The notes beneath the pieces were generated by a model. The model ran no database searches. It worked only from the letters and a program-made list of their open reading frames with translations, and was not told the DNA's origin. Shown piece after piece: positions 1 to 64,000 of a stretch of DNA of 64,000 bases. The stretch lies in assembly GCA_045612065.1 (NCBI GenBank), contig JAZKYH010000022.1, positions 7,615-71,614 of the forward strand, written 5' to 3'. A program made the translations under genes and the position numbers. This DNA comes from Bacteroidaceae bacterium (GTDB lineage Bacteria; Bacteroidota; Bacteroidia; Bacteroidales; Bacteroidaceae). The number at the start of each line of letters is the position of its first letter. The first letter of the stretch is position 1.

Positions 1-254
1 TGCGGGCCGCCTTGGGCAATCCCTTCACGCTACACCTCACCATCCCCCTATGGATGGGTCGCGTGGCAGCATTTATTGCCGATGTGGGAGGGAGGATATG
101 TGGGCGCACCTTCACCTTCAACAGCGACAAATTCCGCATCCTGGCCCAGCGCAACTGGCAGTGCGACATAACACCCCTCACCGAGGAGTTAGGATTCCAT
201 CCCCGATACACGCTCGAAGCAGGGATAGCGGAGACTTTAACGAGTAACAAGTAA
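1..254 (+). CDS. 3' fragment of an NAD-dependent epimerase/dehydratase-like gene (continues off the left edge)
   Basis: Open frame from the window edge to TAA at 252-254. The C-terminal ...LTEELGFHPRYTLEAGIAETL resembles the C-terminal region of SDR sugar epimerases. Family assignment is from memory only. Confidence 0.4.
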   Translation, partial: RAALGNPFTLHLTIPLWMGRVAAFIADVGGRICGRTFTFNSDKFRILAQRNWQCDITPLTEELGFHPRYTLEAGIAETLTSNK

Positions 255-349
255 CGACAACGGCCATGTGGCAAAAAATAGCACACACGGCATTTGGGTG
301 AATCAAATATTTGTGCGAACTTTGCCTATTATTCAAAAACGAAACACAA

Positions 350-943
350 ATGAACCCGATGAACAAATTTTCACGTATAGCGGTCATAGGCTACTCGCTC
401 TACTTGGTTGTAGAAATGATTATCTATCCACTCATCACAAAAGTTCCGCCTCTTTTATCTACAATTTTGAACGTAATATATATAACATCATTCATTGCTG
501 TTGCGGCATGGATAATATCGCACGACAAGAATTTGAAGAAACCGGCAACGTTCATCATCATCGCTGCTGCATTATACACCATCAATAGAATACTCACATA
601 CTACTTTCAGATGCATCACCTGATGGCAGGTGCCAAATCTTCTCTGATCACCACTGCCATTTACATCCCCGCTCTGATATTCAAGTGCAAAGGATTCTTC
701 AAACTTGCAAAGGGACTACCCCAAGGCAATATGGCAAGGTATATGGCGAAAGTTATTCCGTGGACAGAACTGGTTCCACTAATCACCTCTTTAGCTTTTA
801 CAATCATCATGTCGTTTACGACAATCCCAAGTATTGTTTTAAGAATGCCTAGCACAATCATGTTCTTGACAGAGATTCTCGCAATGGCCATATTATGCTA
901 TTACCTACCCAAAGCTATAGAACATAAAGAAGAACTGCAATAA
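350..943 (+). CDS. hypothetical multi-pass membrane protein
   Basis: ORF 311-943, with a likely ATG at 350 (MNPMNKF...). Several hydrophobic segments of ~20 aa. No family recognised. Confidence 0.5.
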   Translation: MNPMNKFSRIAVIGYSLYLVVEMIIYPLITKVPPLLSTILNVIYITSFIAVAAWIISHDKNLKKPATFIIIAAALYTINRILTYYFQMHHLMAGAKSSLITTAIYIPALIFKCKGFFKLAKGLPQGNMARYMAKVIPWTELVPLITSLAFTIIMSFTTIPSIVLRMPSTIMFLTEILAMAILCYYLPKAIEHKEELQ

Positions 944-958
944 AATACACATAGCACG

Positions 959-3808
959 ATGCAACTACACGATATTGTCAAGGAGCGCATCCTTATCTTG
1001 GATGGCGCCATGGGTACGATGATACAGCGCCTCGGACTCACTGAAGGAGACTTCCGTGGCGAGCGCTTTGCCACCTTGCCCGGACTGCAGAAGGGCAACA
1101 ACGACCTGCTCTGCCTCACACGCCCCGACGTGATTGCCGACATACACCGCCGCTACCTCAATGTGGGCGTTGACATCATCGAAACCTGCTCGTTCAATGC
1201 GCAACGCATCTCGATGGCCGACTATGGATGCGAACACCTGTGCCGCGAGATCAACCTCGCCGCCGCAGCCATCGCACGCCGCGAAGCCGATGCCCTGAGC
1301 ACACCCGACAAGCCTCGTTTCGTGGCGGGTTCGGTGGGTCCCACCAACAAGACCTGTTCCATCAGTCCCGACGTGAATGACCCCGCCCTGCGCGGCATCA
1401 CCTACGACGAACTCGTTGCAGCCTATGACGAACAGATGGAGGCCCTCATCGAGGGTGGTGTAGATGCGCTGCTCATCGAGACCATCTTCGACACGCTCAA
1501 TGCCAAGGCAGCCATCTATGCTGCCGAGCGCGTGATGGAGCGCATGGGCAAGCGCCTACCCATCATGCTCTCGGTGACCATCTCCGATGCTGCCGGGCGC
1601 ACCCTCTCGGGACAGACACTCGATGCCTTCCTTGCCTCGGTGAGCCATGCCGATATCTTCTCGGTGGGACTGAACTGCTCGTTCGGTGCCGCACAGATGA
1701 AGCCCTACCTCAAGGGCCTTGCCGCACGTGCTCCTTACTACATATCGTGCTACCCCAATGCGGGACTTCCCAATAGCCTCGGTGGCTATGACCAGACACC
1801 GGCTCAAATGGCTGTGCAGGTGAAGGAGTACATCACCGAAGGACTGGTTAACATCATCGGCGGATGCTGCGGCACCACTGACACCTACATCGCCGAGTAT
1901 GCGGCACTTGTCGAAGGATCCAAGCCTCACGTGCCTGCCACACGACCCGATGCCCTGTGGCTCTCGGGACTGGAGCTGTGCGAGGTGACTCCCGAGCGCA
2001 ACTTCATCAACGTGGGTGAGCGCTGCAACGTGGCTGGCTCGCGCAAGTTCCTCCGCCTCATCAACGAAAAGAAATATGACGAAGCACTCTCCATCGCCCG
2101 CCATCAGGTAGAGGATGGAGCCCAGTTGCTCGATATCAACATGGACGATGGCCTGCTCGACACCGAGAAGGAGATGGTACATTTCCTCAACCTCATCGCC
2201 TCGGAACCCGATATCGCCCGCGTGCCCATCATGGTGGACTCCTCAAAGTGGGAGGTCATCACCGCAGCCGTCAAGTGCATACAGGGCAAGTGCGTGGTCA
2301 ACTCCATATCACTCAAGGAGGGCGAAGAGACGTTCCTTGCTCATGCCCGCGAGATACGCCGCCTCGGTGCTGCCGTGGTGGTGATGGCCTTCGACGAAGA
2401 GGGGCAGGCCGACACCTATGAGCGCCGCATTGCCATCTGCGAGCGTGCCTATCACCTGTTGGTCGACAAGGTAGGCATGCCTCCACAGGACATCATCTTC
2501 GACCCCAACATCCTCGCCGTGGCTACAGGCATCGAGGCACACAACACCTATGCCATCGACTTCATCCGTGCCACGGAGTGGATACGTACCCACCTGCCCG
2601 GAGCCCATGTGAGTGGTGGCGTGAGCAACCTCTCCTTCGCCTTCCGCGGCAACAACTACCTGCGCGAGGCCATGCACGCCGTGTTCCTCTACCATGCCAT
2701 CAAGGCCGGTATGGACATGGGTATCGTGAATCCTGCCACCTCGGTACGCTACGATGACATCGCTCCCGAGTTGCTTGAGGCGATTGAGGATGTGATACTG
2801 GCGGCCTCCCCCAACCCCCTCCCGAAGAGGGGGCTTGCAGACTGCGCGAAGGAGACTGCTACAGAAAAACTAATTAGAATCGCTGCTAAATATTCCAACC
2901 AATCCGAGATGACTGGAAGCTCCCCTTCGGGGGGAGTTGAGGGGGCTTCCATTTCATTGGAAGACCGTCTCCAGAACGCCCTCATCAAGGGCAGTAGTGA
3001 CACGCTCGAAGCCGACCTCAAGGAGGCCCTTACCGTATACCCCTCGGCAGTAGCCATCATCGAAGGCCCCCTCATGGCAGGTATGCAGCACGTAGGCCGT
3101 CTGTTCGGTGAAGGCCGCATGTTCCTCCCCCAAGTGGTAAAGACCGCCCGCACCATGAAGCAAGCGGTAGACTTTATAGTGGAAAGTGGACAGATGAACC
3201 AAAGGTCGCTGGCCGAAGGGAAAAGCAAAGATGAAAATCCACTTTCAGATGACAACAACTACCATCTTTCATCTTTCAACTCTCAACTTCGCAAGCGCGT
3301 TCTCCTCGCCACCGTCAAGGGCGACGTGCATGATATAGGCAAGAACATCGTGAGCGTGGTGATGGGTTGCAATGGCTACGACATCATCGACATGGGTGTG
3401 ATGGTACCTGCCGAAGACATCGTGCAGAAAGCCCTCGAGTGCAAGCCGGATATCATCGGATTGAGCGGACTCATCACTCCCTCATTGGCCGAGATGGTAG
3501 CTACCGCCGAAGCCCTGCGCAAGGCAGACATCAGCGCCCCCCTGCTCATTGGAGGTGCCACCACCAGCGCCATGCACACTGCACTGAAGATTGCCCCGGC
3601 CTACGATGGCCCTGTAGTATACGTGAAAGATGCTTCGCAGAACTCTGGTGTAGCTGCAGCCCTGCTCAGCGACGACACCCGCGACGCATTCATTGCCCAA
3701 CTAAAAGAGGAGCAGGAGGCCCTGCGACAAGAGTTTGCCGCCAAGGAGCAGACTCCCCTACTCTCCCTCGACGAGGCACGAAAGAAGAAACCCAATTTCT
3801 TCGACTAA
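959..3808 (+). CDS. metH: cobalamin-dependent methionine synthase, short form without the C-terminal AdoMet reactivation domain
   Basis: 949 aa. Hcy S-methyltransferase domain with GGCCGTT, then a pterin-binding domain, then a B12 cap and Rossmann domain with [13 protein letters not shown] and GLSGLITPS. Collinear with E. coli MetH as I recall it, up to the end of the cobalamin domain. Confidence 0.95.
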
Positions 3809-3921
3809 TATTAGAGTGTAGTGTTTAGGGTGTAGAGTGTAAGGTGTAGGGTTTAGAGCACCTATAACCTTTAACCCACAATCCAATAACCTCTAACCCC
3901 ATAACCCACAATCTTCAATAA

Positions 3922-3951
3922 CCCGGGCGATAATGAACATTATTGCCCGGG
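3922..3951 (+). terminator. strong stem-loop downstream of metH (candidate terminator, no clear T-tract)
   Basis: CCCGGGCGATAATG aa CATTATTGCCCGGG: 14 bp arms with 1 mismatch and a 2 nt loop, 114 nt after the metH stop. Confidence 0.45.
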
Positions 3952-3985
3952 GGTTGTTATATCAGCGCCATCAATCTCCATCGAT

Positions 3986-4198
3986 ATGAAAACGAAAGCC
4001 TACCCTCACCCCACTCTGGCAGAACTGAGCGGATATATCGACATCACGCCCTACCAGCAGAAGGGGGATCCCTGCTATGGAGGCGACACGGGAGAAACGG
4101 AATATGAGAATTATGTGAAGGGAACTCCAGAGCTCTATCAAGAGAGAGACAACAGACTTATCGCCATGGAGGCACAACTCAAGCCCCTTAACCTCTAA
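3986..4198 (+). CDS. hypothetical small protein (70 aa)
   Basis: Isolated ORF between the metH hairpin and the convergent PPTase gene. No recognisable motif, so it may not be expressed. Confidence 0.3.
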   Translation: MKTKAYPHPTLAELSGYIDITPYQQKGDPCYGGDTGETEYENYVKGTPELYQERDNRLIAMEAQLKPLNL

Positions 4199-4222
4199 CG
4201 GTATAAGGCGCATACCATCACC

Positions 4223-4867
4223 TTAACCTTTCATCGCAGCCCATGTGCACACAAACTCGGGGAGCAGACGGTAATGTACCATAAGGTTCTCTTCGAGGTT
4301 GCAGATATGGGCATGCAGTGCGCCACATTCGGCCAACATATAGGGAGCGATATGGAACACCTCCTTGAACTCGGCCAGCGTGGGGGTATCGAAGAGTTTG
4401 TATAGCGCCTCCTTGGCCGACCAGTTGATGAGATGATACATCTGACGCTCAGCCTCAGCGTGTTTGTCAACATAGGCGGCCTCAGCCTCAGTGGTGAAGC
4501 GCGAGGCGATGCGCTCCACGCGCGATGAGCGGTACTCCAGATCCATGCCTATGGGCTGGGCTCGATGGTAGGCCACGGCGGCATAGCCCTTGGTGTGCGA
4601 TATGCTGATATGCACGTTGCCACCCTTGAGATAGGGACGGCCGGTAGCGTGATAGGCCACCTCACATTCGGGGCCAAACAGTTCCTTCACGAGCAAGCGC
4701 ACGGCAAGCCATTCGGCGCGGCGGGCCTCATGCGTCTTGTCAGCCAACTGCGCATCATACCGATGCGTGGCCAACAATGCATACAACTCATCCGAGGATT
4801 CCGTGATGTGCCAGATAGCTATGCCACCACCCTCGAAGGTATGATGAGCATAGTTAGGCATCGGCAA
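4223..4867 (-). CDS. 4'-phosphopantetheinyl transferase (Sfp-type)
   Basis: 214 aa. Motifs ...ISISHTKGYAAVA..., GMDLE and WSAKEALYKL are typical of the PPTase superfamily. Confidence 0.8.
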   Translation of the reverse strand: MPMPNYAHHTFEGGGIAIWHITESSDELYALLATHRYDAQLADKTHEARRAEWLAVRLLVKELFGPECEVAYHATGRPYLKGGNVHISISHTKGYAAVAYHRAQPIGMDLEYRSSRVERIASRFTTEAEAAYVDKHAEAERQMYHLINWSAKEALYKLFDTPTLAEFKEVFHIAPYMLAECGALHAHICNLEENLMVHYRLLPEFVCTWAAMKG

Positions 4868-6209
4868 CGGCAGCTTTGGGAACAGTGTTGTGCACCACCA
4901 CCTTGATCTTCACAATGCGTCGCTCGTCCATCTCCATCACCTCGAAGGTGAGGTGGTGGAAGTCGATGCTCTCGTGCAACTCAGGGAAGTCACCTTTAAG
5001 TTCGAGGAGAAGGCCTGCGAGAGAGTCGGCATCACCTTCTACTTCCTCGAAGAGTTCGTCATCGAGGTCCAATTCACGTTGGAAGTCAGAGAGCATGGTC
5101 TTGGCCTCGAAGAGATAGGTATTGCTATTGAGTTTCACATAAGCACGCTCCTCTTCGTCATACTCATCATTAATCTCACCCACAATTTCCTCGATGACAT
5201 CCTCGAGAGTAACGAGTCCAAGTGTACCACCAAACTCATCAACCACAATAGCAATATGCACCTTACTGGCTTGGAAATCGCGCAAAAGGTCATCAATCTG
5301 CTTGGTCTCGGGCACGAAGAAGGCGGGGCGGATAAGTGTCTGCCAACGGAAGCCGTCTCCCTTGTTTAGATGAGGCAAAAGGTCCTTAATATATAGAATG
5401 CCTTTAATATTGTCCACTGTGCCTGAATAGACAGGAATACGCGAATAGATATTCTCGGTCACACAAGAGAGTACTTGTTTGTAAGTGTCACGAATGTTGA
5501 TGGCCACCATATCGAGGCGCGAGGTCATCACATCCTTGGCCGTCTCGTCACCGAAGCGGATGATACCCTCCAGCAATTCCTGCTCATCGGTGAGCTCGGT
5601 CTTGTCGGTCAGTTCAAGTGCTTGTTCCAACTCATCTACCGAGAGGTTGTGACTCTGCTGTCTGTGCAGGCGGTCGACCAAACGGGTAGACTTCACCAGC
5701 AAAGAAGACAATGGGCTGAATACATAGGTCAGCACATTGATTACGGGAGCACAGATACGGCAGAACTTCAGCGGATTGAGCGAAGAGTAGAACTTGGGCA
5801 TAATCTCACCGAAGAGCAAGAGCAAGAAGGTGAGCAGCACCGTGATGAAGAGGAACTCGAGCCACACGATGCCTCCAAAGTCGAGCATCGAAAGCATGGC
5901 ATAGTTGCCCAATACGGTGATGGTGATATTGACGAAGTTATTAGAAATAAGGATAGTGGCCAATAACTTTTGTGACTTGCCCAACAATTTATTGATAATG
6001 CGGTCACTTACGGTGTCGCCCTCCTCTATCTCACTGAGGTCAGACGGAGTAAGCGAAAAGAAAGCGATCTCGGACGCCGACACAAAGCCGGAACAAAAGA
6101 GCAATAAAGAGGCCAATACCAAGGCCACAACGACACCTACCGAAGGAGCCGTAAACTGAATAGTAGAAAAGGCATCAACAATGGGATGCCATAACGAGGA
6201 AATATCCAA
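4854..6209 (-). CDS. gldE: CNNM/CorC-family membrane protein (GldE-like): DUF21 TM domain + CBS pair + CorC_HlyC
   Basis: 451 aa. N-terminal TM helices, then a CBS-pair region (IMPKF...VMTSRLDMV...) and a C-terminal transporter-associated domain. Sits next to ssb and mutY, as in the Bacteroidetes gldE loci I remember. Confidence 0.8.
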   Translation of the reverse strand: MDISSLWHPIVDAFSTIQFTAPSVGVVVALVLASLLLFCSGFVSASEIAFFSLTPSDLSEIEEGDTVSDRIINKLLGKSQKLLATILISNNFVNITITVLGNYAMLSMLDFGGIVWLEFLFITVLLTFLLLLFGEIMPKFYSSLNPLKFCRICAPVINVLTYVFSPLSSLLVKSTRLVDRLHRQQSHNLSVDELEQALELTDKTELTDEQELLEGIIRFGDETAKDVMTSRLDMVAINIRDTYKQVLSCVTENIYSRIPVYSGTVDNIKGILYIKDLLPHLNKGDGFRWQTLIRPAFFVPETKQIDDLLRDFQASKVHIAIVVDEFGGTLGLVTLEDVIEEIVGEINDEYDEEERAYVKLNSNTYLFEAKTMLSDFQRELDLDDELFEEVEGDADSLAGLLLELKGDFPELHESIDFHHLTFEVMEMDERRIVKIKVVVHNTVPKAAVADA

Positions 6210-6227
6210 AATGTGAATGTTTAGTTA

Positions 6228-6644
6228 CTAAAAAGGCATCTGGTCTTCAGGTGCCGAGGGCTGAACGGGCTGCGGCATAGGCTGAGCTGCAGATTGCTGG
6301 GCAGGTTGTTGCTGACGCGAAAGCATCTCCATATTATCCACCCAAATCTCCACTACCGTACGGCGTACACCATTCTGATCGTCATAAGAACGGCTATGTA
6401 TACTACCCTCAACATAGAGTTTGTCACCCTTGTGTACATACTTCTCTACCGTCTGCGCCAAGCCACGCCAAAAAACGAGGTTATGCCACTCAGTACGCTC
6501 AGGCACCTGAGTACCATTGGCCAATGTATATGCACGATCAGAAGTAGCAAGCGACAAACTGGCTACAGCTACGTCGCGATCAACATAACGTACATTGGGT
6601 TCACGGCCCACATTACCGATAAGAATAACTTTATTTACTGACAT
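6228..6644 (-). CDS. ssb: single-stranded DNA-binding protein
   Basis: MSVNKVILIGNVGREPNVRY... OB fold, a Q/P-rich tail, and an acidic C-terminal ...EDQMPF tip. Confidence 0.95.
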   Translation of the reverse strand: MSVNKVILIGNVGREPNVRYVDRDVAVASLSLATSDRAYTLANGTQVPERTEWHNLVFWRGLAQTVEKYVHKGDKLYVEGSIHSRSYDDQNGVRRTVVEIWVDNMEMLSRQQQPAQQSAAQPMPQPVQPSAPEDQMPF

Positions 6645-6691
6645 AATCTTATATATTTTTACATTTGAGCCTCAAAATTAGACAATAATTT

Positions 6692-7771
6692 TCATATACA
6701 CATACTATCCCGCACATTATTTTCATTCTCCAAGTAACGCTCCAGGAGTCGAGGAAGAGCATAACGATGTAATTCATCAAAAGGAACTACTACATAGCCG
6801 TCGAGACAAGGGAGTACCCCATGCACCTCAAACTTATAAAACGCTGCATGCAACACGCGATGCGAGAGCACATGTTTGATGCCATCTGTACATCCCTTAT
6901 ATGTGTATTGCGGTAACACCTCGTGCCACTGAGCAAACGCCTGGGTAGAGAAAAGCTCTTCAGCATCCATTGTGGAGGACGTCTCTATCAAAGGCAGCTC
7001 ATAGAGATTCTTCCAAATGTCATCAGCGATGCGCTTGTGCAGCAACAATGCCTCATCGTTGTATACATACAGGTAGGATAGAAAACGATTGGTCACCTTC
7101 GTCTTGTGTGACTTTATAGGGAGCATCCCTACCCTATTTGATGCTCGAGCAATGCATTTGTCGGTCAAGGGACATGAAGAGCAATCAGGATTTTTCGGAA
7201 CACACTGTAAGGCACCAAACTCCATAACTGTCTGATTATACTTGGCTGCATGGGTCGCAGGAAGCAACGTTTGAGCTATCTCTGTAATCATCTGTTTGCC
7301 ACGAGACGAATCAATGGGTTCATCTACACCAAATACCCTCGACCATACCCGACACACATTGCCATCGACCGCTGCCTTGGGTATATCAAATGCAAAAGAA
7401 GCGATAGCAGCCGCTGTATAGTCACCCACTCCACGAAGCGAACGAATAGCATCGTAGGTATCGGGGAAATCCCCCAATGCCACAATCTGCTGAGCGGCAA
7501 CATGAAGGTTACGAGCACGAGAATAATAGCCCAATCCCTGCCATAAACGCATCACCTCATCTTCGGGAGCCTCGGCCAAAGCCTCAACCGTAGGAAAGTG
7601 CTCGACAAAACGAACAAAGTAATCGTAACCCTGAGCAACACGGGTCTGCTGCAAGATAATCTCAGATACCCATATATAATAAGGATTACGCGTGGAGCGC
7701 CAAGGCAACTCACGACTGTGCGTATCGTACCAAGTGAAAAGCCGATCAACAATTTCTTCCATTCGCAACAT
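6692..7771 (-). CDS. mutY: A/G-specific adenine DNA glycosylase
   Basis: 359 aa. ELPWR...PYYIWVSEIILQQTRV HhH-GPD motif, an Fe-S cluster loop C-x6-C-x2-C-x5-C (CVPKNPDCSSCPLTDKC), and a NUDIX-like C-terminal domain. Confidence 0.93.
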   Translation of the reverse strand: MLRMEEIVDRLFTWYDTHSRELPWRSTRNPYYIWVSEIILQQTRVAQGYDYFVRFVEHFPTVEALAEAPEDEVMRLWQGLGYYSRARNLHVAAQQIVALGDFPDTYDAIRSLRGVGDYTAAAIASFAFDIPKAAVDGNVCRVWSRVFGVDEPIDSSRGKQMITEIAQTLLPATHAAKYNQTVMEFGALQCVPKNPDCSSCPLTDKCIARASNRVGMLPIKSHKTKVTNRFLSYLYVYNDEALLLHKRIADDIWKNLYELPLIETSSTMDAEELFSTQAFAQWHEVLPQYTYKGCTDGIKHVLSHRVLHAAFYKFEVHGVLPCLDGYVVVPFDELHRYALPRLLERYLENENNVRDSMCI

Positions 7772-7881
7772 TTACATCAAATACTCCGCAAAAATAGACA
7801 ATTTAGTGAGACAGAGCAAACAAAGTGAGCGATTTACAAAAAAAATACAGCAATATATTTTTTTAGCAACGAGAAAAACTC

Positions 7882-7889
7882 TATATTTG
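7882..7889 (+). promoter_or_regulatory. -7 box TATATTTG (TAnnTTTG) upstream of the HU gene
   Basis: Exact match to the Bacteroidetes primary-sigma -7 consensus, about 50 nt upstream of the ATG at 7940. Confidence 0.45.
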
Positions 7890-7939
7890 CACTCCGAAAT
7901 AAAAAGTGACATTTGTACAACCAAAAAGAATATTAAAAA

Positions 7940-8215
7940 ATGACTAAATCAGAAGTTGTTAGCGAGATCTGCAAGAAGACAGGTGTTGACAGAGCTGAGG
8001 CGCTGAAGTGCGTAGAGGCTTTCATGGAAGTGGTAAAGGAGTCGTTGATCAAGGAAGAGAATGTATACCTTCGTGGTTTCGGTAGCTTCATCTTGAAGAA
8101 GAGAGCACAGAAGACTGCTCGTAACATCTCTAAGAATACTACCATCATCGTTCCTGAGCACAACATCCCCGCATTCAAACCTGCAAAGACATTTGCTGTG
8201 GATGTAAAGAAATAA
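7940..8215 (+). CDS. hup: HU/IHF-family DNA-binding protein
   Basis: 91 aa. ...RGFGSFILKKRAQKTARNISKNTTIIVPEHNIPAFKPAK... beta-arm signature. Confidence 0.92.
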   Translation: MTKSEVVSEICKKTGVDRAEALKCVEAFMEVVKESLIKEENVYLRGFGSFILKKRAQKTARNISKNTTIIVPEHNIPAFKPAKTFAVDVKK

Positions 8216-8253
8216 GAGAAAGAATAGAGTATTAACCATAAATTTTTCCCACT

Positions 8254-8346
8254 ATGCCAAACGGAAAGAAGCATAAGCGTCATAAAATGGCGACTCACAA
8301 GCGTAAAAAAAGACTGAGAAAGAATCGTCATAAGAGCAAGAAGTAA
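8254..8346 (+). CDS. very small, highly basic protein (30 aa; not in the supplied ORF track)
   Basis: ATG at 8254 to TAA at 8344-8346 gives MPNGKKHKRHKMATHKRKKRLRKNRHKSKK. It lies 38 nt after the HU stop and is followed by a hairpin plus T-rich run. Confidence 0.55.
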   Translation: MPNGKKHKRHKMATHKRKKRLRKNRHKSKK

Positions 8347-8372
8347 GCTCTTACGCACAAAGAAAATGACAG

Positions 8373-8428
8373 GGAACAAACTTCAAGATACGCAAGACGG
8401 AATTTTGAGTTTGTTCTTTGTTGCTTTT
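8373..8428 (+). terminator. stem-loop plus T-rich tail after the small basic ORF
   Basis: GAACAAACTTCAA ... TTGAGTTTGTTC followed by TTTGTTGCTTTT. Confidence 0.5.
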
Positions 8429-8488
8429 AATGAAATGTTGTAGGAGTCGGGGGCAAGATTCCCCATCTCCTAAAAAATACCAAGAAAA

Positions 8489-10063
8489 GTGACCAGCGAA
8501 TTATTCATTGACGTACAGCCCAACGACATCACCATTGCCCTGACCGAAGACAAGGTGTTGGTAGAGTTCCAGAAAGAGGGACGCGAGGCGTCGTTTTCTG
8601 TGGGCAACATGTACTTGGGACGGGTGAAGAAGATCATGCCCGGCCTGAATGCATGCTTTGTTGATGTAGGTTCGGCCAAAGAAGCTTTTCTTCACTATCA
8701 GGACTTGGGTAACCACTACAACTGTTACCACAAGTATACGAAACAGGTAGTCAGCGACAAGAAGAAACTCGCCCCCTACTCCAAGTCGGTGGGCCAGCCC
8801 GAGTTGCCCAAGGAGGGCAGCATCGCCAACATCCTGCAACAGGGTCAGGAGATTATGGTTCAGGTGACCAAGGAGCCCATCTCGACCAAGGGTCCCCGTC
8901 TCACCGCCGAGCTCTCCTTTGCAGGCCGTTTCCTCGTACTCGTACCCTTCTCTGACAAGGTAAACGTATCCTCGAAGATCAAGTCGGCCGAAGAGCGTGC
9001 CCGACTCAAGCAGCTCATCCAGAGCATCAAGCCCAAGAACTTCGGCGTCATCGTGCGCACCGTAGCCGAGGGCAAGCGCGTTGCCGATCTCGATGCCGAG
9101 CTCAAAGCCCTTGTCAAGCAGTGGGATGATGTCATCCTCAAGGTACAGAAAGCCGACAAGCCCCCCGTGCTCATCCACGAAGAGAACAGCCGTGCCGTAG
9201 CCATGTTGCGCGACCTCTTCAACCCGTCGTACGAAGCCATCTACGTCAACGACGACAACGCATACAATGAGATACGCAACTACGTATTACTCATTGCCCC
9301 CGACAGAGCACACGTGGTGAAACACTACACCGGCACGTTGCCCATCATGGACAACTTTGGCGTGACGAAGCAGATCAAGTCATCGTTCGGTCGCATCGTG
9401 CCTTACCGCGGTGGCGCCTACATGGTCATTGAGCACACCGAAGCCCTACACGTGGTAGATGTGAACAGTGGTAACCGTTCGCGTGGGAACACCAATCAGG
9501 AGGAAAATGCTATAGATGTGAATCTCGGAGCCGCCGACGAACTCGCCCGCCAGCTCCGATTGCGTGATATGGGCGGCATCATCGTGGTGGACTTCATCGA
9601 TATGGACACTGCCGAGAATCGCCAGAAGCTCTATGAGCGCATGTGCCAAAACATGTCGCGCGATCGCGCCAAGCACAACATCCTGCCGCTGAGCAAGTTC
9701 GGTTTGATGCAAATTACCCGCCAGCGCGTGCGTCCTGCCATGGATGTAGCCGTTGAGGAGAGCTGCCCCGTATGCTTCGGCAAGGGCACCATCAAGGCAT
9801 CCATATTGTTTACCGACACGCTGGAGAACAAGATTGACTACCTCGTAAAGAAATTGAAGATTAGCCGGTTCAACCTGCATGTGCACCCCTATGTAGCAGC
9901 CTACATCAATCAGGGGTTCATCTCTATGAAAGCACGGTGGAAGATGAAGTATGGCTTCGGCATACGCATCACACCCAACCAGAGTATCCCACTCCTCGCC
10001 TACAAGTTCTACGACGCGAAGGGCGAAGAGATAGACATGAAAGAAGAGGTAGAGATGAAATGA
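8489..10063 (+). CDS. rng: Rne/Rng-family ribonuclease (RNase G-like)
   Basis: 524 aa with a GTG start. S1 domain (GNMYLGRVKKIMPGLNACFVDVG), catalytic core (VVDVNSG..., GGIIVVDFIDM), and ...LSKFGLMQITRQR. Confidence 0.92.
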   Translation: MTSELFIDVQPNDITIALTEDKVLVEFQKEGREASFSVGNMYLGRVKKIMPGLNACFVDVGSAKEAFLHYQDLGNHYNCYHKYTKQVVSDKKKLAPYSKSVGQPELPKEGSIANILQQGQEIMVQVTKEPISTKGPRLTAELSFAGRFLVLVPFSDKVNVSSKIKSAEERARLKQLIQSIKPKNFGVIVRTVAEGKRVADLDAELKALVKQWDDVILKVQKADKPPVLIHEENSRAVAMLRDLFNPSYEAIYVNDDNAYNEIRNYVLLIAPDRAHVVKHYTGTLPIMDNFGVTKQIKSSFGRIVPYRGGAYMVIEHTEALHVVDVNSGNRSRGNTNQEENAIDVNLGAADELARQLRLRDMGGIIVVDFIDMDTAENRQKLYERMCQNMSRDRAKHNILPLSKFGLMQITRQRVRPAMDVAVEESCPVCFGKGTIKASILFTDTLENKIDYLVKKLKISRFNLHVHPYVAAYINQGFISMKARWKMKYGFGIRITPNQSIPLLAYKFYDAKGEEIDMKEEVEMK

Positions 10064-10066
10064 AAG

Positions 10067-10107
10067 CAAAAAAGAAGAGGAGCACCGCGGTGCTCCTCTT
10101 CTTTTTA
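10067..10107. terminator. bidirectional intrinsic terminator between convergent rng and trpB2
   Basis: Perfect palindrome AAGAAGAGGAGCACCGCGGTGCTCCTCTTCTT, flanked by an A-run on the left and a T-run on the right. Confidence 0.85.
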
Positions 10108-10120
10108 ACGATAACGATAA

Positions 10121-11488
10121 CTAAAAGCCAATCTTCTCCTTCAGTTCACTGATGTTCTCGGCAATCACTTCATCGCTCAGGGTGTTGTTGATGAGGTTTC
10201 CGGCAAGGAACTGGTCATACGAAGCCATATCGATGAGTCCGTGTCCTGAGAGGCAGAAGAGGATAACCTTCTCCTCGCCCGTCTCGATGCATTTCTTCGC
10301 CTCGCGTATGGTAGCCGCGATGGCGTGGCACGACTCGGGAGCAGGAATGATGCCCTCGGCAGCGGCAAACAGCGTGCCCGCCTCGAACGACTCAATCTGC
10401 TCCACGTCAACAGCCTCCATCAAGCCATCCTTCAAGAGTTGCGACACCACCAAGCCCGCACCATGGTAGCGCAAGCCACCAGCATGGATGTTGGCCGGGC
10501 GAAAATTGTGGCCCAGCGTGAACATCGGTATCAGTGGTGTATAGCCCGACTCGTCGCCATAGTCGTAGTGGAACTCACCTCGTGTGAGCTTGGGGCACGA
10601 AGCCGGCTCGGCAGCTACAAAACGTGTCGTCTTGCCCTCCTTGATGTTGTGTCGCATGAATGGGAATGCCAATCCACCGAAGTTGGATCCACCGCCGAAG
10701 CAGGCCACCACCACATCGGGATATTCACCCGCCATCTGCATCTGTTTCTCAGCCTCAAGGCCTATCACCGTCTGATGCAATGTCACGTGCCCCATCACCG
10801 AGCCCAGCGTATATTTGCATCCCGGAGTCATCCTCGCCAGCTCCACCGCTTCAGAGATAGCCGTGCCGAGCGAACCTTGATGATTGGGATACTTGGTGAG
10901 AATATCCTTACCCGCACGAGTTGACATCGAGGGAGACGGAGTCACCTGAGCCCCGAAGGTCTGCATGATGCTACGACGATAAGGTTTCTGCTCATACGAC
11001 ACTTTCACCTGATACACTGCTGCCTCAAGGCCAAACACCTTGGATGCATACGACAATGCCGCGCCCCATTGCCCGGCACCCGTCTCGGTGGTAACATTCG
11101 TCACGCCCTCCTGCCTGCAGTAGTAGGCCTGCGCTAATGCAGAGTTGAGTTTATGAGAACCGATAGGACTTACACTCTCGTTCTTGAAATAGATGTGTGC
11201 CGGAGTACCCAGCGCCTTCTCCAAACCATAGGCACGCACGAGCGGCGTGCTGCGATAGTAGGTATACATCTCGCGTACCTGCTCGGGGATGTCGATCCAC
11301 GCATCGGTCATGTTAAGTTCTTGGCTAGATGCCTCACGCGAGAAGAGTTCGCACAAGTCATCCTCTGTCACCGGCTCTCCCGTCTTGGGATTGAGCATAG
11401 GCATCGGCTTGTTAGGCATATCGGCCTGTATGTTATACCACTGAGTAGGTATTTCACTTTCGGGAAGGAAGAATCTTTTTTGTTTCAT
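10121..11488 (-). CDS. trpB2: TrpB-like PLP-dependent enzyme (tryptophan synthase beta, TrpB2 type), stand-alone
   Basis: 455 aa. N-terminal ...LPESEIPTQWYNIQADMP... extension typical of TrpB2, PLP lysine region ...ESVSPIGSHKLNSA..., and GGGSNFGG. Confidence 0.9.
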   Translation of the reverse strand: MKQKRFFLPESEIPTQWYNIQADMPNKPMPMLNPKTGEPVTEDDLCELFSREASSQELNMTDAWIDIPEQVREMYTYYRSTPLVRAYGLEKALGTPAHIYFKNESVSPIGSHKLNSALAQAYYCRQEGVTNVTTETGAGQWGAALSYASKVFGLEAAVYQVKVSYEQKPYRRSIMQTFGAQVTPSPSMSTRAGKDILTKYPNHQGSLGTAISEAVELARMTPGCKYTLGSVMGHVTLHQTVIGLEAEKQMQMAGEYPDVVVACFGGGSNFGGLAFPFMRHNIKEGKTTRFVAAEPASCPKLTRGEFHYDYGDESGYTPLIPMFTLGHNFRPANIHAGGLRYHGAGLVVSQLLKDGLMEAVDVEQIESFEAGTLFAAAEGIIPAPESCHAIAATIREAKKCIETGEEKVILFCLSGHGLIDMASYDQFLAGNLINNTLSDEVIAENISELKEKIGF

Positions 11489-11530
11489 TGTAGTGGATAC
11501 TTAAAATCTTTTCACACCTGTTGTTCGATA

Positions 11531-11578
11531 TAAAAAAGGAAATCCGATGTTCTGTATACCATGAGCATCGGATTCCTC
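11531..11578 (-). terminator. intrinsic terminator inside the trpB2 leader (attenuator terminator)
   Basis: Minus strand reads GGAATCCGATG-(16 nt loop)-CATCGGATTTCC followed by TTTTTT. It ends about 43 nt upstream of the trpB2 ATG. Confidence 0.75.
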
Positions 11579-11633
11579 TATCATCATTCTGTCTTTTTGC
11601 TTTTTTCTATTTCGTATGACGTTGCAATCGTGC

Positions 11634-11687
11634 TCAATGAGTTTCACCAAGCCACCACCAATACTTACTAAGGTTCACAACCATCAT
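11634..11687 (-). CDS. trp leader peptide MMVVNLSKYWWWLGETH (17 aa)
   Basis: Minus strand reads ATG ATG GTT GTG AAC CTT AGT AAG TAT TGG TGG TGG CTT GGT GAA ACT CAT TGA. Three consecutive Trp codons lie between a consensus promoter and a terminator, directly upstream of a Trp biosynthesis gene. Confidence 0.7.
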   Translation of the reverse strand: MMVVNLSKYWWWLGETH

Positions 11688-11728
11688 CACAGGTAACACT
11701 TTTATCTATTTGAACGCTATTACGCGAG

Positions 11729-11759
11729 CAAAGTTACATCATTTCCGCATATCGCCAAA
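11729..11759 (-). promoter_or_regulatory. promoter of the trpB2 leader: TTTG - 19 nt - TAACTTTG
   Basis: Minus strand has -33 TTTG (11759-11756) and -7 TAACTTTG (11736-11729). The spacing fits the Bacteroidetes sigma-A consensus. Confidence 0.55.
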
Positions 11760-11835
11760 CATTTTGCCACAAAAGTTCGCAATAAAAATACAAATCCATA
11801 TTGATTCATCCACCAAACACCGCCAAAAGAGATAT

Positions 11836-13740
11836 TCATCCTGGGATTTCACTTAGCTCCAGCCAGCGCATGGTTTTCTCGTCGAGCTCTTCGTTGAGAG
11901 ACGAAAGGCGGATAGACTTGACCGTGAGCTCATCGGCAGCGAGAGCACCTGTACAGAGCGCCTCCTCGATGGCGGCTTTCTCAGCCTCAAGCTCGGCAAT
12001 GGCTTGCTCTACGGCGGCAAACTCTTGCCGCTCCTTGAATGTCTTCTTCCGGCTCTTGCCCTCAACAGATGATGAGCTGCGGTCAACGGCCTTCGGCGAA
12101 GTGTTGACATTTTTCTGCTGAGACTGCTGCTTGCTGACTGTTGCCTGCTGGCGGTCAGCCTCCTCCTTCCACTCACGATACTGGGTATAGTTGCCGGGGA
12201 AGTCGCGAATGTCGCCCTGACCATTGAAGACGAGCAGGTGGTCGACAATCTTGTCCATAAAGTAGCGGTCGTGACTCACCACGATGACGCATCCCGCAAA
12301 GTCGCGCAAATACTCCTCGAGCACCTGTAGGGTGAGGATATCGAGGTCGTTGGTGGGCTCGTCGAGAATGAGGAAGTTGGGATTGCGCATAAGCACGGTG
12401 CAGAGGTAGAGGCGACGGCGCTCACCCCCACTGAGCTTATAGACATAGCTGTGTTGCTTCTCGGGCGGGAAAAGGAAATGTTGCAAGAACTGCGAGGCGG
12501 TGAGCTGCTTGCCTCCAGCCATGGGGATGACCTCGGCAATGTCGCGAGCCACGTCGATGACCTTCATCTGCGTATCGAACTGCAGACCCTCTTGCGAGTA
12601 GTAGCCGAAGTGCACCGTCTCGCCAATGTCGAGGCGGCCACTGTCGGGGGCCAGCTGTCCGAGCAGCACCTTGAGGAACGAGCTCTTACCGGTACCATTA
12701 TCGCCCACGATGCCGAGCTTCTCGTAACGCGAGAAGATGTAGGAGAACTTATCCAGGATGCAGCGGTCGCCGAAGCGGAGCGAGAGCTCGTCGGCCTCGA
12801 AGATTTTGCTGCCTATATAGGATGACTTCACATTGAGCTGCACGCGGTCGTTGGCCACGCGCTGCTTGGCCACTTTCTCGAGCTCATAGAAGGCCTCCTC
12901 GCGGTAGCGCGCCTTGTGGCCACGAGCCTGGGGCATGCGACGCATCCACTCGAGCTCGGTGCGGTAGAGGTTATTGGCACGAACAATCTCGGTGTTGCGT
13001 GCCTCGATGCGCTCTTCGCGCTTCTCGAGATAGTAGCTGTAGTTTCCCTTGTAAGAGTATACGGTGTGGTCATCGATTTCGATGATTTCGTTGCACACGT
13101 TGTCGAGGAAGTAGCGGTCGTGAGTGACCATGAGCAGCGTGGCGGTGCTACGTGTGAGGTAGTCCTCGAGCCACTCGATGAGGGGTAGGTCGAGGTGGTT
13201 GGTGGGCTCATCGAGGATGAGCATGTCGGGGTTGCCGATGAGCACGTTGGCCAGGGCCACACGCTTGAGCTGGCCACCCGAGAGGGTCTCGACCTTCTGG
13301 TTATAGTCGGTGATATGGAGCGAGGAGAGTATCTGCTTGGCACGCTGCTCGTAGTTCCAGGCATCGGCATGTTCCATACGGTCGAGCAGGGCATCGAGCC
13401 CGGGCGTGCCGGGGGTCTCGAGGCATTGCTCATACTCGCGAATGAGTTGCAGGGTGTCGTTGGTGTCGTGAAAACAGGCTTCGAGCACGGTGAGCCCCTC
13501 AGGATACAGGGGCTGCTGGCGCAGGTAGCCCACGCGTAGGTCGTTCTTGTAAACGATGCTGCCCTCGTCGTGCCCCTCGATGCCTGCCAGCACATCGAGC
13601 AGGGTGCTCTTGCCTGCTCCATTGCGAGCTATGAGGCCTACACGCTGCCCTTGAGCCACACCAAACGAGATACCCGAGAAGAGCACCAAATCGCCAAACG
13701 ACTTGGTGAGTCCATCGACCTGCAGGTAGGGAATCAGCAT
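11836..13740 (-). CDS. ABC-F family ATPase (two ABC domains, no TM domain; C-terminal coiled coil)
   Basis: 634 aa. Two Walker A motifs (GLIARNGAGKST, GIVGDNGTGKSS), two LSGG signatures, and a charged C-terminal tail. Confidence 0.92.
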   Translation of the reverse strand: MLIPYLQVDGLTKSFGDLVLFSGISFGVAQGQRVGLIARNGAGKSTLLDVLAGIEGHDEGSIVYKNDLRVGYLRQQPLYPEGLTVLEACFHDTNDTLQLIREYEQCLETPGTPGLDALLDRMEHADAWNYEQRAKQILSSLHITDYNQKVETLSGGQLKRVALANVLIGNPDMLILDEPTNHLDLPLIEWLEDYLTRSTATLLMVTHDRYFLDNVCNEIIEIDDHTVYSYKGNYSYYLEKREERIEARNTEIVRANNLYRTELEWMRRMPQARGHKARYREEAFYELEKVAKQRVANDRVQLNVKSSYIGSKIFEADELSLRFGDRCILDKFSYIFSRYEKLGIVGDNGTGKSSFLKVLLGQLAPDSGRLDIGETVHFGYYSQEGLQFDTQMKVIDVARDIAEVIPMAGGKQLTASQFLQHFLFPPEKQHSYVYKLSGGERRRLYLCTVLMRNPNFLILDEPTNDLDILTLQVLEEYLRDFAGCVIVVSHDRYFMDKIVDHLLVFNGQGDIRDFPGNYTQYREWKEEADRQQATVSKQQSQQKNVNTSPKAVDRSSSSVEGKSRKKTFKERQEFAAVEQAIAELEAEKAAIEEALCTGALAADELTVKSIRLSSLNEELDEKTMRWLELSEIPG

Positions 13741-14597
13741 GGAGCCTCCCCCCTGCCCCTCTCAAGGGGTGATTCAGATGCCGCAGCCTCTTCAATGCGC
13801 TCCCTGACCTCATCGATGATATCGCTCATCTCCACCTCGGTGAGCAGCTCCCCATGTTTGCCAAAGAGGAGCATGGGACGCGCCACACAGGTGTTGCCAT
13901 ACATGAGCACGGGAGCTTCGACCTTGCCATTGACGAAGGTGTTCCACTCCAAGCCCTCGATGCTCTCGGTGAGCAGCGCACACAAGGTCACGCCCATCAC
14001 GGCACCGGCATCGGAGCCGAGCTGCTTGGTCAACTCAGGGCGCAGGGCTATCTTCTGCAACAGGCGCACATTGTAGTCGATATCGCGGAAACGCTCCTTG
14101 AAGAGCTTCATGCCGAGGTCCTCGATGGTGGCATAGCACGACTCGATGAGGTCGACCTCGGATACGCGTACGGGGATATACTGATTGTGAAACGTGTCGC
14201 GAGGCTGCAAGATTTCGAGCGAAGCGATAAGGGCATTCACCAAGCCCAAATGCTCGTTCACGGAAGCCGTAAATGAGCACTCCACACAAGTCTGACCACA
14301 ACCGATGGTCCAGCGGTGAGTGGTATACTCCACCAGCTGCTCGGTGAACGACTCGGCACTATATATCGTCTCCCAACGGCCCACCTTGGCGAGCTTGGCA
14401 CCCGAAGCCTTCAGAGCCTGACGCATCATGGAGTCGCCAAACGAAGAAGAGGCATCGCGATAGGCCGAAATACGGAAATTGCCATCCCACTTCTCGGGAT
14501 TATAAAACAAGAAGCAGTCGGTCTCTTCACTGAACTCGAACCACTCTTCGGGGTAGGCAAATGCAAACCATGAGCCGGGAGATATAAACTTTTTCAT
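13734..14597 (-). CDS. hypothetical cytoplasmic protein (DUF3805/DUF3806-like, from memory)
   Basis: 287 aa. Its stop overlaps the ABC-F start by 7 nt. The N-terminal ...FAYPEEWFEF...NPEKWDGNFRISAY... resembles Bacteroides DUF3805 proteins as I recall them. Confidence 0.6.
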   Translation of the reverse strand: MKKFISPGSWFAFAYPEEWFEFSEETDCFLFYNPEKWDGNFRISAYRDASSSFGDSMMRQALKASGAKLAKVGRWETIYSAESFTEQLVEYTTHRWTIGCGQTCVECSFTASVNEHLGLVNALIASLEILQPRDTFHNQYIPVRVSEVDLIESCYATIEDLGMKLFKERFRDIDYNVRLLQKIALRPELTKQLGSDAGAVMGVTLCALLTESIEGLEWNTFVNGKVEAPVLMYGNTCVARPMLLFGKHGELLTEVEMSDIIDEVRERIEEAAASESPLERGRGEAPC

Positions 14598-14679
14598 CGG
14601 TCAAATGTTATTGGTAACAAAATATGGCACAAAATTAAAAAAAAATTGGTCAATGTATGGCCAATCTAAATAAAATATC

Positions 14680-14687
14680 TACTTTTG
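14680..14687 (+). promoter_or_regulatory. -7 box TACTTTTG upstream of rho
   Basis: Exact TAnnTTTG match about 125 nt upstream of the likely rho ATG at 14812. Confidence 0.4.
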
Positions 14688-14811
14688 CAGTGTCGAATAG
14701 AGTTCCACACTACATTTTTTCAACAAATCACCGAACTGACGCAGTCTCCTTCCGAGGAGTATGTGCGTAGAGTGTGGAGTGACAGGTACAACATCACATA
14801 CTACATATTAT

Positions 14812-16881
14812 ATGTACAACATCATCCAACTAACCAACAAAGATTTGGGCGAACTGCAAGAAATCGCCAACGAAATGGGCATCAAGGGCATCAAGTCACT
14901 TGAGCGCCAAGACCTCATCTATCGCATCCTCGATGAGCAGGCCATTGCCGGAGCACAGAAGAAGGTTGCCGCCGAGGAGGATAGAAACGAACGTCGCCAG
15001 CGCACCCGCATCAACAAGAAAGAGGTGGCCAACAAGGTATACTCGGCCGATAAGGACAAGGCCGAAAAGGTGGACGACACGCCCAAGATTGTGGCAACAC
15101 CCATCGCACAACAGGAGACTGACAAAACTGCCTCTGAGCAAGAGCAAAAACCACTTGCTAATGGCGGTCAACAGACAACAGACGATGCCCCCCACCAGCA
15201 ACAAGCCGCTACCAAGAAACGCGGTCGCAAGCCTAAAAATAATAGTCAACAGACAACAGACGACAGACAACAGACGACAGACAATAATAATCAGCAGGCT
15301 ACGGACAATAAGGTTACGGACGGTGGTCAACAGACAACAGACGATGTTCCCCAGCAACAGGGCGGTGCCAAGAAGCGCGGACGCAAGCCCAAGAATAATG
15401 GACAACAGACAGCGGACAGCAGCCAACAGACTGCAGAGACAACCGCATCGCCTGAGGTACCCGGCGAGTCGCTCGTTGAAGAGCCCAGCAGCGATTTCGT
15501 AGCCATCGAGGACCTGCCCAGCGACTCAAACGAATTACCTACCGAGCTCATCGGTAAGTTTGAGCAGACCAAGCTCGACAAGCAACAGGGCGAACAGCCA
15601 CAGCAAGAGAAGAAGCACAAGAACAAGCATAAGAACAACAACGCCGAGCAGAACAATGATGCTGAACAAAATGCCAACACGGCCAATGAGCAGCAACAGG
15701 AACAGCAGAAGCAGGAACAACAGAAGCCTGAGCGCCGCCAACCCGAGCAAGAGCGCTACAACTTTGACAACCTCATTGAGGTAAATGGCGTGCTCGAGAT
15801 TATGCCCGACAATTACGGCTTCTTGCGTTCGGCAGACTATAACTATCTCGCTTCACCCGACGACATCTACGTATCGCAGAACCAAATCCGCTTCCACGGC
15901 CTCAAGACCGGTGACGTGGTGGAGGGTACCATACGCCCCGCTCGCGAAGGTGAGAAGTACTTCCCCTTGATGAAGATTACCCGTATCAACGGACTGGACC
16001 CCAACGTGGTGCGCGACCGTGTTCCCTTCGAGCACCTCACCCCACTTTTCCCCGATGAGAAGTTCACCCTCTGCAAGGGCTACAACGATAACCTCTCGGC
16101 TCGCGTAGTAGACCTCTTCTCGCCCATCGGTAAGGGTCAGCGCGGCCTCATCGTGGCACAGCCCAAGACGGGTAAGACCATACTCCTCAAGGACATTGCC
16201 AATGCCATTGCAGCCAACCACCCCGAGGTATACATGATAATGCTCCTCATTGACGAGCGCCCCGAGGAGGTTACCGACATGGCACGCAGCGTAAACGCTG
16301 AGGTGATAGCCTCAACCTTCGACGAGCCCGCCGAGCGCCACGTGAAGATTGCCGGTATCGTGCTCGAGAAGGCTAAGCGCATGGTAGAGTGCGGACACGA
16401 CGTGGTCATCTTCCTCGACTCAATCACTCGCCTGGCACGTGCCTACAACACCGTATCACCTGCATCGGGTAAAATCCTCTCAGGTGGTGTGGATGCCAAT
16501 GCCTTGCACAAGCCCAAGCGCTTCTTCGGTGCTGCACGTAACATCGAGAACGGAGGTTCGCTCACCATCATCGCTACCGCCCTCACCGAGACCGGTTCAA
16601 AGATGGACGAGGTGATTTTCGAGGAGTTCAAGGGTACGGGCAACATGGAACTTCAGCTCGACCGCAACCTCTCGAATAAGCGTATCTTCCCTGCCGTGAA
16701 CATCGTGGCATCAAGCACTCGTCGCGATGACCTTCTGCACGACAAGCAGACCCTTGACCGTATGTGGATCTTGCGCAAGTTCCTCTCAGACATGAACCCC
16801 ATCGAGGCTATGGACTTCGCCAAAGGTCGTCTCGAGGGCACCAAGAACAACGAGGAATTCCTCTTGAGCATGAACTCATGA
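14812..16881 (+). CDS. rho: transcription termination factor Rho with a ~290 aa low-complexity insertion
   Basis: The ORF opens at 14761, with the likely start at [24 protein letters not shown] (Rho N-terminal helix bundle). CSD-like RNA-binding domain ([14 protein letters not shown]), Walker A (AQPKTGKT), and C-terminal ...[19 protein letters not shown]. Confidence 0.95.
15163..15435 (+). repeat. 159 bp (53 aa) tandem duplication inside the Rho insertion
   Basis: Copy 1 (15163-15321) encodes [34 protein letters not shown].... Copy 2 (from 15322) encodes [33 protein letters not shown].... Confidence 0.85.
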
Positions 16882-16908
16882 AAAAGTATTGAAACTACAA
16901 ATGAAAAG

Positions 16909-16943
16909 CCCTCTCAAGCCCCCGAACTTGAGAGGGTATTTTC
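16909..16943 (+). terminator. intrinsic terminator after rho
   Basis: CCCTCTCAAG cccccgaa CTTGAGAGGG followed by TATTTT. Confidence 0.8.
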
Positions 16944-17037
16944 ATTTAATAGTTGAATCGTTCATTTTTAACATACAAAGGCTTCAATCTTTAAGAAACA
17001 TTCTTTACCTTTGTAAAGGTACAAGAACACACTTAAA

Positions 17038-18564
17038 ATGAAACGATATCTCTACAGCCTACTATTTATACTTCTAACCTACACTCCCCTCCACTCACAA
17101 GAGACTATTAGCGTTTGCGAAATGGAAAAAATCAGATATGATGTTCAAACGGATATTGTTACTTCTATTGGTAAACATGCCCCCTTTTGGATTGTAAGCA
17201 ATCGTCATGGACTCTCTTCCCTTGACAATAACAATGCTAATCTCACTCTCGGAATCTTCCGCGATTTTGACAAGAAACGCGGTTTTTCTTGGGCATATGG
17301 TGCGGAACTTGCTGGAGCATATAATTACTCAGCACCTTTCTACATACAACAACTCTATGCTGACATAAAGTATAACTGTTGGGAGTTGAGTATGGGTAGT
17401 AAAGAACGATGGTCTGAGGGGAAACACCGGACCTTGAGCGGTGGAGGACTCACTTTTGCCCCTAACGCACGCCCCATACCGCAAGTACGATTGGGTATTA
17501 CAGAATACACCATTGTGCCTTGGCTATTCAATGAGTGGGTTCAAGTAAAGGGACATTTTAGTTATGGCAAGTATTCTGATAAGAAATTCCAAATTTCTTA
17601 TTTGGCTGATGCACCAAACGGCACACACTATACTTACGACATTCTATTTCATGAGAAAACAGCCTTCCTAAAGATAGGTAACGAAACTAAAGGGCCTTTC
17701 TCCGCAGAAATAGGTTTAGAAATGTACTCACAGTTTGGAGGGACATTCATGATAAGACGGAAAGATCAAGGCGACTCCATCAGATACAATCTTCCGCACA
17801 CTTACAAAGAATACTACATGGCATTTTTCCCTCAACAAGGAGGTAGCAATGCCCCAGCTTCAGATCAACAAAATGTGAATGGGAATATATTCGGAAGTTG
17901 GCATCTCGCGGCAAACTACCAATTAAAAGGCTGGGGCATAAGACTCTATTACGAACATTTCTACGAGGATCACTCTGGGCTATTAGGATACCACAAGACC
18001 AGAGAAGTAAAGGCCATATCATACCTACCTTGGTATGATGGTCTTTATGCATGCGAAATTACAATCCCTGAGAATTGCATTATCAACACTTTCGTATATG
18101 AGTTCATAACCTCACGAACACAGAGCGGGCCGATTGTTAAATATGGAAATGATCCAATAGTAGGCAAGGACAACTATTACAATAACAGCGTATACCAATC
18201 GTGGCGTCACTGGGGAATGGCAGTATGCAATCCTCACCACCTATCTCCTGTATACTCTGATATTCCCACACAGAATATGCTCTACACGCGCATACGTTCA
18301 CACCATATTGGATTTAATGGCTCTCCGACCAAACAATTAGGCTATCGTTTTCTGGGGTCATGGACCAAACATTGGGGTTCATGGGACGATCCACTACCCA
18401 CTCCATTAACTCAACTAAGTTTGATGAGTGAACTCAGTTATACCCCTTCCCAATGGAAAGGATGGCAGTTCACAGGAACCTTAGCCCTTGACCGAAGCCA
18501 ACTTATTGGGAATAACATCGGATTGATGTTCAATATACGTAAACAAGGATTCATTAAACAATAA
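17038..18564 (+). CDS. putative outer-membrane protein, capsule-assembly Wzi-like
   Basis: 508 aa with a signal peptide. ...HAPFWIVSNRHGLSSLDNNNANL... resembles Bacteroidales proteins annotated as the Wzi family (recollection). Aromatic-rich, beta-barrel-like composition. Confidence 0.5.
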   Translation: MKRYLYSLLFILLTYTPLHSQETISVCEMEKIRYDVQTDIVTSIGKHAPFWIVSNRHGLSSLDNNNANLTLGIFRDFDKKRGFSWAYGAELAGAYNYSAPFYIQQLYADIKYNCWELSMGSKERWSEGKHRTLSGGGLTFAPNARPIPQVRLGITEYTIVPWLFNEWVQVKGHFSYGKYSDKKFQISYLADAPNGTHYTYDILFHEKTAFLKIGNETKGPFSAEIGLEMYSQFGGTFMIRRKDQGDSIRYNLPHTYKEYYMAFFPQQGGSNAPASDQQNVNGNIFGSWHLAANYQLKGWGIRLYYEHFYEDHSGLLGYHKTREVKAISYLPWYDGLYACEITIPENCIINTFVYEFITSRTQSGPIVKYGNDPIVGKDNYYNNSVYQSWRHWGMAVCNPHHLSPVYSDIPTQNMLYTRIRSHHIGFNGSPTKQLGYRFLGSWTKHWGSWDDPLPTPLTQLSLMSELSYTPSQWKGWQFTGTLALDRSQLIGNNIGLMFNIRKQGFIKQ

Positions 18565-18576
18565 TTAAACGCTGTC

Positions 18577-19029
18577 ATGCCAAGACTTATCAACAACATA
18601 CTAACGCTTACTCTCATCGCTTCACTCATTTCATGTGAGAACTACCTGATTAATGGACAGTTGGATGGAATATGGCAATTGCAGACTATAGAGCGTAACA
18701 ACCCAGACACGATTATCAGAAATCAAGGAGACCTATTCTATTCTATCCAACGTCACACTATACTAGTCGGAGACTATAACAACCCGAGTGAACTTGTCGG
18801 ACAATTGAAAAGTGAGCAATATGATTGCTTGTTCGAACGCATTGGAGATTCTATCAAGATGGACGAATTCCAACTCTACTATCAAAGAGAAAACGAGCCC
18901 TACGATACTACTCGATTGAAAAGATTTGGCCTATACGAAAAGAAGAACACCTTCTTGATTGAAGAACTTACAATAAAACGCCTGGTACTCCGTTCTGATA
19001 GTGCATTGCTTACCATGCGTAGATACTGA
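18577..19029 (+). CDS. small lipoprotein, lipocalin-like domain
   Basis: 150 aa. Lipobox ...ASLISC followed by ...LDGIWQLQTIE..., typical of lipocalin-like (YceI/DUF-type) lipoproteins. Confidence 0.55.
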   Translation: MPRLINNILTLTLIASLISCENYLINGQLDGIWQLQTIERNNPDTIIRNQGDLFYSIQRHTILVGDYNNPSELVGQLKSEQYDCLFERIGDSIKMDEFQLYYQRENEPYDTTRLKRFGLYEKKNTFLIEELTIKRLVLRSDSALLTMRRY

Positions 19030-19043
19030 TATCACCAACATTC

Positions 19044-20243
19044 ATGAAAATACTATTTCTCACAGATAACTTTCCACCTGAGGTGAATGCACCTGCTACC
19101 CGAACCTATGAGCATTGTTCCGAATGGGTAAAAGCAGGACATGAGGTAACGATAATCACCTGCTTCCCGAACTACCCGACAGGAAAGGTATACCAAGGCT
19201 ATAAGAATTCATTCTTCGGTAAAACCGAGTCGATGAATGGCATTAAGGTTATCCGCGTATGGAGCTACATGACAGCAAATAAAGGATTCGCAAAGCGCAT
19301 TCTTGACTTTATCAGCTTCTCCGTAACCTCTTTCTTCGCAGGACTTTTTCAATCATGCGACATCATCGTAGCTACATCTCCACAATTCTTCACAGCCTTA
19401 TCAGGCAGAACACTCCATTGGTTTAAACGTAAGCCCTGGATAATGGAAGTACGTGACTTGTGGCCCGACTCCATCAAAGCTGTGGGAGCGATGAAAGGCA
19501 ATTTCGTACTTGACTATTTTTCTAAAGAAGAGAAATGGTGCTATAAGTCAGCCGAAAAGATAGTGGTGGTCACCAACTCTTTCAAAAAAGATATCATAGC
19601 AAAGGGTATCCCCTCAGACAAAATTCATATCATCAAAAATGGAGCCAATACGGAGTTATTCAAACCAAGAAAGAAATCGCAAAAATTGCTTGAACGCTAT
19701 AATTTGACGGGAAAGAGAGTACTTGGATACATTGGAACATTAGGTATGGCGCACAAAATCGATTTCTTAATTGATTGTATCAAAGGCTCAAGTGAGTATG
19801 CCCTCATGATTCTCGGCAATGGAGCTGAAAGAGAAAATATAGAGAAGAAAATTCAAAAAGAAGAGATATCCAATGTCGTATTACTTGACCCCGTACCCAA
19901 ACATGAAGTAGCCGATTATATCGCTTTACAAGATGCTGCCCTTATCAACCTCCGAAAGAGTGACCTATTCAAGACCGTCATTCCTTCAAAAATATTCGAA
20001 ACCGCGGCTATGCGCATTCCTATTCTTCTTGGAGTAGATGGGGAAGCACGAGAGATGATTGAGGGATTTGGAGCAGGCGTCTATTACGAACCTGAGAATA
20101 TAGGTGATTTCAAGGAAAAGCTCGATTATCTATTCTCTTCAGAAGAAATTTATCTATCGTGTCAAAATGGTGGTGAACAATTGGCCAAGGCATACGACCG
20201 TAAACGATTAGCTGCAGAAATGCTTGAAATCATTCAAAGATAA
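19044..20243 (+). CDS. glycosyltransferase family 4 (WbuB-like)
   Basis: 399 aa. MKILFLTDNFPPEVNAPATRTYEH... N-terminus and a GT-B C-terminal E-x7-E-like region. Confidence 0.85.
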   Translation: MKILFLTDNFPPEVNAPATRTYEHCSEWVKAGHEVTIITCFPNYPTGKVYQGYKNSFFGKTESMNGIKVIRVWSYMTANKGFAKRILDFISFSVTSFFAGLFQSCDIIVATSPQFFTALSGRTLHWFKRKPWIMEVRDLWPDSIKAVGAMKGNFVLDYFSKEEKWCYKSAEKIVVVTNSFKKDIIAKGIPSDKIHIIKNGANTELFKPRKKSQKLLERYNLTGKRVLGYIGTLGMAHKIDFLIDCIKGSSEYALMILGNGAERENIEKKIQKEEISNVVLLDPVPKHEVADYIALQDAALINLRKSDLFKTVIPSKIFETAAMRIPILLGVDGEAREMIEGFGAGVYYEPENIGDFKEKLDYLFSSEEIYLSCQNGGEQLAKAYDRKRLAAEMLEIIQR

Positions 20244-20253
20244 CCATCATCCC

Positions 20254-20285
20254 AGAGAAAAGCATCGTTAACGATGCTTTTCTCT
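20254..20285. terminator. perfect hairpin at the convergence of the GT4 and wecA-like genes
   Basis: AGAGAAAAGCATCG ttaa CGATGCTTTTCTCT. It overlaps the last codons and stop of the minus-strand gene. Confidence 0.65.
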
Positions 20286-21326
20286 TAATATGAAATAAGG
20301 TAACACAATACACAATAGAGCTACAGCCAACACTATTCCCATTAGGATTGTTGACGACGACAGTCCGCATCTATAACACACGAACCATGCTACTACTACA
20401 AGCAAATTAAGAATTATAATAGCAAACGTAGTCATCAAGTGCGACAACCCCTTTCCCACCAAAGCATGGTGAAGGTGAGTTTTATCAGCCTTAAAAGGTG
20501 AACGTCCTCGGTACATACGCATTATCATCACACGTAAGGTATCCAATATCGGGAACGAAAACACGGCAAACACGAATGGGACAAGAGCTACATCTTTATT
20601 TGCACTATACGACGTAGAGCTCAACGCGTCAAGCATCATAACACAGAAGATTATACCAAGCAAATAAGAACCGGCATCCCCCATAAACATCTTCTGCTGC
20701 CGACCAAAAACATTATAAACAAAGAATGGTATAAGTGCTCCGACAAGAGCACAAGAAATCAATAAATTGTTGCACCCTCCCTGCATATAAGTCCAAGCCG
20801 AAAGCAACCCCGCAGCTACCATGCTATAACCAGAAGAGAGACCATCAATACCATCAATGAGATTTAATGAATTGATAAGTCCCACACAAGCCACAAGTGT
20901 CAAGGGTAGAGACACCATCATTGGGAGCTCATATATGCCGAGAATCCCATGCAAATCATCAATTCGCAATCCACATACAAAATAAAGCAGTAGCACTGCC
21001 ACTATCTGTACGGCAAACTTTGCATTCGGTTTCAAATCATAGAGGTCATCCACAAAGCCCACACCCACCATTAACGACAAAAGTACAATATAAATCTTGG
21101 GCAAAGAAATGCACATTATAACCGAGACCACATAAAGCGTAATTGCAAATCCTAAAAACACTCCAATACCGCCTAACACAGGTACCGGTGTCCTATTGAG
21201 TTTACGGGCATTAGGATTGTCTACTATACCTTTCTTTAGTGCGAGCTTTACAAGGTATGGATGCACTACACACACAATTCCCAACGAAAGGAATAATGCA
21301 ATCAAACAAGGAAGTAACCCGTTCAT
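20268..21326 (-). CDS. MraY/WecA-family polyprenyl-phosphate N-acetylhexosamine-1-phosphate transferase
   Basis: 352 aa, about 10 TM segments, with ...VGFVDDLYDL... and ...NLIDGIDGL... motifs. Confidence 0.88.
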   Translation of the reverse strand: MNGLLPCLIALFLSLGIVCVVHPYLVKLALKKGIVDNPNARKLNRTPVPVLGGIGVFLGFAITLYVVSVIMCISLPKIYIVLLSLMVGVGFVDDLYDLKPNAKFAVQIVAVLLLYFVCGLRIDDLHGILGIYELPMMVSLPLTLVACVGLINSLNLIDGIDGLSSGYSMVAAGLLSAWTYMQGGCNNLLISCALVGALIPFFVYNVFGRQQKMFMGDAGSYLLGIIFCVMMLDALSSTSYSANKDVALVPFVFAVFSFPILDTLRVMIMRMYRGRSPFKADKTHLHHALVGKGLSHLMTTFAIIILNLLVVVAWFVCYRCGLSSSTILMGIVLAVALLCIVLPYFILREKHR

Positions 21327-21327
21327 C

Positions 21328-22512
21328 TTACACTCCCGCTAAATATCGTACTATGCGTTCACAAGCCTTGCCATCACCATATGGATTCACTGCACGACTC
21401 ATCTGTTCATAGCAGTCTGCATCATCAAGCAAACACGACACCTCATGAACAATTTTATCATAGTCCGTACCAACGAGCTTCACCGTGCCGGCATCTAAAG
21501 CCTCGGGACGTTCAGTCGTGTCGCGCATCACAAGTACTGGTTTCCCCAACCCTGGAGCTTCCTCCTGTATGCCACCACTATCAGTAAGCACAATAGTAGA
21601 TTTCTCCATGAGATACACGAATGAAAGGTACTCCAAAGGTTCGATGAAGAACATATTAGAGGCTATTCCCCACCCCTCTCCCGAGGACAAGGAATCAAGA
21701 CCATCAAAAACCTCTTGAATGGGCTTACGCACATTAGGATTGAGATGCATGGGATATACAAAATCCACATCAGGATATTTATTTACTAAGTCACGGATAG
21801 CCGTACAAATACGAATAAAGCCATCCCCAAAGTTTTCCCTTCTATGACCCGTTATCAACACCAAACGACGCTTACTTTCGCTTAATCTATCCACATCATA
21901 TCCTGCATCAGCAAGAACTTTCTTCAACTCAGCACTGAGAGCCTCATCTTTCTTTATTCTATCAACCACCCAATACAAAGCATCGATTACGGTATTACCA
22001 GTCACCACAATGCTCTGCTCCCTGATCTTTTCCTCTAAAAGATTTTGCCGACTGAGCGGTGTGGGAGAGAAGTTATAAGTAGCAATTCGCCCTGTCATCT
22101 GACGATTCATCTCCTCTGGCCACGGACTATAGATATTATGTGTACGCAAGCCTGCCTCAACATGGCCTACAGGTATCTGCTGATAAAACGCTGCAAGCGC
22201 TGCTGCAGTGCTTGTCGTCGTGTCACCATGCACAAGCACTAAATCGGGATGTGCCTCACGCAACACATCGCGCATACCAAGCAATACACGGGCAGTAACA
22301 TCATAAAGGTCCTGCCCCTGTTTCATTATGTTCAAATCATAATTTGGAGTAATGTCGAAGATATGCAACACTTGGTCCAACATCTCACGATGCTGACCTG
22401 TAACGCACACTATAGTTTCAAACTCTTTAGGATACTGTTCAAAAGCCTTCACCAACGGAGCCATTTTGATAGCCTCAGGGCGAGTGCCAAACACCAACAT
22501 TACCTTCTTCAT
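21328..22512 (-). CDS. wecB: UDP-N-acetylglucosamine 2-epimerase (non-hydrolysing)
   Basis: The ORF opens at 22593 but the conserved N-terminus MKKVMLVFGTRPEAIKMAPL starts at 22512, just after the upstream stop. Also ...LTDSGGIQEEAP...VMRDTTERPE.... Confidence 0.93.
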   Translation of the reverse strand: MKKVMLVFGTRPEAIKMAPLVKAFEQYPKEFETIVCVTGQHREMLDQVLHIFDITPNYDLNIMKQGQDLYDVTARVLLGMRDVLREAHPDLVLVHGDTTTSTAAALAAFYQQIPVGHVEAGLRTHNIYSPWPEEMNRQMTGRIATYNFSPTPLSRQNLLEEKIREQSIVVTGNTVIDALYWVVDRIKKDEALSAELKKVLADAGYDVDRLSESKRRLVLITGHRRENFGDGFIRICTAIRDLVNKYPDVDFVYPMHLNPNVRKPIQEVFDGLDSLSSGEGWGIASNMFFIEPLEYLSFVYLMEKSTIVLTDSGGIQEEAPGLGKPVLVMRDTTERPEALDAGTVKLVGTDYDKIVHEVSCLLDDADCYEQMSRAVNPYGDGKACERIVRYLAGV

Positions 22513-22522
22513 GATACCGTCT

Positions 22523-23728
22523 TTATCTTTTAAATACACCGCAGAAGTCGAGCACTTGCACGTCGGTACGATAGTCCAGCTCTGCAAACTCACGATGATT
22601 TACTAAATAAACGACAATATCAGCTTTTTCGTATGCGGTTCTATAATTTGTCAACTTGAAAACTTTGTGCTCGGTAATATTAGGTTCTACAACCATAACA
22701 TCACCATTACTACATGATTGCAACACACGTGATGCGATTAACTTTGCGGGCGATTCACGCAAGTCATCAATGTTAGGTTTGAAAGCCAATCCCATCATAG
22801 CCACACGAGGAGCACGGTGATTCTTAAGCTCGAACTCCACCATCATACGACGCACCTTCTCGGCACACCATTGTGCCTTGTAGTTGTTTATCTCACGAGC
22901 CTGAGCTATGATACGAGCTTCATTGGGATAGGCAGACGATATAAAATAAGGATCCACGGCTATACAATGTCCACCAACTCCACATCCGGGCTGCAAGATG
23001 TTTACACGTGGATGCTTATTTGCCAAATCAATGAGTTCCCACACATTGATGCCAGCCTTGTCGCAGATGAGCGACAATTCATTTGCGAAAGCAATCTGAA
23101 CATCGCGCGAGGCATTCTCCGTCAGTTTACACATTTCGGCCGTACGACAATTAGTTGCATGCAACTTTCCTTGCACAAACTGCCCATAGAACTCCTTCGC
23201 CTTTTCTGTAGAGGGCTCATCAAGACCACCTATCACTCGATCGTTGTGTACTAACTCATAGATAATATTTCCTGGCAAAACGCGTTCAGGACAATAAGCT
23301 ATATGCAGTTTACCTTTTAGTTCAGGTCGTTCACCGAAAATCAAATCCGCCATTTTCTCAGTTGTACCGATGGGCGAGGTTGATTCTATTACATACAAAT
23401 CACCTTCCTTAAGCAAAGGAAGCACCATACGCGTAGCGGCCTCCACGAAGGAGATATCTGGTTCATGTTCTCCCTTGAAAGGAGTGGGAACTACAATAAA
23501 ATATGCATCAGCTTCTTGAGGTTCTGTATATGCTTTAAAGCTACCCGCTGCGATCACCTCCTGCAGCAAGGCCTCCAGGCCCTCTTCTACGATGTGTAGT
23601 TTTCCCGCATTGGTTGTTGCAACTACCTCAGCATTCACATCAACGCCCAGAACCTCAACACCATATTTTGCAGCTATAATTGCAGTTGGAAGTCCAATGT
23701 ACCCCAACCCCATAAAACATGCTTTCAT
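22523..23728 (-). CDS. wecC: UDP-N-acetyl-D-mannosamine dehydrogenase
   Basis: 401 aa. N-terminal GLGYIGLPTA Rossmann motif and the GCGVGGHCI catalytic Cys region of the UDP-sugar dehydrogenase family. Confidence 0.9.
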   Translation of the reverse strand: MKACFMGLGYIGLPTAIIAAKYGVEVLGVDVNAEVVATTNAGKLHIVEEGLEALLQEVIAAGSFKAYTEPQEADAYFIVVPTPFKGEHEPDISFVEAATRMVLPLLKEGDLYVIESTSPIGTTEKMADLIFGERPELKGKLHIAYCPERVLPGNIIYELVHNDRVIGGLDEPSTEKAKEFYGQFVQGKLHATNCRTAEMCKLTENASRDVQIAFANELSLICDKAGINVWELIDLANKHPRVNILQPGCGVGGHCIAVDPYFISSAYPNEARIIAQAREINNYKAQWCAEKVRRMMVEFELKNHRAPRVAMMGLAFKPNIDDLRESPAKLIASRVLQSCSNGDVMVVEPNITEHKVFKLTNYRTAYEKADIVVYLVNHREFAELDYRTDVQVLDFCGVFKR

Positions 23729-24340
23729 ATAAATATTTTCATTTTAACATAGAGCATACGCTCTTTTATACACAATTGGAACAAAGATACAAACAGCTGA
23801 GCAAATATGCAAAAGACTAGTAAAAAAAAGTCATTCCAACTCTAAACACACTAATTTTTCAAGCATGTACTCATCAAGAAGGCAGAAATCCTCACACCTA
23901 CAACAAGATTTTATGGCAAGCTCGACAAAACCGCGAGGAAGGTGCGACGACAAGTGGAGGCAGGTGAGAGAAAACAAGCAACAAAGTTGCAACGATAACG
24001 AAAGAAGCCTTTGTCTGATCAAAATGTCAGAGCGCTGTGATTTTCGAAAATCCCTTGTTTGATTTTTTTCGAGGACGGCCCTGATTTGAAAAGGGCCTTT
24101 TCGAGGTATAGTAAAATTTAACATTTTGCTACTAATACCACTCTTTTGCTTACAATTTGCAACTACCGACACCCCATGTGTGGGGTATCGGTCGATATTA
24201 CGCTGATTCAATGCTCATTATATCCAAATACCAACACCTCAGCAAAAAAGGGAAAGTCGGTCTTCCTGAATGAATACGTTCGACATAGTCGCTAGCACTC
24301 TCCTCTAAGCAAGAGGGGGAACAAGATGCTATTTTCTCAT

Positions 24341-24898
24341 TCAAACAGGATGCTCTATATATCCCTTTGTCGCATACTCGTTGGGAATAATTGTTCCAGG
24401 ATTCCCAATAACAATAGAATGACTTGGGACATCAAAGTTAACGTAAGCATTGGGAGCTATAAGAACATCCGACCCAATCTTTATACCTCCAACAACTACA
24501 GCGTTTGTTCCAATCCAAACATCGTCACCAATAACAGGAACTCCTTGACGCTTTCCTCTATTTGTCTGTCCGATAGTAACTCCAGTATTGATTGTCAGAT
24601 TTTTCCCTATAATAGTTCTAGGATTAATAATGACTCTTCCAAAATGTCCGATATACATTCCTGGGCCAATAGACGTAACCGTAGGAATCTGAAGATGAGT
24701 CCTTCGAGACAAAATGCGTTTTTTTGACTCCCAAAACAGATACAATAGAAAAAAACATTTCTTATTACGATAATATTGTGCTTTACGAAAAGCCTTTAAA
24801 AAGCGCAATTCCATCGGCAGAAACATTTCTTTGAACAGATTTCTCTTGGTATACCCATAATACCTATAATAATCCAAAGAATACAAACTTTCTTTCAT
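24341..24898 (-). CDS. hexapeptide-repeat O-acetyltransferase (serine acetyltransferase-like)
   Basis: 185 aa with left-handed beta-helix repeats (...IGKNLTINTGVTIGQ...IGDDVWIGTNAVVVGGIKIGSDVLIAPNAYV...). Confidence 0.85.
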   Translation of the reverse strand: MKESLYSLDYYRYYGYTKRNLFKEMFLPMELRFLKAFRKAQYYRNKKCFFLLYLFWESKKRILSRRTHLQIPTVTSIGPGMYIGHFGRVIINPRTIIGKNLTINTGVTIGQTNRGKRQGVPVIGDDVWIGTNAVVVGGIKIGSDVLIAPNAYVNFDVPSHSIVIGNPGTIIPNEYATKGYIEHPV

Positions 24899-24908
24899 TT
24901 CAATACAT

Positions 24909-26129
24909 TTAAGTTTTAATACAGGCTTTTTTATAACTAAAAAAGAGCAAAACGCAATAAATACAAGAGCTCAAAACCGTAGTCAACAACGCCCCCTCAA
25001 TATTCCAAAGCCAAACGAATAGAATGAAACCCAACACTTTAAATACGCCACAAATGTAGCTACAATTACGAATAGCACGACCTTCACCATGAGAACTCAT
25101 AAAATGATTTATCATATCTCCCAATCCATGGATAGAGAACCCTATCGCCATATACGATGCATATACACCTACCATAGCATAAGATTCTGAGAAGAAAAAT
25201 CTAACGACAAAGCGAATAAAAATAACAAAACAGAGACATGACACTAGCGTGACAAGAAGTGTACTTTTAAAAACTTTAGCAGGAATACGGGGTTCATTCA
25301 CAAATTGCTTATAATATGCCGTACCTATAATACTAGGCAAATACGACAACGGAGTTGTCAAAGTCAAGGCTAACGAATAGTACCCAACATTTACATTATC
25401 GTCATTAAATATACCTAACGTAACTCCAGCTAAATAGTTTGTTGCAACCATCGCTAAAGATCCAAGATATAGATGTCTTCCATAAGTCCTGTTCTCAACT
25501 TGCAATTTTTCAAGCACAGACCTTAAGCCCGAAAAAGATGGTCGAGAAGACATAATCAACCCCAATAACACAACACAATACACTCCCCAATGAAGCAAAA
25601 TCATCATAGAAGAAGATGTCCCATAATGAGAATAAATACTATAAGCCAATAACACATAAAGCAAACCTGGCAACACGCGAGATATTGCCAATCTACCGAT
25701 GTGATTATCTCCTTGATTAATTACACTCACATAGCTTGTCAACAATGGTTGACAACAAACAGGGATACTCATAAGTAAGAGATGAGAAATCCCCACACGG
25801 TCATTATGCAAGACGCTAATCATCAAGATTGAAAAAACTTGACACAATACGCCAAGAAGAAGCATTACAGCTAATCCTCCACGAATAGAGCGGCTTTGTT
25901 GTTCCTCGGTCGAAAGAGCGAGCAAACGCCTTCCCGCATAAAAATAGCCCCAGAAAAAAAACCACGACAACAATGTTGCTATGTTTTGCACATAACGTAC
26001 ATCTCCGTAATCTGATTCTGACAAAAAATGAGTATTAACAATGGAGATAACAAAACCCAACAACGAGCCTAAGAGCGTCGATGCATAAAGGTAGATTACC
26101 TGTACATTGTGTTTTGAGAGCGTCACCAT
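24909..26129 (-). CDS. wzx: oligosaccharide flippase (Wzx-type)
   Basis: 406 aa, about 12 TM segments, in a polysaccharide-biosynthesis locus. Confidence 0.7.
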   Translation of the reverse strand: MVTLSKHNVQVIYLYASTLLGSLLGFVISIVNTHFLSESDYGDVRYVQNIATLLSWFFFWGYFYAGRRLLALSTEEQQSRSIRGGLAVMLLLGVLCQVFSILMISVLHNDRVGISHLLLMSIPVCCQPLLTSYVSVINQGDNHIGRLAISRVLPGLLYVLLAYSIYSHYGTSSSMMILLHWGVYCVVLLGLIMSSRPSFSGLRSVLEKLQVENRTYGRHLYLGSLAMVATNYLAGVTLGIFNDDNVNVGYYSLALTLTTPLSYLPSIIGTAYYKQFVNEPRIPAKVFKSTLLVTLVSCLCFVIFIRFVVRFFFSESYAMVGVYASYMAIGFSIHGLGDMINHFMSSHGEGRAIRNCSYICGVFKVLGFILFVWLWNIEGALLTTVLSSCIYCVLLFFSYKKACIKT

Positions 26130-26130
26130 A

Positions 26131-27228
26131 TCAAGCCCCTTTCCAGATAGACATCAGTTGATCCCAAACCGAAGATATAGAGTACATTCTATTCACACGC
26201 TCCTTACCAAGTTGAGCATACTCGTCTTTCTTCTTATCATCCTCCATAAGGTTTTCCACAGCAGTGACAATGGCCTCTACGCTACGAGGTTCGATCAAAG
26301 CCCCACAAGAGCCATTATCCAGCATTTCCGGTATGCCCCCTACCCGACTGGCAATAACAGGTGTTCCGCAGGCCATCGCTTCGAGTATCACATTGGGGAA
26401 ACCTTCAATATAGGATGGAGCAATAAGAACATCTGCAGACAATATCTCTTGGATGGTATCTTCGCGACTAAGCCCACCTGTCATCTCGAGCCAGTCGCCC
26501 TGACGCTGCGAAGCCATGGCCAACAAACGCTGCCTAACATCATCCTCGGCATAACCGACCATACGTAGACGAACATCTGACATACGGGCACATGCCTCCA
26601 CCAGTTCGTAAACACCCTTAATATCCACAATATGCCCGACAAAGAGAAGACGTCCTTTGACACGTTCAGGCAAAGGATGACAGGATGCTATGGCCTGGCT
26701 CACAAAAGAGGACAACGGATTGGGAAGATTCACTGCCGTAGCGATATGCCACTCCCCCAATGCGTCAAATGAGAATGCATCCATCACAATAGGCACATCA
26801 ACCACTCTCAGCACACGTCGCAACAGACGACTCTCCCAGTTCTTACGGGACACGATCTCGCGCACCCGGCCATTGTGGAAATGCAGGAAGGTCTTCACCC
26901 CCTTGCGGTGTGCGTAACCTAAGATAAGCCAATCTTTAATTAAACTCAAAGAGGCCGTGCTACATAAATGAATCGCATCATAAGCCCCGGCATCGATCTG
27001 CTTACGCACCTTGCGAACCAACTGCACGTATTCCACGATACCTGTCCACAGGCGAACCAACATGTTGACACCACGAACATAGGTCTTACGATCCAAGGCA
27101 AAGACTTCGAGGTCTATATCTGAGTCCACACTCTGATAGTGAGCAACGATGGCTTTTGCCCAAACCGAGATACCACCGATATTATCCTTCGTTATATCTC
27201 CATAGGGAGTACAAAATAGCACCTTCAT
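26131..27228 (-). CDS. glycosyltransferase family 4 (GT-B)
   Basis: 365 aa. ...EGFPNVILEAMACGTPVIASRVGGIPEML... E-x7-E motif. Confidence 0.88.
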   Translation of the reverse strand: MKVLFCTPYGDITKDNIGGISVWAKAIVAHYQSVDSDIDLEVFALDRKTYVRGVNMLVRLWTGIVEYVQLVRKVRKQIDAGAYDAIHLCSTASLSLIKDWLILGYAHRKGVKTFLHFHNGRVREIVSRKNWESRLLRRVLRVVDVPIVMDAFSFDALGEWHIATAVNLPNPLSSFVSQAIASCHPLPERVKGRLLFVGHIVDIKGVYELVEACARMSDVRLRMVGYAEDDVRQRLLAMASQRQGDWLEMTGGLSREDTIQEILSADVLIAPSYIEGFPNVILEAMACGTPVIASRVGGIPEMLDNGSCGALIEPRSVEAIVTAVENLMEDDKKKDEYAQLGKERVNRMYSISSVWDQLMSIWKGA

Positions 27229-28214
27229 TGAGCGCAGTTTTTTGATGTTTCAAAAGAGAAATAGGTGTTTTCCAGCATCAAGGATGAGAATTCCGCATAC
27301 CTAAAACCATCATTCACCTTCACATCTCTCATCAACTGCTTTAAAATATCCCATGCCGTCCGATACGAGCCCGTATAACGCTTGAAATACCTGAAACACG
27401 ACGGGCAACTAAGCCAACGTATCAAAAGGAACTGAAGCGCAGGATAGTACAGGCGAGCACAAACCAAGCGATTGTGATAATACATATACGCACGGCCTAA
27501 GCCACGAGAGTCATTCGTTTTTTTCTGGGAAGAACCAACCTTATGATATATCCTCGATTGCGGTACACACATCATCTTTACCCCCTCGCTCCTCATCCTC
27601 AAAGAGAACTCATAGTCCTCCTCTCCAAAGAAGAAGCCGTCATACAGAAGTTCAGATTGCTCATTCAGCAGAGACGGACGGAAGAACAAGGCACAACCCG
27701 AAATAAAGGATATCGGGTATGGAGTGCAGCCAACAGTTCCCGCCGGCTGCTCTGCATAGAGGTTTTTGCGTGAGCCGAAGGTCAACTGTCCTCCACTAAA
27801 CCACACCTTTTCCTTGTCATAATGATAGCAGATGCAAGGCGAAAGAGCCTTGACCTCTCTATTCTCTTCAGCAAAAGCAATCAGATGCTTCAAGAAATCG
27901 GGCTCCACCTCTGTATCATTGTTGAGCAGCATGCAATAATCCGGATTGCGCTGCATGGCTACAGCCACAGCCTTATTGTTACCTATAGCAAAGCCATAGT
28001 TTGCATCCAAAGGCAACAACTGATACCCCCTTACTGTCAGATTGCTCAGACTATGCTCATCAAGCCATGCTTGAATACGAAGGACAGAGTCATCCGATGA
28101 ATCATTATCGGCTATCACGACAAAGTGTGGATCTTCCACACGACTCAGAGACTCCAAGCAAGCTATCGTATCATCAGCCCCATTCCAATTAACAAGTATA
28201 ATAGCTGTCATCAT
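27225..28214 (-). CDS. glycosyltransferase family 2
   Basis: 329 aa. ...AIILVNWNGADDTIACLESL...ADNDSSDDS...NNDTEVE (DxD-like). Confidence 0.88.
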   Translation of the reverse strand: MMTAIILVNWNGADDTIACLESLSRVEDPHFVVIADNDSSDDSVLRIQAWLDEHSLSNLTVRGYQLLPLDANYGFAIGNNKAVAVAMQRNPDYCMLLNNDTEVEPDFLKHLIAFAEENREVKALSPCICYHYDKEKVWFSGGQLTFGSRKNLYAEQPAGTVGCTPYPISFISGCALFFRPSLLNEQSELLYDGFFFGEEDYEFSLRMRSEGVKMMCVPQSRIYHKVGSSQKKTNDSRGLGRAYMYYHNRLVCARLYYPALQFLLIRWLSCPSCFRYFKRYTGSYRTAWDILKQLMRDVKVNDGFRYAEFSSLMLENTYFSFETSKNCAQ

Positions 28215-28217
28215 ATA

Positions 28218-29468
28218 CTATATCGAATCTTTCTTTACCAACACCATCGATGATGCAACGTAAAGAAATATGGTTAATAAAGGTAGTTCTAAAATAATAA
28301 ATCCTGAAAAAAAGAAATCAAACCACCCCATAAAGAGCAAAGCACAATAAAAGAAATATATCGTATAGCAATACATGTTTTTATAACGTAGCATTGCTAT
28401 TTTTATCAGATAGACAGAAGTGCTGAGAAACAAGATATATAATGTGAATTCCACTAAATTAGAATTGATATATAAGGTTCCAAAAATGGTACGCACATTA
28501 GTGAGAGTTATACCCGTATTGTAGTACAGAGGATTTACAGGATATACCAGTTCACCATTTCCCGTGAGAGATCTAACCAAATTGACTATCTGTGCAATAA
28601 TATTCTCAAAACTACCCCAGGAGGCATCTGGCAAATTATTCTCCAGATCTACGCTCCAGCCCAATGTTCCACTAGTCAGATAATGAAAAAATCCACTAAA
28701 CACAAGTTCCATAAAACTTTCAGTGACCCCTCTATCATTTACGACAAGTATAGACAACGCATAAGACAAAAAAAAGACTAACATAGCCCCAAGCACTGTC
28801 CAAAGGAACAACTGAAAAGTTAGTTTCATCTTCTTCGTATACAATCTCATGAATACCGCTGCCAAAACTGGGATAATAACCCAACTCTTCACTTGGTTTA
28901 GAAGTCCAACAATGAGGAACACGATGATAATTGGCCAAAGCCACCAACGTTGTCTTGACACTGAATATAGGCACATTATCAACAAAGGGATAGTTAGTTG
29001 ACGTAGATGCCCCCACAATCCTCCTCCACTAAACTCTTCTCCAAACTCTTCAGAGCCTAAGGCCAGAGAAGGGTTACCCAACATTCCTCTAAGATGCCAT
29101 AGAAACAAAATTGAAAGAATTATTGACAATGCGACTAGAACCCGAGGGAATGTATCCTCAGAAACACCCATTCTCCCCTGATCTATACCTATTCCACTCT
29201 TACAGCATATATATCCTAATATCAAACTGGGAATCGCAAAAATCAACAAACTCACATTCCATAATAAGATACTAGGATAGTAGAACTCAACAAATCCCCA
29301 TTTATTTCCAGCCAACATTAAAGTAATTATCAATACGGCCAAGTAGGGAAACATCAGAAAATTCAGCGGAGTATATACAGTCCTCCACGTTTTCAATTCC
29401 AAAAAGCCAAAAAACAGAATCTCCAATACAATAGAGACTACGATAAGCGTATTTTGGAATGCACCCAT
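28218..29468 (-). CDS. putative O-antigen/capsule repeat-unit polymerase (Wzy-like)
   Basis: 416 aa, many TM segments, very AT-rich, and positioned between glycosyltransferases and wzz. No sequence motif recognised. Confidence 0.55.
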   Translation of the reverse strand: MGAFQNTLIVVSIVLEILFFGFLELKTWRTVYTPLNFLMFPYLAVLIITLMLAGNKWGFVEFYYPSILLWNVSLLIFAIPSLILGYICCKSGIGIDQGRMGVSEDTFPRVLVALSIILSILFLWHLRGMLGNPSLALGSEEFGEEFSGGGLWGHLRQLTIPLLIMCLYSVSRQRWWLWPIIIVFLIVGLLNQVKSWVIIPVLAAVFMRLYTKKMKLTFQLFLWTVLGAMLVFFLSYALSILVVNDRGVTESFMELVFSGFFHYLTSGTLGWSVDLENNLPDASWGSFENIIAQIVNLVRSLTGNGELVYPVNPLYYNTGITLTNVRTIFGTLYINSNLVEFTLYILFLSTSVYLIKIAMLRYKNMYCYTIYFFYCALLFMGWFDFFFSGFIILELPLLTIFLYVASSMVLVKKDSI

Positions 29469-29495
29469 AAGTAAAAAAGAAATGTAACTTCAAAA

Positions 29496-30578
29496 CTACT
29501 TCTTGGTAGCACGAGGAGAAATAATATACTCATCAATGAGTATCCAGGTTGCTGTTCCAAAGAAAGCCAAGAACACATAAAGCAACCCCATCATCATCTT
29601 CTTGGGAGAAGAAGCCTTGATAGGGACAATTGCAGGCTGCATCACCACACACACTGGAGTACTCTCAGCCACCTTAGCACGAGCCATTTCCAATTGTTGG
29701 GCTATCTGGTTGTATACATTAAATGCTAGTTCCCGTTCATTGGAAAGACGATCCTGCTCTATTTGGTACTGCATCTTCACCAGTCCCTGATGTCTATCGG
29801 CATATTCGGCATATTCTTGTTGCGCCTTATAATACTTCTCCTTCACCTCACTATAGAGTTGTTCTGTATACGCTAAATCTTTACGCGCTTTAGCTGAACG
29901 ATACTGCCCAATATATTCTTGCAGATTTTCAGAAACGACTGACACGACATAGGCTGCAACCTTAGCATCTTGCATTGTTGCATTCAATGTAATGACAGAG
30001 TTTCCTTTATCAACATTAATTGCTATTCTTTCATCCAAATCACTTACAGCCAAGAACTGACGACGAGACAGTACCATATTCTCATCCAAAGAGGGAGGAG
30101 TACTATCCAAAGAATCCTTACCTAACATACGACTCAGCAATTTCCCTGGAGCTTCCAAGATCTTAACCCACCAAGGTTCTTTCTGATGATTAACTAAATA
30201 ATCATAAAGAGTCGTTTGCAATTCACCATCATTGACTTCTATCTGCAGATTCAACAGTTCACAAAGGAATGGTGTAGAAGAGACTATTTGTGGATATAAT
30301 TCTGGATAAATAGCGTCTTCACTTCCAGATAAGCCACCAAGGTTGATTCCTGCCATCGAAGCCAACGCACTTACCCCTCCTGGCATATTCGAGGTTGATG
30401 AAGATTCTGGAGCCAAAACGACAGTCGATGTATATTGCTTAGGTATACTAAAAGCAACGATTATAGACAACACTCCACCAATAAAGCAATTGATGATAAA
30501 ACGCCTACGCTTACTCCATAACAACAGGATTATCTCTACTATATCAATATCTTTGCGCATATTCTGATTATTGTCCAT
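29496..30578 (-). CDS. wzz: chain-length determinant protein (Wzz/PCP, no kinase domain)
   Basis: 360 aa. N-terminal TM plus ...PKQYTSTVVLAPE..., a coiled-coil periplasmic region, and a C-terminal TM. Confidence 0.8.
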   Translation of the reverse strand: MDNNQNMRKDIDIVEIILLLWSKRRRFIINCFIGGVLSIIVAFSIPKQYTSTVVLAPESSSTSNMPGGVSALASMAGINLGGLSGSEDAIYPELYPQIVSSTPFLCELLNLQIEVNDGELQTTLYDYLVNHQKEPWWVKILEAPGKLLSRMLGKDSLDSTPPSLDENMVLSRRQFLAVSDLDERIAINVDKGNSVITLNATMQDAKVAAYVVSVVSENLQEYIGQYRSAKARKDLAYTEQLYSEVKEKYYKAQQEYAEYADRHQGLVKMQYQIEQDRLSNERELAFNVYNQIAQQLEMARAKVAESTPVCVVMQPAIVPIKASSPKKMMMGLLYVFLAFFGTATWILIDEYIISPRATKK

Positions 30579-30648
30579 GATATTACATTCTTAGTATATT
30601 TATCAACACAATTACCACCGATGCCTCTTTCAACAATGTCTGAAAGTC

Positions 30649-33129
30649 TTATTTAAACACATTGATTAATGCCAACACTACGGTAGCCAACGAAGCTGCG
30701 GAAGAACTTAAGCCTAGAACTTCATTCGGGCTCATTTTTCGCCTTTCCTCTTTAGTTGGCACTACAATTTCGCAACCAGGCTCCACCGCAGAGCGACTGG
30801 TCTTACGCGGTTTGCTCACCATACCGTTCATATATACGACATACACATTCTTCTTGCCTGCATTCATATTATATCCACCGGCCTGATTAAGATAGTACTT
30901 CAAGTTCTTTCCTTTCTTGTAAGCTACCGTGTTGGCATACATCACATCACCACTCACTTTTACCGTGTTTGAATATTGCGGCACAATCAGCAGGTCACCA
31001 TTCCTCAACACCACATCGGCATCCGTTCCCGGTTCCTCCAATGCTTTGTCAAGTTCTATACCCACAGAGTATGTCGTTTGGTTCATCATTCTACGGCGTA
31101 TAGCCACCGAGTCACTCTTATTCTCAGCCATCTGAATAGCAGCCTCAATCGTAGACTGCAACTGCAAAATCTCCTCCGCAGTCATCTTACGCTCCAAGCG
31201 TGCACCCTTGACATTTGCTTGTGGCGTCAGACCTCCAGCGTTAGCCACAAGTTCACTCAGTCGCTGGTTCTTCATGGAAAGTGCATAAGTACCACCATAC
31301 AAGACCTCACCTTCAACGGTCACATTCTCCTGCTTGTAATAGCTGGGGCTCTTACGCACATACACTTCATCGAATGGCAGCAGCGTAAAGTTCGGATTCC
31401 CCTCCACCACCAGTCCATCACTGATCGAGAACGAGTAGTTATACGATATGGTATCACTCGGCGACGTAGCACTTGGATTCTTCACACGGCGTGCCACATC
31501 GACCTTAGCCGTAGATGCCGCTTCGGTCAGGCCACCAGCCTGCATGATGAAGTCCTCAATTGACATATTCTCCACATACTCGTATGTACCAGGAAAGGCC
31601 ACTTCACCAAAGATTGCTACAACCTGAAGCTCCTGCATCTCTGAGATACTGGATATCAGCAGTACATCATTTTTGCGCAAAGCGATGTCTTCGCATGCAC
31701 CATTCATCAGCTTCTCCAAGTTGATGGACAAGTTCTCCATCACATTGTTCACTTTGCGACGATTCAGTATGGCACGATTCATGAAGGCATCATCCTTCAA
31801 TCCTCCAGCACATTCAATCAACTGTCTCACTGTGTTCACACGTCCTCCCATCTGGAACTGTCCAGGGCGGTATACCGCACCTTTTACCTCCACCATATTG
31901 GAGAAAGTGGGCATGATTGAATCCACCGATATCGAGTCACCATCAATCAGCATAAAGCTTTGCTGTTCAGTAGCATCAAGTGTATAAATCTCATGTTCAC
32001 GTTTACCCTTTCGTATCAAACGGACATCCTCTTTATAAGCATTTCCCGCAAACCCTCCAGAATACTTCAATAGTTGAGCTACCGTTTCTGTACTCAACAT
32101 TTCATAATACATCGGACGTTTCACATGTCCCGTCACCGCTATCAGATTCTTGTAGGCATCTACTGTCACGACATCATTATCCTCCAATCTGATACCAGTG
32201 TTAGAATTTCCATTAAGAATAAAATCGTACACATCGTAAGTCGAGACCAACTTGTCATTGCGAAATACCTTCACCTCACGTAACGTACCATATTCGCTCA
32301 CGCCACCAGCTTGATACAATGCATTAAAAATCGTAGAGAACGAAGACATGGTATACGTACCGGGGGTCTCCACCTCACCCATCACATGCACCTGGATAGT
32401 ACGGTTCTGTGCCAGGGTCAGACGGATATCCGAGTTGGGCACCTCACCATCCACGCCTGCAATTTTTCCAAACTGTCGTTTCAGGTAATCGTTGGCCTGG
32501 GTCACGGTGAGTCCGCTCAAGTGCACGGGACCAAGGCTCTCGATATAGATATTACCATCGGGCGAGATAACCTCCTGGATCGAATATTCCGAAGCGCCCC
32601 ACACGTCAATGGCCACCTCATCGCCAGGTCCCAGCTTGTAGTTCGGAGGAGTAGGCAGATTATAGGCCGCCTCGAAAGCCACCTCCTTGTTCTGGAATAT
32701 GCGATGACCGAAGATCTCCTTTCCCTCTTTTCCCACATACATCATCGTAGAGTCTGAGAAAAGGAACCCTATACCATTCATCATCGTATGCTCCATGGAG
32801 GCCACATCTTTCTTTCCTTGCAGCTCCACCGCCCCATTCTCATGAGAGGCCGTACGCATACGTGACTTTTCATCCAGCGTCCTTCCTACACCCGACTTCT
32901 CCTGGGAGTTCATCTTGCGCTTGATACGATTAATCTGGTCCATCGTCACGCCACGACGCAAGAGTTCCGCGGCTATCTGCTGCTGACTGCTACCCTTTTC
33001 TTGGGCAGTCATCACATACTCCACCACTTGGTCATCGTTCATCTGTTGGGCAAATATCCCTCCGCTGCCAAGAATAAATACAAAGAACAATAAAAATCTA
33101 TTCAAATTTTTCATCTTCATTATCTTCAA
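30649..33129 (-). CDS. polysaccharide export outer-membrane protein (Wza-like, multiple SLBB domains)
   Basis: 826 aa with a signal peptide. Poly_export-like region (...KLGPGDEVAIDVWG...) and repeated SLBB-type V.V.G.V..PG.Y modules. Confidence 0.85.
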   Translation of the reverse strand: MKIMKMKNLNRFLLFFVFILGSGGIFAQQMNDDQVVEYVMTAQEKGSSQQQIAAELLRRGVTMDQINRIKRKMNSQEKSGVGRTLDEKSRMRTASHENGAVELQGKKDVASMEHTMMNGIGFLFSDSTMMYVGKEGKEIFGHRIFQNKEVAFEAAYNLPTPPNYKLGPGDEVAIDVWGASEYSIQEVISPDGNIYIESLGPVHLSGLTVTQANDYLKRQFGKIAGVDGEVPNSDIRLTLAQNRTIQVHVMGEVETPGTYTMSSFSTIFNALYQAGGVSEYGTLREVKVFRNDKLVSTYDVYDFILNGNSNTGIRLEDNDVVTVDAYKNLIAVTGHVKRPMYYEMLSTETVAQLLKYSGGFAGNAYKEDVRLIRKGKREHEIYTLDATEQQSFMLIDGDSISVDSIMPTFSNMVEVKGAVYRPGQFQMGGRVNTVRQLIECAGGLKDDAFMNRAILNRRKVNNVMENLSINLEKLMNGACEDIALRKNDVLLISSISEMQELQVVAIFGEVAFPGTYEYVENMSIEDFIMQAGGLTEAASTAKVDVARRVKNPSATSPSDTISYNYSFSISDGLVVEGNPNFTLLPFDEVYVRKSPSYYKQENVTVEGEVLYGGTYALSMKNQRLSELVANAGGLTPQANVKGARLERKMTAEEILQLQSTIEAAIQMAENKSDSVAIRRRMMNQTTYSVGIELDKALEEPGTDADVVLRNGDLLIVPQYSNTVKVSGDVMYANTVAYKKGKNLKYYLNQAGGYNMNAGKKNVYVVYMNGMVSKPRKTSRSAVEPGCEIVVPTKEERRKMSPNEVLGLSSSAASLATVVLALINVFK

Positions 33130-33782
33130 AATTTCTTACCGCTAATTATTAGTAATGCTGTTTTAAGTATAATTTTAATATCCACCCAAAGTGTACGTGT
33201 TGTCAAGTACTCTAAATCCATTTCCAAACGGTTCACCATCTTCTCCATCGTATCAGTGTAACCATTGTAAAGTGTGGCATTAGAGGTTAATCCTGGACGC
33301 ATCTTATAAATATGTACATACTGCGGAGCCACCTTCATTATCTCATCAATAAAGACCTTACGTTCAGGACGTGGTCCCACAAGCGACATATCGCCCACCA
33401 GCACGTTAAATAACTGAGGAAGTTCATCAAGATGATGCTCGCAGAGGAAACGTCCTAACGTTGTCATCTGACCTTTACGCTCCTCCTCCGTACGTAAAAT
33501 GCCATTCTTCTCAGCATCTACATTCATTGTTCTGAATTTGTATATCTTGAAAGGTCTCCCTTTATGACCAATACGTTCCTGACTATATATCGCTCTTCCG
33601 TCAGTACACAAAATCACCACGTATACAACCAACAATATAGGAGAAAGGAAGACTATGCCAAGAAAAGACGCGATAATATCTATCACTCTTTTTATCGCCC
33701 GTTCCCAAGCGGTCATCGCGTCATTGCACTCCGCCAAATCAACAGCATTACAAGATTGCATGTTTCCTTTTTTCATAAACAA
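33126..33782 (-). CDS. small bacterial sugar transferase (polyprenyl-phosphate glycosyl-1-phosphate transferase, PglC/WbaP C-terminal type)
   Basis: 218 aa. ...KRVIDIIASFLGIVFLSPILL...ERIGHKGRPFKIYKFRTM...DELPQLFNVLVGDMSLVGPRP.... Confidence 0.9.
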   Translation of the reverse strand: MFMKKGNMQSCNAVDLAECNDAMTAWERAIKRVIDIIASFLGIVFLSPILLVVYVVILCTDGRAIYSQERIGHKGRPFKIYKFRTMNVDAEKNGILRTEEERKGQMTTLGRFLCEHHLDELPQLFNVLVGDMSLVGPRPERKVFIDEIMKVAPQYVHIYKMRPGLTSNATLYNGYTDTMEKMVNRLEMDLEYLTTRTLWVDIKIILKTALLIISGKKF

Positions 33783-33905
33783 TGCTAAAGTTGCACTCCA
33801 ATATATTACGATAACGCAGAGTTTCTCTTATTATTATCAAAACACTCTTTTTATAATTATTTTGCAAAGATACGATATTTTACATTGACTACAATGAAAA
33901 AATAT

Positions 33906-33913
33906 TATCTTTG
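33906..33913 (+). promoter_or_regulatory. -7 box TATCTTTG upstream of fabD, with a mirror-image CAAAGATA at 33865-33872 for the divergent capsule operon
   Basis: Exact TAnnTTTG matches on both strands in the divergent intergenic region. Confidence 0.45.
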
Positions 33914-33991
33914 CGTTCAAATCCACGTTAGCAGTGTAGAACATACAATTATCATCATTACGTAAACAACAGAAAAAGAAGAACCTAAATT

Positions 33992-34852
33992 ATGAAAGCA
34001 TTTGTTTTCCCCGGTCAGGGAGCCCAGTTCTCAGGAATGGGCAAAGACCTTTACGAGACCTCCCCTTTAGCGAAGGAACTTTTTGAGAAAGCCAACGAAA
34101 TTCTCGGCTTTCGCATCACCGATATCATGTTTGCAGGCACCGACGAAGAGCTTCGCCAGACCAAGGTGACCCAGCCCGCCGTGTTCCTCCATTCAGTCAT
34201 CACCGCCCTCTGCATGGGCGACGACTTCTGTCCCGACATGGTTGCCGGCCACTCCCTGGGCGAGTTCTCGGCCATGGTAGCCAGTGGCGCCCTCACCTTC
34301 GAGGATGGACTCAAGCTCGTCTATGCCCGCGCCATGGCTATGCAGAAAGCCTGCGAACTACAATCGTCCACTATGGCAGCTATCATTGGTTTACCTGACG
34401 ACACTATCGAAAACATATGCAAGGAGGTTAACGATAATGGACACATTGTAGTAGCCGCCAACTATAACTGCCCGGGACAAGTTGTTATCTCAGGAAGCAT
34501 CGAAGGCATCAAATTTGCTTGCGAGAAGCTAACTGAGGCCGGAGCTAAGCGTGCACTTCCCTTGAGTGTCAGCGGAGCTTTCCATTCTCCACTGATGAAT
34601 CCCGCCAAGGAGGAACTCTCTGCAGCCATTGAAGCTACTGAATTCTACATTCCCAAATGTCCAATATACCAAAACGTAGATGCCCTACCCCACACTAATC
34701 CAGAAGAAATAAAAGCTAACCTCATAGCCCAACTCACCTCACCCGTCCGTTGGACTCAGAGCATACTCAATATGATTGCCAATGGTGCCAATGAGTTCAC
34801 CGAATGCGGACCTGGCAACGTATTGACGGGCTTGATTCGAAAAATAAAGTAA
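33992..34852 (+). CDS. fabD: malonyl-CoA:ACP transacylase
   Basis: 286 aa. MKAFVFPGQGAQ..., active-site GHSLGEFSA, and ...SGAFHSPLM.... Confidence 0.95.
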   Translation: MKAFVFPGQGAQFSGMGKDLYETSPLAKELFEKANEILGFRITDIMFAGTDEELRQTKVTQPAVFLHSVITALCMGDDFCPDMVAGHSLGEFSAMVASGALTFEDGLKLVYARAMAMQKACELQSSTMAAIIGLPDDTIENICKEVNDNGHIVVAANYNCPGQVVISGSIEGIKFACEKLTEAGAKRALPLSVSGAFHSPLMNPAKEELSAAIEATEFYIPKCPIYQNVDALPHTNPEEIKANLIAQLTSPVRWTQSILNMIANGANEFTECGPGNVLTGLIRKIK

Positions 34853-34862
34853 ATAGAATTAT

Positions 34863-36551
34863 ATGTCAAAAATCATCCTTTATCAGATTTTCACTCGCCT
34901 TTTTGGCAACGAGAACACTCAATGTATACCAGACGGCAGCATCGAGCAGAATGGCTGCGGTAAGCTTGCCAACTTCACCCCCGAAGCTCTCGCTGCCATC
35001 AAGAAGTTGGGTACTACCCACGTGTGGTATACTGGAGTCATCGAGCACGCCACACAAACCGACTACAGCCAGCAGGGTATCCGCCCTGACCACAAGGCTA
35101 CGGTCAAGGGCAAGGCTGGCTCTCCCTATGCCATCAAGGATTATTACGATATAGATCCCGACTTAGCAACGAATATACCCAATCGCATGAAGGAGTTCAC
35201 CCAATTGGTGAAGCGCACCCACGATGCGGGTCTGAAGATGATTATTGACTTCGTGCCCAACCATGTAGCACGTTGCTATCACTCTGATGCCAAGCCCAAA
35301 AGCGTCGTTGACCTCGGCGAAAAGGATGACACAAGCCTCTTCTTCTCTCCAAAGAACAATTTTTACTATCTTCCCGGTACCACGCTCAGTGGTGAGGTAG
35401 ACTGGCAAGACTATACAGAAATCCCTGCCCGCGCCACAGGCAACAACCGTTTCGATGCCTATCCTTCACGCAACGACTGGTATGAGACCGTAAAGCTCAA
35501 CTATGGCGTCAACTATCTTGAGGGTGAGCGTACCGATTTCTACCCCTTCCCCTCTACCTGGCTCAAGATGCGCGACATCCTGCTCTTTTGGGCCAAGAAG
35601 GGCGTCGACGGTTTCCGCTGCGACATGGCAGAGATGGTCCCCTTCCAATTTTGGGGATGGGTAATCCCTATTGTAAAGGAGAAGTTCCCTCACATCATAT
35701 TTATTGCCGAGGTATACAACACATGGGAATACTACAACTACGTGAAGCATGGCAAGTTTGACTACCTCTACGACAAGGTAGGTCTTTACGACACACTCAT
35801 CGGCATCATCCGCCACCAGCAATCGGCTACCGACATCACTCGTACCTGGCAGAACCTTGGCGAACTGCGCGAGCATATGCTCCACTTCATGGAGAATCAC
35901 GATGAGCAGCGCCTCGCCTCCGACTTCATCGTGGGCCATGGACGCCCTGCCTTACCCGCCATGCTCGTAAGTGCCACCATCGACACTTGCCCCACCATGG
36001 TCTATTTCGGTCAAGAGTTAGGCGAACGCGGCATGGACGAAGAGGGCTTCAGCGGACGTGACGGACGCACCACCATCTTCGACTATTGGAGTGTTGACAC
36101 CTTGCGTCGTTGGTATGATGGAGGAACCTTCTCTGGCAAACACCTCAACGAAGGTGAGCGCTGTCTGCAAGACTACTACAGCCGCTTGCTCCACATCGCA
36201 CGAGATGAGAAAGCTATCAATGAAGGCAGTTTCTTCGACCTTATGTATGTGAATCCTCACACTGAAGATTTTAATCCCCACCGCCAGTATGCCTTCTTGC
36301 GTAAGCATGAGAATGAATTATTGTTCATTGTGGCTAACTTTGACGAATGGGATACACAGGTAGCTGTAAATATTCCTGTTGATGCTTTTAACTATTTCGA
36401 GTTGGCAACCATCGACAGCATTGAAGCTACCGAGTTGCTGAGTGGAGAGTCTCTTGAATTGTCACTTACACCCGATGCTCCTGTTCGCCTCACTCTACCC
36501 GGCCACTCAGGTGTCATTGTAAAATTCACACTCCCCGAAAGCAAGAAGTAA
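34863..36551 (+). CDS. GH13 alpha-amylase-family glycoside hydrolase
   Basis: 562 aa. Conserved regions IDFVPNHVA, GFRCDMAEMV, AEVY and FMENHDEQR. Confidence 0.88.
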   Translation: MSKIILYQIFTRLFGNENTQCIPDGSIEQNGCGKLANFTPEALAAIKKLGTTHVWYTGVIEHATQTDYSQQGIRPDHKATVKGKAGSPYAIKDYYDIDPDLATNIPNRMKEFTQLVKRTHDAGLKMIIDFVPNHVARCYHSDAKPKSVVDLGEKDDTSLFFSPKNNFYYLPGTTLSGEVDWQDYTEIPARATGNNRFDAYPSRNDWYETVKLNYGVNYLEGERTDFYPFPSTWLKMRDILLFWAKKGVDGFRCDMAEMVPFQFWGWVIPIVKEKFPHIIFIAEVYNTWEYYNYVKHGKFDYLYDKVGLYDTLIGIIRHQQSATDITRTWQNLGELREHMLHFMENHDEQRLASDFIVGHGRPALPAMLVSATIDTCPTMVYFGQELGERGMDEEGFSGRDGRTTIFDYWSVDTLRRWYDGGTFSGKHLNEGERCLQDYYSRLLHIARDEKAINEGSFFDLMYVNPHTEDFNPHRQYAFLRKHENELLFIVANFDEWDTQVAVNIPVDAFNYFELATIDSIEATELLSGESLELSLTPDAPVRLTLPGHSGVIVKFTLPESKK

Positions 36552-36555
36552 TCCT

Positions 36556-37023
36556 ATGGAAGAGACACCCATCCTCAACGAGCACAACAAAGCCGAGTTT
36601 CCTCCGGCTCATTCGGCGGAACACATACTCAACCAGACTATGGTACGTATGTTCGGTTGCTCGCGCTCGCGCGTGAACCATATAGAAAGGAAGAAGAGCA
36701 AGTGTAACTACGAACTCTCCACCTGCCCCACCGAAGAGCAGATACAAGAGGTTGAGGCCACTGTAAACCGTATCATTGCAGCCGACATGGAGATTACCGA
36801 GCGATATGTCAGCCGTGCAGAAGTGCCCGCAGAAATTGATCTCAGCAAACTTCCTGCCGATGCCAGCGAAACATTGCGTCTCGTCTATGTGGGCGACTAC
36901 GATGTATGTCCTTGCCTCGGAGCACACGTAAAACGCACGAGCGAGATTGGCAGCTTCCGTATCAGCAGCACCAGCTACAATGAAGGTAACTTCCGCATCG
37001 TATTCCGCGTGTCTGCACAATAA
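36556..37023 (+). CDS. AlaX-type alanyl-tRNA editing protein
   Basis: 155 aa. HSAEH (HxxxH) and CPCLGAH (CxxxH) zinc motifs of the Thr/Ala-tRNA synthetase second additional domain. Confidence 0.8.
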   Translation: MEETPILNEHNKAEFPPAHSAEHILNQTMVRMFGCSRSRVNHIERKKSKCNYELSTCPTEEQIQEVEATVNRIIAADMEITERYVSRAEVPAEIDLSKLPADASETLRLVYVGDYDVCPCLGAHVKRTSEIGSFRISSTSYNEGNFRIVFRVSAQ

Positions 37024-37158
37024 ATACCTATGTTTGCACAAAGGGCGAAATTTTTCTTCCCTTACAATAAACCTTTTTCACAAGAGAACGTTATATAGGT
37101 AGAGCAACAGCAAAAGCTGCTACCTTAATAACTTTTTCTTAATCATCCAATCTATCGG

Positions 37159-37193
37159 ACTACTCCTCTTAGTGATAAGGGGAGTAGTTTTTT
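37159..37193 (+). terminator. stem-loop plus T-run downstream of the alaX-like gene
   Basis: ACTACTCCTC ttagtgataa GGGGAGTAGT followed by TTTTT. Confidence 0.6.
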
Positions 37194-37295
37194 ATTCTTA
37201 AAGAACGATAAAGCACCTCGCGTCCAATAAACAATTTGATGCCTTGATTCATTATAACTGAACTTTTTTATTTAACCCTTAAAATTACAAGAATT

Positions 37296-37802
37296 ATGAT
37301 CCCTATGAAAAGAATGTACCGTCAAGACTGGGTACCGAGCATCTTCAGTGACTTTTTCGACACCAACTGGATGGGACGCACCAAGGCAACAGCTCCAGCC
37401 ATCAACGTCATCGAGAAGAAAGATGAATATAAAGTGCAAGTGGCTGCCCCGGGCATGACCAAGGATGATTTCCGCATCCACCTTGACGAAGCTGGTGACT
37501 TAGTAATCTCTATGGAGAGGTGCTGCAATTGTGACGAAAAGGACGGCAAGGAGTGCAAAGACCAGAAAGGAGAGTGCAAGGAGAAAGAGTGTAAGGACAC
37601 CGAGTGCTGCGACGAAAAAGAGTGCAAGTTCCTACGCAGAGAGTTTTCCTACGCTAAGTTTGAACAAACCCTCGTGCTGCCCGACGATGTAGACAAGGCT
37701 CACATCAAGGCCAAGGTGAAGCATGGCGTACTCCACATCAAGCTTCCCCGTAAAGCAACGGAGGAGAAGCCCCAGATGCAGCAGAACATCACGATTGAGT
37801 AA
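37296..37802 (+). CDS. Hsp20/alpha-crystallin small heat-shock protein with a Cys/Glu/Lys-rich insert
   Basis: 168 aa. ...PAINVIEKKDEYKVQVAAPGMTKDDF... and ...FLRREFSYAKFEQTLVLPDDVDKAHIKAKVKHGVLHIKLPK... form the ACD core. The insert is described in the findings. Confidence 0.9.
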   Translation: MIPMKRMYRQDWVPSIFSDFFDTNWMGRTKATAPAINVIEKKDEYKVQVAAPGMTKDDFRIHLDEAGDLVISMERCCNCDEKDGKECKDQKGECKEKECKDTECCDEKECKFLRREFSYAKFEQTLVLPDDVDKAHIKAKVKHGVLHIKLPRKATEEKPQMQQNITIE

Positions 37803-37918
37803 ACGAACATTGTAGATTCTAAATTTGTGTGCCATGTTGAGCGTAGCGAAATACTCTTCGCTGTATCTTGCGAGATTCTCCACTACGTTTAATATGACAC
37901 ACTTAAACTATATCTCTT

Positions 37919-38443
37919 ATGAAAACAATCCTTCTCTCCCTTACATTCTTAGGACTTTGTACTGCGGCCATAGCCCAAAAGCCTGTAGACAATAGCACCA
38001 TCACAACCTTTGAACTTGACCGATATTTAGGCAAGTGGTATGAGATCGCCCGCTATGACCACTCGTTCGAGCGTAATCTTGTGGGCTGTACCGCTGAATA
38101 CACCTTGCGTGACGACGGCAAGATTAAAGTGCTCAACAGCGGACACCTCAAAACACTTGATGGGCCTTATAAAGAAAGTATCGGCAAAGCTAAAACCAGA
38201 CGAAACGGCAAACCCGGACAATTAGAGGTGAGCTTCTTCGGGCCTTTCTATAACGACTACAACATCCTTGAGCTTGCCCCAGACTATTCCTACTCGGTGG
38301 TGGGCAGCAACACCCCCAAGTATTTGTGGATATTGAGTCGTACTCCCCAACTACCCCAGAAAGTGAAAAGCAACATTCTGAACGACCTACAGCAACGGGG
38401 GTACGATACAGAGAAACTGCTTTGGGTAGAACAAAGGAGATGA
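37919..38443 (+). CDS. blc: bacterial lipocalin (Blc-like)
   Basis: 174 aa. Signal peptide, ...LDRYLGKWYEIARYDHSFER..., and ...LWILSRTPQL.... Confidence 0.9.
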   Translation: MKTILLSLTFLGLCTAAIAQKPVDNSTITTFELDRYLGKWYEIARYDHSFERNLVGCTAEYTLRDDGKIKVLNSGHLKTLDGPYKESIGKAKTRRNGKPGQLEVSFFGPFYNDYNILELAPDYSYSVVGSNTPKYLWILSRTPQLPQKVKSNILNDLQQRGYDTEKLLWVEQRR

Positions 38444-38454
38444 TTCACTCGGGA

Positions 38455-38542
38455 CGCACCTGCGAAAAAGAATTATCACACCTGCGAAAAAGGAAAGTCG
38501 CACTTGCAAAAAAAACCTTTCACACCTGCGAAAAATTATACT
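38455..38542 (+). repeat. 4 x 22 bp tandem array with core C(A/G)CACCTGCGAAAAA
   Basis: cgcacctgcgaaaaagaattat / cacacctgcgaaaaaggaaagt / cgcacttgcaaaaaaaaccttt / cacacctgcgaaaaattatact, in exact 22 bp register. Confidence 0.9.
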
Positions 38543-38609
38543 AACTCATTCTAAAGACAAGACTTCAAAAAGTTCCATCCTTTTCATTTCTTTTTCAAAA
38601 ATCTTTTCC

Positions 38610-38617
38610 TACATTTG
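38610..38617 (+). promoter_or_regulatory. -7 box TACATTTG upstream of the carboxyltransferase gene
   Basis: Exact TAnnTTTG match about 50 nt upstream of the ATG at 38666. Confidence 0.4.
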
Positions 38618-38665
38618 TGGCGACATCTGTCACCATACTTTAAGAATTGAAAACACCAAGAAGCC

Positions 38666-40429
38666 ATGAAGAAGGAGATTAAATTCAGCCTTTTGTACCG
38701 CGACATGTTCCAGTCGTCGGGAAAGTACCAACCTCGTGCCGACCAACTCGCCCGCATTGCTCCCGTCATCGTAGAGATGGGTTGCTTTGCCCGTGTTGAA
38801 ACCAATGGAGGAGCCTTCGAGCAAGTGAACCTGCTCTATGGAGAGAACCCCAACACGGCGGTGCGCACCTTTACCAAGACCTTCAACGATGCGGGCATAC
38901 AGACCCACATGCTTGACCGCGCATTGAATGGCTTGCGCATGTTTCCCGTGCCTGCCGACGTGCGCCGCCTCATGTATAAGGTGAAGAAGGCACAGGGCAC
39001 CGATATCACTCGTATCTTCTGCGGACTCACCGACCCGCGCAACATCATCCCCTCCATCCAGTATGCACTCGAGGCGGGCATGATACCGCAGGCCGCGCTC
39101 TGCATCACCCACTCGCCCGTGCACACCGTGGAGTACTATACCGACTTGGCCGACCAACTCATCGCTGCTGGCGCTACCGAGATTGCTCTCAAGGACATGG
39201 CCGGTATCGGTCGCCCCAAGATGCTGGGCCAACTGGTCAAGAACATCAAGACCCGCCACCCCGAGGTCATCATCCAGTATCATGGCCACTCAGGCCCGGG
39301 CCTCTCCATGGCCTCTATCCTCGAGGTGTGTGAGAATGGTGCCGACATCATTGATACTGCCATCGAACCCCTCTCATGGGGTAAGGTGCATCCGGATATT
39401 ATCTCCGTGCAGGCCATGCTCAAGGACGCAGGCTTCCAGGTACCCGACATCAATATGAACGCCTACATGAAGGCCCGCAGCCTCACACAGGAGTTTATGG
39501 ACGACTTCCTCGGTTACTTCATGGACCCCACCAACAAGCACATGTCATCGCTCCTGCTCAAGTGCGGCCTGCCTGGCGGCATGATGGGTTCGATGATGGC
39601 CGACCTCAAGGGCGTGCATTCGGGCATCAACCTCATCCTCAAGGGACAGGGCAAGGCACCGCTTAGCCTCGACGACCTCGTCATCATGCTCTTCGATGAG
39701 GTAGAGTACGTATGGCCTAAACTGGGTTATCCCCCACTCGTGACCCCCTACAGCCAATATGTAAAGAACATAGCGCTGATGAACCTCATGCAGCTCATCA
39801 AGGGCGAGGAGCGATTCACGATGATTGACAATAATGCGTGGGATATGATACTCGGCAAGTGCGGTCGCCTGCCCGGTAAGTTGGCGCCCGAGATTATAGA
39901 GTTGGCCAAGAGCCAAGGACGCGAGTTCACCGATGCCGACCCGCAGAGCTACTATCCCGATGCTCTCGATACCTACCGCAAGGAGATGAAGGAGCTGGGT
40001 TGGGACACAGGCAAGGACGACGAAGAGCTCTTCGAGTTTGCCATGCACGACCGCCAGTACCGCGACTATCGCTCCGGCGTGGCCAAGCGACGTTTCGAGA
40101 CCGACCTACAGAAGGCCAAGGATGCTGCATTAGGCGGTACGGGCGTCACTCCCGAGCAATTGCAAGCGCTCAAGCACGCCAAGGCCGATGCCATCTGCGC
40201 TCCCGAGAGCGGACAGGTAGTGTGGGAAATCTCCGTCGAAGGGCCTTCATCGGCACCCAATGTGGGCCACAGCTACAAGGCGGGCGAACTCATCTGCCAC
40301 ATCACCACACGCTGGGGACAGATGGAGCCCGTATATGCCGGTTATGCCGGTCGTCTCGCCGAGGTGTGTGCACCGCAAGGAAGCACCGTAAACAAGGGTG
40401 ATGCGGTGGTGTATATCGAAAGAGAATAA
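38666..40429 (+). CDS. oxaloacetate decarboxylase alpha / transcarboxylase 5S-like carboxyltransferase with a C-terminal biotinyl-like domain (divergent)
   Basis: 587 aa. Collinear with the 5S/OadA family as I recall it (ALKDMAG, HGHSGPG, PVHTVEYY, GYPPLVTP.SQ). Deviations are listed in the findings. Confidence 0.8.
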   Translation: MKKEIKFSLLYRDMFQSSGKYQPRADQLARIAPVIVEMGCFARVETNGGAFEQVNLLYGENPNTAVRTFTKTFNDAGIQTHMLDRALNGLRMFPVPADVRRLMYKVKKAQGTDITRIFCGLTDPRNIIPSIQYALEAGMIPQAALCITHSPVHTVEYYTDLADQLIAAGATEIALKDMAGIGRPKMLGQLVKNIKTRHPEVIIQYHGHSGPGLSMASILEVCENGADIIDTAIEPLSWGKVHPDIISVQAMLKDAGFQVPDINMNAYMKARSLTQEFMDDFLGYFMDPTNKHMSSLLLKCGLPGGMMGSMMADLKGVHSGINLILKGQGKAPLSLDDLVIMLFDEVEYVWPKLGYPPLVTPYSQYVKNIALMNLMQLIKGEERFTMIDNNAWDMILGKCGRLPGKLAPEIIELAKSQGREFTDADPQSYYPDALDTYRKEMKELGWDTGKDDEELFEFAMHDRQYRDYRSGVAKRRFETDLQKAKDAALGGTGVTPEQLQALKHAKADAICAPESGQVVWEISVEGPSSAPNVGHSYKAGELICHITTRWGQMEPVYAGYAGRLAEVCAPQGSTVNKGDAVVYIERE

Positions 40430-40454
40430 GATGTCTCATGGTTAGATAAATGGA

Positions 40455-40485
40455 GAGAGCGGGCTGTGTGGCTCGCTCTCTTTTT
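40455..40485 (+). terminator. intrinsic terminator after the carboxyltransferase gene
   Basis: GAGAGCGGGC tgtgtg GCTCGCTCTC followed by TTTTT. Confidence 0.8.
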
Positions 40486-40490
40486 GTGGA

Positions 40491-40816
40491 GTTTGCACTA
40501 ATTTGGTCAGTTTTGCTATCCAAAACGCCCCTGTCATCCTGAGCCTAAGCGAAGGATCTCGCGCTGGGACTTGACGACAGTTTTTCTTCGGTTTGCACTA
40601 ATTTTGGCCTACTTTACATTACAAAAATCGTTCGATTTGCGCTAACTTTAGCCTGCTTCGCAGTCTGAAGATAGGCTTCGCCTCGAAAAAAATCAAATAT
40701 ATTTGTTTTTTCGCTCGGTTTGCACTAATTTTAATCTGCTTCGCAGCTTGAAGATAGGCTGCACCTCGGAAAATCGCAAATAAATTTGCATTTTCTCTCG
40801 GTTTGCACTATCTTTG
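40491..40816 (+). repeat. array of five GTTTGCACTAnnTTTnG promoter-like boxes, including two full 83 bp tandem units
   Basis: Boxes start at 40491, 40591, 40635, 40718 and 40801. Units 40635-40717 and 40718-40800 align over their full length. The last box, TATCTTTG (40809-40816), with TTTG at 40785-40788 (20 nt spacer), is the likely rplY promoter. Confidence 0.85.
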
Positions 40817-40919
40817 CACCCGCTTTTCGTAGGGCACTCGTGAGAGGCTCTTACATCGTGTGATGGCGAATTGAGAGAGAACTTAATTTAGAGTAACACA
40901 TTTTAAAAAGAAAACAAAC

Positions 40920-41495
40920 ATGAAATCATTTGATTTGAAAGGTACTTCAAGAACTGAAGTAGGTAAGAAGAGCACTAACGAGCTCCGTAAGAACAACGGT
41001 ATTCCTTGCATCCTCTACGGAATCGAGAAGGAGGCTAAGGCTTTCGCTGTAACCACTGACGCTGTTCGCAAGCTCGTTTACACTCCCGACATTCACGTTG
41101 TAAACCTCACCATCGACGGTGTTGAGTGCAAGGCTGTATTGAAGGACATTCAGTTCCACCCCGTTAAGGACACCATCCTTCACATGGACTTCCTCCAGAT
41201 TGTAGAGGACAAGGCTATCGTAATGGAGGTTCCCACTATCCTCACAGGTCTCGCAGCTGGTGTTAAGCTTGGTGGTAAGCTCCAGCAGGCTATCCGCAAG
41301 ATCAAGGTGAAGGCTGTATACGCTAACATCCCCGAGAAGTTGACCGTAGACGTAACTGAGCTTGCTCTCGGTAAGTCTATCAAGGTTGGTGACCTCTCAT
41401 TCGAGGGTCTCGAGCTCATTACTCCCGCTCAGACCGTTGTATGTAGCGTAGCTGCTACACGTGCTTCACGTGAGGCTGCTAACGGTAAGAAGTAA
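40920..41495 (+). CDS. rplY: 50S ribosomal protein L25/Ctc
   Basis: 191 aa. ...GIPCILYG...QFHPVKDTILHMDF... and two-domain Ctc length. Confidence 0.93.
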   Translation: MKSFDLKGTSRTEVGKKSTNELRKNNGIPCILYGIEKEAKAFAVTTDAVRKLVYTPDIHVVNLTIDGVECKAVLKDIQFHPVKDTILHMDFLQIVEDKAIVMEVPTILTGLAAGVKLGGKLQQAIRKIKVKAVYANIPEKLTVDVTELALGKSIKVGDLSFEGLELITPAQTVVCSVAATRASREAANGKK

Positions 41496-41515
41496 TTACT
41501 GATTGGCTGAATCTT

Positions 41516-41565
41516 AAGGGTTGAGGGTTGTGGACTGTGTCCCGGCTTTCAACCCTTTTATTTAT
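41516..41565 (+). terminator. loose stem-loop plus T-rich tail between rplY and pth (possible partial terminator)
   Basis: AAGGGTTGA ...24 nt... TCAACCCTT followed by TTATTTAT. Confidence 0.4.
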
Positions 41566-41578
41566 AAATGGATAAGAG

Positions 41579-42139
41579 ATGAAATACTTGATTGTCGGCT
41601 TGGGCAACCCAGGCTATGAGTACGACGGCACACGTCACAACATCGGTTTCCGCGTGGTAGATGCCTTGGCCAAGGATGCGGGTGCCACATGGGAAGACAA
41701 GCGCTATGGTTTCGTGGCCAACATGCGTGTGAAGAATGCTCAGATTGTGCTGCTCAAGCCCACGACTTTTATGAACCTCAGCGGCAATGCCGTGCGCTAC
41801 TGGGTGGAGAAGGAGAACATTGCTCCCGAGAACATGCTCGTGGTGGTCGACGACCTCTCACTGCCCGTGGGTACACTTCGCCTCAGGGCTAAGGGAAGCG
41901 ATGGCGGACACAACGGCCTGAAGCACATCGCCCAGCTCATGGGGCAGAACTATGCCCGCCTGAAGTTTGGCATCGGCAACGACTTTCCCCGCGGTGCGCA
42001 GGCAGACTTTGTGCTGGGCAAGTTCAGCACCGAGGACGAGGCCATCATCGAGAAGCAGCTCCCCACGGCGTGCGACATCGTCAAGAGCTTCTGCCTGGCA
42101 GGTATCACCATTACGATGAATCAGTACAATAAAAAGTGA
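41579..42139 (+). CDS. pth: peptidyl-tRNA hydrolase
   Basis: 186 aa. [24 protein letters not shown]... and ...[10 protein letters not shown].... Confidence 0.95.
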
Positions 42140-42205
42140 AGAATTAAAAGTGAAGAATGAAGAGCTAGGTTCTGAAATGCATGCACTCTTCACTTTTAAC
42201 TCTTC
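42138..42205 (+). repeat. 22 bp inverted repeat (hairpin) spanning the pth stop and the annotated hslR start
   Basis: GAAGAATTAAAAGTGAAGAATG (42138-42159) versus the reverse complement of CACTCTTCACTTTTAACTCTTC (42184-42205): 20/22 match, with a 24 nt loop. Confidence 0.8.
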
Positions 42206-42647
42206 CCTCTTAACTTCTAAACGCGTGGAAGCAAGAATAGATAAATGGCTATGGGCCGTGCGCCTGTATAAGACCCGCTCAATGGCGACAGATGCCTGCA
42301 AGAAGGGCCAGGTGACAATGAACGGCACCACGATGAAACCCTCAAAGAGCATCAAGGAGGGCGATGTGGTGAGTGTGCGCAAGCCTCCCATCACCTACAC
42401 ATTCCGTGTGCTCAAGGCCATCGAGAGCCGTGTGGGAGCCAAGCTCGTGCCCGAGATGCTCGAGAACATCACCCCGAAGGAGCAGTACGACATCCTTGAA
42501 ATGAGCAAGATAAGCGGCTTTGCCAACCGTATGCGCGGCACGGGCCGCCCCACCAAGAAGGAGCGCCGCGACCTCGACGAGTTCCTTGGCGATGAAAACT
42601 TCGGTGCCGACCTCTTCTTCCTCGATGACGAGGACGATGAGGAGTAG
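42150..42647 (+). CDS. hslR: S4-domain RNA-binding protein (Hsp15/HslR-like); true start probably downstream (ATG 42177 or GTG 42225)
   Basis: S4 motif RIDKWLWAVRLYKTRSMATDACKKGQVTMNG. The first ~25 codons of the tracked ORF lie inside the hairpin repeat. Confidence 0.8.
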   Translation: MKNEELGSEMHALFTFNSSLLTSKRVEARIDKWLWAVRLYKTRSMATDACKKGQVTMNGTTMKPSKSIKEGDVVSVRKPPITYTFRVLKAIESRVGAKLVPEMLENITPKEQYDILEMSKISGFANRMRGTGRPTKKERRDLDEFLGDENFGADLFFLDDEDDEE

Positions 42648-42671
42648 AACTGCTATTTTTATCTATAAACA

Positions 42672-43454
42672 ATGATGAAGAAACCATTGCGCATCATTAT
42701 TCTGCTATTGACGGCAATGATATTGTGGTCGTGCAATGCCGAGTTGCCGGAGGTCCCTTACGACCCGTCAGACTCCACCGCAGTGAAGAAAGTCTCCATC
42801 ATGGGAGACAGTTACTCTACCTATGAGGGATGGTCAAACAGAGACGTAGCAGGCAACCCTAATGACTACTACGTATACTATCCCCACGAAGGCAACACCG
42901 ATGTGACTTCTGTAGAGAAGACCTGGTGGCACATGCTGTGCCAGAAGCCCGAGTTCGAACTTGAGGTATCCAATGCCTACTCCGGCTCCGTCGTTTCCAA
43001 CACGCACTACAATGGAGTGGATGTTGCCGACACCGACCTATCCTTCATGCATCGTGTCGGTAAAAATGCCTACGGAGTCGACTACAACGGCTCCCCCGAC
43101 ATCATCCTCGTCTTTGGCGGCACCAATGATTGCTGGGCAGGCGTAGACTTGGGCGACTATGTGCATCACGACTGGACCGCTGCCGACCTCCGCAGTTTCC
43201 GTCCCGCCTATAGCAGACTCCTTGCAAGCCTGCAGACACTCTATCCGAATGCTACGGTATATTGCATCATCAATGGTGACGGCGGCATCCCTGAAATGAC
43301 CAAGTCCTACGCTAAGTCCATACAGAAGATTTGTAAGCACTATGGCATGACCAGTATCGTTGTGGATGATATCGAGATGACAGACAACCATCCCACCTAC
43401 GCAGGCATGCAGTCAATCTGTGAGCAGGTATACGCTGTACTGAGAGGGAAATGA
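42672..43454 (+). CDS. SGNH/GDSL-family hydrolase lipoprotein
   Basis: 260 aa. Lipobox ...ILWSC, block I ...IMGDSYS..., and block III ...FGGTNDC.... Confidence 0.8.
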   Translation: MMKKPLRIIILLLTAMILWSCNAELPEVPYDPSDSTAVKKVSIMGDSYSTYEGWSNRDVAGNPNDYYVYYPHEGNTDVTSVEKTWWHMLCQKPEFELEVSNAYSGSVVSNTHYNGVDVADTDLSFMHRVGKNAYGVDYNGSPDIILVFGGTNDCWAGVDLGDYVHHDWTAADLRSFRPAYSRLLASLQTLYPNATVYCIINGDGGIPEMTKSYAKSIQKICKHYGMTSIVVDDIEMTDNHPTYAGMQSICEQVYAVLRGK

Positions 43455-43711
43455 ACATACCACCTCACTTTCACGAGGCATTGCAAAAGTAAGGAGAGTA
43501 TCCCAATTGGATGCTCGCCTTGTTTTTTGTATATATTCTATAACCCGATGAACTTCAATCATATTTCCAACTTTTATTTATTAAGATTTGGAATCTTATT
43601 TGCTTTGCACTACCTTTGCCAATGTTCGTATGGGGTGGTTAAATGTTCCCACACCCTATTTATTTTACAAAAGCCGAACCTTAGGGGACAGGGAGGCATA
43701 AGAGAAATATT

Positions 43712-44644
43712 ATGATAAAACAAGTCCTTATAAAAAGATTGGCCGGGTTAACCATTTTAGGAAGCTCTGTACTAATGTCGTGCACGAATCCAAAAGTTTC
43801 TAATCCCGTCAGCGTAAATTCAGATACCACAGCAGCAGAAAACATTGAAGTCAACACCAACTCATTACTTCCAGACACCACAATGGTCATGTATATTGGG
43901 AACGACACCAATTTCCCATTTCTAATTGACAGAGGCAGCCAACCCTATATGACAATCTCTATCAATTTTAAGGGAGGAATAATGGCTTATTGGGGAGATG
44001 AGGAGCACCGGATATACTATTTCGACCGAAGTATTGATGAATTAAAACAAATTATTCTTGATCGTTTTGAATCTGGAGATAAGCCCAAGGAAAATGAACT
44101 ATTTCATGTAGGATTTGACGTTTCTACACCCAAGAATCTGATTTCAGCACTTAAAACCATGCTACAGGAGATAGGCGTTCACCATTGTGAATTGTCGGAG
44201 ATTCACAACATGCTTAATCTTAATGAGTCTAAAACTCCTCCACCACCCCCTCATGCGATAATATGCTCCGACATTACAGAAGACGAAATTAAAGTAGAGG
44301 AGGTTGCTAAAGAAGCTGAAACAGACAAAATATTCTTTACAACAGAACAACAACCTGAGTTCCCAGGAGGCATGACAGAGTTGATGAAACACTTACAGAA
44401 AAGCATCAACTACCCCACCAATTGCAAGAAAGAGGGAATCCAAGGACGTGTCATCGTACAGTTTGTAATCAATAAAGACGGAAGTATTTGCGAAGCCAAT
44501 GTGGTGAAGCCTGTACATCCGCAGCTTGATGCCGAAGCTCTACGAGTTGTCAACGCTATGCCCAACTGGATTCCAGGCAAGCAAAAAGGCGAGCGCGTAC
44601 GAGTACGCTTCACCCTTCCCATTTCTTTCCGTCTGTCAGAATAG
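43712..44644 (+). CDS. lipoprotein with a C-terminal TonB-type domain
   Basis: 310 aa. Lipobox ...VLMSC, a PPPPP linker, and a C-terminal ...PEFPGGMTELMKHLQKSINYP...GIQGRVIVQFVINKDGS... TonB_C signature. Confidence 0.8.
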   Translation: MIKQVLIKRLAGLTILGSSVLMSCTNPKVSNPVSVNSDTTAAENIEVNTNSLLPDTTMVMYIGNDTNFPFLIDRGSQPYMTISINFKGGIMAYWGDEEHRIYYFDRSIDELKQIILDRFESGDKPKENELFHVGFDVSTPKNLISALKTMLQEIGVHHCELSEIHNMLNLNESKTPPPPPHAIICSDITEDEIKVEEVAKEAETDKIFFTTEQQPEFPGGMTELMKHLQKSINYPTNCKKEGIQGRVIVQFVINKDGSICEANVVKPVHPQLDAEALRVVNAMPNWIPGKQKGERVRVRFTLPISFRLSE

Positions 44645-44845
44645 GCATTGCTTTTCCAAGCTGCCATAAATTTGGTCATTCTAAACGGCAATACCAGCCA
44701 GAAAAGATATTCCACACGACGAAGTGGGTCCCAAAGTTCGGATAAAAAACTTTGGGACTCACTTCACTATAACGGAAACTCTTTTTTACACTTCTATCAA
44801 GAGCTGGCACTATTTGATTCTTACCTTACAGAAATGTTTCCTCAG

Positions 44846-44917
44846 TAGCTACTGCGTTGCGCCTCGGTAGCTAGCGAGGCTTATTGCGATAGCTACCGCG
44901 GTGTGGCGCGGTAGCTA
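44846..44917. repeat. four TAGCTA palindromic cores spaced exactly 22 bp apart, embedded in two GC-rich hairpins
   Basis: Cores lie at 44846, 44868, 44890 and 44912. Hairpins are GCCTCG-gtagctag-CGAGGC (44861-44880) and GCTACCGCG-gtgtgg-CGCGGTAGC (44892-44915). Confidence 0.85.
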
Positions 44918-45382
44918 CCGATGAAATTTTCGTTTTATGCCAGAGAAACATTTCCTTACCACCATAAGGACAAGAAGCATGAGACACCACCCCAAAAGGC
45001 CAAGATTAAGACAGAAAACGGCACACCATAATGCATCGCCAAGCCACCCGTTGCTGTAAGATGAATAACTGATTCGACAGCAAGGCATTACATATAAAGA
45101 ATGGAAATTTCGAGTGGTTTCGACAGGAGTATCTACAACACGTTTCATTACAAATGGAGCATAAGGGGACCTCCCTAAAGTCCTTCTTCACATCAAAACC
45201 ATCCTCTACAAAAACTGGACAAAGAGATTCCCACGAACAAAGGAACGTTTTCTCTTCATCCGCAAACTTGCACAAACGAATTTTAGTCGTTAACTTTGGG
45301 GAGAATAACGGGAGAAAGATAGAAATAACCTTTATAGGAATCCATCACACCGGGGCAGCAGAAACTTTCCTTTTTGAGAACG

Positions 45383-46096
45383 ATGAAAGCCACTATACCC
45401 TACGCAGAGAAGAAATTCGAGGAGTTTAACCAATTGATGTTCGATGGCAAGCTCCCCAAACTCCCCATCGAGTTGAGCGACGCAAAGACATTCCTCGGCC
45501 TGTGTGTATATAAGAAGAAAAGGACATTGTTTGGAAAAACGGTGTGCTATGACTTCAAGCTGCGCATCAACACGAGGATTGATCTTGCCGAAGCAGAGAT
45601 CGAAGACATCATCATCCACGAGATGATTCACTACTACATCGGATATAACAATATCAAAGATTCATCAGCGCACGGACGAGTGTTCAAACACCTCATGAAG
45701 ACGATAAACGAGAAATTCGGCAGACACATCAGAATTTCCCACAAGCCCACCCAAGCACAGAAGGAGCAACTCTATGGCACCAAGCAGCGCTGGCATATAG
45801 TGGCGTTCGTCATCTTCAAAGATGGGAGAACGGGCATCAAAGTGCTTCCCAGAATTGTACCTAAAATACTGACTTACTATAATGTGGTAGGCAAGGAAAC
45901 CTACATTGAGCGCATTGAAATGTACATAACCAACAACACCTTCTTCAACCGCTACCCGAGCTCATCAGCACTGCGTGTGCACAGCATCGACAGAGTGGAT
46001 GCCGAGAAACATCTCGAAGGTGCAGAAAGATTGGTGTGTGACGGGACAAGATTTATCAGAAAAGGCACACTGCAAGCCGCCAATCGACATGTCTAA
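45383..46096 (+). CDS. SprT-like zinc metalloprotease-domain protein
   Basis: ORF 45374-46096, with the likely start at MKATIPYAEKKFEEFNQLMFDGKLP. HEMIH (HExxH) motif, and the SprT-like N-terminal pattern ...F.G.LP.... Confidence 0.7.
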   Translation: MKATIPYAEKKFEEFNQLMFDGKLPKLPIELSDAKTFLGLCVYKKKRTLFGKTVCYDFKLRINTRIDLAEAEIEDIIIHEMIHYYIGYNNIKDSSAHGRVFKHLMKTINEKFGRHIRISHKPTQAQKEQLYGTKQRWHIVAFVIFKDGRTGIKVLPRIVPKILTYYNVVGKETYIERIEMYITNNTFFNRYPSSSALRVHSIDRVDAEKHLEGAERLVCDGTRFIRKGTLQAANRHV

Positions 46097-46470
46097 GAGA
46101 TAGACATCCAAAACAAACAACAAATAAGCAAGGAGCATCCTTCACTCCTCCATCACATTTTCCCATCACATCTCCCATTGGAAGTCCTATATATCGACAA
46201 CATTTGCAGAGATAAGGCTTCACATCCTTTTCCGAATACGCAAACATAAAGAGACGATATCAAGAGACCATTTATCAATTACAACCTACAAGCTTGCTGA
46301 AACCTGCACAGCGAAATATTTCGCTTCTAAACTCCCAACCATCACGAGTTTCTCCGTCAATCTCCCCTTTTGGAAAACTTTTTGAGGAAAAAATCAGAAA
46401 AAATTCCTTTTTTTTGAACATTTCAGAAAAGAAAACCGACAAAATTCTTGCTTAAACGGTTCAATTCCAC

Positions 46471-46478
46471 TAACTTTG
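46471..46478 (+). promoter_or_regulatory. -7 box TAACTTTG upstream of dam
   Basis: Exact TAnnTTTG match 24 nt upstream of the ATG at 46502. Confidence 0.4.
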
Positions 46479-46501
46479 TAGGGTAAATCGATATACAAGA
46501 G

Positions 46502-47437
46502 ATGGCAGGATTGAATATTGGGGCACAACCATTTGTCAAATGGCCGGGAACAAAGAGTCAGCACATACACATACTGACCCAAGCATTACCCGCCGACTTT
46601 GCCGAAATTCCCAATGTCACTTACATAGAGCCTTTCGTGGGTGGCGGTGCGCTGCTCTTCCATATGTTGCAGACCTACCCTAACATCCGCCGTGCCATCA
46701 TCAATGACAATAACCTCGATCTCATCCGCGCCTACAACACCGTGCGTGACCGCGCCAAGGAGTTGGTCGCCGAACTCAAGAAGATTCAAAAGGAGTTTCT
46801 CCCTCTCGATGAAGAGGAACGCCACGAGTATTTCAACGAATTGCGCAGTGAGTTTAACGCACGCCGTGCCGACGGACTACGCCACACCGCTCTGTTTATC
46901 TTCCTCAACAAGACATCGAACGCCAACTATCGCGTCAATGCCGAGGGAAAGTTTAACGGAGCGTACAATCACTTGCAGTACCCCATCATCTGCGACGAGC
47001 GCACCATCTATGCCGACAGCAAATTGTTGCAACGCGTAACCATCCTCTGTGGTGACTATGAGAAGACTTATAGTGAGGCATGTGGTAATACTTTCTTCTT
47101 TCTTGATCCTCCTTACCGCCCCACGGGAAAGAGACACCACAACACCGACTTCGGCGACAAGGAGCAGATACGTTTGAAGAAGTTCTGCGACCTGCTCTCG
47201 TATCGTCATTTCCAGTGGATGCTCACCAACAGCGACGGTAAGTGTCAGAATCCTGACGACACCTTCATGGAGCAACTCTACAACAACTACAATGTAGACC
47301 GCATCTGGTCGCGCCAAGCCATTGTGGCCAAGCCCGAAAAACGCGAGAAACTATCCGAACTTCTCGTGCGCAACTTCCAGCAGGAAATTCTTTCGCTGCG
47401 CGACGTTAACTGCCGCCAACTCTCTCTTGCTTTCTAA
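46502..47437 (+). CDS. dam: DNA adenine methyltransferase (D12 class, Dam family), no adjacent restriction gene
   Basis: 311 aa. ...KWPGTKSQ..., the FVGGGALLF AdoMet motif, and the DPPY catalytic motif. Confidence 0.88.
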   Translation: MAGLNIGAQPFVKWPGTKSQHIHILTQALPADFAEIPNVTYIEPFVGGGALLFHMLQTYPNIRRAIINDNNLDLIRAYNTVRDRAKELVAELKKIQKEFLPLDEEERHEYFNELRSEFNARRADGLRHTALFIFLNKTSNANYRVNAEGKFNGAYNHLQYPIICDERTIYADSKLLQRVTILCGDYEKTYSEACGNTFFFLDPPYRPTGKRHHNTDFGDKEQIRLKKFCDLLSYRHFQWMLTNSDGKCQNPDDTFMEQLYNNYNVDRIWSRQAIVAKPEKREKLSELLVRNFQQEILSLRDVNCRQLSLAF

Positions 47438-47445
47438 TAAGAAAA

Positions 47446-47467
47446 ACGACAATAAAGTCGTATTTTT
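47446..47467 (+). terminator. short stem-loop plus T-run after dam
   Basis: ACGAC aataaa GTCGT followed by ATTTTT. The stem is only 5 bp. Confidence 0.35.
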
Positions 47468-47489
47468 CTGTTATTTACTTACATTTTAT

Positions 47490-47520
47490 TTTGCAAGTAG
47501 GCGATTTGTTTATATTTTTG
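47490..47520 (+). promoter_or_regulatory. leuA promoter: TTTG - 19 nt - TATTTTTG
   Basis: -33 TTTG at 47490-47493 and -7 box at 47513-47520. No leader ORF is visible before the ATG at 47561. Confidence 0.45.
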
Positions 47521-47560
47521 CAACCCCTAAGGTAAAAAGATTAATACACATATAAATACT

Positions 47561-49063
47561 ATGGACAATAATAGATTATACATCTTTGACACCACATTGC
47601 GTGATGGCGAGCAGGTGCCCGGCTGTCAACTCAATACGGTGGAGAAGATTCAAGTAGCCAAGCAGTTGGAACTGCTCGGCGTTGATGTTATCGAGGCGGG
47701 ATTCCCCGTATCAAGTCCTGGCGATTTTAATTCTGTCATCGAGATCAGTAAGGCTGTGACATGGCCCACCATCTGCGCGCTTACCCGTGCCGTGGAGAAG
47801 GATATTGATGCAGCCGCCGAAGCTTTGAAGTATGCCAAGCGCAAGCGTATCCATACAGGCATTGGCACCAGCCCCTCGCACATCCGCTACAAATTCAATA
47901 GTACTCCTGAGGAGATTATCGAGCGTGCCGTAGCTGCGGTGAAGTATGCCAAGCGCTATGTGGAGGACGTGGAGTTCTATGCCGAGGATGCTGGCCGCAC
48001 CGACAATGAGTATCTTGCTCGTGTCATCGAGGCTGTATGTAAGGCAGGTGCTACGGTGTGTAACATCCCCGACACCACAGGCTTCCGCACTCCTTATGAG
48101 TATGGTGAGAAGATTAAATATCTCTATGAGCACGTTGATGCTTTCGCAGCAGGCCGTGCCATCCTCTCTACCCACTGCCACAACGACCTCGGTATGGCCA
48201 CTGCCAACACCGTGGCTGGTGTGCTCAACGGCGCACGTCAGGTGGAGGTGACCATCAATGGTATCGGTGAACGTGCCGGTAACACTTCACTCGAGGAGGT
48301 GGCGATGATCTTCAAGACTCATCCCGACTTGGGCATCGAGACCAACATCAACACTCAGAAGATATACCCCACCAGCCGCATGGTGAGCTCATTGATGAAC
48401 ATGCCTGTGCAGCCCAACAAGGCTGTTGTGGGCCGCAATGCCTTTGCGCACTCAAGCGGTATCCACCAGGATGGTGTGCTGAAGAATGTGGAGACTTACG
48501 AGATTATGAACCCCAAGGATGTGGGTATCGACGACAATGCCATCGTGCTCACTGCCCGCAGTGGACGTGCAGCGTTGAAACACCGTCTCTCTGTGCTCGG
48601 TGTAGAACTGGAGCAGGATAAACTCGACAAGGTGTACGAGGAGTTCCTCAAGTTGGCCGACAAGAAGAAGGAAATCAACGACGACGATGTGTTGATGCTT
48701 GCCGGTGCTGACCGTAGCGACAACCACCACATCAAACTCGACTACTTGCAGGTGACCAGCGGTGTAGGTGTACGCTCAGTAGCAAGCCTTGGCTTGAAGA
48801 TCGCAGGCGAATCATTCGAAGCTGCTGCCACAGGTAATGGTCCCGTCGATGCGGCCATCAGCGCCTTGAAGCAAATCATCAAGCGCAACATGACCCTCAA
48901 GGAGTTTACTATCCAAGCCATCAGCAAGGGTTCTGATGACGTGGGTAAGGTGCACATGCAGGTGGAGTACAACAACCAACTCTACTACGGCTTCGGTGCC
49001 AATACCGACATCATCGCTGCCAGCGTGGAGGCATATATTGACTGTATAAACAAGTTTAAGTAA
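47561..49063 (+). CDS. leuA: 2-isopropylmalate synthase
   Basis: 500 aa. ...[11 protein letters not shown]..., ...[12 protein letters not shown]..., and a LeuA dimerisation/regulatory C-terminal domain. Confidence 0.93.
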
Positions 49064-49064
49064 G

Positions 49065-50453
49065 ATGAAGACTTTATTCGATAAGATTTGGGATGCCCAC
49101 GTAGTACAGAAGGTGGAAGATGGTCCCACACAACTTTATATCGACCGCCTCTATTGCCATGAGGTGACTACACCGCAGGCGTTCGACACACTGAGAGATA
49201 AGAACATCCGCGTATTCCGCCCCGACCATGTGGTGGCCATGCCCGACCATAACACCCCAAGCGACCAGCAGGAGCGCATTGACGATCCCGTAGGACGCAA
49301 GCAGGTAGAGACACTCGCCGCCAACTGCGCCGAGTTTGGCATCCGCCACTTTGCCATGGGTACCAAGGACAATGGCATCATCCACGTGGTAGGTCCCGAG
49401 AAGGCACTCTCACTTCCAGGCATGACCATCGTATGTGGCGACTCACACACCTCTACACATGGTGCTGTAGGCGCTATCGCCATGGGTATCGGTACCAGTG
49501 AGGTGGCCCAGGTGCTCGCCTCGCAAACCATCCTGCAGAGCAAGCCCAAGACCATGCGCATCAACATCGAAGGCGAATTGGCCGAAGGCGTTACCGCCAA
49601 GGACGTAGCGCTCTACATCATGGCGCAGCTCACCACATCTGGTGCTACGGGCTACGCTGTGGAGTATGCCGGTTCTACCGTTCGCAATATGTCTATGGAG
49701 GGTCGTCTGACACTCTCGAACCTCTCTATCGAGATGGGCTCACGTGCAGGTCTTATTGCTCCCGACGAGACAACTTTCGCCTACCTCAAGGGTCGCGAAT
49801 ATGCACCCAAGGGTGAAGCGTGGGACAAGGCTGTAGAGGAGTGGAAACAACTTTACTCTGACGCTGACGCCGTGTTCGACAAGGAGGTTACCTACCGTGC
49901 TGAGGACATTGCTCCCCGCATCACCTATGGCACTAACCCCGGTGCAGGTATCGCTATCGACGAGTGTATTCCTACACTTGAAGAGGTAGCCGCAGAGGAC
50001 CATGCACAATTCCTCGCTATGCTCGACTACATGCAGTTCGAGCCTGGACAGAAACTCGAGGGCACTCCCGTCGACTACTGCTTCCTTGGCGCTTGCACCA
50101 ATGGCCGTATTGAGGACTTCCGCGCCTTCGCCTCTGTGGTTAAAGGCAAGAAGAAAGCCGAGAACGTGGTGGCATGGCTCGTGCCTGGCTCATGGCTCGT
50201 GCGCCAGCAGATTATCGATGAGGGTATCGATAAGATTCTCGAAGAGGCAGGCTTTGAACTTCGCCTCCCCTCATGCTCATCATGCTTGGCAATGAACCCC
50301 GACAAGGTGCCTGCAGGCAAGCTCTCCATCTCAACCAGCAACCGCAACTTCGTAGGCCGTCAAGGACCCGGTGCACGCACCATCCTCGCATCGCCCCTCG
50401 TAGTGGCAGCCTCAGCAATCACAGGAGTAGTAACCGATCCTCGTAAAATGTAA
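49065..50453 (+). CDS. leuC: 3-isopropylmalate dehydratase large subunit
   Basis: 462 aa. ...[15 protein letters not shown]... and aconitase-family cluster ligands (...[10 protein letters not shown]...). Confidence 0.95.
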
Positions 50454-50458
50454 TTATT

Positions 50459-51076
50459 ATGGCAAAACAGAAATTTGACATCATACAGTCAACCTGTCTC
50501 CCTATACAGATTGACAACTGCAACACCGACCTCATCATCCCTGCCCGTTACTTGGCCAGCACCACACGCGACCCCAAGTTCTTCGGCGATGCCTTCATGC
50601 ACGACCTCCGTTATGATGGCGAGGGCAAGCCCGTGGCAGACTTTGTAATGAACCGTCCCGAGTATAGCGAGGCTCCTCGCGAGGGCGTACATGAGATTAT
50701 TATCGGTGGACAAAACTGGGGTTCAGGTTCAAGCCGTGAACACGCTGCTTGGGCTATCGCTGGCTATGGCGCACGCGTAGTCATCAGCAGTTCATTTGCC
50801 GACATTCATCGCAACAACTTGCTCAACTGCTTCGTGCTTCCCGTTATCGTTAGCCGCGAGTTCCAGCAGGAGTTGTTCGATACCGTAGAGGCTAACCCTC
50901 AAGCCGAGGTGCGTGTTGATGTGCCCAACCAAACCGTCACCAACCTTACTACAGGTCACAGCGAGACATTCGACATCAATGGCTATAAGAAGTATTGCTT
51001 GATGAATGCCCTTGACGATATCGACTTCCTTTTGGAGAACACCGCCAAGATTGAGGAGTTCGAAAACGCAAAGTAA
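50459..51076 (+). CDS. leuD: 3-isopropylmalate dehydratase small subunit
   Basis: 205 aa. ...GQNWGSGSSREHAAWA... swivel-domain motif. Confidence 0.93.
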   Translation: MAKQKFDIIQSTCLPIQIDNCNTDLIIPARYLASTTRDPKFFGDAFMHDLRYDGEGKPVADFVMNRPEYSEAPREGVHEIIIGGQNWGSGSSREHAAWAIAGYGARVVISSSFADIHRNNLLNCFVLPVIVSREFQQELFDTVEANPQAEVRVDVPNQTVTNLTTGHSETFDINGYKKYCLMNALDDIDFLLENTAKIEEFENAK

Positions 51077-51104
51077 GAGAGGTTTTCAGTTTCGATAAAA
51101 GAAA

Positions 51105-51142
51105 AATTGCATAGGGCTTACGCCTTATGCAATTTCTTTTTT
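51105..51142. terminator. hairpin plus T-run between convergent leuD and argD
   Basis: TTGCATAGGGC ttac GCCTTATGCAA (1 mismatch) followed by TTTCTTTTTT, with an A-run on the other side. Confidence 0.75.
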
Positions 51143-51203
51143 GTGAGGATTCTCTTAAATCAAGAAAACCAACAGCCAATAGCTAAATGCTAACAGCCAA
51201 CAG

Positions 51204-52328
51204 TTAAGATATCAACTCCTTGAAAGCAGCAAGGAACACATCGGCATGCGCTTTTGTGATGCCCAATGCAGGGAGTAGACGCACGGTTGACACACCTGCA
51301 CCACCTGTGAAGATGTGTTTCTCGAAGAGCAAGCGCTTGCGGAACTCTGAAGCCGAGCCTTCAATCTCGATGCCAATCATCAGACCGCGACCACGCACCT
51401 CCTTGATTTGTGGAATTTTCTTGAGTTCTTCGATGAGGTAAGCACCTACCTCGGCAGCATTCTCAATGAGGCTCTCCTGCTCAAACACGTCGAGCACGGC
51501 AATGGCTGCGGCGCATGCCAAGTGGTTGCCGCCGAAAGTTGTGCCGAGCATACTGGGCCAGGGCTTGTAGTGAGGAGCAATGAGTACACCACCGATGGGG
51601 AAACCATTACCCATACCCTTGGCTATGGTGATGAGGTCGGGGCGGATGTCGGCAATCTGGTGGGCGAAGAACTTGCCTGTACGGCCATAACCCGACTGTA
51701 TCTCGTCAAGAATGAGCGAAACGCCATACTTGGTAGTCATCTCACGCAATTGGCAGAGGAACTCTGCCGAGGGACAATGAATGCCAGCCACACCCTGTAT
51801 GCCCTCGATGATAACGGCACAGAACTCGCCCGTCTGCAACTTTTCCTCCACAGCAACAATATCACCGAGAGGCACGAACTCAACATTCGGAGTGCGATTG
51901 AAGGGGGCGTTAATCTTGGGATTATCCGTGGCTGCTACAGCACCTGAAGTGCGGCCGTGGAAAGCCTTACTGAAAGCCAACACCTTGGCTTTGTCGTTAT
52001 GGAATGAAGCGAGCTTGATAGCATTTTCATTCGCCTCAGCACCAGAGTTGCAGAGGAAGAGGCTATAGTCATTGTAGCCCGAGAGGCGACCGAGTTTTTC
52101 GGCCAATTGCTGTTGCAAACTGTTCTCTACAGAGTTAGAATAGAAGCCGAGTTTAGCCACCTGCTCACTAATCATCTGCACATAGTGCGGGTGGGCATGA
52201 CCAATAGAGATTACGGCATGACCTCCATAGAGGTCGAGATATTCGGTGCCAGCGGCATCGTATACATAGTTTCCCTTGCCGCGCACGGGCTCTATGGGAT
52301 AGAGGGGATATACGTCAAAAAGATTCAT
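51204..52328 (-). CDS. argD: acetylornithine aminotransferase (class III PLP aminotransferase)
   Basis: 374 aa. ...LCNSGAEANE..., ...LILDEIQSGYGRTGKFF..., and adjacency to argC. Confidence 0.88.
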   Translation of the reverse strand: MNLFDVYPLYPIEPVRGKGNYVYDAAGTEYLDLYGGHAVISIGHAHPHYVQMISEQVAKLGFYSNSVENSLQQQLAEKLGRLSGYNDYSLFLCNSGAEANENAIKLASFHNDKAKVLAFSKAFHGRTSGAVAATDNPKINAPFNRTPNVEFVPLGDIVAVEEKLQTGEFCAVIIEGIQGVAGIHCPSAEFLCQLREMTTKYGVSLILDEIQSGYGRTGKFFAHQIADIRPDLITIAKGMGNGFPIGGVLIAPHYKPWPSMLGTTFGGNHLACAAAIAVLDVFEQESLIENAAEVGAYLIEELKKIPQIKEVRGRGLMIGIEIEGSASEFRKRLLFEKHIFTGGAGVSTVRLLPALGITKAHADVFLAAFKELIS

Positions 52329-52340
52329 ATGCTAATTGAA

Positions 52341-53333
52341 TTAGAATGCGTTCGCCTTCAAACCAAGTCCGGATTTCTCGTCAATGCCGAACATTAGGTT
52401 CATATTCTGCACTGCCTGACCTACGGCACCCTTCAGGAGGTTGTCGATGATGCAGGTGATGACAGCCTTGTTGCCAAATTTGTCGATGTGTACGAACGCT
52501 TTATTGGTGTTAACCACCTGTTTTAAGTCGAGCGCCTTATCAATATAGTGGGTAAAGGCTGCATCGGCATAGAACGCGCGATACATATCTGCCAATTGCT
52601 CGGCTGTGGGATTGGCAGGTGTGCCCTCCTCGCCGTCGAACTTCACCACTTCGGTGCAGAAGATGCCGCGAGCAAAGTCGCCACGATAAGGAATAAAGTC
52701 AACATCCACCTCAAGCGAACCTTGTAGCTCGGTGAGCGACTGACGTATCTCGTGCAGGTGCTGATGGGTGAATACCTTATAGATGCTCATGTTGTCGGAG
52801 CGCCAACTGAAATGAGTAGTAGACACAGGTTTCTGACCTGCACCAGTAGAACCAGTAATAGCATTCACCGCCACGTCATGAGTGAGCAATCCGGCCTTTG
52901 CTAAAGGCAGCAAACCGAGCTGTATGCAGGTGGCAAAGCAACCGGGGTTGGCCAAACGCTGACACTTGCAGATTTGCTCCTTATGTATTTCGGGGAGTCC
53001 ATACACGTAGTCGTGCGTGGGAGCCGCGATGCGGAAGTCTTGCGCCAAGTCGATAATCTTCACATGCGCAGGAATGGCATGCTTTTTGAGGAACTCTTCG
53101 CTCTTACCGTGACCAAAGCAGAAGAACACCACGTCCACTTCATCGAAGGGCATGGAATCAGTAAAACGAAGGTCTGTATCACCTAATAATCCCTCATGTA
53201 CATCAGCCACGAAGTTACCGGCATTACTCTCACTGTTGGCAAAGACAATCTCTGCCTCGGGGTGATGCACTAGCAAACGGATAAGTTCTCCACCTGTATA
53301 ACCCGCAGCACCAAGTATTCCAACTTTTATCAT
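52341..53333 (-). CDS. argC: N-acetyl-gamma-glutamyl-phosphate reductase
   Basis: 330 aa. MIKVGILGAAGYTGGELIRLL and the active-site ...NPGCFAT.... Confidence 0.93.
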   Translation of the reverse strand: MIKVGILGAAGYTGGELIRLLVHHPEAEIVFANSESNAGNFVADVHEGLLGDTDLRFTDSMPFDEVDVVFFCFGHGKSEEFLKKHAIPAHVKIIDLAQDFRIAAPTHDYVYGLPEIHKEQICKCQRLANPGCFATCIQLGLLPLAKAGLLTHDVAVNAITGSTGAGQKPVSTTHFSWRSDNMSIYKVFTHQHLHEIRQSLTELQGSLEVDVDFIPYRGDFARGIFCTEVVKFDGEEGTPANPTAEQLADMYRAFYADAAFTHYIDKALDLKQVVNTNKAFVHIDKFGNKAVITCIIDNLLKGAVGQAVQNMNLMFGIDEKSGLGLKANAF

Positions 53334-53545
53334 CTTTTTATGTTAAATTGGCTCTTTTCCTCAGGGACAAGTAATGCCATGATAAAATATACGATAACTC
53401 CACAGAATGCTGTAAATATGGTTGCCAACGTGTAGATGACACGTACTACGGTAACATCAATATTTGCATAGTTGGCAATAGCTGCACATACACCTGCCAA
53501 CAATCGTCCAGTACGAGGACGTTCCATTTTTTTAGGTTCTGACAT
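53330..53545 (-). CDS. PspC-domain small membrane protein
   Basis: 71 aa. ...RLLAGVCAAIANYANIDVTVVRVIY... is a PspC-domain signature followed by a TM helix. Its stop overlaps the argC ATG (ATGA). Confidence 0.75.
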   Translation of the reverse strand: MSEPKKMERPRTGRLLAGVCAAIANYANIDVTVVRVIYTLATIFTAFCGVIVYFIMALLVPEEKSQFNIKR

Positions 53546-53639
53546 AATTCCTTAAAACTAAGTTTGTACGACAAAGATAATGCAAGACAAGAAAAATACA
53601 AAATTATTTTGAATATTTACTATTCCTACGACAGCAATC

Positions 53640-53700
53640 TAAACCGAGCTTTCACCTATCTTCAGACTGCAAAGCTGCCATAGTTGTGCTATCCACGACC
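53640..53700 (-). repeat. dispersed copy of the rplY-upstream repeat module
   Basis: Minus strand reads ...TAGCACAACTATGGCAGCTTTGCAGTCTGAAGATAGG.... GCTTTGCAGTCTGAAGATAGG differs by 1 nt from GCTTCGCAGTCTGAAGATAGG at 40656-40676. Confidence 0.8.
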
Positions 53701-53762
53701 CAATACGACAAAAAGAAAAGACGAGCAATACATGACTCAGAAAAAAAGACTACTTTTGTCCT

Positions 53763-54440
53763 ATGAAAGAACAACATGCCTATTCACACTCCGAAGAAAT
53801 CGTCAACACCACGACACACGCTACTGGCCTTGTCATGGCACTTGTCGTATGCACATATTTTCTTGTACAGAGCAACAGTACAAGTTCTTGGATAGTTCCC
53901 TTCAGCCTTACACTATATCTATTCGGTGTAGTCAGTTCATACGCGGCTTCCACCCTCTACCATGCCATCCCGGCAAGTGGGACATATGCCAAGGCTCTCA
54001 CCCGCAAATTTGACCATGCAGCCATCTACTGGCACATTGCCGGAAGCTATACCCCACTCACTCTCATAGCCATGCGAGACGGAGGTGAGCCCGTTTGGGG
54101 CTTGGTTATTTTTGCTTTCGTATGGCTTTGCGCTATAGTGGGCACAGCACTCAGTTTTAGAAAGATGAAGGTACAGAACTACCTCGAGACCACCTGCTAT
54201 GTACTCATGGGACTAACCATTCTGATAGCCTTCAAACCCTTTTACGACACTTGCAGCCTCCCCATCGTACTATGGGTGGTAGGTGAAGGCATAGCTTACA
54301 TCATTGGCGCAGTACTTTACAGTTTCAAGAAAATCCCCTACGCACATTCCGCATTCCACATCCTCGTTATCTTAGGTGACATCTGTCATATGATTGCCAC
54401 GTGGATGATGTTGCGCATGTTCAGCATCATACCCAACTAA
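53763..54440 (+). CDS. hemolysin III / PAQR-family membrane protein
   Basis: 225 aa, 7 TM segments, with ...EEIVNTTTHA..., ...FDHAAIY... and ...HSAFHILV... motifs. Confidence 0.88.
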   Translation: MKEQHAYSHSEEIVNTTTHATGLVMALVVCTYFLVQSNSTSSWIVPFSLTLYLFGVVSSYAASTLYHAIPASGTYAKALTRKFDHAAIYWHIAGSYTPLTLIAMRDGGEPVWGLVIFAFVWLCAIVGTALSFRKMKVQNYLETTCYVLMGLTILIAFKPFYDTCSLPIVLWVVGEGIAYIIGAVLYSFKKIPYAHSAFHILVILGDICHMIATWMMLRMFSIIPN

Positions 54441-54618
54441 TACACTGATGACGAACAAAGCACAATATTCATAATTTTACTTAAACTATTCGTTTGTATC
54501 CATTCTTTTTTTGTACCTTTACATGATAAAATGGGTGAGTAGGCATAAATGGTTGCAACTCGCCGTTGAGGCTCTCTTTTGAGCCGCTTGATAAGACAAC
54601 AAAAAAAGAACATACATA

Positions 54619-56346
54619 ATGAGTTACAAATGGAATTATCAACCTCCCACCCAACAGGACTGCGTAGATGCTGAGACGCTATCCGAGGAGATAGGCATCA
54701 GTCCTGTGCTATGCCGTCTGCTACAGGAGAGAGGCATACGGACGGTTTCCGAGGCGAAAAAGTTTTTTCGTCCCAGCCTACTCGACTTGCATGACCCCTT
54801 TCTGATGGACGGGATGGATGCTGCTGTGGCGCGCATCAATAAAGCCCTCGGACGCAAGGAACGCATACTCGTCTATGGTGATTATGACGTAGATGGCACA
54901 ACGGCTGTCGCTCTGGTGTACCGTTTCTTGCAACAGTTTACCACCAACATCGACTACTACATCCCCGACCGCGACAATGACGGGTATGGCGTATCGTTCC
55001 AAGGTGTAGACTATGCCAAAGCCTCGGGCGTAACACTGGTCATAGTACTCGACTGCGGCGTGAAAGCAGTAGACGAAATTGCCTATGCCAAGACTTTGGG
55101 CATAGATTTCATCGTGTGCGACCATCACGTACAAGATGAAGTTTTGCCCCCGGCAGTAGCCATACTCAACCCCAAACTACGCGAGTCAAGCTACCCCTAC
55201 CCTCACCTGTCGGGTTGTGGTGTAGGCTTCAAGCTCATGCAAGCTTTTGCCAAGGACAATGGCATCGAGTTCAGTCAACTCATCCCCTATCTTGATTTGG
55301 TGGCGGTGAGCATCGCCTCAGACATTGTCCCCATCATGGGAGAGAACCGCATCCTTGCCTACCATGGATTACGCCAGATAAACAACAACCCCAGTACGGG
55401 ACTCAAAGCCATCATAGAAGTGTGCGGACTAAAGGACAAAGAGATCAAGCTCAACGACATCATCTTTAAGATTGGGCCACGCATCAATGCTTCGGGACGC
55501 ATACAAACCGGACGTGAGGCTGTAGACCTACTCACCGAAAAGAATTATCGCAAGGCATTGGACATGAGCAACCAGATAAACGAATATAACGAAGCACGCA
55601 AAGATCTGGACAAGAGTATGACCGAAGAGGCCAACCGCATCGTGGACAACCTCGAGGGACTGGCTGACAAACGAAGCATCGTGCTATATAATGAAGACTG
55701 GCACCGAGGAGTCATTGGTATCGTAGCATCGCGATTGACCGAACTTTTTTACCGTCCATCAGTAGTGCTCACCAAGACTAACAATATCGCTACAGGGTCA
55801 GCACGTTCAGTGGCAGACTTCGATGTGTACAAAGCCATTGACAGTTGTCGCGACCTGTTGGAGAACTTTGGCGGACACCCCTATGCTGCAGGCCTTTCAC
55901 TCAAGGTTGAGAATGTCGAGGAATTTACCCGCCGCTTCGAGGAGTATGTGGCCGAAAACATACAACCTACACAAACCGAAGCCAATATCTATATTGACGA
56001 AGAGTTGACCTTCAGCGACTGCACCATGAAACTCTATAACGACTTGAAGCGATTCGAGCCCTTCGGCCCCGACAATCCCAAGCCCATATTCTGCACACGC
56101 CACGTCTATGACTTCGGCACCAGCCGCGTAGTGGGACGCAACCAAGAGCATATCAAGCTGGAGTTGGTGGACAACAAGAGCAATAACGTCATAAATGGCA
56201 TTGCTTTCGGACAGAGTTCGCAAGCGCGCTACATCAAATCTAAACAAGCTTTTGACATCTGTTACACTGTGGAGGAGAACTCACACAAACGTGGTGAAAT
56301 ACAGCTATTTATCGAGAGCATCAGGCCAAACACACACGAGGAGTGA
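54619..56346 (+). CDS. recJ: single-stranded-DNA-specific exonuclease RecJ
   Basis: 575 aa. DHH motifs (...ILVYGDYDVDGTT..., ...VLDCG..., ...IVCDHH...) and a DHHA1 domain (...GGHPYAAG...). Confidence 0.95.
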   Translation: MSYKWNYQPPTQQDCVDAETLSEEIGISPVLCRLLQERGIRTVSEAKKFFRPSLLDLHDPFLMDGMDAAVARINKALGRKERILVYGDYDVDGTTAVALVYRFLQQFTTNIDYYIPDRDNDGYGVSFQGVDYAKASGVTLVIVLDCGVKAVDEIAYAKTLGIDFIVCDHHVQDEVLPPAVAILNPKLRESSYPYPHLSGCGVGFKLMQAFAKDNGIEFSQLIPYLDLVAVSIASDIVPIMGENRILAYHGLRQINNNPSTGLKAIIEVCGLKDKEIKLNDIIFKIGPRINASGRIQTGREAVDLLTEKNYRKALDMSNQINEYNEARKDLDKSMTEEANRIVDNLEGLADKRSIVLYNEDWHRGVIGIVASRLTELFYRPSVVLTKTNNIATGSARSVADFDVYKAIDSCRDLLENFGGHPYAAGLSLKVENVEEFTRRFEEYVAENIQPTQTEANIYIDEELTFSDCTMKLYNDLKRFEPFGPDNPKPIFCTRHVYDFGTSRVVGRNQEHIKLELVDNKSNNVINGIAFGQSSQARYIKSKQAFDICYTVEENSHKRGEIQLFIESIRPNTHEE

Positions 56347-58238
56347 ACTACGTAGAGGTACTTCGCGAGCACTTCGGCTACGATTCGTTTCGCAGCATAC
56401 AGGAAGATATCATCCGCAGCATAGGAAGCGGACGAGACACACTTGGCCTGATGCCTACGGGAGGCGGTAAAAGTATCACCTTTCAAGTACCTGCCCTGGC
56501 CATGCCAGGCGTGTGCGTTGTGGTCACTCCACTCATTGCCTTGATGAAAGACCAAGTGAGCAAGTTACGCGAGCGCGGCATCAAGGCCACAGCCATCTAC
56601 TCGGGCATGAGCCGCGACAACATCGTGACAGCGCTCGACAACTGTATCCTCGGCGGGTACAAGTTTCTCTACGTCTCGCCCGAGCGACTCTCCTCGGACA
56701 TCTTTCTCAACAAACTACGCCGTATGGAGGTGAGTTTCATTACCATCGATGAGAGCCACTGCATATCGCAATGGGGCTACGACTTCCGCCCCTCATACCT
56801 CGCCATTGCAGAGATACGCAAGCAACTGCCCGAGGTGCCCATCCTTGCCCTTACCGCTACGGCCACACCTGAGGTGGTCGAAGACATACAGGAGAAACTC
56901 CTGTTCCGCACCAAGAACGTGTTCCGCATGAGTTTCGAGCGCAAGAACCTTAACTACATCGTGCGCTCCACCGAAAACAAGGATGCCGAGTTGCTGCACA
57001 TCCTTACCCGCGTAGAGGGCTCGGCCATCGTCTACGTACGCAACCGCGACAAGACACGCGAGATTGCCAAGATGCTCGTGGAGCATGGCATCAGCGCCTC
57101 GTTCTACCATGCAGGCCTCGACACCCGCGACAAGGACAAGCGTCAACAGCAATGGACCGAGGGGAGTATACGTGTCATTGTTGCCACCAATGCCTTCGGC
57201 ATGGGAATTGATAAGGCAAACGTACGCCTCGTTATCCACTACGAGATGCCGGACTCCCCCGAGGCCTACTACCAAGAAGCCGGACGTGCCGGACGCGATG
57301 GCCTCACCGCCTATGCCGTACTGCTCTATGCCCCCGACGACAAACGCAAACTCTCTCGCCGCATATCGGACAACTTCCCCGAAAAGGAGTTCATCCGCAA
57401 CGTCTACGAGCGACTCGGCTACTACTATCAAATGGCCGTAGGCGATGGCATAGGTTGCCGATACGATTTCGACCTAAATGAGTTCTGCCGTGCCTACCAC
57501 CTTCCCATCGTACAAACAGACAGTGCCCTACGCCTACTCACACAGGCTGGTTACATCCATTATCAAGAAGAGGAGGAGCACACTTCGCGCCTGCGTTTCA
57601 TCATCCCCCGCGACGAGCTATACCGTCGTTACGATATCAGCGACACATCGGACCAAGTCATCCGCACCCTCCTGCGCCTCTACAGCGGTGTGTTCAGTGA
57701 CTACGTGTTTATCGATGAGAAATACATCAGCGAGATGAGCGGCATCGAACTCGAGCCCCTCTACGAATCGCTGCTCGGACTGGGTCGCGCGCGCGTGATA
57801 CAATATATTCCTCGCCGCACCTGCCCCTCGGTGACCTTCACGCAGAAGCGCATCGACACTTCCCGAGTTCTTATCCCCCACACAGTTTACGAGGAGCGTA
57901 AAGAGAAATATGCCCTCCGGATAGAAGCCATGAAGGAGTACGCCCTATCCGACAAGCAATGCCGTAGCCGTATGCTGCTCCGCTACTTCGGCGAGCACAC
58001 AGCCCTACCCTGCCAGCAATGCGACAACTGCCGTGCCCAGCGCAACGCTACATTTCCCGAAACTGCATACCAAGCCTACCTCGACATGGTCATCGACCTA
58101 CTATCAGACAACAGGACTCATTCCATAGAGGAGTTACACACACTACCCATCCCCTCCGAACATCTACGCCCCTTCCTTAATCGCATTGTGAGCGAAGAGG
58201 AATTCGCGGTATGCGATGGGATGATAATGAGAAAATAG
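56343..58238 (+). CDS. recQ: RecQ-family ATP-dependent DNA helicase
   Basis: 631 aa. The GTG start overlaps the recJ stop (GTGA). ...MPTGGGKS..., DESHCISQWGYDFRP, ...ATNAFGMGIDK..., and the zinc-finger Cys cluster ...CRSRMLLRYFGE...CQQCDNC. Confidence 0.93.
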   Translation: MNYVEVLREHFGYDSFRSIQEDIIRSIGSGRDTLGLMPTGGGKSITFQVPALAMPGVCVVVTPLIALMKDQVSKLRERGIKATAIYSGMSRDNIVTALDNCILGGYKFLYVSPERLSSDIFLNKLRRMEVSFITIDESHCISQWGYDFRPSYLAIAEIRKQLPEVPILALTATATPEVVEDIQEKLLFRTKNVFRMSFERKNLNYIVRSTENKDAELLHILTRVEGSAIVYVRNRDKTREIAKMLVEHGISASFYHAGLDTRDKDKRQQQWTEGSIRVIVATNAFGMGIDKANVRLVIHYEMPDSPEAYYQEAGRAGRDGLTAYAVLLYAPDDKRKLSRRISDNFPEKEFIRNVYERLGYYYQMAVGDGIGCRYDFDLNEFCRAYHLPIVQTDSALRLLTQAGYIHYQEEEEHTSRLRFIIPRDELYRRYDISDTSDQVIRTLLRLYSGVFSDYVFIDEKYISEMSGIELEPLYESLLGLGRARVIQYIPRRTCPSVTFTQKRIDTSRVLIPHTVYEERKEKYALRIEAMKEYALSDKQCRSRMLLRYFGEHTALPCQQCDNCRAQRNATFPETAYQAYLDMVIDLLSDNRTHSIEELHTLPIPSEHLRPFLNRIVSEEEFAVCDGMIMRK

Positions 58239-58282
58239 TTCTGCAAAAACGCCCCTTATTATTTATAAATAATAAAAATTAA

Positions 58283-58312
58283 GGGAGAACACTAAGTGTC
58301 CTCCCTTTTTTT
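58283..58312. terminator. hairpin plus T-run between convergent recQ and the GH109-like gene
   Basis: GGGAGAACAC taa GTGTCCTCCC (1 mismatch) followed by TTTTTTT, with an A-rich left flank. Confidence 0.75.
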
Positions 58313-58331
58313 ATAAGTTCTCGAGACTCAA

Positions 58332-59978
58332 TTACTTCTTGAGAGCCTTGGCAATCATCTTCTCAGCCTTTACGACAGCCTTGTCGTAAGCCTTCTTAGC
58401 CTTTGCCTTGGCAGCTGCATCGGGAGCAGCCTTTACAGCGTCGTAGAGAGCCCAGAGGTTGCAAGCTACGGTAGCCTCCTTCTGTGCGGCGGTGTATGCA
58501 TCGGCCTTAGCCTCAGCGATAGCCTCCTCCTCAGCGGGAGCGTAAGCGTGCTTGTAGCCCTGCTGGTCGTTCCAGTGACCACGTGTGAAGTCGGGGAAGG
58601 TCACAGCAGCGCAGTTGTTGTCCATAGAGATGGCGCCGAGCTCAGCGAGTGAGCACCACTCAGCGAGGTCATATACGTCCATATCGAGGGGAAGACCATT
58701 CTGGAGACAGTATACGAGACGTGCGTCCATGATGTAGTCCATACCGCCGTGACCCATCTGACGGCCCTTCTCGCCATACTTGGTGAGGATGGGGTGGTAG
58801 TACTTCTTCTCGAGGGCCTGCTTCTGCTCGGCGTTGATGAAGCCGTGAGCGTTGAGGTTGTCCATCTGAGGAGCGTCGGTACCCTTGAGAGCCTCGCCTG
58901 AGAGTGCATACTCGGGTGTGGGGTACTTGGTAGCGTAACCCTTTGTACCGGTGAGCTTGAACAAGCGGTTGTAGGGCTGGGGAGTCATCACGTTGTGCTG
59001 GATCTCAACCACCTTACCGTTAGCGGTACGCATGAGGGTTGTGGTGTGGTCACCATTGCGGAACTCCTTGCACTCCTTGCCGGTCTTGTTCTCAACCCAC
59101 TCCTTACCTACGAAGCTCTCGGTGTCCATAGCGATAAGGGTTGTGAAGCGGTCACCACGGTGAATGTTGAGGCACTGTGCTACGGGGCCAAGGCCGTGAG
59201 TAGCGTACACGTCGCCACGGTTCTCCATGTTGTACTTCATACGCCAGTGGAGGTTGTCCACGTCGTTGTCAGCGGGGTCTTTCCAGTATGAATCCCAGAA
59301 CCACTCGAGGCCGTGGATGTAGGCACCCTCAGCGCGGATAATCTCACCGAAGATACCGTCCTGTGCCATAGCGAGGGCGTTCATCTCATAGTAGTCGTAG
59401 CAGCAGTTCTCGAGGATGAAACAGTGGAGACGGGTCTGCTCAGAGAGGTCGATGAGCTCCCAGCACTGCTCGAGGTTCATTGCTGAAGGCACCTCGATAG
59501 CGGTGTGCTTGCCGTTCTCCATGGCAAACTTAGCCACGGGGAAGTGGTGGTTCCAGTCGGTAGCAACGTATACGAGGTCAATATCGTCGCGCTTGCAGAG
59601 CTCCTCATAGCCCTTCTCGCCGTAGTAGATGTCGGCGGGGATCAAGTTTGCATCGCGGAGGTACTTCTGGCAAGCCTCTGCGCGGCCTTCTTCATAGTCA
59701 CAAAGTGCAACAATCTCAACACCGGGGATGTGAGCGAAACGCATTACAGCCCAGGGACCACGCATACCGAGACCTACGAAACCTACGCGTACGGTCTCGA
59801 GCTTGGGAGCGGTGAGGCCGAGCACGTGCTCCTGACCAGCGGGACGCTCGGGAGTTTCAACGACGAGTGTACCCTTGTCCCAATGTGTCTTGGTAGAGGG
59901 CGAAAGCGACTGAGCATTGAGGCCACCTGCGGTCATCAAGGCTGCCAATGCAAGAGAAAGAATGTGTTTTACTTTCAT
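58332..59978 (-). CDS. secreted Gfo/Idh/MocA-fold enzyme, GH109 (alpha-N-acetylgalactosaminidase)-like, with an Ala/Lys-rich C-terminal tail
   Basis: 548 aa. Signal peptide, a Rossmann motif ...VGFVGLGMRG..., and GH109-like length up to ~aa 470, followed by a ~75 aa A/K/E-rich helical tail. Confidence 0.75.
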   Translation of the reverse strand: MKVKHILSLALAALMTAGGLNAQSLSPSTKTHWDKGTLVVETPERPAGQEHVLGLTAPKLETVRVGFVGLGMRGPWAVMRFAHIPGVEIVALCDYEEGRAEACQKYLRDANLIPADIYYGEKGYEELCKRDDIDLVYVATDWNHHFPVAKFAMENGKHTAIEVPSAMNLEQCWELIDLSEQTRLHCFILENCCYDYYEMNALAMAQDGIFGEIIRAEGAYIHGLEWFWDSYWKDPADNDVDNLHWRMKYNMENRGDVYATHGLGPVAQCLNIHRGDRFTTLIAMDTESFVGKEWVENKTGKECKEFRNGDHTTTLMRTANGKVVEIQHNVMTPQPYNRLFKLTGTKGYATKYPTPEYALSGEALKGTDAPQMDNLNAHGFINAEQKQALEKKYYHPILTKYGEKGRQMGHGGMDYIMDARLVYCLQNGLPLDMDVYDLAEWCSLAELGAISMDNNCAAVTFPDFTRGHWNDQQGYKHAYAPAEEEAIAEAKADAYTAAQKEATVACNLWALYDAVKAAPDAAAKAKAKKAYDKAVVKAEKMIAKALKK

Positions 59979-60170
59979 AATGATTAATAATAAAATTAGT
60001 ATTAAGATTATTAGTTAAACTTAAAATTCCACTATTTCGCACAAAGATACAGCCTTTTTTACAAAGGACAAAGTTTTCAACACTAAAATCCAAATCCTCA
60101 CCAAATTGCCATGCCCCTTTATACGATTTCGCCCTATTTGCCGTTTACACTCTTATAAGACTATAAATTT

Positions 60171-61319
60171 ATGGAATGGTTTAATCGCACCCGAACGATA
60201 AAGTTCTCACTCATCCTCATCGCCGTGCTGCTGGGCGTGGCATCGCTGATCTTCTCAAGCCACCTCGTGAGCGACCTCGCCGAGGAGGAGAGCACCCGCA
60301 TGGAGATATGGACCGAGGCCATGCGCACCTTCAACGCTGCCGACGAGGGCACCGACCTGAGCCTCGTGCTCACCGTCATCCGTGGCAACCACACGATACC
60401 GGTCATCGTGCTCGACGGCAAGGGCAGCATCGAGAGTTACAGCAACGTGCGCATCCAGTCGGCCGATACGCTGGGCTACCTCATGCAGCGGGCTGCCTCC
60501 ATGCGCGAGGCGGGCCACATCATCCGCATGGACCTCACCGACCCGGGCGAATACTATGAGGTGTGCTACGACGACTCGCTCATGCTCAAGCGCCTCGAGG
60601 TGTACCCCTACGTGCAGTTCGGTGTCTTCATCATCTTCCTCGCCGTAGCCCTCTTCGCACTGCTCAGCATGAAGCGCTCCGAGCAGAACCGCGTGTGGGT
60701 GGGACTGTCCAAGGAGACGGCCCACCAGTTGGGCACGCCCATCTCGTCGCTCATGGCATGGACCGAGATCCTGCGCACCACCTACCCCGACGACGACCTC
60801 ATCCCCGAGATGAGCAAGGACGTCCACCGGCTCGAGATCATCGCCGAGCGCTTCTCCAAGATAGGCTCACTGCCCGAGACCACGCCCGAGGACCTGGGCG
60901 AGGCGCTGCAGCGCGTGGTCGACTACATCGGCCGCCGCACGTCGGAGCACATCGCCATCACCCTCCATCGGAGCGAGCGCCCCGTCATCGTGCGCATGTG
61001 CAGCCCCCTCTTCGAGTGGGTCATCGAGAACCTCTGCAAGAACGCCATCGACGCCATGGACGGCGAGGGCAGCATCAACATCCACATGGCGCAGACCGAC
61101 GAGCGCGTCTACATCGACATCGAGGACACCGGCAAGGGCATCCACAAGGGCCACTTCAGCACCGTCTTCTCCCCCGGCTTCACCACCAAGAAGCGCGGTT
61201 GGGGCCTCGGCCTCTCACTGGCCAAGCGCATCATCGAGAGCTACCACAAGGGGCGCATCTACGTCAAGCACTCCGAACTGGGCAAAGGCACCACCTTCCG
61301 CATCGAACTGAGGAGGTGA
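60171..61319 (+). CDS. membrane sensor histidine kinase (no adjacent response regulator)
   Basis: 382 aa, two TM segments. H-box ...ETAHQLGTPISSL..., N box ...ENLCKNAIDAM..., G1 DTGKGI, and G2 GWGLGLSLAKRI. Confidence 0.9.
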   Translation: MEWFNRTRTIKFSLILIAVLLGVASLIFSSHLVSDLAEEESTRMEIWTEAMRTFNAADEGTDLSLVLTVIRGNHTIPVIVLDGKGSIESYSNVRIQSADTLGYLMQRAASMREAGHIIRMDLTDPGEYYEVCYDDSLMLKRLEVYPYVQFGVFIIFLAVALFALLSMKRSEQNRVWVGLSKETAHQLGTPISSLMAWTEILRTTYPDDDLIPEMSKDVHRLEIIAERFSKIGSLPETTPEDLGEALQRVVDYIGRRTSEHIAITLHRSERPVIVRMCSPLFEWVIENLCKNAIDAMDGEGSINIHMAQTDERVYIDIEDTGKGIHKGHFSTVFSPGFTTKKRGWGLGLSLAKRIIESYHKGRIYVKHSELGKGTTFRIELRR

Positions 61320-61360
61320 CGCAAGGTCTAAAAGGAGTCAACCCTTTTCAGGAAAAAAGA

Positions 61361-61537
61361 CACTCAGTACTCAGTACTCAATTAATCTGCTCTCCCCCCC
61401 GATGGAGCAAAATAGTTGTAATAAAAATTCATATTTAGTAATTAGATATACATAGTATATATAATTACTAAATATGCCCATAATAATACCTGTACAAAAA
61501 GACAGTGCACAAATTAATTGAGGGTGAGTACTGAGTG
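61361..61537. repeat. nested palindromic AT-rich element (outer ~30 bp inverted repeats, inner 22 bp-arm palindrome)
   Basis: The outer repeat CACTCAGTACTCAGTACTCAATTAATCTGC (61361-61390) matches the reverse complement of GCACAAATTAATTGAGGGTGAGTACTGAGTG (61507-61537). The inner repeat CATATTTAGTAATTAGATATAC (61430-61451) matches the reverse complement of GTATATATAATTACTAAATATG (61455-61476) with 1 mismatch. Confidence 0.85.
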
Positions 61538-61713
61538 CTTTCGAGGGGATATGAGCGCACGCACGCGTGGCGGCCGCGCATTATGCGCATATGTGTTGAG
61601 TTAGGGGGTTAGGAGTTTTCGGGTTATAGGTGATGGGCCATCCGGATGGTAAGGTTCACTTCTCAAAAGCCAACAGCCCCTCCATAACCCCATAACCTAT
61701 CCAAGCGATTTGC

Positions 61714-61801
61714 CGCACCTGCGGCAGCGGATTTTCGCACCTGTAGCGTGGCGTCATCACACCTACGGAAAATCATTATCTCACTGCAAATAAACGGATT
61801 G
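61714..61801 (+). repeat. second 4 x 22 bp array with a CRCACCTGCG-type core
   Basis: cgcacctgcggcagcggatttt / cgcacctgtagcgtggcgtcat / cacacctacggaaaatcattat / ctcactgcaaataaacggattg, in 22 bp register. Same orientation and core as 38455-38542. Confidence 0.8.
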
Positions 61802-61941
61802 CAAAAAGTTATTTGAAGTTATTTGAAGTCTTTTGAACTAAGTCGGAGAGGCAAAAATAAAAGTCGCACCTTCGCACACAGAAAATAAAGACCTTTTTTT
61901 GCTTTTTCACCCGTTTTACACTAATTTCGCACCACAAATCT

Positions 61942-62496
61942 ATGAACACCCTCATGCCCCACAACTACGACGAAGAGAACCTCATCCTACAATTGCGCGA
62001 TACGAAGACGCGCAACGCTGCCTTCTCCCTGCTGGTGAAGGCCCATAGCGAGACACTCTACTGGCACATCCGCCGCATGGTAGGCTCGCACGACGATGCC
62101 AACGACATCCTACAGAGTACCTTCATGAAGGCCTGGACAGGGCTCGACGGATTCCTCGGCCAGTCGAAAGTGCTCACCTGGCTCTACCGCATAGCCACCA
62201 ACGAGACCTACACCTTCGTCAGCAAGAACAGCCACGTCCAGTTTGACGACATCGACGAGGCCGCCAAGGGCATCGAAGCCGACGAGTGGTTCGACGGCGA
62301 CCACCTGCAAGCCCGTCTGCAAGCCGCCATACAGACCCTCCCGCCCAAGCAGCGCATGGTGTTCAACATGAAATACTACGACGAGATGAAGTACGAGGAG
62401 ATGTCGGCCATCCTCGGCACCAGCACAGGAGCCCTGAAGGCATCGTACCACATCGCCGTGAAAAAAATTAGCGAATATTTGGAGCGGGACAATTAA
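61942..62496 (+). CDS. ECF-type RNA polymerase sigma-70 factor
   Basis: 184 aa. Region 2 (...DILQSTFMKAW...WLYRIATNE...) and region 4 (...LPPKQRMVFNMKYYDEMKYEEMSAILG...). Confidence 0.92.
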   Translation: MNTLMPHNYDEENLILQLRDTKTRNAAFSLLVKAHSETLYWHIRRMVGSHDDANDILQSTFMKAWTGLDGFLGQSKVLTWLYRIATNETYTFVSKNSHVQFDDIDEAAKGIEADEWFDGDHLQARLQAAIQTLPPKQRMVFNMKYYDEMKYEEMSAILGTSTGALKASYHIAVKKISEYLERDN

Positions 62497-62547
62497 ACCC
62501 TCGCCAAGGAACAGAGTCAAAGAAACACAAAACGAAGGAGAAAAGAT

Positions 62548-62916
62548 ATGAACACCGATAGCGAACTGAAGGCCCGATACGGCACCAAGTCCCCCTACAA
62601 GGTACCCGAAGGATACTTCGAGCAGTTCCACGAGCAGCTGATGAGCCGCCTGCCCGAGGCCACCCCCGAGGCCGCACCCGAGGCGAGGATCACCCTCATG
62701 ACACGCATCAAGCCACTGCTCTACCTGGCAGCCATGTTCGTGGGCATCGTCTTCCTCATGCAGGGCATCGCCTACGTACAGCACAGTCAGGTGACCCGCA
62801 ACGAGCAGATAGCCCTCGAGGAGCTCTACGACGACGAGGCCGACCACTTCATGTCCTCATCGCTCTACGACGAGTATGTGCTCTACTCCTACCTCACCAC
62901 CGCCGATTACGAATAA
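62548..62916 (+). CDS. single-pass membrane protein, putative anti-sigma factor
   Basis: 122 aa with one TM helix (...PLLYLAAMFVGIVFLMQGI...), immediately downstream of the ECF sigma gene. Confidence 0.55.
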   Translation: MNTDSELKARYGTKSPYKVPEGYFEQFHEQLMSRLPEATPEAAPEARITLMTRIKPLLYLAAMFVGIVFLMQGIAYVQHSQVTRNEQIALEELYDDEADHFMSSSLYDEYVLYSYLTTADYE

Positions 62917-62943
62917 TTATTCATACATAAAAAGAAGAACAAT

Positions 62944-63414
62944 ATGAGACGATACCTCACCACCCTACTCATCGGGTTCGTATGCCTCGCCGCAGCAGCC
63001 CAGCAACCCCAAGGACAACGCCCACGCATGACTCCCGAGGAGTATCAGGCCAAGCAGAAGGAGTTTATCACCCGCCATGCCGAACTCACCGACGAGGAGA
63101 GCGTAGCCTTCTTCCCCCTCTACTTCGAGTTGCAGGGCAAGAAGCACGAGGCCAACCGCCGTGTGTGGAAGCAGGTGCGCGCCGTGTCGCCTCATGAGCG
63201 CACCGAGGAGGACTGCGTGAAGATGATTGACGCCATGGCCGACGTCAAGATCGAGTGCGCCACACTGGAGAAGGAGTACCTCGCCAAGTTCAAGGAGATA
63301 CTCCCCGCCAAGAAACTCATGCGCGTACAGATGGCCGAGGAGCGCTACCAGCGCGAGCTCCTGCGCGGCATGCAGCAGAGCGGCCACAAACACCAAGGAG
63401 CACCCCAGCAATGA
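62944..63414 (+). CDS. secreted helical protein of the ECF operon (Spy/CpxP-like composition; function unknown)
   Basis: 156 aa with a signal peptide (...CLAAAAQQ) and charged helical repeats. Its stop overlaps the next ATG (ATGA). Confidence 0.6.
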   Translation: MRRYLTTLLIGFVCLAAAAQQPQGQRPRMTPEEYQAKQKEFITRHAELTDEESVAFFPLYFELQGKKHEANRRVWKQVRAVSPHERTEEDCVKMIDAMADVKIECATLEKEYLAKFKEILPAKKLMRVQMAEERYQRELLRGMQQSGHKHQGAPQQ

Positions 63415-64000
63415 GAGGCAGCACACTCCACTTTGCCGATGCGCAAAAACTCACACGCCCCACGGCCTTTACCACGATGATAAAGCCCGTGGGCTCGCTC
63501 TGTAACCTCGACTGCGACTACTGCTACTACCTGGGCAAGGCCGACCTCTACGGAGGCCATCAGCCCAAGATGAGTGACGAACTGCTCGAACGCTACATCA
63601 GCCAGTATATCGAGGCCGTACAGGTACCCACCGTCACCTTCTGCTGGCACGGAGGAGAGCCCCTCCTGGCAGGCATCGACTTCTACGAGAAGGCCGTAGC
63701 ACTGCAAAATAGATATCGCGGCAACAAGCAAATTGAGAACTCGCTGCAGACCAACGGACTGCTCATCAACCCCGACTGGTGCGACTTCTTCCGCCAGAAC
63801 AACTTCCTCATCGGACTCTCCATCGACGGACCCAAGGAGATCCACGACGCCTACCGCCACGACCGAGGCGGGCACCCCACCTTCGACCGCGTGATGCGAG
63901 GTCTCGAGATGATGGCCATGAGCGGCGTAGAGTACAACACGCTGAGCACCATCAACGACCGCTGTGCCGGACAAGGCAAGCGCGTATACCAGTTCATGCG
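63411..64000 (+). CDS. anaerobic sulfatase-maturating enzyme (radical SAM/SPASM), 5' part; runs off the right edge and is not in the ORF track
   Basis: My own translation from the ATG at 63411 is MRGSTLHFADAQKLTRPTAFTTMIKPVGSLCNLDCDYCYY...CWHGGEPLLAG...QTNGLLI.... It carries the CxxxCxxC radical-SAM motif and an anSME-like N-terminus. Confidence 0.85.
   Translation, partial: MRGSTLHFADAQKLTRPTAFTTMIKPVGSLCNLDCDYCYYLGKADLYGGHQPKMSDELLERYISQYIEAVQVPTVTFCWHGGEPLLAGIDFYEKAVALQNRYRGNKQIENSLQTNGLLINPDWCDFFRQNNFLIGLSIDGPKEIHDAYRHDRGGHPTFDRVMRGLEMMAMSGVEYNTLSTINDRCAGQGKRVYQFM

Follow-up and report, generated by a model that had tools for sequence, protein, structure and literature searches.

A putative tryptophan attenuator in front of a stand-alone trpB2 gene in the Bacteroidaceae

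Described tryptophan leaders and the present locus

What sets the leader RNA described here, which precedes a stand-alone trpB2 gene, apart from the tryptophan attenuators already on record? The Escherichia coli trpL leader (RF00513) regulates trpEDCBA by a four-region logic: tandem Trp codons are situated in region 1, regions 2 and 3 form the antiterminator, regions 3 and 4 form the terminator with its U-run, and the stop codon is placed such that a terminating ribosome blocks region 2. Control is kinetic, the terminator being the more stable structure. Our leader, which lies in a stretch of 64,000 nucleotides from a Bacteroidaceae genome, called the window below, is predicted to work by the same logic. 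However, it has no sequence relationship to trpL, contains three Trp codons instead of two, and serves a single TrpB2 gene.

From the same phylum, the Bacteroid-trp leader (RF01692) has been predicted as a Trp attenuator upstream of trpB and trpE in Bacteroidetes (Weinberg et al. 2010, Genome Biol 11:R31, PMC2864571), and the novelty that the initial annotation implied for our leader was thus overstated. The likeness extends from the phylum and the inferred mechanism to the order of parts, a short ORF with at least two UGG codons followed by a hairpin and a U-run; with its Bacteroidetes host, a trp gene downstream and three UGG codons, the window leader falls within the RF01692 definition as quoted. 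The Bacteroides thetaiotaomicron peptide begins MRTMLVNTYWWWR, and the window peptide has MMVVNLSKYWWWL. In RF01692 members, a hairpin directly follows the Trp codons, and its 3' arm, GUCGUAAG or UCGUGA, is complementary to the terminator. The wiring differs, however, as region 2 pairs with the apex or 3' arm of the terminator in those members, and would pair with the 5' arm in the window. Neither RF01692 nor RF00513 reached threshold in the leader region, the window or 29 related loci. For RF01692, no match was obtained in positions 11000-12200 at E <= 10, in the whole window at the gathering score, or in the 29 related loci, the presence of the model in the library being assumed; for RF00513, there was none in the window, the sole trace being 25.9 bits in a leader of a second class (L053) against a gathering score of 41.

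Trp attenuators have also been predicted in Actinobacteria, one of them upstream of trpB2A in Corynebacterium diphtheriae (Seliverstov et al. 2005, PMC1262725). These leaders resemble ours in encoding peptides with double or triple UGG, in their GC-rich terminators with a U-run and in their alternative hairpins, and one of them precedes an operon whose first gene is named trpB2. They differ in phylum and sequence; moreover, their trpB2 is followed by trpA, and its name may just mark a second trpB copy, whereas the window gene codes for a TrpB2 of the TIGR01415 type and has no trpA close by. For Bacteroidetes, we found in the literature neither an experimental test of leader-peptide attenuation, trp attenuation in Bacteroides included, nor a report of trpB2 under Trp attenuation. 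What is new here is the sequence class of the leader and the fact that it is devoted to a lone trpB2; the mechanism is classical and had already been predicted for the phylum.

The leader and its gene

From the minus strand, the initial annotation had read a promoter (TTTG, a 19-nt spacer and TAACTTTG), a 17-codon leader ORF and a terminator stem-loop with six T's about 43 nt before the trpB2 ATG, and all of these elements are present at those positions (Table 1). The host phylum uses -33/-7 promoters and initiates translation largely without Shine-Dalgarno guidance, TTTG at -33 and TAnnTTTG at -7 being the Bacteroides-type sigma-A consensus; the putative promoter carries both motifs at consensus spacing. 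A pattern count finds TTTG-N19-TAnnTTTG four times in the window, against 0.24 expected, and in an alignment of the seven known leaders of the window's sequence class (group A), the -7 box does not vary and every one has the -33 TTTG.

Table 1. Features of the trpB2 locus, in window coordinates
Feature	Positions	Strand	Basis
Putative Bacteroides-type promoter, -33 TTTG, 19-nt spacer, -7 TAACTTTG	11729..11759	-	pattern and conservation
Predicted long-range helix P0, 11691-11675 with 11627-11613, enclosing hairpin 1:2	11613..11691	-	MFE
Leader ORF MMVVNLSKYWWWLGETH plus TGA stop, 17 codons	11634..11687	-	translation and homologues
Three consecutive Trp codons UGG UGG UGG, proposed sensing site	11652..11660	-	invariant in 7/7 group-A leaders
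Hairpin 1:2, GCUUGGUGA / UCAUUGAGC, proposed anti-antiterminator, possible pause hairpin	11632..11652	-	MFE and centroid
Region 2, proposed 5' strand of the antiterminator, UGAGCACGAUU, containing the UGA stop	11626..11636	-	conservation and masked folds
Region 3, AAUCCGAUGCUCA, terminator 5' arm and loop start, proposed partner of region 2	11562..11574	-	conservation
Intrinsic terminator, hairpin GAGGAAUCCGAUG...CAUCGGAUUUCCUU plus U6	11532..11578	-	MFE and centroid structures
Stand-alone TrpB2-type PLP enzyme, 455 aa, proposed regulated gene	10121..11488	-	PF00291, NF009057, TIGR01415
17-bp hairpin with A-run and T-run flanks, between trpB2 and the convergent RNase E/G-family gene	10069..10106	.	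terminator scan

The leader ORF (ATG ATG GTT GTG AAC CTT AGT AAG TAT TGG TGG TGG CTT GGT GAA ACT CAT TGA) lies 145 nt from trpB2, with an in-frame GTG one codon 5' of its ATG. Its Trp run, TGGTGGTGG, has four matches in the window where 0.67 are expected; the other three (3558, 10705 and 31404) sit inside long ORFs in other frames and were rejected as second leaders, and a profile of the leader class found no second copy in the window. The segment GAGCACGATT does overlap the leader stop codon (TGA, 11636-11634), as had been noted. Directly following the Trp codons is hairpin 1:2 (-8.7 kcal/mol), the first base of which is the last base of the third Trp codon; an equivalent hairpin succeeds the Trp codons in all 19 leaders examined. 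The terminator hairpin, GAGGAATCCGATG...CATCGGATTTCCTT (11578-11536), has a predicted stability of -18.9 kcal/mol and is part of both the MFE and the centroid structure, a simple terminator scanner having missed it only because its nominal loop exceeds 8 nt. Its T-run (11537-11532) is separated from the trpB2 ATG at 11488 by 43 nt (11531-11489). T-box control was excluded as a candidate, with zero Rfam match, and on reading the leader we noticed no series of (G/U)AG repeats such as TRAP would bind.

The downstream gene is placed among the TrpB2-type enzymes by its profile scores, which lie above the cut-offs of NF009057 (683.6 bits; cut-off 366) and TIGR01415 (583.8; cut-off 518.85) and reach only 132.7 bits with the canonical TrpB model TIGR00263 (cut-off 392.45). 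Upstream lies an ABC-F gene, and downstream a strong terminator separates trpB2 from a convergent gene of the RNase E/G family; the hairpin between the two convergent genes is predicted to end the trpB2 transcript. Thus, trpB2 stands alone as a monocistronic unit, in agreement with the initial annotation, which had described the leader as attached to a single TrpB2-type gene outside of any trp operon. The physiological role of TrpB2 has been debated since 2002. The enzyme most likely makes tryptophan from indole and serine, that is, it would serve in indole salvage. Indole cross-feeding allowed a TrpB2 homologue from Bacteroides to rescue a trpA mutant of E. coli (PMC11535334), which fits a salvage role for TrpB2 that is induced by Trp starvation.

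Relatives of the leader upstream of trpB2

Six further leaders of group A were found, each of them directly upstream of trpB2. Two (L001, L050) come from trpB2 orthologue loci, the closest of which belong to Bacteroidaceae MAGs, and four (L125, L133, L167, L179) from a metagenome pattern scan that was blind to gene context. The latter returned 101 stretches, almost all of them chance or coding matches, such as WWWLG within TPR-like proteins, which were discarded; the four true leaders all immediately precede a trpB2 start (MKQKRFFLPE...QWYNIQADMP). In the alignment of the seven sequences, the invariant blocks are the -7 box, TGGTGGTGGCTyGGT, TTGAGCACG in region 2, ATCCGrTGCTC in region 3, and ACATCGGATT, while the N-terminus of the peptide, the spacers and the loop of the terminator differ among the leaders. 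In six of the seven, the leader ORF stops at a UGA inside region 2, and the core stem of the terminator, AAUCCGAUG / CAUCGGAUU, is kept in all seven, with one A:U pair changed to G:U in L167. At the level of sequence, this pattern is the footprint expected of a four-region attenuator. Compensatory covariation within the class is essentially absent from the alignment: for hairpin 1:2, 89% of the cells are paired across the seven sequences, with one pair changed from C:G to U:G, and for the pairing of regions 2 and 3, 93% are paired, with zero double changes. As the helices and pairing segments are themselves invariant, such counts are uninformative, and the structure is deduced instead from conservation and from analogy across classes.

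The homologous mini-ORFs have WWWLG in common and differ in their N-terminal parts. An invariant C-terminus could point to a function of the peptide, or of the leader RNA, in trans, be it besides or instead of attenuation in cis, and Sinorhizobium offers a precedent with its attenuated RNA rnTrpL and its peptide peTrpL (PMC7298713); a terminated transcript of about 190 nt would indeed arise whenever Trp is sufficient. Yet the conservation of WWWLG is explained by constraint on the RNA, its coding sequence UGGUGGUGGCUyGGU being region 1, and the N-terminal half of the peptide varies freely. A trans target is not evident, nor did the class profile yield a second copy in the window. We therefore hold a trans function to be very unlikely.

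In at least seven other Bacteroidales species (L012, L049, L053, L054, L060, L072, L074), trpB2 is preceded by leaders of a second class (group B), which are built to the same plan. Their parts follow the order M..(F/Y)WWW, an immediately adjacent hairpin and a GC-rich terminator that carries a U-run, and the 3' arm of the hairpin, CGUGAG, is complementary to the terminator apex, which reads CUCACG, CUCGCG or CUUGCG. As in the RF01692 consensus, the Trp codons are part of a long helix with GCCGCGUACCAA. An alignment of this class yielded only 14 pairs, two of them with double changes; aligning both classes together with MAFFT misaligned them at the 1:2 hairpin and gave no consensus structure.

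Is the association with trpB2 more than fortuitous? The initial annotation had suggested asking whether a W-rich mini-ORF with a terminator recurs in front of trpB2 orthologues, and this combination is present upstream of 12 of 80 species-level trpB2 loci. WWW mini-ORFs, in particular, occur in 9 of the 80 upstream regions as opposed to 2 of 2946 control windows, an enrichment of about 170-fold (p = 2e-13), and in none of the 80 on the opposite strand. A terminator follows the W-rich mini-ORF at 12 of 12 loci, compared with 9 of the 68 loci that have no such mini-ORF (p = 5e-9). As these 68 of the 80 loci do without such a leader, the control is lineage-specific.

These numbers bear on the possibility of a mere coincidence, in which the hairpin and T-run would constitute the terminator of the ABC-F gene, or a stray one, and the WWW mini-ORF would be a chance ORF. 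Our terminator scan did detect no separate intrinsic terminator between the ABC-F stop (11836) and the promoter, such that transcripts reading through from ABC-F may also be stopped by the leader hairpin, and the fold of the whole leader exceeds shuffled sequences in stability by a small margin only (z = -1.70). But besides the enrichment, the mini-ORF and hairpin precede trpB2 also at loci with a divergent or otherwise different gene upstream, neither the Trp codons nor the pairing segments vary, and a conserved promoter stands between the ABC-F gene and the leader. In L001 the upstream neighbour is divergent, so that the hairpin cannot be explained simply as the end of the preceding transcription unit; an exclusive role as the ABC-F terminator was rejected on the ground that the element keeps its position when the upstream neighbour changes. 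Coincidence accordingly appears extremely unlikely.

The proposed switch and its place among tryptophan attenuators

How could these elements act as a switch? We folded transcripts truncated before the 3' arm of the terminator, with a mask representing the ribosome. For the window leader, the mutually exclusive states anticipated in the initial annotation appear in such truncated, masked folds and only there. With no ribosome, hairpin 1:2 forms, giving the terminator state; placing the ribosome on the Trp codons lets regions 2 and 3 pair as the antiterminator (-14.3 to -14.7 kcal/mol); with the ribosome at the stop codon, region 2 is masked and no antiterminator forms, which is again the terminator state. 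The same three-state pattern is followed by L001 and by L012, L053, L054, L072 and L074 of group B. The exceptions are L050, in which regions 2 and 3 are predicted to pair even without a ribosome, and L049, in which their pairing persists with the ribosome at the stop codon. A purely thermodynamic switch was discarded, as full-length equilibrium folds retain the terminator in spite of the ribosome masks. With the terminator the more stable structure throughout, the decision would have to be a kinetic one that falls during transcription.

The antiterminator deserves a more cautious treatment. The initial annotation had let the segment at the stop codon pair partly with the 5' arm of the terminator; such a pairing is predicted, with region 3 as the partner and thus including the start of the terminator loop, but taken alone it is weak. 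The window duplex of regions 2 and 3, which contains two bulges, reaches -13.5 kcal/mol, compared with a mean of -11.5 +/- 3.1 for shuffled sequences, 24.5% of which are as good. What speaks for the antiterminator in the window is conservation, not energy or covariation. Across classes, the pairing of region 2 with its own terminator is stronger than that of shuffled controls for 19 of 19 leaders, with mean pairing energies of -13.9 kcal/mol within a class versus -10.0 kcal/mol between classes.

A leader-peptide attenuator could also be wired other than by the pairings 1:2, 2:3 and 3:4, with P0 or another segment serving as the antiterminator, or with the stalled ribosome acting via Rho or transcription-translation coupling. 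P0, which would join the leader start region to the segment just 3' of region 2, is a tentative helix: it is predicted in the MFE structures of all seven group-A leaders even though their sequences differ here, and it resembles the 'loosely conserved hairpin' of RF01692. Together with the window's 2:3 pairing, which is no better than shuffles and is devoid of covariation, and with the long helix that engages the Trp codons of the second class, it lends such wirings some credit. Against them stand the weak z-scores of P0 (only -0.1 to -2.5), the invariance of regions 2 and 3 in seven leaders while the adjacent sequence drifts, the placement of the stop codon within region 2, and the recurrence of complementarity between region 2 and the terminator, in other sequences, in group B and in published Bacteroid-trp members. 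On balance, we judge a different wiring to be unlikely.

Substantiating the reading of the initial annotation, a ribosome-mediated Trp attenuator, are the conservation of the leader, its recovery by a scan ignorant of gene context, the invariant blocks and the masked folds. We consider it highly probable that transcription attenuation of this kind ties the expression of the stand-alone trpB2 to charged tRNA-Trp, and infer the following course from the start of transcription to stalling and alternative pairing in vivo. Transcription would start a few bases past the -7 box at 11729, and the leader would be translated while RNA polymerase advances. When Trp is scarce, the ribosome would stall at the three UGG codons, its footprint covering region 1, whose first base is the last one of the third Trp codon; region 2 would then be free to pair with region 3, blocking the terminator, and trpB2 would be transcribed. 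When Trp is sufficient, the ribosome would reach the UGA inside region 2 and occlude this region, the terminator would form, and the transcript would end at the U6 near 11532. If the leader is left untranslated, hairpin 1:2 would sequester region 2, making termination the default. Such a switch would turn on indole salvage once the charging of tRNA-Trp drops.

The textbook mechanism of attenuation is left unchanged by this leader. Still, if the switch senses the charging of tRNA-Trp and has TrpB2 as its only target, this would imply that the enzyme provides tryptophan in times of shortage. That the window leader represents a separate attenuator class, possibly of independent origin, unseen by RNA family models and dedicated to stand-alone TrpB2 in uncultured gut Bacteroidaceae, is a possibility that we rate as somewhat less likely than not. 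If true, the tryptophan-starvation response would include TrpB2, as an inducible enzyme for the salvage of indole in a habitat rich in it, and a phylum that lacks Shine-Dalgarno-led initiation would have seen ribosome-mediated attenuation arise or diversify more than once. Consisting of a single promoter, leader and gene, the locus would offer a compact system for asking whether the coupling of transcription to translation is tight enough for attenuation in Bacteroidetes, given their unusual promoters and translation initiation. In terms of annotation, Rfam misses two or more sequence classes of Trp leader that precede trpB2 in Bacteroidales, and our seven-sequence alignment could seed an RNA-family model.

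TrpB2 WYN codons are absent from all flanks of the RF01692 seed, and in one published member the translation of the downstream gene starts with MKTYQVNKEGYYGEFGGAYIPE, which we take to be the N-terminus of a canonical TrpB1, probably heading the trp operon. In a search with a profile of 24 RF01692 seed rows (nhmmer --max), the window was absent at E <= 10, and of its class L125 and L179 appeared at E ~3, matching in the Trp-codon stretch only. The seven group-B trpB2 leaders, by contrast, are all found among the top eight hits of this profile (E 0.019-1.8).

The leader in front of a stand-alone trpB2

What precedes trpB2 in the window? Reading 11900-11300 on the minus strand confirmed each element that the initial annotation had located there, a promoter, an ORF with three consecutive Trp codons (WWW) and a hairpin with its T-run (table), the last separated from the trpB2 ATG (11488) by 43 nt. 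The hairpin (-18.9 kcal/mol) is found in both the MFE and the centroid structures; a simple terminator scanner overlooked it solely because its nominal loop is long. TTTG-N19-TAnnTTTG occurs four times in the window versus 0.24 expected, and TGGTGGTGG, encoding the Trp codons, four times versus 0.67 expected, with the three remaining copies of the latter lying within long ORFs in other reading frames. The other exact promoter matches, at 47490-47520 (+), 53572-53602 (-) and 60042-60072 (-), are probably real Bacteroides-type promoters.

Features of the trpB2 leader and its surroundings
Feature	Position	Strand	Basis
Promoter: TTTG, 19-nt spacer, TAACTTTG	11759-11729	minus	sequence read
Leader ORF: ATG ATG GTT GTG AAC CTT AGT AAG TAT TGG TGG TGG CTT GGT GAA ACT CAT TGA (MMVVNLSKYWWWLGETH)	11687-11634	minus	sequence read
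Terminator hairpin: GAGGAATCCGATG...CATCGGATTTCCTT	11578-11536	minus	sequence and fold
T6 run after the terminator hairpin	11537-11532	minus	sequence read
TrpB2-type enzyme gene, 455 aa	10121-11488	minus	NF009057, TIGR01415 scores
ABC-F ATPase gene, upstream of trpB2	11836-13740	minus, same strand	
Perfect hairpin of 17 bp, AAAAAGAAGAGGAGCACCGCGGTGCTCCTCTTCTTTTT, with an A-run on one side and a T-run on the other, between convergent trpB2 and RNase E/G-family genes	10106-10069		

The gene product scores above the cut-offs of NF009057 (683.6 bits) and TIGR01415 (583.8 bits) and far under that of the canonical TrpB model; its nearest relatives (93-95% amino-acid identity) come from uncultured Bacteroidaceae MAGs of the ruminant gut. 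As the ABC-F gene lies upstream, and the 17-bp hairpin and the convergent RNase E/G-family gene downstream, trpB2 is monocistronic and outside any trp operon; the neighbourhood bears out its earlier description as stand-alone. The 17-bp hairpin itself has the look of a bidirectional intrinsic terminator. The scanner detected no terminator-like site in the interval 11760-11836, from the stop codon of ABC-F (11836) to the promoter of trpB2; readthrough from ABC-F may therefore reach the leader, whose hairpin may also serve to terminate ABC-F transcripts. A DUF3805/DUF3806 gene (13734-14597, minus) shares 7 nt (13734-13740) with the start of ABC-F, suggesting co-transcription of the pair.

Conservation and two leader classes

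The pairing of a W-rich mini-ORF with a terminator, raised in the initial annotation, is conserved in part of the Bacteroidales trpB2 orthologues. Among the 80 best trpB2 loci, drawn from one-genome-per-species contigs, 12 carry such a mini-ORF within 320 nt upstream, followed by a hairpin and U-run in 12/12, versus a terminator-like site in just 9 of the other 68 (Fisher p = 4.9e-9). WWW mini-ORFs occur in 9/80 upstream regions versus 2/2946 control windows taken at these loci (p = 2e-13), and in 0/80 on the opposite strand. Cultured Bacteroides (L030, L034, L042 and others) have no leader upstream of trpB2, only an intergenic region of 140-190 nt shared with a divergent gene of ~610 aa; attenuator control thus has a patchy distribution in Bacteroidales, a possible reason why it escaped notice in model strains.

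Two of the 12 leaders (L001, L050) are clearly alignable with that of the window. A metagenome scan with the pattern TGGTGGTGGCTNGGN{6,12}TGAGCA, blind to downstream sequence, returned 101 stretches, most of them chance or coding matches; its four true leaders (L125, L133, L167, L179) all lie directly before a trpB2 start codon. In the alignment of these seven leaders, termed group A, the -7 box TAACTTTG, TGGTGGTGGCTyGGT (Trp codons and region 1), TTGAGCACG (region 2), ATCCGrTGCTC (region 3) and ACATCGGATT (terminator 3' arm) are invariant, while the leaders differ in the peptide's N-terminal half, in the spacers and in the terminator loop. A UGA within region 2 is the leader stop codon in six of the seven. 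The exception is L125 (2138-2366), in which one nucleotide inserted downstream of the Trp codons (GGTGGAAAA versus GGTGAAAA) puts this UGA out of frame, shifts the stop 27 nt downstream and lengthens the peptide by nine codons, a natural variant that could probe the importance of stop-codon position.

Seven further loci (L012, L049, L053, L054, L060, L072, L074) form group B, with TrpB2 proteins 79-81% identical to that of the window and leader peptides of the form M..(F/Y)WWW(Q/R/H). In each, the Trp codons are followed by a hairpin with the 3' arm UCGUGAG, complementary to the apex or 3' arm (CUCACGA, CUCGCGA or CUUGCGA) of a GC-rich terminator; terminator stems differ wholly between subgroups, but the complementarity to region 2 is retained. 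L038, L039 (WW plus additional W residues) and L071 are looser candidates.

Folding under ribosome masks

The proposed attenuator would alternate between hairpin 1:2 (anti-antiterminator), the antiterminator 2:3 and the terminator 3:4. Mutually exclusive terminator and antiterminator folds, anticipated by the initial annotation, did not emerge at equilibrium, where the terminator is always favoured, ribosome mask included; the attenuation decision must therefore be kinetic, as in E. coli. They were predicted in co-transcriptional-style folds of transcripts ended just before the terminator 3' arm, with everything masked up to 12 nt beyond the first base of the A-site codon. With no ribosome present, hairpin 1:2 forms, leaving region 3 free; regions 2 and 3 pair when the ribosome sits on the Trp codons (window, -14.3 to -14.7 kcal/mol), and the antiterminator is absent when it reaches the stop codon. 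Since region 1 starts with the final base of the third UGG, it is covered by a stalled ribosome. This three-state pattern is obeyed by the window, L001, L012, L053, L054, L072 and L074, and by a published Bacteroid-trp member folded from the Weinberg supplement. In L050, 2:3 pairing is predicted without a ribosome too, and in L049 and partly L060, both with shorter peptides, it remains when the ribosome has reached the stop codon.

The antiterminator is the least secure element. Pairing of region 2 with the terminator 5' arm, as originally proposed, is predicted, with 93% of group-A alignment cells paired (87% for 1:2 plus 3:4), but the helices are nearly unvarying, so there is no real covariation, and the window's duplex (-13.5 kcal/mol versus -11.5 +/- 3.1 for shuffles) is equalled by 24.5% of shuffles. 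Those of L001, L167 and L050 outdo it (only 2-8% of shuffles as good), duplex energy lies under its own shuffle mean in 19/19 leaders examined, and same-class pairs average -13.9 kcal/mol versus -10.0 for cross-class pairs. The whole-leader fold of the window has z = -1.70. All seven group-A leaders, with differing sequences, are also predicted to form a weak long-range helix (z -0.1 to -2.5) that pairs the leader start region with a segment 3' of region 2.

Conserved elements and ribosome-masked folds together support ribosome-mediated attenuation, and we consider it highly probable that the leader, whose elements are confirmed, works in this way. Such a switch would sense tRNA-Trp charging and govern trpB2 alone. 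TrpB2 enzymes need no TrpA to convert indole to tryptophan, and their Km for indole is very low (Hettwer and Sterner 2002, cited in PMC11535334); the B. thetaiotaomicron homologue BT_RS23500 rescued an E. coli trpA mutant via indole cross-feeding (PMC11535334). A trpB2-only switch would fit an inducible indole-salvage route in the indole-rich gut habitat.

Relation to known trp leaders

The type of mechanism is already known from classical attenuation and the Bacteroid-trp leader; the novelty lies in the sequence class, which Rfam does not detect, and in its exclusive tie to stand-alone trpB2. Attenuators of trp genes are known in Proteobacteria and Actinobacteria, with one predicted before the trpB2A operon of C. 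diphtheriae (PMC1262725). Our literature search turned up no experiment that tests leader-peptide attenuation in Bacteroidetes. Vitreschak et al. (2004, FEMS Microbiol Lett 234:357) are reported to mention attenuator candidates in Bacteroidetes/Chlorobi. The Bacteroid-trp leader motif (RF01692) was described by Weinberg et al. 2010 (PMC2864571, Additional file 1), its seed alignment including B. thetaiotaomicron, B. fragilis, P. vulgatus and P. distasonis. Codons for the TrpB2 N-terminal WYN motif (UGGUAYAAY) are absent from all RF01692 seed flanks. In translation, the gene that follows the P. vulgatus-like seed member begins MKTYQVNKEGYYGEFGGAYIPE, which looks like a canonical TrpB1 N-terminus.

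With Rfam release 15, the window and 29 related loci gave no match to RF01692 or to RF00513, the proteobacterial Trp_leader, apart from a sub-threshold trace of RF00513 on the L053 leader (2848-2959; 25.9 bits versus a gathering score of 41, E 0.52), which probably reflects the common WWW-plus-terminator layout and not homology. All seven group-B leaders were within the first eight matches (E 0.019-1.8) of a profile HMM made from 24 RF01692 seed rows; on group A this profile reached E about 3 at best, on the Trp-codon stretch alone, and did not report the window leader at E <= 10. The group-A profile matched the seven group-A leaders only, and the group-B profile gave only E 0.16-6 on group A. 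By these sequence comparisons, group B is distantly related to Bacteroid-trp, and group A, including the window's leader, is a distinct class that shares its architecture and a similar peptide (...VN..YWWW). In three group-B leaders (L049:2778-2910, L054:2811-2949, L060:2807-2940), the Trp codons are predicted to pair, UUGGUGGUGGCA with UGCCGCGUACCAA, within a long helix enclosing hairpin 1:2 that recalls the RF01692 consensus hairpin.
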